Shown here: in pieces, positions 1-37,649 of the stretch
Layout: every line of letters begins with the position of its first letter
How positions within the stretch are numbered: position 1 is the first letter of the stretch
Source of the DNA: Clostridia bacterium
Lineage (GTDB): Bacteria; Bacillota; Clostridia; Oscillospirales; CAG-272
Direction of reading: 5' to 3'
DNA length: 37,649 bases
Assembly: GCA_017507145.1 (NCBI GenBank)
Contig: JAFWBJ010000005.1
Location: 1-37,649 of the forward strand
Notes under the pieces: model-generated
Told to the model about the DNA's origin: nothing
Databases searched by the model: none
What the model saw: only the letters and a program-made list of their open reading frames with translations
Program-made: the position numbers and the translations under genes

Positions 1-896
1 ATCTCGCCGATGCAGCGCTGACGGGCCTCGACGGCCCCCCACGCCATGTGCGGGGTGAGGCAGACGTTGGGCAGTTCGCGGACGGCGTAGAGCGGGTGAT
101 CGGCCGGCATGGGCTCGACTGAATAGACATCGACGCCCAACCCGCCGATGTGGCCCTCGCGCAGAGCATCGGCCAGTGCAGCTTCGTCAGCCACGGCGCC
201 GCGCGCAACATTGACCAAAATCACGCCCGGCTTCATGGCGGCGATCCGCGCCCGGGAGATCAGCCCGCGCGTCTCGGCGTTCAGTGGCGTATGGACCGAA
301 ATGATGTCCGCTTCCCGGCAAAGCGTGTCGATGTCGACGGCAGGATAATCGGGATCGGGCTTGCGGCGGCAGACGATCACACGGCAGCCGAAGGCCTCGG
401 CGATGCGCGCTACCTTCTTGCCGATGTTGCCGGCGCCGATAATACCCCAGGTCTTGCCGGCCAACTCGCGGAAGGGGGGCGTCAGGCGGTTTGCCACACC
501 CGAGGCGGTATAAGCGCCGCTGCGCACATAGCTGCACATGGTGGGCAGGTGGAGCATCAGCTCCAGCACCATTGCCACGGTCAGCTGTGCCACGCTGTCG
601 GTCGAGTAGCCCAGCACGTTGCAGACGCCGATGCCCCGACTGCGGCAGTAAGTGATGTCAATGTTATCAAAGCCGGTTGCGGCTACGCAGATCAGCTTCA
701 GCGCACTGGCTTCAGCCAGATTATGCTCGCCCAGCTTGACTTTGTTGATGATAACGACCTGCGCATCGCGGATGCGGGCGGCAACCTCATCGGGAGCGGT
801 GTTGGCGTAAACGGTCAGATCGGCTTGGGCGGCCAGGGGGGAAAGGTCGATGTCATCCCCCAGTGTGGCGGCATCTAACACAACAGCGTTGATCAT
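1..896 (-). CDS. D-isomer-specific 2-hydroxyacid (glycerate-type) dehydrogenase, 3' end outside window
   Basis: Manual translation from ATG 896 (SD AGGAG at 903-907): [18 protein letters not shown]...ATGFDNID...GIIGAGNIG (Rossmann)...VNVARG...DVYSVEP...LTPHMAW. Not in the ORF track because it runs off the edge. Confidence 0.9.
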
Positions 897-950
897 GGGA
901 ATCTCCTTTGCTTCAAACGTGCACACCGATGTGCGGTGCGATTTTTATCC

Positions 951-979
951 ATTATACCACAACGGGTCAGATTTGGCAA
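951..979 (-). promoter_or_regulatory. sigmaA-type promoter for the dehydrogenase
   Basis: Minus strand TTGCCA-N17-TATAAT with TG extended -10. Confidence 0.7.
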
Positions 980-1000
980 GGGCAATCTTCGGGGGAGGGA

Positions 1001-2293
1001 TTATTCCAGCCAACGGTTGATGGCGAAGCTTTGGTTGAGCACCAGCCACAGCTGTGGGAAATAGCGCATGATGTTCCAGACGCTCCCCCCGCGCAGCTGT
1101 TTCTCAGACAAAAGCCCAAGCTTGGCTGCGATGCTGCGGGCATCCTCAAAGTGCACGATGTGCTCGACCGGCTGGCCGTCAACGCGCACAAAATAGCGGT
1201 AATATGGCGATTGGGCGTTCTGATCAAAGGCAATGGCGGCATAGCGCTCACGCGCGCGGTCAACGGCAGCGGTGTTAGAGAGCGACTGAGCCCTCGATTC
1301 GCCGGCGACATAGGGGAGCGTCCAATCGTAGCCGTAGTTCGGGATGCCGAGGTTAAGCTTATCGGCCGGAATTTCGGTCAGCGCATAGTTGACGACCTCG
1401 CGGACGCGGTTGAGCGGCGCTACCGGCAGGGGCGGACCGTAGGTATATCCCCATTCGTAGGTCATCAGCAGTGCGGCATCGGCCGCAGCCCCCAGCGCGG
1501 CGTAATCGTGGCCTTCATACAGCAGCCCCGGCTGGTCGGCCGAAGTTTTGGGGGCCAGCGCAACGTAAACGCGGTATTCGGGTGCCAGCGCGGCGCGCAG
1601 ATCGCGGATGAACTGCGCATATGCGTCGGCGTAGATGCCGGGGATATATTCGAAATCGATGTCAACGCCGGCGTATTGCTTTTGCGGCAGAGTTTGCGCG
1701 ATATCGGCAATGAGCCGCTGCTGCTTGGCCGGATCGCGCAGCAGTTCGGCGGCCAGCTCGTTGCTGAAGGTGCCGGCCTCGGTCAGGGTGGAGACCAGCA
1801 TGATCGGCGCGACGCCGTAACTGCGGATGATGGAGATCAGCTCCTCGTCATCGATGTCGATCAGCGATCCGTCGTCCCGGATGCCATAAGTAAAGATGGT
1901 GAGACTGCTGAGATAGGGCAGGGTCTTGCGCAGAACGTCGCGGTCAATGTTGGGGTAGGCGTATCCGCCGACATCAATGCGGCCAAGCGTCGGCGGGGGC
2001 AGAGAAATAATCAGTTCTTGGCCGGGCGTGAGGGTGTTTTTTCCGCCCAGCTGGGGATTGTTTCGCCAAAGCTGATTGACCGTGATGCCAAAACGGGAGG
2101 CAACATCAAGTGCGCTTTCGCCCTGCGCAGCGGTGTATACGGCGGTGGGCTGCGTCAGCACCAGACTTTGCCCCACCACCAGCGCCGATGGATCGGTCAG
2201 CTCATTTTCGCGGATGATGCGTTCGGCCGGCAGGCCGAAGCGCCTGGCAATACCGTCCACCGTATCGCCCGATCTGACGGTGTAGATGATCAT
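1001..2293 (-). CDS. LysM-domain glycoside hydrolase family 18, spore cortex/germination hydrolase (YaaH/SleL/YdhD-like)
   Basis: Two N-terminal LysM repeats ([17 protein letters not shown]; [13 protein letters not shown]), GH18 motif [25 protein letters not shown]; SD AAAGGAG. Confidence 0.9.
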
Positions 2294-2323
2294 TCACTCA
2301 CTCCTTTGCATGGTTTGCTATAC

Positions 2324-2351
2324 AGTTTATGTATCAGCCGGGCAAAGGGTG
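2324..2351 (-). promoter_or_regulatory. sigmaK-like (mother-cell) promoter for the LysM-GH18 gene
   Basis: Minus strand CACC-N16-CATAAACT matches mACm-N16-CATAnnnT; sigmaE cannot be excluded since the -10 elements are similar. Confidence 0.5.
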
Positions 2352-2381
2352 TGCCGGAAAAATCTGCACGGCGCGATTTTC

Positions 2382-2411
2382 GCATATTCCCTCTCTGCCC
2401 AGCCAATACTA
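2382..2411 (+). promoter_or_regulatory. sigmaG-like (forespore) promoter for enolase
   Basis: GCATA-N18-AATACTA, close to GHATA-N18-CATACTA. Confidence 0.5.
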
Positions 2412-2461
2412 CAAACAATCGCCCAAGCATGCTGGGGCGAACCAGAAAAGAGGTATTGACC

Positions 2462-3739
2462 ATGATGACCAAACCACAAATCTATCGCTGTTCCGGCCGG
2501 GAAATCCTGGATTCGCGGGGGAATCCGACCGTAGAAGCAACCGTTTTTCTGACCGACGGCACCGTTGGCGTGGCAAGTGTCCCCTCCGGGGCATCAACCG
2601 GCATCTTTGAAGCGCATGAGAAGCGGGATACCGACTCGCCCCGCTATGGCGGCAAAGGTGTGCGCGAAGCAGCGCGCGGGATCGCCTGCACCATTTCGCC
2701 CGCCCTTGAAGGGATGTACGCCTCCGACCAGGGGCAGATCGATGCCGTGATGCGCGAGCTGGACGGCACCGAGAATAAATCCTCCCTCGGCGCCAATGCC
2801 ATGTTAGCCGTCTCGCTGGCGGCTGCCCGTGCCGCCGCCAATTTCTACGGTCTGCCCATCTTCCGCTACCTTGGTGGACTGGATGCCGCACGGCTGCCGG
2901 TGCCAATGATGAACATCCTCAACGGCGGTGCGCATGCGGCCAATAATATCGATATTCAAGAGTTTATGATCCTGCCCGTCGGCGCCGGCTGCTTTGCTGA
3001 GGGTCTGCGCATGGGGGCAGAGGTTTATCACACGCTCGGCCGCTTGCTCAAGCGGGAAGGCCATGCCACGACGGTCGGTGACGAGGGCGGCTATGCGCCT
3101 AACCTTGATTCGGACGAAATGGCGCTGGAGCTGATTTGCCGTTCCATCGAGGAGGCGGGGTACGACCAGAGCGTGATCAAGCTTGCGCTGGATGCAGCGG
3201 CAAGCGAGTGGTGCGTCGATGCTGCGAAAGGGAAGTATCGCCTGCCCAAGCGGGGCACCGAGCTGAGCGCCGATGCGCTGATCGACCGCTGGGAGAAGCT
3301 GTGGTCAAGCTATCCCATCGTCTCGCTGGAGGATGGGCTGGACCAGCAGGATATGGCGGGCTGGGTCAAACTGACCGAACGCCTGGGCAACCGCATGATG
3401 CTGGTCGGTGATGATCTGTTCGTGACCAACACGGCGCGTCTGCGCGAAGGCATCGCACAGGGGGCGGGGAATGCAATTCTGATCAAGCCCAATCAGATCG
3501 GTACGCTCAGCGAAACACTCGACGTTGTGCGAACCGCCGCTGAGCATCATTATCGCTTTATTCTCTCCCACCGCTCGGGCGAGACCGAGGACACAACGCT
3601 CGCCGACCTCGCGGTTGCCCTCAACGCACCGTATATCAAAACCGGCGCGCCCTGCCGCAGTGAGCGGGTTGCCAAATATAACCGTTTGCTGCGCATTGAA
3701 TCCGCTCTCGGCGGTAAGGCAGCCTACGGCGGATATTAA
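2462..3739 (+). CDS. eno: Enolase (phosphopyruvate hydratase)
   Basis: [86 protein letters not shown]; start reassigned to ATG 2462 after SD AGAGGT. Confidence 0.95.
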
Positions 3740-3741
3740 AG

Positions 3742-3783
3742 AGAAAATCCCGCGCTCACCGAGCGCGGGATTTTCTTGGTTTT
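3742..3783 (+). terminator. Intrinsic terminator after eno
   Basis: AGAAAATCCCGCGCTC-ACC-GAGCGCGGGATTTTCT perfect 16-bp stem with T-rich tail. Confidence 0.85.
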
Positions 3784-3848
3784 ATGGCGAAAGGCAGTCA
3801 ACAAACCGCCTCCTGCATCGAATGCTGCAAGGATTTTGGGAAAATAAC

Positions 3849-3877
3849 TTGACAGAACGATTGTTCTGTGATAAAAT
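3849..3877 (+). promoter_or_regulatory. sigmaA promoter with LexA/SOS-type operator in the spacer
   Basis: TTGACA-N17-TAAAAT with TG extension; spacer holds GAAC-GATT-GTTC (3855-3866) inside ACAGAAC-N4-GTTCTGT. Confidence 0.75.
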
Positions 3878-3954
3878 AAAAGGACAAGTATCGAAAAATG
3901 TATACCTATCCATATTACAATATTATTGTATCACAAAACTGGGAGGAAGTCAAG

Positions 3955-4581
3955 ATGAAAAGCGAATTGTTTACAATTTATTCACAAAACCCGCTTTCCG
4001 TTGCCGCATTGTCGGCGATCAGCGAGGGGAATGCGGCCGAATTGCTGCTGGCGGCGAATGCCGACACCGCACCGCATGGCCTGGTATTGACCGAAGCCGA
4101 AGCGCGTGCGGTGGTCGAAGCGCAGCAGGTTTCGCTGATGAGTGCAGGCCGCCTTGACTTTTCGGGAACTCTCCCTGCGAAGATTGCGCGCGCCTTTTGC
4201 GATTCCCCATACATCCATCAAGCCGACTGGGCCGAGACGATCTCTGTGCTGATTGATCTCTTCTATGACATCAAAAACACCTATGATGCGTCCGATACAG
4301 CCGGACGAACGGCTTACGCGCTCGCGGATGATGCACTGCTCGCCCGGATGCGCCGCTGGTTTGACGATCCCGCCTGCGGCTCACTTGCGCGGCTGGGCGA
4401 TCTGCTGCAGGCGATGGCCGAACGTCTGCGCTGGGGCTTTTCGGCCGACGAACCCGATCGGCGGGGCATCGCGCTGTATGGCCTCGACACGCGCGCATGG
4501 CTTGAGGAGCGCGATCTGCGCGAGGATTTTTTCGATCAATCTGCTGAATTTTCGGTATCCGATCTCCTCGGCGCCGATTGA
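3955..4581 (+). CDS. Uncharacterised protein, DUF6323-like
   Basis: ATG 3955 after GGAGG; motifs GLVLTEAEA, GRLDF, AFCDSPYI, LIDLFYDIKN, which I recall from DUF6323 proteins. Confidence 0.7.
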   Translation: MKSELFTIYSQNPLSVAALSAISEGNAAELLLAANADTAPHGLVLTEAEARAVVEAQQVSLMSAGRLDFSGTLPAKIARAFCDSPYIHQADWAETISVLIDLFYDIKNTYDASDTAGRTAYALADDALLARMRRWFDDPACGSLARLGDLLQAMAERLRWGFSADEPDRRGIALYGLDTRAWLEERDLREDFFDQSAEFSVSDLLGAD

Positions 4582-4595
4582 GAGGGGGACTACTT

Positions 4596-5420
4596 ATGCA
4601 TGAAATCATTCGTCCCGGCGTGATCAATCCTGCCGAGCTGTGTGAAGAAGATTATCTGCGCACGCTGATCGGTGCCGCTGTGCGCACCGGCGGTATCGAC
4701 CGACACGACATGGTCCGCCTGGCCGATCAGTTTTTGTATCTGCTTGCTGCCGAGGCGGGGGAGTTTACCCAGCATACCAGCACCTCGCTTCCAACCGAGC
4801 AGGTCGATCAGCTTTACGCCTCGATCTGCTACACCGTCAGCCTCGCGCTGATGCCGCTTTCACCCGACGATGCCGTTGCTCGTCTGCGCGGTGTACCGCT
4901 GAAGGAAATCTTCATGGCCGGGCGAGGTGTGTTGGATCAAAAGATCCGTGCGGTTTCACGCTTCATGCCGATCCTGCGGGCATCGGCCATCGAGGTTGAG
5001 CATGCGCCCTACCGGTTTGTCTGCCAGCACGCTGATCGGGCTTTCTTTCGGGGGTATAACAGCCGCTTTGCCGCTCATGCGCTGGATTGGATACCGGCCT
5101 ATCTCCCCTGCCTGCCGCTGACGCGAGCGGGCGGGATCCTTTATCTGCGGGCCTATCTGCAGGCACTGCATACCGAGAATCTGATCTGCCGTGCGGCACC
5201 GAGTGCGCTGTTTGGCCGTTTATCCGAGCGTCATCCGAGCGGGACGCCGACGGGGGGCGAGCTGGCTGACCATAATCTCTGTGCCCTTCTGCTCGACAGC
5301 CTTGCCGCGCATACTGCGCCCAACGCGGTAATCGATCGCCTTGGCCTGCGCGGAAGGGCGGCGGATTATGCACGGCGGTACTATCTGGATTTTGCGGCAC
5401 CCGCCGAGAAAAAGGGATGA
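4596..5420 (+). CDS. Uncharacterised protein, DUF6179-like
   Basis: ATG 4596 after GAGGGGG; STSLPTEQVDQLYASICY, FFRGYNSRFAAH, GILYLRAYLQALHTEN, which I recall from DUF6179 proteins; 14 bp after the previous gene. Confidence 0.7.
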   Translation: MHEIIRPGVINPAELCEEDYLRTLIGAAVRTGGIDRHDMVRLADQFLYLLAAEAGEFTQHTSTSLPTEQVDQLYASICYTVSLALMPLSPDDAVARLRGVPLKEIFMAGRGVLDQKIRAVSRFMPILRASAIEVEHAPYRFVCQHADRAFFRGYNSRFAAHALDWIPAYLPCLPLTRAGGILYLRAYLQALHTENLICRAAPSALFGRLSERHPSGTPTGGELADHNLCALLLDSLAAHTAPNAVIDRLGLRGRAADYARRYYLDFAAPAEKKG

Positions 5421-5433
5421 TTTTTCCGATACC

Positions 5434-5462
5434 TTGACAGCGGGGCGGATATTTGATATAAT
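5434..5462 (+). promoter_or_regulatory. Consensus sigmaA promoter for the holB operon
   Basis: TTGACA-N17-TATAAT with TG extension. Confidence 0.85.
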
Positions 5463-5493
5463 ATAATGGAGACTATCCAAAGGAGGGCTGGAT

Positions 5494-6522
5494 TTGCGCA
5501 GATACTTTTCTGATTTGATCGGCAACGATACCCTTTGCGCACGTCTGGGCGCCGAATTGGAAGAAGGGCGGCTGTCCCATGCCTATCTGATCGTAGGACC
5601 GCCCGGCTCGGGCAAGCATACGCTGGCCCGTTGTCTCGCGGCGGCACTTGCCTGTGAAGCGCGGGAGACGGCAGATGCGGTCCCCTGCGGAAAATGCGCC
5701 GCATGTCAATCGATTTTAGCTGACCGCGATCCCGATGTGATCAGCATCAGCCGCGGTGAGCGTATGACGCTGGGGGTCGAGCAGCTGCGCGAAATGATGG
5801 AGGAGCTGTACATCGCGCCAAACTGGCATGAGGATAAGATCTACATCATCGAAGATGCACAGACCATGACGGCGCAGGCGCAGAACGCGCTGTTGATTGC
5901 GTTGGAGGAGCCCCCTCCGCATGTGCGCTTTTTTCTGCTCTGCACCGACCCCGATGCCATGCTGGAAACGGTTCGCAGCCGCGCACAGATGCTCCGGATG
6001 GCCTACATTCTGCCCGAGCAGATGCGCGATTGGCTTTGCCGGCATGACCGGCGGGTGGCGGCACTGGCTGAGTCAAATCCAGAAGAGTTTGCCGCGATCA
6101 CGCTGACGGCGGACGGCAGCATCGGCGCGGCGCTGGGCTTGCTTGATGCAAGACGGCGCAAACCGGTGATGGCCCGGCGCGAGCAGGCGGAGCAGCTTTT
6201 GCGGCTTTTCACCGCCCGCCACACCCCGACGGAGGTACTGGCTGCGATTCATGCGCTTCCCCAGAAGCGGGACGAAGCCGCAGCGCTGTTGAATTTGGCC
6301 GCCCTTGGTGCCCGCGATCTGCTGGCCATCAAGCGTGCGCCCGAATGCAGACTTTGCTTTTATATCAACCGCGAAACGGTGCAGACCATGGCCGAACAGA
6401 TTTCGGTCGCTGCGCTGCTTCGCCTGCAGGATGCCATTGCGGCCGCGCAGACAGCGCTTGAACGCAATGCCAATTTGCGCATCACCTGGCTGACCTTTGC
6501 CCAGAGTACGGGCTTGCTGTGA
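5494..6522 (+). CDS. holB: DNA polymerase III delta' subunit
   Basis: LSHAYLIVGPPGSGK, zinc motif PCGKCAAC, AQNALLIALEEPP, LETVRSR; TTG start after AAGGAGG; directly upstream of yaaT. Confidence 0.9.
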   Translation: MRRYFSDLIGNDTLCARLGAELEEGRLSHAYLIVGPPGSGKHTLARCLAAALACEARETADAVPCGKCAACQSILADRDPDVISISRGERMTLGVEQLREMMEELYIAPNWHEDKIYIIEDAQTMTAQAQNALLIALEEPPPHVRFFLLCTDPDAMLETVRSRAQMLRMAYILPEQMRDWLCRHDRRVAALAESNPEEFAAITLTADGSIGAALGLLDARRRKPVMARREQAEQLLRLFTARHTPTEVLAAIHALPQKRDEAAALLNLAALGARDLLAIKRAPECRLCFYINRETVQTMAEQISVAALLRLQDAIAAAQTALERNANLRITWLTFAQSTGLL

Positions 6523-6576
6523 TGCAGAATGAATGTGAGAAAGGAAGCCTCCTTTGGGGAGGCTTGGTGATCGGAT

Positions 6577-7779
6577 ATGCAAGACGAAAACAAGAAGAGT
6601 AATCCTCGCACGGCTGACAAGAGCGCACAGGGCGAACAGGCATCGGGCGAGCGAAAGACCCACCGCGGTTCGCGCGGCGGACGGGGGCGCGGTGGACGCG
6701 GACGCGGCGGGCGAGGCCGAAACGGCCAGCGCAAGCCACGCACCGATGCACCGCGTTCCGAAATACCCGAAGCGCCCGAACTGCAGCAGACCAAAGCGCC
6801 GGCAAAGGAGCCGGAGACTCTGGTGCGTCCGGCAGAAGCGCTCGCAACTGAGGTAGAGCTTTCCGAGCAGGCACTGCGTTTGCTTGAGGATGAGGAGACC
6901 GCCGCGCGGGTGCAGCCGCCGGAGAACCCGGTTGAGGTCATTGGCGTGCGCTTCAAGACGGCGGGCAAGGTCTATTATTTTGACCCGTGCGGAATCCAGG
7001 CGCCAAAGAACAGTTACGTTGTCGTTGAGACGGCGCGCGGAACCGAGTTCGGTCAGGTCGCGCTGGGCAATAAGATCGTGGATGCGGCACAGATCGTGCC
7101 CCCGCTCCGCCCCGTTCTGCGTGCGGCCACGGCTGAAGATCAGGCGAAGAACGAGGAGAACCGGCGCAAGGAGAAGGAAGCTTTCCGGATCTGTCAGGAG
7201 AAGATCGCCGAGCATGGTCTGGAGATGAAGCTGGTCGATGTGGAATACACCTTTGACCGCTCTAAGCTACTTTTCTACTTCACCTCCGAGGGGCGTGTCG
7301 ATTTCCGCGATCTGGTCAAGCACCTCGCGTCCATCTTCCGCACCCGCATTGAACTGCGCCAGATCGGTATCCGCGATGAGGCGAAGCTGATGGGCGGCCT
7401 CGGCATCTGCGGCCGGCCGCTGTGCTGTGCGTCGTTCCTGTCGGATTTTGTGCAGGTGTCGATCAAGATGGCTAAGGAGCAGAGCCTGTCGCTTAACTCG
7501 ACCAAGATCTCGGGCGTCTGCGGCCGTCTGATGTGCTGCCTGCGCTACGAGAGTGAGGTCTACGAAGAGGAGCTCCGCCGGTCGCCGGCAGTTGATGCGA
7601 TTGTGCGCACGCCTGACGGGACCGGTGTGGTGACCGAGGTCAACCCGCTGGTCGGTACGGTGCGTGTCCGCTTCCCCGAAAATACGCCGCCGCCGAAGCT
7701 CTACCCCCGCGATGAGGTCAAAGTGATCGGCCGGGCAGGGAAGGGCGGACGTCCGGACGAGATTCACGAGGATGCATAA
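6577..7779 (+). CDS. yaaT: PSP1-family stage 0 sporulation protein RicT/YaaT with long N-terminal extension
   Basis: VIGVRFKTAGKVYYF, FYFTSEGRVDFRDLV, RIELRQIGIRDEA, GICGRPLCC, KISGVCGRLMCCLRYE. Confidence 0.92.
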   Translation: MQDENKKSNPRTADKSAQGEQASGERKTHRGSRGGRGRGGRGRGGRGRNGQRKPRTDAPRSEIPEAPELQQTKAPAKEPETLVRPAEALATEVELSEQALRLLEDEETAARVQPPENPVEVIGVRFKTAGKVYYFDPCGIQAPKNSYVVVETARGTEFGQVALGNKIVDAAQIVPPLRPVLRAATAEDQAKNEENRRKEKEAFRICQEKIAEHGLEMKLVDVEYTFDRSKLLFYFTSEGRVDFRDLVKHLASIFRTRIELRQIGIRDEAKLMGGLGICGRPLCCASFLSDFVQVSIKMAKEQSLSLNSTKISGVCGRLMCCLRYESEVYEEELRRSPAVDAIVRTPDGTGVVTEVNPLVGTVRVRFPENTPPPKLYPRDEVKVIGRAGKGGRPDEIHEDA

Positions 7780-8815
7780 GCACTGCCTTGTGCTCGAGGG
7801 GGGCGCGGCGCGCTATCCCGCTGTGGATTTTCTGCGCGGCTTTTCCATCTTTACCGTGGTGCTGATGCACCTGCTGCAAAGTTTCGTTCCCTCTCTGCCA
7901 ACGTTGCTCTACCAGGCGGCCGCACTGGGCGGGACCGGTGCACATGTCTTCCTTTTTTGCTCCGGATTTGGGCTGTTCTATTCCTATCTGCGTGCCCCCG
8001 TATCGCTGGGCAGCTTCTTTTCGCGCCGCTTTGGACGGGTTTACTGCGCCTATCTGCCGGTTGTGTTGGTCTCGGCGCTCGTTCCTTCTCTTTATGCCGG
8101 CGCTGACCGGTTGGGGGCGCTGCTGTCCCATGTACTGCTGTACAAAATGTTCGTGCCCCGGTATGCCGAGAGTTTCGGGATGCAGTTCTGGTTCGTCTCG
8201 ACCATTCTGCAGCTCTACCTGCTCTTCATTCCGCTCTGCCTTTTGCGCAGACGGATGGGCGGGATGCGCCGCCTGGTTTGGCTGGCGCTCGGGCTGAGCG
8301 TGGGCTGGTGGGTTTTCCTTGCTGTGACAGGCCTTTATGTCGAGCGCATCTGGAACAGCTTTTGCCTGCAGTTCCTCTGGGAATTTGTCCTCGGCATGGC
8401 GGTGGCGGAGCATTTGCACGGCGGTGGCAGGATCTGCCTGCGGCGGGGGACCCTGGCGCTGACGGCAGTGCTCGGCCTTGGCTTGCAGGCCGGTATTTCG
8501 CTGTGGGGCGGCTATCCCCTGCGGCTTTTCAATGATCTGCCCTCGCTCTTTGGTTACGGTGCCCTGGTGCTTTTGCTGTATCACGTTGCCGGTAATGCGA
8601 TCCGTCGCCTCTTCGGGGCCCTCTCGCGGATGGCGTATGCCTGGTATCTGACGCATTTTCTGGTCTTTACGCTTGTCTTCACCTGCTGCCCGGACGGAAT
8701 CGCGGCAGAGCTTGGCTTTGGCTTCGCGGCCTTCGCACTGAGTCTGCTTGCGGCATGGGGATACAGCGCGCTACTTTCGGTTTGGATGCCGAAACAGAAG
8801 GAGAAACGCATATGA
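7772..8815 (+). CDS. Membrane acyltransferase family 3 (OafA/YrhL-like)
   Basis: DFLRGFSIFTVVLMH, FLFCSGFGL, FFSRRFGR, WFVSTILQLY, YAWYLTH; multiple hydrophobic segments. Confidence 0.85.
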   Translation: MHKHCLVLEGGAARYPAVDFLRGFSIFTVVLMHLLQSFVPSLPTLLYQAAALGGTGAHVFLFCSGFGLFYSYLRAPVSLGSFFSRRFGRVYCAYLPVVLVSALVPSLYAGADRLGALLSHVLLYKMFVPRYAESFGMQFWFVSTILQLYLLFIPLCLLRRRMGGMRRLVWLALGLSVGWWVFLAVTGLYVERIWNSFCLQFLWEFVLGMAVAEHLHGGGRICLRRGTLALTAVLGLGLQAGISLWGGYPLRLFNDLPSLFGYGALVLLLYHVAGNAIRRLFGALSRMAYAWYLTHFLVFTLVFTCCPDGIAAELGFGFAAFALSLLAAWGYSALLSVWMPKQKEKRI

Positions 8816-9129
8816 AAAAGCTTTTTCTTGCCGTCGGCATCGGCAGCGTCGTGCTTGGCGTAGTCGCGCTGATCGTGCTGATCGTCCAGCCGCTGGTTGC
8901 GATCTGCACGGCGGCGGGGTTGATTCTGTCGGGCAGCTTGATGATCGCCGTGGGCGACCTGCTCGGCCGTGTCGATTACCTTGAGCGCCAGCTGGGGCTC
9001 TATGCTCCCGATGATGACGCCGCTGACCCCGATCTGCCCCAGCGCAAATGCGCAAAATGCGGCCGCACCTACGATTTTGACTATCCCCGATGCCCGCATT
9101 GCGGCGCTGATACAGCGAAAGACAGCTGA
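8812..9129 (+). CDS. Small membrane protein with C-terminal zinc ribbon
   Basis: ATG 8812 after AGGAG, ATGA overlap with upstream stop; two hydrophobic helices then CAKC-x9-CPHC. Confidence 0.75.
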   Translation: MKKLFLAVGIGSVVLGVVALIVLIVQPLVAICTAAGLILSGSLMIAVGDLLGRVDYLERQLGLYAPDDDAADPDLPQRKCAKCGRTYDFDYPRCPHCGADTAKDS

Positions 9130-9164
9130 GGAAAAAATATTTTCAGCTTTTTTGCAAAAAGGGT

Positions 9165-9193
9165 TTGCATTTTTGCGCAAACCGTGATACAAT
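9165..9193 (+). promoter_or_regulatory. sigmaA promoter for ferredoxin
   Basis: TTGCAT-N17-TACAAT with TG extension and AT-rich upstream tract. Confidence 0.7.
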
Positions 9194-9223
9194 ATAAGAA
9201 ATCATATATGGAGGTATCTACCC

Positions 9224-9394
9224 ATGGCATACAAGATTTCCGACGATTGCCTCGGCTGCGGTGCTTGCGCTGACGAATGTCCCGTAAACGCCATCAGCGA
9301 GAAGGACGGCAAGTACGTCATCAACGCCGATGAGTGTGTTGAGTGTGGCGCATGCGCAGGTGTTTGCCCTGTTGAGGCGCCCAAGCAGGACTAA
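9224..9394 (+). CDS. fdx: 2[4Fe-4S] clostridial-type ferredoxin (56 aa)
   Basis: Manual translation [56 protein letters not shown]; two CxxCxxCxxxCP motifs; SD GGAGGT. Below the ORF-track cutoff. Confidence 0.95.
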
Positions 9395-9419
9395 TTTCGA
9401 TTAGTACATATGCTTGTCC

Positions 9420-9468
9420 GGGCGGAGCAAGATGAGTCACCCTCAACTTGCCCCGCCCCATTTTTTTT
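9420..9468 (+). terminator. Intrinsic terminator after ferredoxin
   Basis: GGGCGGAGCAAG...CTTGCCCCGCCC imperfect stem followed by T8. Confidence 0.7.
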
Positions 9469-9489
9469 CAGGAAACGGAGAGAATCGCT

Positions 9490-10245
9490 ATGCTGCGCGA
9501 GGGAGAACGGCTGGATGCCGTCAACGAAAATCTGCGCCTGATCCAGAAAACCGACGGGCTGACCTATGGCACCGATGCCTTTCTGCTCTCGGCCTATCCG
9601 CCGCCTGAGCCGCGCGGCCGCGCGGTTGAGCTGGGCGCGGGGACGGGGATCGTGTCACTGCTTTGCGCCGCCCGCGGGCAGTATGCGCATATCGATGCGA
9701 TCGAGGTCCAGCCGGAGTTTGCCGAGCTTGCCGCGCGCAATGCCGCACTCAATGGCCAGGCGGAGCGGGTCACCGTTCGCTGTGCCGACCTGCGTACGCT
9801 GAAATCGGCTGATCTGGGCGGTGAGGTCGATGCCGTGCTGGCCAACCCGCCTTATATGCGCGCCGACACGGGGAAGCTGAACCGAAGCGACGCCAAGGCC
9901 ATCGCGCGGCACGAGCTGCACGGCGGCATTGATGACTTTTGTGCGGCGGCCGCGCGGCTTCTGCGCTGGGGCGGGCGATTTGTCTGCGTCTGGCGACCCG
10001 ATCGGCTGATCGATCTGATCGCTGCGATGCGTACGCACGGCCTTGAGCCCAAGCGCATGACGGCCGTCCATGCCGATGCTAGCACGCCTGCTTCGATGGT
10101 GCTGATCGATGCCCGGCGCGGAGGTGCGCCGTCGCTTGCCCTGACCGCGCCCCTGCTGCTCTACCGCGATCCACCGTCGGTCACTCCGCGGGTGATGACC
10201 GAAGCGGCAGCGAAAATTTATGAGACCGGACAGTTTACGCTTTGA
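9490..10245 (+). CDS. tRNA1(Val) adenine-N6-type methyltransferase (YabB-like)
   Basis: YGTDAFLLS, VELGAGTG, IEVQ, ANPPY, AIARHE; lies between yaaT and rsmI. Confidence 0.88.
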   Translation: MLREGERLDAVNENLRLIQKTDGLTYGTDAFLLSAYPPPEPRGRAVELGAGTGIVSLLCAARGQYAHIDAIEVQPEFAELAARNAALNGQAERVTVRCADLRTLKSADLGGEVDAVLANPPYMRADTGKLNRSDAKAIARHELHGGIDDFCAAAARLLRWGGRFVCVWRPDRLIDLIAAMRTHGLEPKRMTAVHADASTPASMVLIDARRGGAPSLALTAPLLLYRDPPSVTPRVMTEAAAKIYETGQFTL

Positions 10246-10268
10246 TGGCGGAATGGAGGAATATGGCC

Positions 10269-10931
10269 ATGTATAAATATTTGTTGTTTGATCTGGACGG
10301 CACGCTGTTTGACACCAGCGAGGGAGTGCTGCGTTCGGTGCAGTATGCGCTGGGCAAAATGGTGCTTCCGGTGCCGGATATGGAGGAGCTCCGCTGCTTC
10401 ATCGGCCCGCCGCTGACCGAGATCTTCGCCGAGTTCTGCGGCTTTTCCCATGAGGAAGCCGTGCGCGCCACCGCCATTTACCGTGAGCGCTATTCGGTAA
10501 CCGGTGTGCTGGAGGTGCAGCCCTATGCCGGAATTCCCGAGCTGTTGGCAGAGCTGGATGCGGCCGGTTTTGTGATCGCGGTGGCGACCGGCAAGCCTGC
10601 CCCCTATTCACCGCAGATTTTGGCCAATCACGGCTTTGATCGCTATGTCCGTGCCATCGCGACGCCCGAGCTGGACGGGACGCGCAGTGAGAAGTGCGAG
10701 CTGATCCACTGTGTGCTGGACGAGCTTGGTGTTGATCGCGCCGACTATGACAAGGTTGTGATGATCGGCGACCGCAAGTTTGATATTACCGGCGCGCATG
10801 AAGCAGGTGTTGCGGCGATTGGTGTCCGCTACGGCTTTGCGCCGGCGGGTGAGCTGGAGGCGCATGGCGCGGATTACGTTGTCGACACCGTGGCTGATCT
10901 TCGCCGTCTGCTGTTAGGGGGCCGGGCATGA
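10269..10931 (+). CDS. HAD-superfamily hydrolase (phosphoglycolate phosphatase/5'-nucleotidase-like)
   Basis: LFDLDGTL, FIGPPL, VATGK, MIGDRKFDI; start chosen 9 nt after GGAGG. Confidence 0.88.
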   Translation: MYKYLLFDLDGTLFDTSEGVLRSVQYALGKMVLPVPDMEELRCFIGPPLTEIFAEFCGFSHEEAVRATAIYRERYSVTGVLEVQPYAGIPELLAELDAAGFVIAVATGKPAPYSPQILANHGFDRYVRAIATPELDGTRSEKCELIHCVLDELGVDRADYDKVVMIGDRKFDITGAHEAGVAAIGVRYGFAPAGELEAHGADYVVDTVADLRRLLLGGRA

Positions 10932-11827
10932 GCAGTGTGAAGCGTACCGGCGATTTTGATGAGAAGAACCGCGTGGAAGGGGGAACGCTCTACCTGGTTG
11001 CCACCCCCATCGGCAACTTGGCCGATCTGAGCGCGCGTGCAGTCAAGGTGCTGTCCGAGGTCGATTTCATCGCCGCCGAGGACACCCGCAACTCGATGCG
11101 TCTGCTGACCCACCTGGGCATCAGCAAGCCGCTGGTCTCTTATTTCGAGCACAATAAGCGGGAGCGCGGTGCGGTGATCGCCGACCGCCTTGCTGCCGGT
11201 GAATCCTGCGCCCTCATGACCGATGCCGGAACACCGGCCATCAGCGACCCCGGCGAGGATCTGGTCGTGCTTTGCGCCGAGCGAGGAATTCCGGTGACGC
11301 ACATCCCCGGTGCGTGTGCCGCAATTGCGGCGCTGACCCTGTCCGCCCTGCCGACCGGCCGGTTCGTTTTCGACGGATTCCTTCCGGTGGCGAAGAGCGA
11401 ACGGCGTGCGCGGATCGACGAGATCGCGCGGGAAATGCGGACGGTGATCCTGCATGAAGCGCCGCACAAGCTGCGGGGGACGCTGGATGATCTGCTGGCC
11501 GCGCTGGGGGATCGCCGCATCGCGCTATGCCGTGAGCTGACCAAGCGCAATGAGGAGATCATGCGCACCACCCTCTCGGGAGCGATCGAATACTACCGCG
11601 AGCATGATCCGCGCGGCGAGTATGTGCTGGTACTGGAGGGGGCCGCCGAGCGGGTGGCCGAGCAGGATGATACAGCCTTCTGGCAGGCCATGTCCCCTGC
11701 CGCGCATGTTGCGCATTATGAAGAGCAGGGCATGGCGCGCATGGATGCCATGAAGAAGGCAGCCAAGGACCGCGGCATGAGCAAGAGTGAACTCTATCAG
11801 CTTTTACTGGTCGATAAGGAGAACTGA
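10928..11827 (+). CDS. rsmI: 16S rRNA (cytidine1402-2'-O)-methyltransferase
   Basis: LYLVATPIGNLAD, IAAEDTR, DAGTPAISDPG, EAPH, CRELTK, RGEYVLV. Confidence 0.95.
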   Translation: MSSVKRTGDFDEKNRVEGGTLYLVATPIGNLADLSARAVKVLSEVDFIAAEDTRNSMRLLTHLGISKPLVSYFEHNKRERGAVIADRLAAGESCALMTDAGTPAISDPGEDLVVLCAERGIPVTHIPGACAAIAALTLSALPTGRFVFDGFLPVAKSERRARIDEIAREMRTVILHEAPHKLRGTLDDLLAALGDRRIALCRELTKRNEEIMRTTLSGAIEYYREHDPRGEYVLVLEGAAERVAEQDDTAFWQAMSPAAHVAHYEEQGMARMDAMKKAAKDRGMSKSELYQLLLVDKEN

Positions 11828-11828
11828 C

Positions 11829-12854
11829 ATGTTGAATTTTTCAAGCGATTATACCAATGGCGCACATCCTGAGGTGCTGCGCCGTCTGATCGAAACCAAT
11901 GACGAGGTGCTGACCACCTACGGCTCGGACATCTACACCGAATCGGCCAAGGCGAAGATTCGCACATCCTGCGGCTGTCCCGATGCCGACATTTATTTCC
12001 TTGCCGGCGGAACGCAGACCAATCTCACCGTCATCTCGGGCATGCTCGGCCTGTGCGGCGCGGTGGTTGCCGCCGATACCGGGCACATCGCACTCCATGA
12101 AGCCGGCGCGATCGAGTACACCGGCCACAAGGTGCTGACCGTTCCGCACCGCGGCGGCAAGATCACGGCCGAGGCGCTGACCGCCTGCCTGCGCGGATTT
12201 TACGCCGACGAGAACCACACCCACATGCCCTATCCCGGCATGGTCTACATCTCCCACCCGACCGAATACGGCACGCTCTATTCGCGCGATGAACTCAAGG
12301 CTCTGCATGCGATCTGCCGTGCGCACGAGATCCCCCTTTATGTGGACGGTGCACGTCTGGGCTACGGGCTGGCCAGCCATGGGAGCGATCTGTCGCTGGC
12401 CGAGCTTGCCGCCAACTGCGATGCCTTTTACATCGGCGGCACCAAGGTAGGGGCGCTGTGCGGCGAGGCGGTGGTCTTCCCGCGCGGAAATGCGCCGAGG
12501 CACTTCTTTACGATGATCAAGCAGCACGGCGCTCTGCTGGCCAAAGGACGGCTGATCGGCGTGCAGTTTGATGCGCTCTTCACCGATGACCTTTACCTTC
12601 GCATCAGCTGCCATGCCATCGATTGTGCCGAGACCCTCAAAGCGATCCTGCGCGAGAAGGGCTATCGCTTTTTCATGGAAACCCCGACTAACCAGCAGTT
12701 TGTCGTGCTGGAAAACGCGCAGATGGCAAAGCTGGGCGAGCAGGTCGCGTTTAGTTATTGGGAGCCGTTTGACGAGACGCACACGGTGGTGCGCTTCGCG
12801 ACCAGCTGGTCGACGACCGAGGCTGACCTGGAGGCGCTGCGGGCCTTGCTGTAA
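11829..12854 (+). CDS. Low-specificity L-threonine aldolase family PLP enzyme
   Basis: NFSSDY, GGTQTN, HEAGAIE, PTEYGTLY, DGARL, IGGTKVG, RFATSW. Confidence 0.88.
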   Translation: MLNFSSDYTNGAHPEVLRRLIETNDEVLTTYGSDIYTESAKAKIRTSCGCPDADIYFLAGGTQTNLTVISGMLGLCGAVVAADTGHIALHEAGAIEYTGHKVLTVPHRGGKITAEALTACLRGFYADENHTHMPYPGMVYISHPTEYGTLYSRDELKALHAICRAHEIPLYVDGARLGYGLASHGSDLSLAELAANCDAFYIGGTKVGALCGEAVVFPRGNAPRHFFTMIKQHGALLAKGRLIGVQFDALFTDDLYLRISCHAIDCAETLKAILREKGYRFFMETPTNQQFVVLENAQMAKLGEQVAFSYWEPFDETHTVVRFATSWSTTEADLEALRALL

Positions 12855-12869
12855 GTCTCGCATTTTACT

Positions 12870-12899
12870 GAATAAAACACCTCCGTGCGGGAAAAACTA
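12870..12899 (+). promoter_or_regulatory. sigmaF/sigmaG-like forespore promoter
   Basis: GAATA-N15-GGAAAAACTA; -10 matches GGnrAnAnTw, -35 is one base off GYWTA. Confidence 0.6.
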
Positions 12900-12920
12900 C
12901 CGGTACGGAGGTGTAAAAAT

Positions 12921-13094
12921 ATGACCACAAAAGAATTATTGTACGTCGAAGACGCGCTTGGTCACGCACAGTATGTGATGACCAAGTGCAAGGAAACCGC
13001 TACCCAGTTGCAGGACAGCGAGCTCAAATCGCTGGTCGAGCAGATGGAGACCAAGCAAAAGGCGCTGTTTGGGCGCTTTTACGGCTTACTGTAA
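12921..13094 (+). CDS. Small helical spore-associated protein (57 aa)
   Basis: SD GGAGGTG; MTTKELLYVEDALGH...LQDSELK pattern typical of small partners of CoatF-like proteins. Confidence 0.7.
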   Translation: MTTKELLYVEDALGHAQYVMTKCKETATQLQDSELKSLVEQMETKQKALFGRFYGLL

Positions 13095-13106
13095 GGAGGG
13101 GACGGC

Positions 13107-13355
13107 ATGGATGACAAGCAGCTGATGGAGAATCTGCTTCTCCTCGAGAAGGGCGCGTGCGACCTTTTCCTGCATGGCGCGATCGAGTCCTCGACCCAGA
13201 ATGTCAATGCGGCATTCGACAGCGCGCTGACCGAGACGCTCGCTCTGCAGGACCAGATTTACGCCAAGATGGCGGCAAAAGGCTGGTACACGGTCGAGCA
13301 GGTCGAGCAGCAGAAGATCAATACCCTCAAGCAGCGCTTTGCCGCGCAGGCATAA
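13107..13355 (+). CDS. Coat F domain-like spore protein
   Basis: SD AAGGAGG; MDDKQLMENLL...AIESST...QDQIYAKMAAKGWY. Confidence 0.78.
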   Translation: MDDKQLMENLLLLEKGACDLFLHGAIESSTQNVNAAFDSALTETLALQDQIYAKMAAKGWYTVEQVEQQKINTLKQRFAAQA

Positions 13356-13377
13356 GCGCTAAGCGTGAAGACCGAAA

Positions 13378-13406
13378 AAGAGAGGAACCCGTCGGGTTCC
13401 TCTCTT
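13378..13406. terminator. Probable bidirectional terminator between convergent spore operon and esterase copy 1
   Basis: AAGAGAGGAACCCG-T-CGGGTTCCTCTCTT with A-tract on the left and T-rich sequence on the right. Confidence 0.8.
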
Positions 13407-13409
13407 GCT

Positions 13410-14237
13410 TTATGCTTCGCCGTAGTGGAAATCCATGATCCATTTGATGGCCAGATCGATCCAGCCCTGGACGTGTGGGAGATTTTTGCTTTGATCGCCG
13501 TTGTCGGTTTCAGCGTTGGCCAGGCAAAGGCCGTGCGGGCCGTTTGGGTAGATGTGCAGCTCATAGGGGATGCCGGCGGCAGTCATGGCCTCGGCCATGA
13601 GCAGGGCGTTCTGGACGGGGACAGTTTTATCGGTGAAGGTGTGCCAGATGAACGCAGGGCAGGTATGGGGCCCGACGTGCTTCTCCAGCGAGAAGGCGTC
13701 AAGTTCCGGCTCATCACCGGTTGTTTTCATGCCGAGCAGGTAGTTGAAGGACCTGCGGTGTGCGTATTGCCCGCCGCTGATGACGGAGTAGGACAGGATC
13801 ATGCCGGTGGGGCGGTTGATACCCTCGGGGGCATCGCCGAGGTAGGGCTTGAGCTGGGGAATGTTCCAGAGCGTGCCGGCAGCCCCCGCCAGATGTCCGC
13901 CGGCCGAGAAGCCGCAGGTGTAGACATAGCGAGGATCGGTATGGTGTTCTTCCGCGTGCTCGCGGACATATTTGATCGCCAGCGAGACCTGGATGAGCGG
14001 CTGATAATTCTGCGCGCCTTTGCCCACGGTGTAGCGCAGGATATAGACGTTCATACCGGCCGCCAGAAACGGCTTGGCGATCGGTTCAGCTTCACGCTCG
14101 ACGAGAAAATGATAGCCGCCGCCGGGACAGATGATAACGGCGCGGCGGGGAGCAGTTTTTCCGTCACCGAGGTCGGGGAAAGCGTACACAGTCAGTGTTG
14201 CCGGGGTGGGATGAAGGGTTATGGTTTCGTGAATCAT
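13410..14237 (-). CDS. Alpha/beta hydrolase (acetyl/feruloyl esterase-like), copy 1
   Basis: CPGGGY oxyanion loop, GFSAGGH nucleophile, DKTVP, GPHG. Confidence 0.9.
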   Translation of the reverse strand: MIHETITLHPTPATLTVYAFPDLGDGKTAPRRAVIICPGGGYHFLVEREAEPIAKPFLAAGMNVYILRYTVGKGAQNYQPLIQVSLAIKYVREHAEEHHTDPRYVYTCGFSAGGHLAGAAGTLWNIPQLKPYLGDAPEGINRPTGMILSYSVISGGQYAHRRSFNYLLGMKTTGDEPELDAFSLEKHVGPHTCPAFIWHTFTDKTVPVQNALLMAEAMTAAGIPYELHIYPNGPHGLCLANAETDNGDQSKNLPHVQGWIDLAIKWIMDFHYGEA

Positions 14238-14272
14238 AAGGGGTCTCCTTTCGGTGTGAGCAATATCAACTT

Positions 14273-14301
14273 ATTCTACCACGTTTCAGCGGGAGTGTCA
14301 A
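14273..14301 (-). promoter_or_regulatory. sigmaA promoter, esterase copy 1
   Basis: Minus strand TTGACA-N17-TAGAAT with TG extension. Confidence 0.8.
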
Positions 14302-14312
14302 GTCCAGGGAAA

Positions 14313-14355
14313 ATAAAGCAAGAGAGGAACCCGACGGGTTCCTCTCTTGCTTTAT
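14313..14355 (-). terminator. Intrinsic terminator, esterase copy 2
   Basis: 21-1-21 perfect inverted repeat overlapping the stop codon. Confidence 0.8.
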
Positions 14356-15179
14356 GCTTCACCGTAGTGGAAATCCATGACCCATTTGATGGCCAGATTG
14401 ATCCAGTCCTGGACGTGCGGGACATTTCTGCTTTGATTGCCGTTGTCGGTTTCGGCGTCGGCCAGAGAAAGGCCGTGCGGGCCGTCCGGGTAGATGTGCA
14501 GCTCGTAGGGAATGCCGGCGGCAGTCATGGCCTCGGCCATAAGCAGGGCGTTCTGAACGGGGACGGTTTTGTCGGTGAAGGTGTGCCAGATGAATGCGGG
14601 GCAGGTATGGGGCCCGACGTGCTTCTCCAGCGAGAGGGCATCCAGCTCGGGCTCATCACCGGTTGTTTTCATTCCGAGCAGATAGTTGAAGGAGCCGCGA
14701 TGCGCATACTGCCCGCCGCTGATGACCGGGTAGGACAAGATCATGCCGGTGGGGCGGTTGATGCCCTCGGGGGCATCGCCCAGGTAGGGCTTGATCTGGG
14801 GGAGGTTCCAGAGCGTGCCGGCAGCACCCGCCAGATGTCCGCCAGCCGAGAAGCCGCAGGTGTAGACATAGCGGGGATCGGTGTGGTGTTCTTCCGCGTG
14901 CTCGCGAACATACTTGATGGCCAGAGAGACCTGGATGAGGGGCTGATCGTTCTGCGCGCCTTCGCCCACAGTGTAGCGCAGGATATAGACGTTCATGCCG
15001 GCCGCCATGAAGCGCTTGGCGATCGGTTCTGCTTCGCGTTCGGAAAGGAAGCGGTAACCGCCGCCGGGGCAGATGACAACAGCGCGGCGGGGCGCGGTGG
15101 CGGTGTCGCCGAGGTCGGGGAAGGCGTAGACGGTCAAGGTTGCAGGAGTAGGATTGAGGGTTATGGTTTCGTAAATCAT
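14352..15179 (-). CDS. Alpha/beta hydrolase (acetyl/feruloyl esterase-like), copy 2
   Basis: Same motifs as copy 1; 25 of 275 residues differ by manual comparison. Confidence 0.9.
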   Translation of the reverse strand: MIYETITLNPTPATLTVYAFPDLGDTATAPRRAVVICPGGGYRFLSEREAEPIAKRFMAAGMNVYILRYTVGEGAQNDQPLIQVSLAIKYVREHAEEHHTDPRYVYTCGFSAGGHLAGAAGTLWNLPQIKPYLGDAPEGINRPTGMILSYPVISGGQYAHRGSFNYLLGMKTTGDEPELDALSLEKHVGPHTCPAFIWHTFTDKTVPVQNALLMAEAMTAAGIPYELHIYPDGPHGLSLADAETDNGNQSRNVPHVQDWINLAIKWVMDFHYGEA

Positions 15180-15214
15180 ACGGGATGTCCTTTCGGTGTG
15201 AGAAATATCAACTT

Positions 15215-15243
15215 ATTCTACCACGTTTCAGCGGGAGTGTCAA
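15215..15243 (-). promoter_or_regulatory. sigmaA promoter, esterase copy 2
   Basis: Identical to the copy 1 promoter. Confidence 0.8.
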
Positions 15244-15251
15244 GGCTCGAG

Positions 15252-15285
15252 AAAAATAAAGATGGCAGGTCATGCGACCTGCCAT
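15252..15285 (-). terminator. Intrinsic terminator of rpmB
   Basis: ATGGCAGGTC-N4-GACCTGCCAT followed on the minus strand by CTTTATTTTT. Confidence 0.8.
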
Positions 15286-15308
15286 TAACTTTATATGCGC
15301 GGCCTGAC

Positions 15309-15494
15309 TTAAGCGCGGGTGATCTTACCCGAACGCAGGCAACGGGAGCAAACAGCGACGGTTTTCGGAGTGCCGTCTACCAGAGCCTTAACCTTGCGGA
15401 TGTTGGGCTTCCACATTCTGTTCGTCTTTCTATGCGAGTGAGACACGTTCTGACCGAACACAACGCCCTTACCGCAAATGCTGCATTTTGCCAT
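15309..15494 (-). CDS. rpmB: 50S ribosomal protein L28
   Basis: MAKCSICGK...[19 protein letters not shown]...[10 protein letters not shown] (zinc-binding form). Confidence 0.97.
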
Positions 15495-15546
15495 CTTGAC
15501 ACCTCCTCAATATGATCGTATATAGACCGATTAAGCAACAGTATAG

Positions 15547-15575
15547 ATTATAGCATAATCCGCGCAAAATTGCAA
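15547..15575 (-). promoter_or_regulatory. sigmaA promoter of rpmB
   Basis: Minus strand TTGCAA-N17-TATAAT with TG extension. Confidence 0.8.
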
Positions 15576-15613
15576 GGGATTTTCAAAAAAAATTTCGAAA
15601 AAAGCGGGGAATT

Positions 15614-18517
15614 TTACAGGAAGTAGCCAATTCCGGTGCCAAGCATTGCCTTTGTGGGCGGCAAAGCCATGCCGAGCAGCCCACCATCGGCCGAACAAAG
15701 GGCCAAAATCGCCATCTGACCGTTGTGTGTCTCCTCCGCGGCGGCGATGATGCGTCCCTCCGCGGCGAGGGCGGTTCGCGCTTCCGGGGAGATAACCGGA
15801 CACTGCGGCGTATCGGCGAACAGATGCACGGCACGCCGGCCGAGCATGGACGGATCGATCCACGGTGAGGCGGCTGAGACGGTGATGCTGCTGAGCATGC
15901 GGATGCCGGTGCAGGGAGTGTTGGGAATGGCGCTGCCATCCGCCGAGAAATATCCCAGGTTAAGCATGGCGGCGAAGGCTTCGCCCCAGGCACAGATCAG
16001 CCCATCTCGGCGGCGCATGGCGGACAGCGCCTCCACTGTGCGGCGTTGGCCGAACAGAGCTGTGACAAAGGCGCGGTTGCCTGAAAGGAGCAGAATTTGC
16101 GCCTGCTCCAGCCGGTCGGCAAAAGCCGACAGCGATTGTCTCGCGGCGGTGGCACTGCGCAGATCGATGGCGCAGAGCAGGGGCTCACCCCCCTGGGCAG
16201 AGATGGCAGCGGCCAGCGCGGTGGGGATCCGGTCGGCATAAGGGATCAGCACGCGGGGGCGCATGACGCGATGCGCCGAGATGCGCGGGGGAGCGACGGT
16301 GCGATAAAGCGGGGGGATGGCGGCTGGCAGACCGGCGCAGAAGGCGGCACGCAGCTGATCGGTCGAGACAGTTTCCTCGCCCAGCGTGACGCCGTCACCG
16401 ACCGTGGTCTGCCCTAGCGCAATGGCGGCAACGCCCTCGGGAAGGGCAGGCAGTTCGGGAGCGGCGAGCAGAAAGCCGCAGGGAAAGACCGTATTGAGTG
16501 CATCGGCGGGTGCGGTGAGGATCAGGCCGAGGTGGGCGGCTGATGCGGCTGCCGCGGCGGCCGCCGAGGGAGCGAGCATACCGGTGGCGAAAATCGAATG
16601 GTCGGCCTTTCGCATGGCATCTGCCAGTGCAAGCAGTGCACGCTCACCGCGCAGATGGGGCTCAGGGGAGCGAGGGACGAGAAGCCAGAGTGTCGTATCA
16701 GCCCGAAGGGACGCGGTGCTCGTCTGCGGTGCAGGGGCATATGCAGAGACAGTGACCGCCAGGGTGTGGCCCGGACGCAGGTCAGCCGGAGCGGCGGGGA
16801 TGCCCAGTTCGATTTCCACGCAATGCAGGCCAAGCAGTGCGGCGATGGCACGGCCGCAATCCGATCGACCGGCCAACGGGAGTTCGGCTGACAGCGACAG
16901 CGTGACGGCCTGCGGCGATACACCGGCGGCACAGAGCCGGGCGATCAGGGCAAGTGCGCAGTCACGGACGGCGGCGAAGGGATCTTCGCCCGGTCGCACG
17001 GTATCGGCGCAGAGGAGCTTCTCGCCGCAGAGCATGACATCGGCCGGCGATGCGGCGAGTTGGGCTGCGGCGATGGGATCAAATCCAAGCCGGCCGGAGA
17101 GCGCGGGTGAGGCCAGCGAGGCCAGCATCAGCGGCAGAGGCGGGCGATCGGCGGGGACTTCTTCGGGGGTGGGGGTGTTGATCTGCGCATAGATCGCAGG
17201 GCGGGGCGCCAGCATGGCGGCCGGGAAGCAGAGCCGTTCGGGGGCATTTTCCAGCGTGATCTGCGGCTTTTTCTGCACGGCGGCAATCAGCCGATAGCTG
17301 AAGCCAAGCGTGCGGAGGGCATTGGTCATAGCCGGCCCCGAGCCGGGTGCGCAGGCCAGGAGGACAGCGTCGGTGTCGGGGGTGAGGTGTGCCATCAAGC
17401 CCATGCCGGCGGGGGGCGGGGTGATGGCAAGACCGAGCCCGCTCCCCCCCAGCATCTTGCCGAGCACGCCGATCAGCCTGCCTGCCGGAACGGGCAGACT
17501 ACGGCGGATTTTTCCGGCCAGTGCCGGGGATGCGCAGAGGCGGCTCAGCCTGTCGGCAAATGCGGTTTCGCTTCGGCCGGAAGAAAGAACCAGAAGCAGG
17601 CGATCGTCGGGCATCACGGATGCGGCAGGGCAGGGGGATGCAGACAGGCAGACCTTGGTCTGACCGGCAGGTGTGCCAAATCCGCCCATCGCCGCGCCGC
17701 CGAAGCCGGCAAGCCGCGCGGGGGAGTCGGCGGTCTGCACCGGCGGGACTGCTGCGCCGCGATGGGCGCAGAGATAGGCAGAAGCGGTATCGGCCAGCTC
17801 TTGCAGGGTAGCGGGGGCGTCAGCCCCCGGCGTGACGATGGCGCGCTTGGCCATCAGATCGGCATAGACGGTATGCAGGCGGGCATCGCTCGTGAGAAAT
17901 TCGACCGGTGCGCAGGCTGCCGGATCGGTCAGCGCTGCGCGATAGGCCTCATCCAGAATCAGCAGCTCCTCAGGCTGCGGCTCGCGGCCGAGCGCGCGGT
18001 AATGGTCGGCAATTATCGACAGGCATGCCGCCGGCAGAGCCAGCCCCCGGGCCGCGCCCCAGCCATCCAGCCGGTCATCCGAGAGCGCAATGAAATCGGC
18101 GACCGCCGCCGCAGACAGTGTGCGCGGTGCATGATCTTGCGCAGTTGGCGGGAGCAGGCGGGCGCGGGCGATGCGGTACTGCGCCTCATCCAGGCCGCAG
18201 AGCACGATGATGCGGCTCTGCCGCACCGCGGCATCGATACCGGCGGCGCGCAGGAGCATCGCGCGTCCCTCATCAGGCTCGTCGGGCAGGGAGACGCATC
18301 GCATATCCTCCCGCAGCGAGAGGGTGTCGGTCAGTTTTCCGCCCAGCGGGGCGAGCAGAGGGCGAAGGGTCTCGGCAGGGTAAGCCGATTCTACCGTGAG
18401 GCAGGTGATCAAGCGCAGGTCGCGCAGGGCGCTCAGCGCCGAATCAGCAGTCAGCGTGCGCAGAAGGGCGAGCGCTTCGGTGCGGTCGGCAGATTCAAAA
18501 AAGAGACAGGATTGCAT
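15614..18517 (-). CDS. Highly diverged PurL (FGAM synthase)-like protein, catalytic motifs absent
   Basis: 967-aa open frame, SD AAAGGA; colinear residual similarity to fused clostridial PurL (RGLAL...YRALGREP..EELLILD; GRAIAALLG...ELGIPA; RPRVLIP; RDGLI...FAAMLNLG; SPW; NG..AI....S.DG..LG; terminal G..YF). Confidence 0.7.
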   Translation of the reverse strand: MQSCLFFESADRTEALALLRTLTADSALSALRDLRLITCLTVESAYPAETLRPLLAPLGGKLTDTLSLREDMRCVSLPDEPDEGRAMLLRAAGIDAAVRQSRIIVLCGLDEAQYRIARARLLPPTAQDHAPRTLSAAAVADFIALSDDRLDGWGAARGLALPAACLSIIADHYRALGREPQPEELLILDEAYRAALTDPAACAPVEFLTSDARLHTVYADLMAKRAIVTPGADAPATLQELADTASAYLCAHRGAAVPPVQTADSPARLAGFGGAAMGGFGTPAGQTKVCLSASPCPAASVMPDDRLLLVLSSGRSETAFADRLSRLCASPALAGKIRRSLPVPAGRLIGVLGKMLGGSGLGLAITPPPAGMGLMAHLTPDTDAVLLACAPGSGPAMTNALRTLGFSYRLIAAVQKKPQITLENAPERLCFPAAMLAPRPAIYAQINTPTPEEVPADRPPLPLMLASLASPALSGRLGFDPIAAAQLAASPADVMLCGEKLLCADTVRPGEDPFAAVRDCALALIARLCAAGVSPQAVTLSLSAELPLAGRSDCGRAIAALLGLHCVEIELGIPAAPADLRPGHTLAVTVSAYAPAPQTSTASLRADTTLWLLVPRSPEPHLRGERALLALADAMRKADHSIFATGMLAPSAAAAAAASAAHLGLILTAPADALNTVFPCGFLLAAPELPALPEGVAAIALGQTTVGDGVTLGEETVSTDQLRAAFCAGLPAAIPPLYRTVAPPRISAHRVMRPRVLIPYADRIPTALAAAISAQGGEPLLCAIDLRSATAARQSLSAFADRLEQAQILLLSGNRAFVTALFGQRRTVEALSAMRRRDGLICAWGEAFAAMLNLGYFSADGSAIPNTPCTGIRMLSSITVSAASPWIDPSMLGRRAVHLFADTPQCPVISPEARTALAAEGRIIAAAEETHNGQMAILALCSADGGLLGMALPPTKAMLGTGIGYFL

Positions 18518-18542
18518 GGTTCTGATCCTTTCTTTGGGAAAA

Positions 18543-19856
18543 TCAGGCTTGGCAGCAGACGGCGATCAAGCTTTGCCCATCATGGCCGATGGGCTTGACC
18601 GGCAGTTCAAGACCGCGCAGGTCGCGTTCGGCGGCGACGCGGACGGGATAGAATGATGGGGTATGGCCCTGCGCGATGCCGTCTTGCTGGGTTTCAAAGA
18701 GCACGGAGATGGTGTCGCCGGCGGCAACGGCTTCGTCGAGCAGCAGGCGATGCATTTCGTCCTGCGCGGCAATCAGCGCGGCTGAGCGTGCACGCTTGAC
18801 AGGCTCTGGAATCTGCCCCGGCATGCCGGCAGCCTCGGTACCGGGCCGGCGGGAGTAGGCGAAGATGTGGGCGTCAAGGAAGCGGGCTTCGCGCAGGAAG
18901 GCAAGGCTTTCGGCAAAGTCGTCCTCAGTCTCCTGCGGGAATCCCACGATGATGTCGGTTGTGAGCCCCGCCTGTGGAAAGGCATCACGCAGACGGCGGA
19001 TGGCCGCGCGGGCCATGTCGGCGGAGTAGGGACGGCGCATCAGCCGCAGGACGTGGTCGGCGCCGCTTTGCAGCGAGAGGTGAAAATGCGGCGCGATCGA
19101 AGCGAGGGGGGCAATCTGCTCGACAAAGCGATCGCGAATCAGCGACGGATCAAGCGAGCCGAGCCGGATGCGGCCGATGCCGGTCTCACGGTCAAGATCA
19201 CGCAGCAGGTCGCCCAGACGATAGTCGCCCAGATCGCGGCCGTAGGCCGAGGTTTCGATGCCGGTCAACACCACTTCGCGGCATCCCGATTCGGCGAGAG
19301 CGCGCACCTCAGCGATGACGTTGGCCGGTGCTTTGGAGCGGATTTTGCCGCGCGCGGCGGGAATGATGCAGTAAGCACAGTGCTGCTCACAGCCGTCCTC
19401 GATTTTGACATAGGCGCGCGTGCGGCCAAAGCGGGTGATCTGCATGGCTTCAAAGGGCGCATCCTCCAGAGAGGAAACGGCGACTGTCGGACGCTCATTC
19501 TTGCATCCCTGCGCCAAAAGCGCCTCTGCCGCCCGCACCACCGAGAGCTTTTCGCGGTTGCCGCAGATATAATCGACCCCATCGATGGCGGCGATCTGCG
19601 CCGGATCAACCTGGGCAAAGCATCCGGTGACCAGAATCAGCGCGTGGGGATTCTGCCCGAGCGCGCGGCGAATGAACTGCCGCGCCTTGCGGTCACTCTC
19701 GGCGGTGACGGTGCAGGTGTTGATGATATACAGCGAGCAGACCTCGGTCGGGTCGCAGACCGTGATTCCGGCGCGCATCAGCGCTTCGGCAATCGCTTCG
19801 CTTTCGTATTGGTTGACTTTGCATCCCAGCGTGTAGATTCCGGCGGTGGCAGACAT
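18543..19856 (-). CDS. mtaB: tRNA t6A37 methylthiotransferase MtaB (radical SAM)
   Basis: TLGCKVNQYESE, INTCTVT, VTGCFAQ, RAYVKIEDGCEQHCAYCIIP (CxxxCxxC), HFHLSLQSG, DIIVGFP; ATG 19856 after AAAGGAG. Confidence 0.93.
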   Translation of the reverse strand: MSATAGIYTLGCKVNQYESEAIAEALMRAGITVCDPTEVCSLYIINTCTVTAESDRKARQFIRRALGQNPHALILVTGCFAQVDPAQIAAIDGVDYICGNREKLSVVRAAEALLAQGCKNERPTVAVSSLEDAPFEAMQITRFGRTRAYVKIEDGCEQHCAYCIIPAARGKIRSKAPANVIAEVRALAESGCREVVLTGIETSAYGRDLGDYRLGDLLRDLDRETGIGRIRLGSLDPSLIRDRFVEQIAPLASIAPHFHLSLQSGADHVLRLMRRPYSADMARAAIRRLRDAFPQAGLTTDIIVGFPQETEDDFAESLAFLREARFLDAHIFAYSRRPGTEAAGMPGQIPEPVKRARSAALIAAQDEMHRLLLDEAVAAGDTISVLFETQQDGIAQGHTPSFYPVRVAAERDLRGLELPVKPIGHDGQSLIAVCCQA

Positions 19857-19956
19857 GACGGCTCCTTTGCAGACAGTGTTTTTTCTATTGTAACAGGAAA
19901 TTGGGAAAAAATAAAGAGAGAATCTGTGAATTTCCGCAAGATTTTTGCTTTTCCTC

Positions 19957-19985
19957 TTGAAAAAACGCGGCATATGCAGTATAAT
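19957..19985 (+). promoter_or_regulatory. sigmaA promoter of upp
   Basis: TTGAAA-N17-TATAAT. Confidence 0.78.
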
Positions 19986-20025
19986 ATCATCGGATAGAAA
20001 AAAATACCCACAAAGGAGAATATTG

Positions 20026-20655
20026 ATGAGCGCTCTTCATGTTATTGATCATCCGCTGATTGCCCATAAGCTTTCGATTATGCGTGACAAAAATACCGGT
20101 TCGAAGGATTTTCGCGAACTGCTTAACGAGATTGCCATGCTGATGGGTTATGAGCTTACCCGTGATCTCCCGCTTGAGGATATGGAAATCGAGACTCCGC
20201 TGACCAAGATGACGGCGAAAACCATCTCGGGCAAAAAACTGGCCATTATCCCGATCCTGCGTGCAGGCCTTGGCATGGTGGACGGTCTGCTCAGCTTGAT
20301 TCCGGTGGCAAAGGTGGGACATATCGGCCTTTACCGCGACCCCGATACGCATGAGCCGGTTGAGTATTACTGCAAGCTTCCCTTTGATATCGAGGAACGC
20401 ATTGTCATTCTGGTCGACCCCATGCTGGCAACGGGCGGCTCTTCGAGTGATGCGCTGCGCATGCTCAAGGAAAAGGGCTGCCGCAATATCCGTCTGATGT
20501 GCCTGGTTGCCGCACCCGAGGGTGTGCAGAAGGTAATGGCTGACCATCCCGATGTAGACATCTACACCGCCAGCCTTGACGAGTGCCTCAATGACCATGC
20601 GTATATTGTTCCCGGTCTGGGCGACGCGGGCGACCGTATTTTCGGTACCAAATAA
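20026..20655 (+). CDS. upp: Uracil phosphoribosyltransferase
   Basis: [52 protein letters not shown]. Confidence 0.97.
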
Positions 20656-20675
20656 CAAATTTTTGCAAACCGATC

Positions 20676-20708
20676 CGGGCGGCATTTGCTATGGGCAGAT
20701 GCCGCCCG
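20676..20708. other. Intergenic stem-loop between upp and the pseudouridine synthase
   Basis: CGGGCGGCATTTGC-N5-GCAGATGCCGCCCG (one G-U pair); no immediate T-tract. Confidence 0.55.
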
Positions 20709-20739
20709 AAAATTGGTTTTTCCCGAAAGGAGGCCTATT

Positions 20740-21699
20740 ATGCGCGAGCTGACCATTGGCCGCAACGATGCCGGACAGCGGCTGGATAAATTTCTGTCCA
20801 AAGCCTTGCCGGGCCTGCCGCAATCGCTGATGTACAAGTATATTCGTCTGAAGAAGATCAAGCGCAACCGCGCCCGAACCGCGCCCAACGAGCAGCTCGC
20901 TGAGGGGGATATCCTCCAGCTCTTCATCCGTGATGAATTTTTCGGCATGCCCGAGGATGACCGCGGTGCGTTGGATCGCATCGCACCGAAGCTGGAGATC
21001 TGCTATGAGGACGAGAACATCATGGTCCTCAACAAGCGCCCCGGTGTCCTTGTCCATCAGGATGAGCAGGGGGGCGAGAACACGCTGATCCTGCATATTC
21101 AGGCCTACCTCTACAACAAGGGTGAGTACGATCCGGATGCTGAGCAGTCTTTTGCGCCTGCGCTCTGTAACCGTATCGACCGCAATACCGGCGGTCTGGT
21201 GCTGGCTGCCAAAAATGCCGAGGCGCTGCGCGTGATGAATGAGAAGATCCGGCTGGGCGAGATCGGTAAGTTCTACCTTTGCGCCGTGCACGGCAAGCCG
21301 ATTCCGCCCAAGGCCACCCTCCATGGCTGGCTGATCAAGGACAGCGCGGCCAACACCGTCAGCGTCAGTGATCACCGCCGCCCTGGCGCGAAGGAGATCT
21401 TGACGCGTTACCGCACCCTCCGCACGGCAGGAGATGCCGCGCTGCTTGAGGTCGAGCTGCTGACCGGCCGCACGCATCAGATCCGCGCCCATCTTGCCCA
21501 CATCGGGCATCCGCTTCTGGGCGACGGCAAATACGGCGTCAACCGTGATGATCGCCGCCGAGGGTACAAATACCAGGCGCTGTACGCCTACCGCCTTTGC
21601 TTCAATTTCGCCGATGACGGCGGCCCGCTGGCCTACCTGCGCGGCCGCGAGGTGACGCTCGATCCCGAGCAGATTTGGTTCGTGCGTGACTTTTCCTAA
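20740..21699 (+). CDS. RluA-family pseudouridine synthase with S4 domain (RluC/RluD-like)
   Basis: GQRLDKFL, NKRPGVLVH, NRIDRNTGG (catalytic Asp), TGRTHQIRAH, GHPLLGDGKYG. Confidence 0.92.
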   Translation: MRELTIGRNDAGQRLDKFLSKALPGLPQSLMYKYIRLKKIKRNRARTAPNEQLAEGDILQLFIRDEFFGMPEDDRGALDRIAPKLEICYEDENIMVLNKRPGVLVHQDEQGGENTLILHIQAYLYNKGEYDPDAEQSFAPALCNRIDRNTGGLVLAAKNAEALRVMNEKIRLGEIGKFYLCAVHGKPIPPKATLHGWLIKDSAANTVSVSDHRRPGAKEILTRYRTLRTAGDAALLEVELLTGRTHQIRAHLAHIGHPLLGDGKYGVNRDDRRRGYKYQALYAYRLCFNFADDGGPLAYLRGREVTLDPEQIWFVRDFS

Positions 21700-21792
21700 G
21701 CGGCTTGCCTGAACGATTCGCTCTGCTGTCTGCGGCAGAAGCGACCCCGGACTTGATCTCCGAAAAATATTGTTCAACTGAAGAAAAATTCG

Positions 21793-21821
21793 TTGACAAT
21801 CATGTGAACGTGTGATATAAT
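21793..21821 (+). promoter_or_regulatory. Consensus sigmaA promoter
   Basis: TTGACA-N17-TATAAT with TG extension. Confidence 0.85.
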
Positions 21822-21860
21822 CATAATACAATACAAGAACGCATGAAAGGACGAAATCCT

Positions 21861-22319
21861 ATGGTAATGCTTGCGTTTGCCTTGGCGGTGGTGATCACCT
21901 TTATTGTCTGGATTCGCCGCCCCGAGCAAAGAATGATGATTCGCCTGAACTCCGAGCTGAAGATCTCGGCGGCCTACGCCAAGCCGGGCGAGGCGATGGA
22001 CATGACGGTGACGGTCACCAACGAAAAATCGACCGGTGTGCCGCTGCTGCGTGTTGATGTGGACCTGCCCGAGGAACTGGTTTTTGCCGGTGAAGAGCGA
22101 GATCTCCCCCGCCACCGCAGTCAGATGTGTTCGATCGGCCCGCACCAGACGCTGACCTTCCACTACCGCGTGATTGCTGACCGGGAAGGGATCGCTGTCG
22201 TAGAATCCCCCGAGCTGATCGTTTACGGCTTGATCGGTTCGATCGTGGATAATAACGCGGCAGAGCGCGGAAGAGTTGCCGCGCGAATTCGCGTCCGTGT
22301 CCCGCAGGAGGATGCATGA
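21861..22319 (+). CDS. Hypothetical protein, N-terminal membrane anchor plus beta-rich (Ig-like) domain
   Basis: ATG 21861 follows GAAAGGA; hydrophobic N-terminus; PGEAMDMTVTVTNEK and LTFHYRVIA..EG patterns. Confidence 0.65.
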   Translation: MVMLAFALAVVITFIVWIRRPEQRMMIRLNSELKISAAYAKPGEAMDMTVTVTNEKSTGVPLLRVDVDLPEELVFAGEERDLPRHRSQMCSIGPHQTLTFHYRVIADREGIAVVESPELIVYGLIGSIVDNNAAERGRVAARIRVRVPQEDA

Positions 22320-22388
22320 CAGAACGGATGCCGTGTCCGGCTGAAGGCACGGTGAACCAATTCACGCTTACGGAAAGGAAATACACGC

Positions 22389-23192
22389 ATGCACGATAAA
22401 CGCACCAAACGGATTCATCTTGCCGCTTCGGTCCTGCCCCCGCTGGCCCTCCTGATCAGTGCCGGCTATACGATCATGTACCGTCCGCTCGGCAAGACCG
22501 GCCGCTGGCTAATCCCGCTGCTTTGCCTGGCCTTCTTTGTGGCCGGCTATTACATCATGCGCCTGCAAGAGCGTATCTTCGGCTATGCCCGCGTCGACTT
22601 TGATGTGGATGATGGGTACAGCGAGACCACGCGCCAGTATGTGCGCAAACGCTATTTGATCGCCCCCGCGCTTCTGGCTGCCATCCCGGCCGGTATGATC
22701 TTCCCGCTGATCGAGAAGGAGATCGTCCGCCTGGTCAGGGAAGGGCAGCTTGAGTACATGGATGATGACTTTATCGCCCCTTGGCTGGTGTTCGGCTTCA
22801 TTGTTCTCTCGGCCGTCCTCGGCGCTTCTGCGCGGATGAAGCCCGGCAACATCGCGCTGAGCAAGTTTGCCGTTCTCTTCCATGCCATCTGCCATGCGGC
22901 GCTCTTTATCATCAACATTTTTATGGAGGTTCCCTCGGTCCTGCCGACTGCCCTGTGTGCTGTGGTCATGGTTGTCGCCCTTTTTGAGCTGAATACGGCC
23001 TTCGTTGAGGATATTTGCCGCAAAACGCGGGATGACACCAACCTGCCGACCATGCGCGAAACCAACTATCAGTATGTCAAGCGCATCGTGAAGAATTTTT
23101 TCTGGGTCTTCATCGTCCCCTTCCTGCTGACCTCGGCCTTTTCGGTGGTCTGGCAGTACCTGCTGGAGAACCGCCTCAATCAGCCGCTTTAA
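22389..23192 (+). CDS. Hypothetical multi-pass membrane protein
   Basis: SD GAAAGGA; about seven hydrophobic segments; codon style like neighbours. Confidence 0.75.
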   Translation: MHDKRTKRIHLAASVLPPLALLISAGYTIMYRPLGKTGRWLIPLLCLAFFVAGYYIMRLQERIFGYARVDFDVDDGYSETTRQYVRKRYLIAPALLAAIPAGMIFPLIEKEIVRLVREGQLEYMDDDFIAPWLVFGFIVLSAVLGASARMKPGNIALSKFAVLFHAICHAALFIINIFMEVPSVLPTALCAVVMVVALFELNTAFVEDICRKTRDDTNLPTMRETNYQYVKRIVKNFFWVFIVPFLLTSAFSVVWQYLLENRLNQPL

Positions 23193-23207
23193 CCGAATCC
23201 AAACCGA

Positions 23208-23246
23208 CGCACCGCCGAGAGGGCAATCGCTCTTTTTGGCGGTGCG
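23208..23246 (+). terminator. Possible terminator hairpin
   Basis: CGCACCGCC...GGCGGTGCG stem with inner G-U-rich extension; weak T-tract. Confidence 0.45.
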
Positions 23247-23364
23247 CCGCCTTTTCCTGCCGATGCCGCCTGGCAAAATTCTCGCCTGTCCCTTGTTTTT
23301 TGCGGCATTTTATGCTATACTGATAGCAGTTTTCCTTTGACGGAATCCGAGAGGAGGGTGTATC

Positions 23365-24354
23365 ATGATCGAACTGAACCGCATTTGTAAGACCTTCCGC
23401 GTTGCACAGAGAAGCGCCGGCATGCGCGAAGCCGCAAAGGCGCTGTTTCGTCGTACTTATTCCGAGATCCATGCGCTGCAGGATGTCTCCTTTTGCATCG
23501 GCGACGGCGAAATGGTGGGCTACATCGGCCCCAACGGCGCGGGGAAGAGCAGTACCATCAAGGTCATGAGCGGTATCCTCACCCCCGACTCGGGCAGCTG
23601 TGTCATCGACGGCTGCGTGCCTTGGCGTGACCGGCAGGCGCATGCCGCCAACATCGGCGTGGTCTTCGGCCAGCGCTCCCAGCTGTGGTGGGATGTGCCG
23701 GTCATCGATTCCTTTGAATTGATCCGCGACATTTATCGCGTGGATGAGGGGCTTTATCGGCAAAGCCTGGACGAGCTGACCGAGCTGTTGGACCTGTCGT
23801 CCATTCTGCGTACGCCGACCCGCCAGCTCAGCTTGGGACAGCGAATGCGCTGTGAGATTGCGGCATCCCTCATCCACCGCCCGCGCATTCTCTTTTTGGA
23901 CGAGCCTACCATTGGGCTGGATGCCGTCTCCAAGCTTGCCGTGCGCGATTTCATTCGCCGCATCAACCGCGAGCGCGGAACGACGGTCATTCTGACCACC
24001 CACGATATGCAGGACATCGAAGCGCTGACCGAGCGGATCATTCTGATCGGCCGCGGCCGGATTTTGCTTGACGGTACACTGGATGCCCTCAAAGCCCGGC
24101 ACTCGACGCTGCGGCAGATTACCGTCGCCTTCACGGCGGGGACGCCATCCCCCGCGGACCGCCCGCTTCCGGCCGGGTTTTCGCTGATCAGTGCCTCTGA
24201 AGACCGCGTCACGGTTGCGATCGATACCGAGATTGTTTCGGTTTCGGATGCCATCGAGGGCTTGACCCGCGGCGTTGACGTCCGCGATCTGTCGGTCGCG
24301 GGGCAGAGTACCGATGAGCTGGTCGTTTCGCTGTATGAGGAGTTCCGCATATGA
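23365..24354 (+). CDS. ABC exporter ATP-binding subunit
   Basis: GPNGAGKS, VFGQRSQLWWD, LSLGQRMR, FLDEPTIGLD, LTTH. Confidence 0.93.
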   Translation: MIELNRICKTFRVAQRSAGMREAAKALFRRTYSEIHALQDVSFCIGDGEMVGYIGPNGAGKSSTIKVMSGILTPDSGSCVIDGCVPWRDRQAHAANIGVVFGQRSQLWWDVPVIDSFELIRDIYRVDEGLYRQSLDELTELLDLSSILRTPTRQLSLGQRMRCEIAASLIHRPRILFLDEPTIGLDAVSKLAVRDFIRRINRERGTTVILTTHDMQDIEALTERIILIGRGRILLDGTLDALKARHSTLRQITVAFTAGTPSPADRPLPAGFSLISASEDRVTVAIDTEIVSVSDAIEGLTRGVDVRDLSVAGQSTDELVVSLYEEFRI

Positions 24355-25172
24355 CGGCCGGCCGTGGGCTCCGCCCGTATCTCAGCTTCTTTCGGATCCG
24401 CTTCCTCTGTGGGATGCAGTACCGTACCGCCGCGCTGGCCGGCATCGCCACCCAATTTGCCTGGGGCGCGATGAATCTGCTGGCCTATCGTGCCTTCTAT
24501 GCCGCCGATCCATCCGCTTTCCCGATGACGCTGGAGCAGATCAGCTGTTATGTCTGGTTCAATCAGGCCTTTTTGACGCTGTTTATGCTCTGGTTCCTCG
24601 ATGCCGACATTTTTGCCGCCATCCGCGACGGTGGGGTGGCCTATGAGTTGATCCGTCCGCTTGACCTCTACCGCATCTGGTTTGTCAAAAATCTCGCCAC
24701 CCGCGCCGCCAAGGTGACCCTCCGCTGCCTGCCGATTTTGGTGGTAGCCTGTGTTTTGCCGAAGCCGTACGGCCTGACCCTGCCGGTTTCTGCCGCAGCC
24801 TTTCTGCTTTTCCTTGTGACCATGCTGCTGGCGCTGGTGCTGGTGGTGGCCTTCTGCATGCTGATCTACATCACGACCTTCTACACCATGAATCCCCTCG
24901 GCGTGCGGATCGTCGCCACGTCGATGTGCGAGTTCCTCTGCGGCGCCATCGTGCCCATTCCCTTCATGCCCGACGGCCTGCGCCGGGTCATTGAGCTGAC
25001 GCCTTTCGCCGCTATGCAGAATCTGCCCTTCCGCATCTATTCGGGCGATATCGCGGGGACGGAACTGGTGCAGGGGATCGTCCTGCAGCTGTTCTGGATC
25101 GCCGCACTGATTCTGCTGGGGCGGCTGATGATGCGCCACGCCCTCCGCCGCGTGGTTGTCCAGGGAGGTTGA
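24351..25172 (+). CDS. ABC-2 type exporter permease
   Basis: MQYR, IRDGGVAYELIRPLD, GAIVP..FMP, C-terminal VVQGG; ATGA overlap. Confidence 0.88.
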   Translation: MTAGRGLRPYLSFFRIRFLCGMQYRTAALAGIATQFAWGAMNLLAYRAFYAADPSAFPMTLEQISCYVWFNQAFLTLFMLWFLDADIFAAIRDGGVAYELIRPLDLYRIWFVKNLATRAAKVTLRCLPILVVACVLPKPYGLTLPVSAAAFLLFLVTMLLALVLVVAFCMLIYITTFYTMNPLGVRIVATSMCEFLCGAIVPIPFMPDGLRRVIELTPFAAMQNLPFRIYSGDIAGTELVQGIVLQLFWIAALILLGRLMMRHALRRVVVQGG

Positions 25173-25176
25173 GCCG

Positions 25177-25953
25177 ATGAAACTCTATCTTCGCTATTTC
25201 TCAATCCATTTCAAGAGCCAGATGCAGTATAAGACCTCCTTCTTTTTGACCCTTCTCGGCCAGTTTCTGACCGCCTTTTCCACCTTCCTCGGCATCTGGG
25301 TCATGTTCACCCGCTTCAGGGCGGTCGATGGCTTCACTTATACCGAAGTCTCGCTCTGCTATGCCGTCGTACTGATGGCCTTTTCGCTGGCCGAGACCTT
25401 CTTCCGCGGCTTTGACACCTTTCCGCGCATGATCGGCAACGGCGAGTTTGACCGCATTCTTGTCCGCCCGCGCAGTCCGATCTTTCAGGTACTGGCCGCG
25501 AAAATTGAATTCTCGCGGCTCGGCCGCCTTCTGCAGGCCGTACTTGTCTTTGCCTGGGCCATCCCGCGCAGCGGCGTCGATTGGAACGCCGCCAATCTTG
25601 CTACGCTTGTGGGGATGATTCTCTCCGGCACCTTCGTTTTTGCCGGCCTCTTCCTGCTCTATGCGGGAATCTGCTTCTACACCCTTGAGGGGCTGGAGGT
25701 CATGAACATCTTCACCGACGGCGGCCGCGAATTCGGGCGCTATCCCCTCTCGGTCTACGGTGAGGGCGTGCTGCGTTTCCTCACCTACATCGTGCCGCTG
25801 GCGCTCTTCCTCTATTATCCCTTCCTTGCGCTGCTCGGCCGCAGTGAATCTCTCCTTCACCGAATCTGCCCGGCGTTTGCCCTGCTGTTTTTGCTTCCGT
25901 GCTATCTTTTCTGGCGGATCGGCCTGCGGCACTATCAATCGACCGGCTCATGA
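25177..25953 (+). CDS. ABC-2 type exporter permease
   Basis: QMQYK, GEFDRILVRP, FGRYPLSVY, C-terminal YQSTGS. Confidence 0.88.
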   Translation: MKLYLRYFSIHFKSQMQYKTSFFLTLLGQFLTAFSTFLGIWVMFTRFRAVDGFTYTEVSLCYAVVLMAFSLAETFFRGFDTFPRMIGNGEFDRILVRPRSPIFQVLAAKIEFSRLGRLLQAVLVFAWAIPRSGVDWNAANLATLVGMILSGTFVFAGLFLLYAGICFYTLEGLEVMNIFTDGGREFGRYPLSVYGEGVLRFLTYIVPLALFLYYPFLALLGRSESLLHRICPAFALLFLLPCYLFWRIGLRHYQSTGS

Positions 25954-25955
25954 GA

Positions 25956-25994
25956 CAAAAAAAGCGCCTTCCCGAGGGAAGGCGCTTTGTTTTG
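25956..25994. terminator. Bidirectional terminator between ABC operon and rpsR
   Basis: AAAGCGCCTTCC-CGAG-GGAAGGCGCTTT flanked by A- and T-tracts. Confidence 0.85.
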
Positions 25995-26000
25995 CGTAAA

Positions 26001-26252
26001 TTAGTCGCAGATATAGGGCAGCAGCGAGACGTGACGGGCGCGCTTGATGGCGGTGGTCAGCTGGCGCTGGTGCTTTGCGCAGGTACCGGAGATACGGCGG
26101 GGCAGAATCTTGCCGCGCTCGCTGATGAACTTGCGCAGACGTGCGGAATCCTTGTAATCGATGTACTCGATCTTCTCCGCGCAGAAAGTGCAAACCTTCT
26201 TTCTTCTCTTGTTGGTGCGTACGGGACGCTGAGTGTTTTCGGTTCTATCCAT
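26001..26252 (-). CDS. rpsR: 30S ribosomal protein S18
   Basis: [37 protein letters not shown]. Confidence 0.97.
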
Positions 26253-26278
26253 GATTTCTTACCTCCTGTTCGATTTAG

Positions 26279-26758
26279 TTAAAACGGCAGATCGTCGTCG
26301 CCCGAAATTTCCTCAAACTTCGGGGTTGTGGCAGCGCCCGAAGAATATGCGGGTGCGCCGTAGGAATCAGGCGTATACTGGCTGGCCGGCGCGTTGCCGT
26401 AGCCGCCGCCCTCGCTCTTGGAATCGACAAAGTTGATCTCATCGGCAACGATTTCGGTTGCATAGCGCTTCTGACCCTGCTGATCCGTCCAGGTTCTGGT
26501 CTGGATTGAGCCAATGACGCAGATCGAGCTGCCCTTGCGGAAATAGCGAGAGACAAACTCAGCCTGCTGACGCCAGGCGACAATGTCAAGGAAATCAGCC
26601 TGAGGCTGGCCCTGACCATCGGCAGTTTTGGACTGGAATCTGCGGTTGATCGCAATGCGGAAGGAGACAACGGGAACACCGCTCTGGGTCTGCTTCAGCT
26701 CAGGATCAGCCACCATTCTGCCGGCAAGGATTGCTTTGTTGAGATTTAAGTTAGCCAT
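26279..26758 (-). CDS. ssb: Single-stranded DNA-binding protein
   Basis: LNKAILAGR..DPEL, ADF..IVAWR, C-terminal DDDLPF. Confidence 0.96.
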   Translation of the reverse strand: MANLNLNKAILAGRMVADPELKQTQSGVPVVSFRIAINRRFQSKTADGQGQPQADFLDIVAWRQQAEFVSRYFRKGSSICVIGSIQTRTWTDQQGQKRYATEIVADEINFVDSKSEGGGYGNAPASQYTPDSYGAPAYSSGAATTPKFEEISGDDDLPF

Positions 26759-26784
26759 GATTACGCCTCCTTGTCAGCCCGGGT

Positions 26785-27183
26785 TTAGGCCTCGGGCTGC
26801 TCGGTGGTCTCGGCAGCTTCAGCGGCAGCGGCAGCGGCAGCGGCAGCCTCACGGGCAGCGGCAGCAGCGGCAACCTTAGCCATAACCTTCTCATCGAGCT
26901 TGATCGTCATCGAGCGCATGATGGCATCACTGATGTTGAACAGACGCTCCAGCTCAGCGGGGAACTCCGGCTCGCTCTTGTAGGTAACGACAACGTAGTG
27001 ACCTTCGTTGATGTCGTTGATCGGATAAGCCAGACGGCGCTTGCCCCACTCGTTGATCTCGCTGATGGTGCCGTTCTCAGCAATCAGGGCAGTGAACTTT
27101 TCTACAGCTGCCTTAATTGCCTCGTCACCGATCGTCGGGTCGACGATGAACAGGGTTTCGTAAGTGTTGATGACCTTTTCCAT
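26785..27183 (-). CDS. rpsF: 30S ribosomal protein S6
   Basis: YETLFIVDP, EWGKRRLAYPI, EGHY; rpsF-ssb-rpsR order. Confidence 0.96.
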   Translation of the reverse strand: MEKVINTYETLFIVDPTIGDEAIKAAVEKFTALIAENGTISEINEWGKRRLAYPINDINEGHYVVVTYKSEPEFPAELERLFNISDAIMRSMTIKLDEKVMAKVAAAAAAREAAAAAAAAAEAAETTEQPEA

Positions 27184-27187
27184 TTTT

Positions 27188-27250
27188 ACACCTCCCTATG
27201 GACATAAGCCCGCAAACATAGTAGTAGATTTATTTGCGGGAAGGAGACAG
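27188..27250 (-). promoter_or_regulatory. Probable S6:S18 autoregulatory mRNA leader
   Basis: Minus strand CTCCTT-CCCGCAAA-loop-TTTGCGGG-CTTATGT-CCA-TAGGGAGG: anti-SD pairing, internal hairpin and CCR motif just before the SD. Confidence 0.65.
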
Positions 27251-27276
27251 GCATGAAATGCCCGTACCGAATAATT

Positions 27277-27305
27277 ATTATAGCATAGATTGGGAAGCCT
27301 GTCAA
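27277..27305 (-). promoter_or_regulatory. Consensus sigmaA promoter of the rpsF operon
   Basis: Minus strand TTGACA-N17-TATAAT with TG extension. Confidence 0.85.
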
Positions 27306-27359
27306 GAGATATCGGGAAAATATTTTCGTTGATGCTAATCTTTTCGCCCTCTCGGGCGA

Positions 27360-27520
27360 GGAGGGGGCGGAAACCATCTCAAACGCCGAAGTTTTCCGCC
27401 CCCTCCATCCCCACCTTCCTTGGCTTACTCCTTTAGTCGATGCCTCTTGCGCGAAAGTTTTCGCGGGGATAGGGGTATGGGGGAAGGGGAGCCTTTTTCA
27501 AAAGGCTCCCCTTCCCCCAT
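27360..27520. repeat. Cluster of GC-rich inverted repeats downstream of spo0A
   Basis: 14-bp arms 27360-27373/27393-27406; CGCGAAA-GT-TTTCGCG 27450-27465; perfect 21-bp arms 27477-27497/27500-27520. Confidence 0.75.
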
Positions 27521-27524
27521 GGAC

Positions 27525-28310
27525 TCAATACAACTTATACTTCAGCCGCAAATTGTCAGCTATCATCGCAATAAACTCGCTGTTCGTCGGCTTGCCGCGA
27601 TTGTTCTGGATGGTGTATCCAAAGTAAGCGTTAAGCGTATCCACATCGCCGCGGTCCCACGCGACCTCGATCGCATGGCGAATGGCGCGCTCGACGCGGG
27701 AGGTGGTGGTCGCGTACTTCTTCGCCACTGAGGGATAAAGCACCTTCGTAACCGAATTGATAATATCACTGTCCTTGATCGTCAGCAGGATCGCCGTGCG
27801 CAGATACTGATACCCCTTAATATGCGCCGGAACGCCGATCTGATGAATAATCTTCGTCACCTGCGTTTCAATGTCGGGAACGCCCTCAATGGCGGTCTCG
27901 GATGTCGCTTTTTCGGCCGTCTTGCCGCGATTTTGGCTCAGCGAGAGCAAGTGATCCAGCAGGCTTCCGGTGTCGTAGGGCTTGCGCAGACAGAGGGCAG
28001 CGCCGGCAGAGGTTGCCTCGATGAAGAGCTCGGGGGTGGAGACCATCGATACGACGATGAAGGTTGGCGCGCGGTCGCTGCCGTAGTCAATGGCGCGGCT
28101 GTTGCGCAGTACGCCGATGCCGTCAAGCTTGGAGAGCCAAATATCCACGATCGCCACGTCCGGGTGAAAGCGGCTCAGCTTGACCAGCGCCTCCTCGCCG
28201 TCAGCTGCTTCCTCGATCTGATGATATCCCGCCCGATTCAGCGCTTCTCTGAGCGCCTTGCGCTCCTGCTCGTGTTCGTCCGCAATCAGTACTTTCGTTG
28301 TGTATTCCAT
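27525..28310 (-). CDS. spo0A: Sporulation master regulator Spo0A
   Basis: Receiver domain plus Spo0A_C: [48 protein letters not shown]. Confidence 0.93.
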
Positions 28311-28377
28311 CTTCGTTTCCTTTCTGTGTGCTTGGTCGGCAAATATGGATTTACCATATTTTTCCTGTGATGGATAA

Positions 28378-28406
28378 ATTATACCATATTTTACCAGGAA
28401 TTACAA
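28378..28406 (-). promoter_or_regulatory. sigmaA promoter of spo0A
   Basis: Minus strand TTGTAA-N17-TATAAT with TG extension. Confidence 0.72.
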
Positions 28407-28522
28407 GACATTTCCAGTAATTTCCTGCGAAAAAACTGCACGAAAAAAACGCCGGATAATTGGTAAAAAATACCAAATCCGGCGTGTTTTCCAAAAAGAA
28501 GCAGAATCACTGGAGAAGCGGG

Positions 28523-28945
28523 TTAAGCCTGCGCACCGCCGGCACTGGTGGCGTGGTGCTGGCAGGGATGCTCGAAGAAATGGGTCAGATCGACCGTCCA
28601 GCGGCCGTCAGTTTGGCTGAAGCCAATGGCTTTGATCAGGCGCTCCTGCTCGGCGTCCTGTACCGGCGCGTCATAAGTAGTGGCATGGATGCCGCAGAGG
28701 TCGATGAAATTCAGTGCAGCACGGCCAAGCACGAACATCGCCTCAAAGTCGGGCGCGCGGTCGGTCACCGTGGCGAGAGTGCGCAGTGAACCGCCGTCGG
28801 GGGTCAGCGTGAATTGGCAAACGCCAACCAGCTCGTCCTCCACCGTGGCGGCATAGGCCAGCAGATCAGCATCAAAGGGAGTGCCGCAGCGCAGGCAAAT
28901 GGCCTCCTGCTCGGCCTTGGATTGAATCGGTTTTACTTCCAGCAT
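28523..28945 (-). CDS. Hypothetical protein, possible degenerate GNAT-like fold
   Basis: 140-aa ORF with SD; AATVEDELVGVCQF, LGRAALNF, LIKAIGF patterns; C-terminal FFEHPC. Confidence 0.65.
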   Translation of the reverse strand: MLEVKPIQSKAEQEAICLRCGTPFDADLLAYAATVEDELVGVCQFTLTPDGGSLRTLATVTDRAPDFEAMFVLGRAALNFIDLCGIHATTYDAPVQDAEQERLIKAIGFSQTDGRWTVDLTHFFEHPCQHHATSAGGAQA

Positions 28946-28987
28946 GGCAAATTTCCATCCTTATATATAATAGTGTTCTCGGTGCGG

Positions 28988-29704
28988 TCAGCGTTTGAGA
29001 TATTCGACCTGGGTGCGGGTGAGGTAGCGCCATTTCCCGGGCGCAAGATTCCCCAGCTTGAGGTCGCCGATGGCCACCCGGCAGAGGCGGAGCACCTCAA
29101 ATCCCTGTGCGGCGCACATCCGGCGGATCTGCCGATTGCGGCCCTCGTAGAGGACCATACGCAGGGTCGTGGCGTTATCGCGGCGGCTGACCACCGAGAT
29201 TTCCACCGGCTGGGTCATGTAGCCGTCCAGCTCAATCGGGCGGGAGAGGCGTTCGACCTCCTCGGCCGTGATGTCACCGGCCAGCTTGACGTGATAGATT
29301 TTCGGGATCTCGTGGCGCGGGTGGGTCAGCTTGTAGGTCAGGTCGCCGTCATCGGTGAGCAGAAGCAGGCCCTCTGACTCCAGGTCAAGCCGGCCGACCG
29401 GGTAGATGCGCCGGCCAACGTCTGCCACCAGTTCGGTCACACAGCGGCGGCCGCGGTCATCGGTCATCGAGGTGAGATAACCGCGCGGTTTGTTGAGCAT
29501 GACATAAGTATGGCCGGTGCGGGCTGGCGGGAGCACGGATTTGCCGCGGTATTCCACGCGGTCGACACCGGGGATGATTTTCTGACCGACCTCGGCCCTC
29601 TGGCCGTTGACCTTGACGCGCCCGGCCGCAATTTCGGCTTCGGCGGCGCGGCGCGAGAGAAGGCCGCAGTCGGTAAAATACTTTTGCAGTCTGATCGGTT
29701 CCAT
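28988..29704 (-). CDS. rluB: RsuA-family pseudouridine synthase (RluB-like)
   Basis: IRLQKY...SRRAAE..I..GRVKVNG (S4), LNKPRGY, YPVGRLD, EGRNRQIRRM. Confidence 0.9.
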   Translation of the reverse strand: MEPIRLQKYFTDCGLLSRRAAEAEIAAGRVKVNGQRAEVGQKIIPGVDRVEYRGKSVLPPARTGHTYVMLNKPRGYLTSMTDDRGRRCVTELVADVGRRIYPVGRLDLESEGLLLLTDDGDLTYKLTHPRHEIPKIYHVKLAGDITAEEVERLSRPIELDGYMTQPVEISVVSRRDNATTLRMVLYEGRNRQIRRMCAAQGFEVLRLCRVAIGDLKLGNLAPGKWRYLTRTQVEYLKR

Positions 29705-29726
29705 AGGTATCCTTGTATGATAATTG

Positions 29727-30872
29727 TTATTCGATGCCAAAGAGGCGCTTGAGTCGGGGGAGAAATCCGCGCTCGGCGGCGATGGCCTCGACCGAAAAGG
29801 TGGCGGTTAGGGGAGACTCGCCCACAATTTCGCTGCCCGAGCGCCAGATCAGTCGGCCGAGCACAGCATCAGCGGCGACCGGTGCCAGGCAAAAGCGGGG
29901 GAGCTCAAGCACGGCCACCGGTGCCGGCGCATCGGCAGGCAAGCTGACCGAGAGCGGCGTGGTATTGGCGACCGTGACGTAAGGAATATACCCGCCGCTG
30001 ACCGGCAGGGTGAAGGTCATGGTACCCGTCTCGCCCAGCGTGTAGTGTCGGGTGTGCGCGAAGCCGTAGTCGAGCATCGCGGTGTGATCGCGCCAGTCAT
30101 CGGGCGCATCCAGCGTAACGGCGATCAGCGTGACCCCGTCGCGCGCGGCAGCGCTGACCAGACAGCGCCCGCTTTTGCGGGTGAAGCCGGTCTTGACGCC
30201 GATGGCGCCGGCGTAGAGCTTGATCATCTTGTTGTGGTTGATCAGCAGACGGGTTCCCTCGGTTTGGTTGAGCGGGATGGTGGTTTTATAGGTGGAGACG
30301 ATGGTGCGGAAGGCCGGCAGGCGCAGGGCATGCATGGTGATCCTGGCCAGTTCCGCAGCGGTGGTGTAGTGCGCTTCGTCCCACAGGCCGTGCGGATTGG
30401 TGAAGTGCGTGTCGGACAGCCCCAGTTCCGCTGCCGTGCGGTTCATCTGTTCGGCAAACGCCTCGATGCTGCCTGATACGGCAATGGCAATGGCCGCAGC
30501 GGCATCGTTCGCGCTTTCCAGCAGCATAGCGTAGAGCAGATCCTCCATGGTCAGCTGCTCACCGGCGTAGAGATAGACCGACGAGCCTTCAATCCCGACC
30601 GCGGCGGGGTCAACCGATACCATGCAGTCCAGCGCGGCGTTTTGCATGGCCACCAGTGCGGTCATGATCTTGGTCGTGCTGGCCATGGCGTGCCGGGTGT
30701 CGGCATTCTTCTGCCAGATCACGCGGCCCGAGTCTGCATCGATCAGCACCGCGCAGGCGGCCGATACAGCCGGTGGGCTGCTATTGTCGGCAGAGACAGG
30801 CACACCGAAAAGACCCGCCGTCAAAAGCAGGCAAAGCAGGCAAGAGAGGCTGGAAAGGGTATGTTTGCGCAT
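29727..30872 (-). CDS. dacB: D-alanyl-D-alanine carboxypeptidase (peptidase S11, DacB-like)
   Basis: Signal peptide; ASTTK, SAND, FTNPHGL, KTGFT; position after ytfI-gerW. Confidence 0.85.
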   Translation of the reverse strand: MRKHTLSSLSCLLCLLLTAGLFGVPVSADNSSPPAVSAACAVLIDADSGRVIWQKNADTRHAMASTTKIMTALVAMQNAALDCMVSVDPAAVGIEGSSVYLYAGEQLTMEDLLYAMLLESANDAAAAIAIAVSGSIEAFAEQMNRTAAELGLSDTHFTNPHGLWDEAHYTTAAELARITMHALRLPAFRTIVSTYKTTIPLNQTEGTRLLINHNKMIKLYAGAIGVKTGFTRKSGRCLVSAAARDGVTLIAVTLDAPDDWRDHTAMLDYGFAHTRHYTLGETGTMTFTLPVSGGYIPYVTVANTTPLSVSLPADAPAPVAVLELPRFCLAPVAADAVLGRLIWRSGSEIVGESPLTATFSVEAIAAERGFLPRLKRLFGIE

Positions 30873-30905
30873 CAAAATCGCTCCCGTCGTCAGAATGGTT
30901 GTTCC

Positions 30906-30934
30906 ATTCTATGCGACGGGGCGGGCGATCATGC
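30906..30934 (-). promoter_or_regulatory. sigmaE-like promoter for dacB
   Basis: Minus strand GCATGAT-N14-CATAGAAT; dacB is sigmaE-controlled in Bacillus subtilis. Confidence 0.55.
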
Positions 30935-31384
30935 GTCGAGGGCGTCGTCCGGGTCGTCGGTCTTCTTGCCGAAGACAGCCTTGATCTTGGCGAAAATGTC
31001 AGGCGAACGCTCGATGAGGTTGCTGACCTGCTCGATGGGATCGTTGGGCATGGGAGTGCCGACGTTGATCAGCTCGACATTGCCGTCCCGGTTGATGACC
31101 AGGAAGCCAACGGGCGAGATGGAGAGGCCGGTGCCACCACCGCCGCCGAAATTCTGGGGCATGGGGCGGGAGTTGGCCGCGCCGTCGTGGTTGGCATTCT
31201 TGTTGTTGTAGTCAAGTCCGCCGGAGGCGAAGCCCATCGAGATTTTGGAGATGGGAATGATGGTGGTTCCGCTCTGGGTGTTGATGGGGTTGCCGATGAC
31301 GGTGTTGGCATCGACCATGGTGCGGATGTTTTCCAGAGAGGTTTGGATGATGTCGTTGAGTTTGCTAGCAGAAGTATCAGCCAT
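30929..31384 (-). CDS. gerW: Sporulation protein YtfJ/GerW
   Basis: MVDANTVIGNPI, IIPISKISMGFASGG, FGGGGG.G.SI.PVGFLV. Confidence 0.93.
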   Translation of the reverse strand: MADTSASKLNDIIQTSLENIRTMVDANTVIGNPINTQSGTTIIPISKISMGFASGGLDYNNKNANHDGAANSRPMPQNFGGGGGTGLSISPVGFLVINRDGNVELINVGTPMPNDPIEQVSNLIERSPDIFAKIKAVFGKKTDDPDDALDA

Positions 31385-31423
31385 GACGGTGTATCCTTTC
31401 CTTTGGTAGATTCAGTATGGTAA

Positions 31424-32119
31424 TCAAGCCTTGGGCTTGCTTTGGGCGGGAGTTTGGGGGAGGGCGCGGTGGCGGATGAAGCCAAAGAGCGCCCGCAGGG
31501 CAATGTCGAAGACCTGCCAGACGCAGAGCGAGAAGGCGATGCAGACATCGGCGCTGAAGGTCTCAGCCGTGAAATCGGGCTGGACGTCGATCTCGCAGTG
31601 CTTGAGGGTGCGCAGGTTGGTGATGCGGTCGAGGATCTCGAGCAGAGCGCCCACCGCAGGGCAGACCGCACCCCACAGAATAGCCGTGCCGGCCGCATCA
31701 CCGGTGGCAACGGTCAGGCGCAGGCGGGTAACGTCAATGCGCAGGTGACGGCCGAAGCGGGCAAAGATGATCTTCACCAAGGCAAGCACCATGCGTACCG
31801 TTTGGTCAAGCGGCGGCCGCTGTGGCTTGGTGCCGGCAGCCTTCTGCTCGGCTTTTCTTTGCTTTTTTTCCGCAGCCTTCTGGCGCTTGGCGGCAGCTCG
31901 CTTCGCTTGTGCGAGCCGGCGGCGGGCATCTTTTTTGCGCATTCGGCGCAGAGAATAGCGGCCGATGCGCACCTTCTTCTGCCGTGCGGGCAGAATGGGG
32001 AAGGGAAGCCCCAACACTTTGACGGTCAGGGCAAGTGTCTCAGCATAAACAATGACGATTTTCACCCTGAGCAGGAGGATAAAGGCCAGCAGGGCGACAA
32101 TGATGAGCAGAACGAGCAC
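31424..32119 (-). CDS. YtfI-like (DUF2953) protein
   Basis: GTG start after AAAGGAGG; N-terminal anchor; TGDAAGTAILWG, VQPDF; directly upstream of gerW. Confidence 0.8.
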   Translation of the reverse strand: MLVLLIIVALLAFILLLRVKIVIVYAETLALTVKVLGLPFPILPARQKKVRIGRYSLRRMRKKDARRRLAQAKRAAAKRQKAAEKKQRKAEQKAAGTKPQRPPLDQTVRMVLALVKIIFARFGRHLRIDVTRLRLTVATGDAAGTAILWGAVCPAVGALLEILDRITNLRTLKHCEIDVQPDFTAETFSADVCIAFSLCVWQVFDIALRALFGFIRHRALPQTPAQSKPKA

Positions 32120-32145
32120 GGACGGTATCCTCCTTTCGGTAAGAT

Positions 32146-32175
32146 GAGTATTGCCCAGGTGTGCGGGAATTAGTC
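32146..32175 (-). promoter_or_regulatory. sigmaF-like promoter for ytfI-gerW
   Basis: Minus strand GACTA-N15-GGCAATACTC; strong -10, weak -35; this operon is forespore-expressed in B. subtilis. Confidence 0.55.
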
Positions 32176-32952
32176 GCCGGTCAGGGAAGCGGCATCGATC
32201 GCGCCCTCGGGCTGTTCGTCCTCGGGATCGGGCAGCGAATCGATGGCGGGCTCGTTGGGCGCATCGGTGCTCGGCGTATCGGGCGAGGGCTCTTCCGAAG
32301 TGGGAGGGACAGCGTCAGCCGATGCATCAGAGACAGTCTCTGCCTCAGCCGCTTCCTCGGTCGATTCTGGCTCGGTTCCTTCCTGCTGGATCTGCTCAAA
32401 TTTGGTGGCGCTGGCCAGCGCAAGTGCATCACTGTCGGGCAGATCGGCCAGGCTGGTCAGACCGAAGACACGCAGAAAATCGGGGGTGGTGGCATAGAGC
32501 ATGGGGCGGCCCGGCGCATCCAGACGGCCGCACGGCTCAATCAGGCGGCGGTCAAGCAGCGAGCTGACGGCATATGCGCTGTCAACGCCGCGCACCGCAT
32601 CGATGTAAGAGCGGGTTACGGGCTGGTTGTAGGCGACGACGGCCAGCACTTCAAGCGAGGACGCCGAGAGATTGCCGCCGCGGCGGATGCCCAGTGCCTC
32701 ACGGATGTAGGGCGCGTATTCCTCCTTGGTGCAGAGTTGGCAGCAGTCCTCCTGACAGAGCAGAAGCAGGCCGCGCGGGCTGTCTTCGCCGTTGTAATCG
32801 AGGGCCATGTGTTCGGCCAGCTGGCGAATCTCACGGGGGGGCAGGCCAAGGACGGCGCTGAGCTTCTCATAACTGACGGCATGGCCGGCGGCAAAGAGGA
32901 TGGCCTCAATGGCCTGGGTTAGTTTTTTGATATCGGTGATGGCATCATCCAT
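32170..32952 (-). CDS. scpB: Segregation and condensation protein B
   Basis: AIEAILFAAG, LSASSLEVLAVVAYNQPVTR, VRGV, PGRPMLYATTPDFLRVFGL; ATG 32952 after GAAAGGA. Confidence 0.93.
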   Translation of the reverse strand: MDDAITDIKKLTQAIEAILFAAGHAVSYEKLSAVLGLPPREIRQLAEHMALDYNGEDSPRGLLLLCQEDCCQLCTKEEYAPYIREALGIRRGGNLSASSLEVLAVVAYNQPVTRSYIDAVRGVDSAYAVSSLLDRRLIEPCGRLDAPGRPMLYATTPDFLRVFGLTSLADLPDSDALALASATKFEQIQQEGTEPESTEEAAEAETVSDASADAVPPTSEEPSPDTPSTDAPNEPAIDSLPDPEDEQPEGAIDAASLTGD

Positions 32953-33784
32953 GGTCTTGCATCCTTTCGTTGTCATCGGTAGGGGTCTCGCTGCGGTCAA
33001 ATTCACCGCTGGTCTGCTCGATGGTCGATTCATCGGTGTTGAGCAGGAAGCGGGTGGAGAGATCGTAGATGGGGTGAGGATCTTCATCGGATACGTCGAT
33101 CAGCAGGCGGCGGACCTTGATCAGTTCAAGCACGCCGAGGAAGGCGGCGATCAGGTCCGAACGTGAGGCACTGCTGCCCAGCAGCTCGCCCAGCGTAGAG
33201 GCGCCGTGCTTCTGCATGTGGCCGAGAATGCCGATGATCTTTACCTCAACCGGCACGATCGGCCGAGCGATGAGGGGGGTGAACTGGGGGGAGACATCAC
33301 GCGGATGTGCCTTGGTTTGCGCAAGAATATGGCGCAGGGCGCGGCGCAGCAGCTCGGGATCATGGTCCTCAGTGAAGGAGCGGTCGACCGAGATTTCGTC
33401 GGTGTCTTTGGCCATGCGTCCGCTGAAGAGAGCATACCGCTCGGCAAGCTTGACCGAAGCGGCTTTGGCACGCTGATATTGCAGAAGGGCATCGGCCAGC
33501 GCGGCGCGCGGGTCTTCTTCCTCTTCTTCTAAGCGTGGCAGGAGCATGCGGCTCTTGATGAGCATCAGCTCACTGGCCATCACCAGAAATTCGGTGGCGA
33601 TCTCCATATCCAGCGCCTGTGCAGCCGAAAGATATTCCATATACTGATCGCAGATCAGCGAGATCGGAATATCGGCGATATTGACCTTGTTCTTGGCGAT
33701 CAGCGAGAGCAGCAGGTCAAGCGGACCGTCGAACTGCTCAAGATGATAGGTCAGTGCCGAGGGTGTCGTTGCAGTCATTTCCAT
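32945..33784 (-). CDS. scpA: Segregation and condensation protein A (kleisin)
   Basis: FDGPLDLLL.LI, ICDQY, EFLVMASEL..IKSRMLLP, EDPR, FLGVLEL. Confidence 0.93.
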   Translation of the reverse strand: MEMTATTPSALTYHLEQFDGPLDLLLSLIAKNKVNIADIPISLICDQYMEYLSAAQALDMEIATEFLVMASELMLIKSRMLLPRLEEEEEDPRAALADALLQYQRAKAASVKLAERYALFSGRMAKDTDEISVDRSFTEDHDPELLRRALRHILAQTKAHPRDVSPQFTPLIARPIVPVEVKIIGILGHMQKHGASTLGELLGSSASRSDLIAAFLGVLELIKVRRLLIDVSDEDPHPIYDLSTRFLLNTDESTIEQTSGEFDRSETPTDDNERMQDHG

Positions 33785-33788
33785 TGTA

Positions 33789-34460
33789 TCACCATCCGAC
33801 CAGTTTGAACATCAGAGTCTCCAGGCTGCCGACCGCCCAGCCGAGCGGGCCGTCGAGAAAGCCGGTCACCAGCATGAGCATGATGGCGATGGAGATGTAC
33901 TGTTCATATTTCATGATGCCAAAATACCATTTTGCGGGCAGGAAGACATAGCAGAAGCGCGAGCCGTCAAGGGGCGGGACGGGGAGCAGATTGAAGACGG
34001 CCAGGCTGAGATTGAGCGTAACGCCGGTGTAGAGAAAGGTAAGAAAGAGGCTTGCTACCATGGCAAGGAAGGTGTTGCTCTGAAAAACCATCGGGTCAAC
34101 GCGGTTGATGATGGGTGTGAAGATCCGCACCGCCAGCACATGCAGGAACGCGATGAGCAGATTGGTGATGGGGCCGGCGATGCCGGTCAGCGCCATGTCG
34201 CGGCGGGGATTCTTGAAATTGCGGGTTACCACCGGGACGGGCTTGGCCCAGCCGAAATGGAAGATCACCATGCAAAGAAAGCCGATGGGATCGAGATGCT
34301 TGAGGGGATTGAGGGTGAGACGGCCGAGATTGCGCGCCGTCGGGTCGCCCAGACGGTAGGCAACATAGCCATGCGCGGCCTCATGCGCCGAGAGGGCGAA
34401 GAGGATGATGGGCAGCGAGAGCAAAAATGCCGGAAGCTGCTGCATAAACCGTTCAATCAT
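33789..34460 (-). CDS. Site-2 protease (peptidase M50)
   Basis: HEAAH, GRLTLNPLKHLDP, GWAKPVP, AGP, FNLLPVPPLDG. Confidence 0.93.
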   Translation of the reverse strand: MIERFMQQLPAFLLSLPIILFALSAHEAAHGYVAYRLGDPTARNLGRLTLNPLKHLDPIGFLCMVIFHFGWAKPVPVVTRNFKNPRRDMALTGIAGPITNLLIAFLHVLAVRIFTPIINRVDPMVFQSNTFLAMVASLFLTFLYTGVTLNLSLAVFNLLPVPPLDGSRFCYVFLPAKWYFGIMKYEQYISIAIMLMLVTGFLDGPLGWAVGSLETLMFKLVGW

Positions 34461-34483
34461 GTTGTGTATCCTTTCGGGGAAAA

Positions 34484-35797
34484 TCAGCCGATATCGCGTG
34501 CAACCAGATCGGCATAGGTCTCGCGGCGGACGGCCACTCTGGCTTCTCCACCCGAGATGAGGATCACCGGCGGGCGGGGAATGCGGTTGTAGTTGGATGC
34601 CATGGAATAGTTGTACGCGCCGGTGGTGAGGACGGCGAGAATATCGCCGCGCTGTGCCGGCTGAATGGGCATGTCCTCGCCGATGAGGTCGCCGCTTTCA
34701 CAGCAGCGGCCGGCGATAGTGGCGGTGATGGACTTTTCCTCTGCCGCACGGTTCGCGATGAGGGCGGTATAGCGCGAGTTGTACAGCGCATAACGGGGGT
34801 TGTCAGGCATGCCGCCGTCCACTGAAATGTAGCGGCGGAAGCCGGGAATCTCCTTGAACGAGCCAACCGTATACAGCGTGGTACCGGCAGCAGCGACCAG
34901 TGAACGGCCGGGCTCCAGCAGAATGGTGGGCATATCGATGCCGTTCTCAGTGCACAGCCCGCGGATGACAGCGGCCATCCGCCCAATGGCATCAGCGTAG
35001 TCGATGACGGGGTCGTGCTCGGTGTAGCGCACCGCAAGCCCGCCGCCGAGGTTGAGCACCTGGCAGGCGAACCCAAGATCGCGCTTGAGCTCCGCAATGA
35101 AAGCCGTCATGATGCGCGCGGCATCCACAAAGGGATCGATTTCGAAGATCTGCGAACCGATGTGGCAGTGCAGGCCAACCGGATCAATTCCGGGCAGTGC
35201 CATAGCCTCTGCCACGATGGCCTTGGCCTGACCGGTTTCAATGGCGGTGCCAAACTTGGAGTCAACACTGCCGGTGCTGATGGCGCGGTGGGTGTGCGGA
35301 TCAATGCCGGGGGTGATGCGCAGCAGGATCTGCTGCACCTTGCCCTGCGCAGCGGCCATCGCCGAGAGGGCGTGCAGCTCATCCCGGTTGTCCACCACGA
35401 TCCGGCCAACCCCCATCTCCAGCGCATCGGCCAGATCGCGGTCGGTCTTGTTGTTGCCGTGGAAGCAGATGCGCTCGGCCGGGAAGCCGGCAGCCTTGGC
35501 CGTGTACAGCTCGCCGCCCGAAACGCAGTCGATGCCCAGCCCTTCCTCTGCCGCAATGCGGTAGATCGCCGTGAAGCAAAGCGCCTTGGAAGCATAAAGC
35601 GGGTAAGCATCGGAACCAAAATGCGCAGTCATCGCGCGCCGATAGACGCGGCAATTCTCCCGCACCATGTCCTCGTCAATGATATACGCCGGCGTGCCGA
35701 ACTGTCGGGCAAGATCGACGGCATCCAGGCCGCCGATGGTCAGGTGCCCCAGCTCGTTTACCGAAAGATTAGAATGAAGCATAATCTGATAATCCAT
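34484..35797 (-). CDS. lysA: Diaminopimelate decarboxylase
   Basis: FGTP, YASKA, HGNNK, SKFG, HCHIGSQI, NLGGG, EPGRS, CCESGD, TGAYNYSMASNYN. Confidence 0.95.
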   Translation of the reverse strand: MDYQIMLHSNLSVNELGHLTIGGLDAVDLARQFGTPAYIIDEDMVRENCRVYRRAMTAHFGSDAYPLYASKALCFTAIYRIAAEEGLGIDCVSGGELYTAKAAGFPAERICFHGNNKTDRDLADALEMGVGRIVVDNRDELHALSAMAAAQGKVQQILLRITPGIDPHTHRAISTGSVDSKFGTAIETGQAKAIVAEAMALPGIDPVGLHCHIGSQIFEIDPFVDAARIMTAFIAELKRDLGFACQVLNLGGGLAVRYTEHDPVIDYADAIGRMAAVIRGLCTENGIDMPTILLEPGRSLVAAAGTTLYTVGSFKEIPGFRRYISVDGGMPDNPRYALYNSRYTALIANRAAEEKSITATIAGRCCESGDLIGEDMPIQPAQRGDILAVLTTGAYNYSMASNYNRIPRPPVILISGGEARVAVRRETYADLVARDIG

Positions 35798-35866
35798 CCT
35801 TTGGGAAAAATCGTTGGAAAGTATTTGTGGTTTGTTGACCGGGGTGTGAGGCAGTGCCCCACGGCA

Positions 35867-36469
35867 TTAAATCCCCGTCGCCTGACGAATTGCCCGCCAC
35901 AGCTCGTCCTTGCCCTCGCCCGAATGGGACGAGAAGGGCAGAATAACCGTTTCGGCAGGAATCGCCGGATGCTGGCGCAGATTCTCCAGCGCCGCTTTTC
36001 GCTCAGTCTTGTTGAGCTTATCCACCTTGGTGGCCACCACCAGGAAGGGGAGTTCTGCCTGTGCGAGATAATCGAGCATCATGGCATCGTCGGCCGTCAC
36101 GCCGACCTTGGCGTCCACCAGCTGAAGCACCAGCGCAAGACGGTCAAGGTTGGGATTGCGGGTAAAATAGCCATCGGTCAGTGCAGACCATTTCGCCTTG
36201 TCCGCCGGCGCGCGGCGGGCAAAGCCGTAGCCGGGCAGGTCGACAAAGAAAAGCTGTTTGTCAATATCGTAAAAATTGATGGTGATGGTCTTGCCGGGTG
36301 ATGCACTGACCCGTGCCAGCGACTTGCGGCCCAGCAGGGTGTTAATCAGTGAACTTTTGCCCACATTCGAGCGGCCGGAAAAGGCCACCTGCGGCATCGG
36401 GTCGGCGCAGAACTGCCGAATCTCACCCGCGCTGATGCGCAGGGTTGTCTTTTGAAGATTGAGCGCCAT
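35867..36469 (-). CDS. engB: Ribosome biogenesis GTPase YsxC/EngB
   Basis: GRSNVGKSSLIN, PGKT, DLPGYG, TKVDK; follows lon. Confidence 0.95.
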   Translation of the reverse strand: MALNLQKTTLRISAGEIRQFCADPMPQVAFSGRSNVGKSSLINTLLGRKSLARVSASPGKTITINFYDIDKQLFFVDLPGYGFARRAPADKAKWSALTDGYFTRNPNLDRLALVLQLVDAKVGVTADDAMMLDYLAQAELPFLVVATKVDKLNKTERKAALENLRQHPAIPAETVILPFSSHSGEGKDELWRAIRQATGI

Positions 36470-36470
36470 G

Positions 36471-37649
36471 TTATTCTCCTTGCTGTGCATAAGCACGCGG
36501 CGCGTTGACCGGTGCAGATATGTATTCGCTGGGCACAGTACCCACCTTTTCCTCTGCCGCGGGTGCCGGCTCGACCAGCGCGGCGGCAAGAACCTCGGTG
36601 ACTGTTTTGCAGGGGATGAAGGTCAATGCCTCGCGCGCGGCGGGATCAATCTCCTCCAGATCGCGCAGGTTATCGGCGGGGATAACCACGCGCTTGACGC
36701 CGGCCGTGTAAGCCGCCATCGTTTTCTCGCGCAGGCCGCCGATGGCCAGCACGTGGCCGCGCAGGGTGACCTCACCGGTCATGGCCAGATCGCGGCAGAC
36801 TGGCCGGCCGGTCAGCGCACTGACCAGTGCCGTGACCATCGTCACACCGGCGGACGGGCCGTCCTTGGGGACAGCACCCTCAGGGAAATGGATGTGCAGA
36901 TCCTTGGTTTTGTAGAAATCAGGCTCGATCCCCATCTCGCGGGCGATCGAACGGATGTAGCTGACGGCGATGTGCGCCGATTCCTTCATCACGTCACCCA
37001 GCGAGCCGGTCAGCTCGATCTTGCCCGAGCCTTCCAGCACGGCGACCTCCACGCGGAGCAGATCGCCGCCCAGCTCGGTGTAAGCCAGACCGTTAACCAC
37101 GCCGATCGGATCCTGTTCCTCGATCTTCTCGGGCAGAACCTTGCGCGCGCCGAGATAGTGCACAATGTCGGCCGCATCGATGACGACGCGCCGCAGTCCC
37201 TGCTCGACCATCGCGCGCGCAGCCTTGCGGCAAAGATCGCCGATGGTGCGCTCAAGATTGCGCACGCCGGCTTCCCGGGTGTAGGCATCGATGACCTCGA
37301 CGAGGGCGGCATCGGTAATTTTGAGCATGCGGCGGTTGAGCCCGTGGCGCTTCAGCTGCTTGGGCAGCAGATGGTTCTGCGCGATCGACAGCTTTTCGCG
37401 GCGGGTGTAAATGGGCAGCTCGATGATCTCCATGCGGTCGATCAGCGGGCGGGGAACGGTCTGAAGTGTGTTGGCGGTGGCGATAAAGAGACAGTCGGAG
37501 AGGTCGACCGGCATTTCCACGAAGTGATCGCGGAAGGTCTTGTTCTGCTCGGCATCCAGCACTTCCAGCAGAGCGGAGGCCGGGTCACCGTGCGCATCGT
37601 GTGTCAGCTTGTCGATCTCGTCCAGCAGGATCAGCGGATTGCGCACGCC
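36471..37649 (-). CDS. lon: ATP-dependent protease La (Lon), 5' part outside window
   Basis: LLDEIDK, GDPASALLEVLD, YTREAGVRNLER, TGSLGDVMKES, PKDGPSAG, IGGLREK. Confidence 0.96.
   Translation of the reverse strand, partial: GVRNPLILLDEIDKLTHDAHGDPASALLEVLDAEQNKTFRDHFVEMPVDLSDCLFIATANTLQTVPRPLIDRMEIIELPIYTRREKLSIAQNHLLPKQLKRHGLNRRMLKITDAALVEVIDAYTREAGVRNLERTIGDLCRKAARAMVEQGLRRVVIDAADIVHYLGARKVLPEKIEEQDPIGVVNGLAYTELGGDLLRVEVAVLEGSGKIELTGSLGDVMKESAHIAVSYIRSIAREMGIEPDFYKTKDLHIHFPEGAVPKDGPSAGVTMVTALVSALTGRPVCRDLAMTGEVTLRGHVLAIGGLREKTMAAYTAGVKRVVIPADNLRDLEEIDPAAREALTFIPCKTVTEVLAAALVEPAPAAEEKVGTVPSEYISAPVNAPRAYAQQGE

Follow-up and report, generated by a model that had tools for sequence, protein, structure and literature searches.

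A catalytically gutted PurL paralogue encoded directly behind mtaB in a Clostridia bacterium

In the analyzed window, a stretch of 37,649 nucleotides of DNA from a Clostridia bacterium, the gene that directly follows mtaB codes for a protein paralogous to PurL, the fused FGAM synthase of the Firmicutes type. The encoded protein has kept the three-domain fold of PurL, but the sequence blocks of the ATP/FGAR site, the second nucleotide loop and the Cys-His-Glu triad of the glutaminase are gone. The gene is passed on vertically along with mtaB; it changes very fast, and the purifying selection on it is relaxed but real. The most likely role, which we hold with even confidence, is that of a non-catalytic PurL-derived protein which is co-expressed with MtaB and serves as accessory or adaptor for MtaB or its tRNA-modification context.

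Gene and locus

The reading frame proposed by the first-pass annotation proved exact at both ends and intact, and it lies on the minus strand (Table 1). All peptides quoted there were found in the translation, namely GLAL..YRALGREPQPEELLILDEAYR (residues 159-193), LSRLCASPALAGKIRR (324-339), GRAIAALLG..ELGIPA (555-575), RPRVLIPY (753-760), QILLLSG (807-813), RDGLICAWGEAFAAMLNLG (837-855), DGGLLGMALPP (944-954) and the C-terminus, which reads GIGYFL. The protein is rich in Ala (19%), Leu (14%) and Pro (8%), and second codon positions have a GC content of 0.57, compared to approximately 0.45 in the neighboring genes.

Two other explanations for the open frame were considered, namely chance in GC-rich DNA and the shadow cast by a gene on the plus strand, as antisense frames of 403, 268 and 172 amino acids overlap the gene and the strands cannot be separated by GC3 alone. 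The probability of 967 codons without a stop is, however, 1.1e-8 at the base composition of the window, and the longest open reading frame in any frame of 300 shuffled sequences has 405 codons, which argues that the frame is not open by chance. Full-length homologues with 40-57% identity were found, the plus-strand frames are without any Pfam match, and a confident model with PurL fold was obtained for the minus-strand frame. The homologues, the profile alignment to PurL and the stop-codon statistics refute a chance or shadow frame, to which we assign practically no probability.

The upstream gene product is identified as MtaB by TIGR01579 (411 bits, cut-off 357). Its start is the ATG at 19856, with AAAGGAG 5 nt upstream, and the orthologues start at the same residue. 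The start codon of the PurL-like gene has AAAGGA 8 nt upstream and follows the mtaB stop after 25 nt, as had been claimed; no promoter-like or terminator-like sites were seen in this spacer. The hairpin listed in Table 1 is probably the end of the mtaB/PurL-like transcription unit, judging from its sequence. The claimed absence of pur neighbors holds within approximately 8 kb of the gene, and neither purQ nor purS lies beside it. The neighbors code for two BD-FAE hydrolases, upp, an RluD-like synthase, a beta-eliminating lyase, a TP_methylase and a HAD hydrolase. An Rfam scan across the window gave no matches.

Table 1. Features of the mtaB/PurL-like locus and domains of the PurL-like protein (positions in the window).
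Feature	Position	Strand	Basis or remark
mtaB, tRNA ms2t6A methylthiotransferase, 437 aa, first gene of the pair	18543..19856	minus	TIGR01579, Radical_SAM, UPF0004
Intergenic spacer of 25 nt with ribosome-binding site AAAGGA	18518..18542	minus	sequence reading
PurL-derived pseudoenzyme gene	15614..18517	minus	967 aa + stop, ATG start
PurS-like N-terminal domain, aa 1-125	18143..18517	minus	hhalign, structural model alignment
Linker region, aa 135-215	17873..18115	minus	alignment
Degenerate FGAM-synthetase (PurM-superfamily) domain, aa 216-735	16313..17872	minus	VIA, column mapping
Glutaminase-like domain without catalytic triad, aa 750-967	15617..16270	minus	VIA, column mapping
Terminator-like hairpin followed by a T run	15262..15285	minus	consensus scan only

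Descent from PurL and domain organization

The 967-residue protein matches no Pfam family and is without AIRS, AIRS_C or GATase_5 signal; AIRS and AIRS_C were likewise absent from all eight short forms scanned. Sequence-only searches against solved structures came out empty, as the single protein gave one chance match (E 0.84) and the family profile gave RluC at E ~0.9. The sole NCBIfam match of the 967-residue protein is TIGR01857 with 23.9 bits, below the cut-off of 1057.05, and this is also the only curated model touched by both long and short forms. Profile-profile alignment and fold comparison were needed to establish the homology to PurL.

With hhalign the family profile aligned to eight canonical PurLs with a probability of 99.8% (E 3.1e-29) over 928 columns, spanning query positions 4-956 and PurL positions 4-1203 of 1234. 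A second profile alignment, run locally in global mode, covered 940 columns with E 8.9e-46, and the profile of the short forms reached 99.9% (E 6.5e-35). The AF2 model of the 967-residue protein (pLDDT 93.4, pTM 0.91) has large PurLs as its top 19 Foldseek matches (E 1e-31 to 2e-26), with E 8.8e-32 and TMq 0.55-0.58 for cellular PurL, and VIA aligned it to 6lym with Z 19.5 over 891 residues. An ESM Atlas model of the protein also matches PurL-family clusters. For a short member of 567 residues, modeled from an alignment of 66 proteins none of which exceeds 973 residues (fused PurLs have 1228-1268), the pLDDT was 91.0 and the top 26 structural matches were PurL. The colinear PurL scaffold seen by the first-pass annotation is thus borne out from end to end, with large and small PurLs as the best structural matches.

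The N-domain is supported by the pairing of residues 4-137 with PurL 4-163 in hhalign and by the model, which aligns to large PurL over 1-967. It is retained in the 967-residue form alone; the short forms begin at PurL position 164. The linker is the best-conserved stretch, with PurL R178, P180 and E184 retained and the SDHCRH block replaced. The synthetase domain (model 138-731) superimposes on the Thermus thermophilus PurL 3viu with Z 20.6 in VIA. The PurM-superfamily fold is present with N- and C-subdomains, and after PurL the next matches are ThiL, HypE and SelD with Z 14-15 in VIA and E 1e-8 to 1e-6 in Foldseek. At the start of this domain a family-specific polar stretch, TYAD.M.KRR (residues 217-225), is kept in long and short forms. 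The predicted model 755-967 displays the fold of a class I glutamine amidotransferase of the GATase_5 type and aligned in VIA to the Pyrococcus horikoshii amidotransferase 2d7j with Z 14.2 and an rmsd of 2.9 Å over 172 residues. An Fe-S or Cys motif was considered for the three invariant cysteines of the long form (C165, C842, C906), but they are widely spaced in the sequence, and two of them lie in the domain that is absent from the short forms.

Loss of the catalytic sites

The loss of catalytic motifs, which the first-pass annotation had proposed, was verified by profile-profile alignment and column mapping. The eight canonical PurLs have 340 invariant columns, of which 106 are deleted and 89 kept in the PurL-like family. 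Deleted or replaced in all nine family members are the blocks SDHCRH, ETHNHP..GGAIRDP, GRDG..GGATGSS, CNDFGAGG, RFDSTIGAG..PFGG, GGKDSMSGS, PGTNCE, GICNGF and GHSER. We take the synthetase blocks among these to be catalytic; their invariance was computed from the eight canonical PurLs. The deletions correspond to PurL 282-341, 442-473 and 644-660, by which both nucleotide-loop regions are gone, and K768, D769 and S770 of the GGKDSMSGS block are replaced or deleted. With respect to ATP binding, the alignment places the nucleotide loops within deleted segments.

In the glutaminase-like domain the position of the nucleophile is taken by Gly845, and the His-Ser-Glu positions of PurL map to Pro953-Pro954-Thr955 (Thr or Ser across the family). 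The claimed loss of the nucleophilic cysteine and of the His/Glu pair is therefore correct. A canonical purL was found elsewhere in the same genome, on contigs C36 and C13 (1077.9 bits), and also in the sister genomes.

Distribution and rate of evolution

Full-length orthologues, four in number, have 939-980 residues and are free of stops; they were found in this genus only. In other genera of the family the protein is shortened to 547-818 residues and is without Pfam match, and the lengths run from 980 through about 700-820 down to about 550-640 residues. Across genera the three-domain form first loses its N-domain along with half of the amidotransferase-like domain and is then reduced to the bare core. 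All 17 open reading frames examined, long and short, are complete. The genome searches by profile used a 57-row alignment of the short forms, complemented by a single-protein scan. The gene occurs in 15 of 150 other genomes of the family, corresponding to 11 of 97 genera, and the remaining 135 gave no match at the threshold used. In 375 genomes of 29 other families of the order the count at E 1e-35 was zero, which is a floor as only two candidates per genome were scored. The class-level search with the short-form profile scored 399 genomes, again with two candidates each; apart from the gene itself, the 150 of 606 matches that are listed have at most 102 bits and are ordinary PurL segments in frames of about 1230-1320 residues and presumably also in some shorter frames. 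The expected orthologues were hence found intact and linked to mtaB, with the qualification that the 967-residue form was found in one genus only, where it marks one end of a series of shortened forms, and that this series is present in roughly 10% of the genomes sampled from a single family.

Among the full-length orthologues pN is 0.36-0.44 and pS 0.67-0.73. With no stops and pN below pS they are intact and under purifying selection, which speaks against a decaying pseudogene. The gene had been called selected, which is right insofar as purifying selection acts on it; the selection is relaxed, however, and evolution is very fast. The dN is approximately three times that of MtaB and ten times that of PurL, and the median identity between genera is 19% for the PurL-like protein compared to 55% for MtaB. 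In long and short forms taken together, conservation reaches 90% or more at only about 14 positions, most of which are Gly, Pro or Leu or occur in PurL as well. Those conserved in every form are likewise mostly common with canonical PurL (R178, P180, E184, D305, G532, L562, G563), which looks like maintenance of the fold and not like a new functional patch.

Linkage with mtaB

In 14 of the 15 family-wide loci mtaB lies directly upstream, and the 15th is cut by the contig end. In all 17 readable loci, the PurL-like gene is found 3' of mtaB with a gap of −14 to +160 nt. The synteny suggested by the first-pass annotation is thus a constant feature of these loci, which come from gut and rumen Clostridia. 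The genes downstream vary (BD-FAE hydrolase, TyrRS, HtpG, DUF6873 and others), leaving mtaB as the sole conserved neighbor. The nearest-neighbor pairs are identical for MtaB and the PurL-like protein.

Four of five non-carrier genomes checked have MtaB, with unrelated genes after mtaB, which indicates that MtaB does not generally need the PurL-like protein. In the MtaB alignment, a single column of 506 separates 17 carriers from four non-carriers, a sample too small to be informative. A complex prediction of the core (residues 135-695) with MtaB, run from separate alignments and no controls, had a score of 0.00 and gives no answer either way. RNA binding by bulk charge is not supported, as the pI is 5.0-6.6 and the net charge negative in all 16 family proteins computed.

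Possible function

We infer a physical or functional tie between the PurL-like protein and MtaB. The protein would no longer make FGAM or hydrolyze glutamine and may instead represent a non-catalytic binding module produced in step with MtaB, the coupling being brought about by co-transcription and presumably often by translational coupling. Its most likely use would be that of an accessory or adaptor for MtaB or the tRNA-modification context of MtaB. Any activity of the family could be located in the conserved linker/synthetase core, because this is the only part common to all forms. A more far-reaching version, which we regard as doubtful, is that of a dedicated, fast co-evolving non-catalytic MtaB partner that arose from a dead purine enzyme and perhaps tunes ms2t6A37 in some gut and rumen Clostridia, for instance because it holds tRNA or MtaB or couples the modification to nitrogen or purine status. 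The fast divergence and the stepwise loss of domains are as compatible with weak constraint on the gene as with a co-evolving partner.

The PurL-like gene might also be a relic, that is, a purL duplicate which came to lie behind mtaB in an ancestor of the family, became inactive, was trimmed domain by domain, was lost in most genera and persists in a few lineages with hardly any specific function or none. The patchy presence, the length series, the high dN, the largely fold-related nature of the conserved residues and a drift in composition toward GC-rich codons (visible at the second position and in the Ala, Leu and Pro content) all agree with such a history. It is less easily reconciled with 17 complete reading frames, with pN clearly below pS and with confident compact models for the long and one short form. 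In addition, the place behind mtaB is kept between genera whose MtaB proteins are only 48-60% identical, and over such a divergence one would not expect a functionless insert of 1.6-2.9 kb to persist unbroken. We therefore judge a relic to be rather unlikely.

A neo-functionalized enzyme, in which a novel active site with no relation to FGAM synthesis has arisen on the PurL scaffold, could explain why the fold is so well retained and why family-specific polar residues such as those at 217-225 are conserved, and other phyla do have shorter 'PurL family protein' clusters without an assigned role. As both PurM-type nucleotide loops are deleted, as the few highly conserved positions are mostly Gly, Pro, Leu or shared with PurL, and as such a fast divergence is unusual for an enzyme, we find this improbable. 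We think just as little of a sensor of purine or glutamine status, or a regulator of canonical PurL, that would bind a purine intermediate or PurL itself and tie purine supply to another process. The descent from PurL speaks for it, as do herpesvirus FGARAT pseudoenzymes, which passages of PMC7605207 report to act via cellular PFAS, but neither the FGAR/ATP site blocks nor the residues of the glutamine site have been retained, there are no pur neighbors, and mtaB is the only conserved one. A role in anti-phage defense, brought up by the fast evolution and patchy spread, was rejected as unsupported, since the gene is passed on along with a housekeeping gene and not with a mobile element, and PADLOC gave no hit in eight long and short members.

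Relation to known systems

The fused PurL of Firmicutes (TIGR01857, about 1230-1270 residues) has the same order of three domains, the same fold and the same Arg, Pro and Glu in the linker. The PurL-like protein differs from it in being shorter, as the first-pass annotation had noted, by approximately 260 residues, in its deleted or replaced catalytic blocks, in lacking a pur context, in its about ten-fold faster evolution and in the presence of a separate canonical purL in the genome. The small PurL, which forms the three-protein FGAM synthase with PurQ and PurS in Gram-positives and archaea, equals the core of all PurL-like forms (Z 20.6 to 3viu and 18-20 to Thermotoga maritima PurL in VIA), and short forms of 547-640 residues are about its size; in contrast to small PurL they have no AIRS/AIRS_C signal, no catalytic blocks and no adjacent purQ or purS. 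Certain ESM Atlas clusters of the 'PurL family protein' (786-1016 residues, Bacillota and Bacteroidota, TM 0.48-0.60 to the Atlas model of the PurL-like protein) are similarly shortened but retain AIRS_C and/or GATase_5 Pfam domains, of which the PurL-like family has none. One divergent protein of this shorter kind with 1160 residues was checked and is not adjacent to mtaB.

The first-pass annotation drew a parallel to herpesviruses. The gammaherpesvirus ORF75/BNRF1 'vGAT' proteins are tegument FGARAT homologues derived from PurL and are described as enzyme-deficient in the passages of PMC7605207 used here. Like the PurL-like protein they come from PurL and lack the catalytic residues, which is a likeness of kind and not of membership, and they differ in host, context and size. 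The model matches 12 viral FGARAT proteins with E 8e-25 to 4e-5 (best 8.4e-25, TMq 0.37). As cellular PurL is matched more strongly (E 1e-31), the analogy holds as a parallel, independent derivation from PurL, whereas closer kinship does not follow. In the literature searched, PurL/FGARAT pseudoenzymes are herpesvirus proteins and no bacterial counterpart was found, in line with the first-pass statement that none is known to have been described.

Pseudoenzymes that descend from enzymes of core metabolism are well known in eukaryotes and viruses, but have rarely been documented in bacteria. A catalytically gutted but well-folded PurL copy behind mtaB represents a bacterial pseudoenzyme, and it would be the first one derived from PurL if its reading as an MtaB partner is true. 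As the family is invisible to Pfam, its members are annotated as large hypothetical proteins. The stepwise reduction can be read across living genera and therefore offers a clean natural series of the decay or re-use of a multidomain enzyme. If the gene is merely a slowly dying paralogue, the value of the finding would chiefly lie in annotation and evolutionary study. Should a physical partnership lie behind the strict coupling to mtaB, a new accessory factor would come to light for a conserved tRNA-modification enzyme, whose human relative CDKAL1 is disease-linked.

Descent and fold of the PurL-like protein

By descent and by fold, the 967-residue protein encoded directly 3' of mtaB belongs to the PurL lineage of the PurM superfamily. 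Neither Pfam nor sequence searches of the PDB return anything for it, and the sole NCBIfam match is a weak one to the Firmicutes-type PurL model TIGR01857 (E 6.8e-6, 23.9 bits versus a cut-off of 1057). The relationship appears when profiles are compared. Nine family members (alignment A1) were combined into a profile and aligned with eight canonical fused PurLs (set A3), which come from sister genomes and a representative search; 928 columns from query 4-956 to PurL 4-1203 matched with a probability of 99.8% and E 3.1e-29; a global run of the same comparison performed locally gave E 8.9e-46 over 940 columns. In 61 related genomes the family profile matches, outside its own genus, canonical PurL frames of ~1230-1270 aa in three colinear stretches (138-253, 511-577 and 754-953).

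From 88 sequences AlphaFold2 gave a model with a mean pLDDT of 93.4 and a pTM of 0.91. In a Foldseek search of the PDB with this model, Salmonella FGAM synthetase and human PFAS take the first 19 places (E 8.8e-32 to 2.1e-26, TMq 0.55-0.58); small PurL ranks next, and after it ThiL, HypE and SelD. VIA-align yielded Z 20.6 to Thermus thermophilus PurL (model 138-731), Z 19.5 to Salmonella PurL with 891 residues aligned (model 1-967), and Z 14.2 with an rmsd of 2.9 Å to a PurQ-type amidotransferase (model 755-967). The underlying alignment included a few canonical PurLs, which possibly biased the model towards the PurL fold; the single-sequence model in the ESM Atlas, made without that alignment, matches PurL-family clusters. 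A modelled short member of 567 aa (pLDDT 91.0) has only PurL among its best 26 matches, and its alignment held 66 proteins of at most 973 aa, where the fused PurLs measure 1228-1268 aa. The PurL scaffold postulated in the first-pass annotation is thus confirmed by profile-profile alignment and by structural comparison.

Loss of the catalytic sites

The eight canonical PurLs share 340 invariant columns, which we mapped through the profile alignment: 106 fall into deletions and 234 are aligned, with 89 kept in the window protein. SDHCRH is replaced, the family reading R-x-A-x-C-A-P. Deleted are PurL 282-341 with KNETHNHP..GGAIRDP, PurL 442-473 with GRDG.GGATGSS, and PurL 644-660, a loop of the second half (RFDSTIGAGSVLMPFGG). 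CNDFGAGG has become SLPV..G., SESQERM is unrecognisable, GGKDSMSGS reads P-A-x-L, PGTNCE is lost, GICNGF reads A-W-G-E-A-F with Gly845 at the position of the nucleophile, and GHSER reads P-P-T/S. In canonical PurL these blocks make up the ATP/FGAR site, a second site for nucleotide and the triad of the glutaminase. Each of them is deleted, replaced or lost in the family by profile mapping, as had been claimed for the single protein. The kept columns are mostly Gly, Pro, Leu and Ala together with the linker residues R178, P180 and E184, as would be expected for fold maintenance.

A canonical purL exists elsewhere in the same genome and scores 1077.9 bits, over the cut-off. It lies in two pieces at contig ends (C36:2-2287, locus L001, and C13:1645-2553, locus L002) covering model positions 473-1239 and 2-311 with the middle unassembled, and is an assembly break and not a split gene; the sister genomes also possess a 1230-aa purL. 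The PurL-like protein is not a PurL enzyme: curated score, active-site blocks, triad and context all fail.

The family is a pseudoenzyme of the PurL lineage. Its nearest described analogues in kind are the FGARAT-like tegument pseudoenzymes of gammaherpesviruses, 12 of which are matched by the model (E 8e-25 to 4e-5), less well than cellular PurL, so that the viral and bacterial derivatives arose in parallel. Viral pseudoenzymes of the PurL/PFAS lineage are among the subjects of a review (PMC7605207). No described bacterial equivalent was found in the literature searched, which comprised papers readable without subscription. The ESM Atlas contains other shortened "PurL family protein" clusters in Bacillota and Bacteroidota which, unlike the present family, still possess AIRS_C and/or GATase_5.

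Gene arrangement in the window

The open frame was found where it had been reported, and all peptide strings quoted earlier are found in its translation. At the regional base composition (67% G+C) a stretch of 967 codons would be free of stops with a probability of 1.1e-8, and the longest frame in 300 shuffles had 405 codons. The reported spacing and ribosome-binding site are likewise present: 25 nt separate the mtaB stop from the ATG, with AAAGGA 8 nt before it. A consensus scan of this spacer gave no promoter-like or terminator-like site.

Features in the window around the PurL-like gene
Feature	Position	Strand	Remarks
PurL-like gene	15614-18517	minus	ATG start, 967 aa
mtaB	start ATG at 19856	minus	TIGR01579, 411 bits versus cut-off 357; AAAGGAG precedes ATG
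Interval 3' of PurL-like stop	15286-15613		~330 nt up to the hairpin
Promoter-like site	15575-15547	minus	within this interval
Terminator-like hairpin	15285-15262	minus	3' of PurL-like gene; consensus scan
BD-FAE alpha/beta hydrolases, tandem	13410-14237, 14352-15179	minus	downstream of PurL-like gene
Antisense frame, 716 aa	13365-15515		antisense to both hydrolase genes
Antisense frames, 403, 268 and 172 aa		plus	overlap PurL-like gene
upp, RluD-like pseudouridine synthase			divergent from mtaB
Beta-eliminating lyase, TP_methylase, HAD hydrolase, methyltransferase			remaining neighbours

Purine genes are absent among the neighbours, as stated before. The interval behind the PurL-like stop contains no convincing ORF and has no Rfam match; it may represent a 3' UTR or else a small transcript. 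The antisense frames, none of which has a Pfam match, are typical shadows of GC-rich coding DNA and could mislead gene callers. The two BD-FAE hydrolases are 91% identical over 275 aa, and each gene carries its own, identical promoter-like site upstream (TTGACA-17-TAGAAT plus upstream TG). In 3 of 3 genus relatives, too, the PurL-like gene has a BD-FAE gene behind it, so that the duplication seems to be a recent event in this genome alone.

Association with mtaB, distribution and short forms

Synteny with mtaB extends to the orthologs: mtaB is directly upstream in 14 of 15 loci of the taxonomic family, the fifteenth being cut by a contig end, and in three genus loci with wide flanks. In all 17 readable loci (leaving out L076, a duplicate of locus L027, and the cut locus L079) the ORFs are complete with 547-980 aa, and their starts, as set automatically, lie -14 to +160 nt from the mtaB stop. 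Translational coupling would be frequent, with 4-nt overlaps or gaps of 1-30 nt. Apart from the BD-FAE hydrolase of the genus the 3' neighbours vary, with HtpG, DUF6873 and an AMP-binding/cupin protein in single loci each, and in one locus a transketolase on the opposite strand. TyrRS lies just 3' of the gene in three loci of three genera (L068, L073 and L077 in genomes G016, G491 and G569). Four non-carriers of the same family have unrelated genes behind mtaB, namely AlaRS (G008), a GDSL-like protein, an amidohydrolase and a solute-binding protein. TyrRS in three genera and AlaRS in a non-carrier mark the insertion site as a translation-related neighbourhood.

Close relatives are few. Word-based and exhaustive protein searches gave nine proteins of 942-973 aa with 40-57% identity and one with 99%, and a library of 1.84 billion representative proteins gave 124 matches at E <= 1e-3, six of them at E <= 1e-30. 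The remaining matches are mainly ~550-765 aa long and cover query residues 140-690. Pfam assigns no family to any of four such short forms, which touch TIGR01857 only (E 4e-27 to 5e-10, colinear positions). A profile of 57 short forms aligns to canonical PurL 164-1035 (probability 99.9%, E 6.5e-35), hence they are devoid of the PurS-like N-domain and of all or half of the amidotransferase domain.

The 967-aa type occurs in five of the six other genomes of its genus; three of these copies are full length and free of stops, two are truncated at a contig end, and the sixth genome, in which no match was obtained, has a completeness of 67%. With the short-form profile, members turn up at E <= 1e-35 in at least 15 of 150 other genomes of the family, in 11 of 97 genera, a floor because one known long-form carrier fell below the threshold. 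Across 29 further families of the order, represented by 375 genomes, this profile gave no member when two candidates were scored per genome. When 399 genomes of the class were sampled, the listed matches from genomes other than the own one scored like ordinary PurL segments.

A 763-aa short-family cluster (proteins P0045 and P0135) is the least degenerate of those scanned, with 94 bits to TIGR01857, and has one member labelled as a Kiritimatiellae MAG, either a mis-binned contig or a presence outside Clostridia. An "Eubacteriales" MAG encodes a divergent 1160-aa PurL-like protein (locus L087, 2998-6480, plus strand) related to protein P0096 (364 bits to TIGR01857, weak GATase_5). The L087 gene has no mtaB next to it, and may represent a further type of PurL paralogue or else a genuine but divergent purL.

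Tempo of evolution and possible role

Nei-Gojobori estimates for the four full-length genus copies gave pN 0.36-0.44 and dN 0.50-0.66 for the PurL-like gene, compared with dN 0.14-0.22 for MtaB and 0.02-0.06 for canonical PurL. Since pS is saturated (0.67-0.73), the formal dN/dS of 0.19-0.38 is an upper estimate. With pN below pS and full-length copies free of stops, the view of an intact ORF under selection holds, and the sequences indicate purifying selection much weaker than on the neighbours. Pairwise identity over the 17 loci is 48-81% for MtaB (median 55%) and 15-48% for the PurL-like protein (median 19%). Both proteins have the same closest pairs (81/46, 79/48, 75/46, 69/32 and 64/28%), which together with a Spearman's rho of 0.38 over 136 non-independent pairs fits vertical co-inheritance with mtaB and not mobility. 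In genomes G001 and G002 (L029, L034 versus L025, L027) canonical PurL is 96% identical with dS 0.52, MtaB 79% with dS 1.37 and the PurL-like protein 48%; strong codon constraint or a recent purL exchange between both species are possibilities for the low purL divergence.

The second codon position has 57% G+C in the PurL-like gene versus ~45% in its neighbours, and the protein (pI ~6) consists of 19% Ala, 14% Leu and 8% Pro, a drift to GC-rich codons as expected where many positions are free to change. This drift, the speed of change, the domain loss and the patchy occurrence all fit the main competing explanation, a weakly constrained relic not yet lost in a tenth of the family, which we regard as rather unlikely. 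A new enzymatic activity appears improbable to us, and we give a purine-sensing role an equally slight chance.

We favor a non-catalytic PurL derivative that would act through binding in a role tied to MtaB, since mtaB is the sole constant neighbour and translation would often be coupled; for this reading as a whole we see about even prospects. Its parts differ: that the protein is a PurL derivative which would not catalyze the PurL reaction is very probable, that it works with MtaB is somewhat less likely than not. The earlier interpretation of a selected, non-catalytic paralog beside mtaB is supported.

What we describe is a PurL paralogue with its fold kept, its catalytic residues gone and a transcription-unit-like arrangement with mtaB, maintained open and foldable in several genera while shrinking to the linker and the synthetase-fold core. 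The evolutionary case is clean and the coupling to mtaB striking; the range is narrow and the constraint weak. In place of a single ORF there is now a small protein family, invisible to Pfam and tied to mtaB, in one family of Clostridia.
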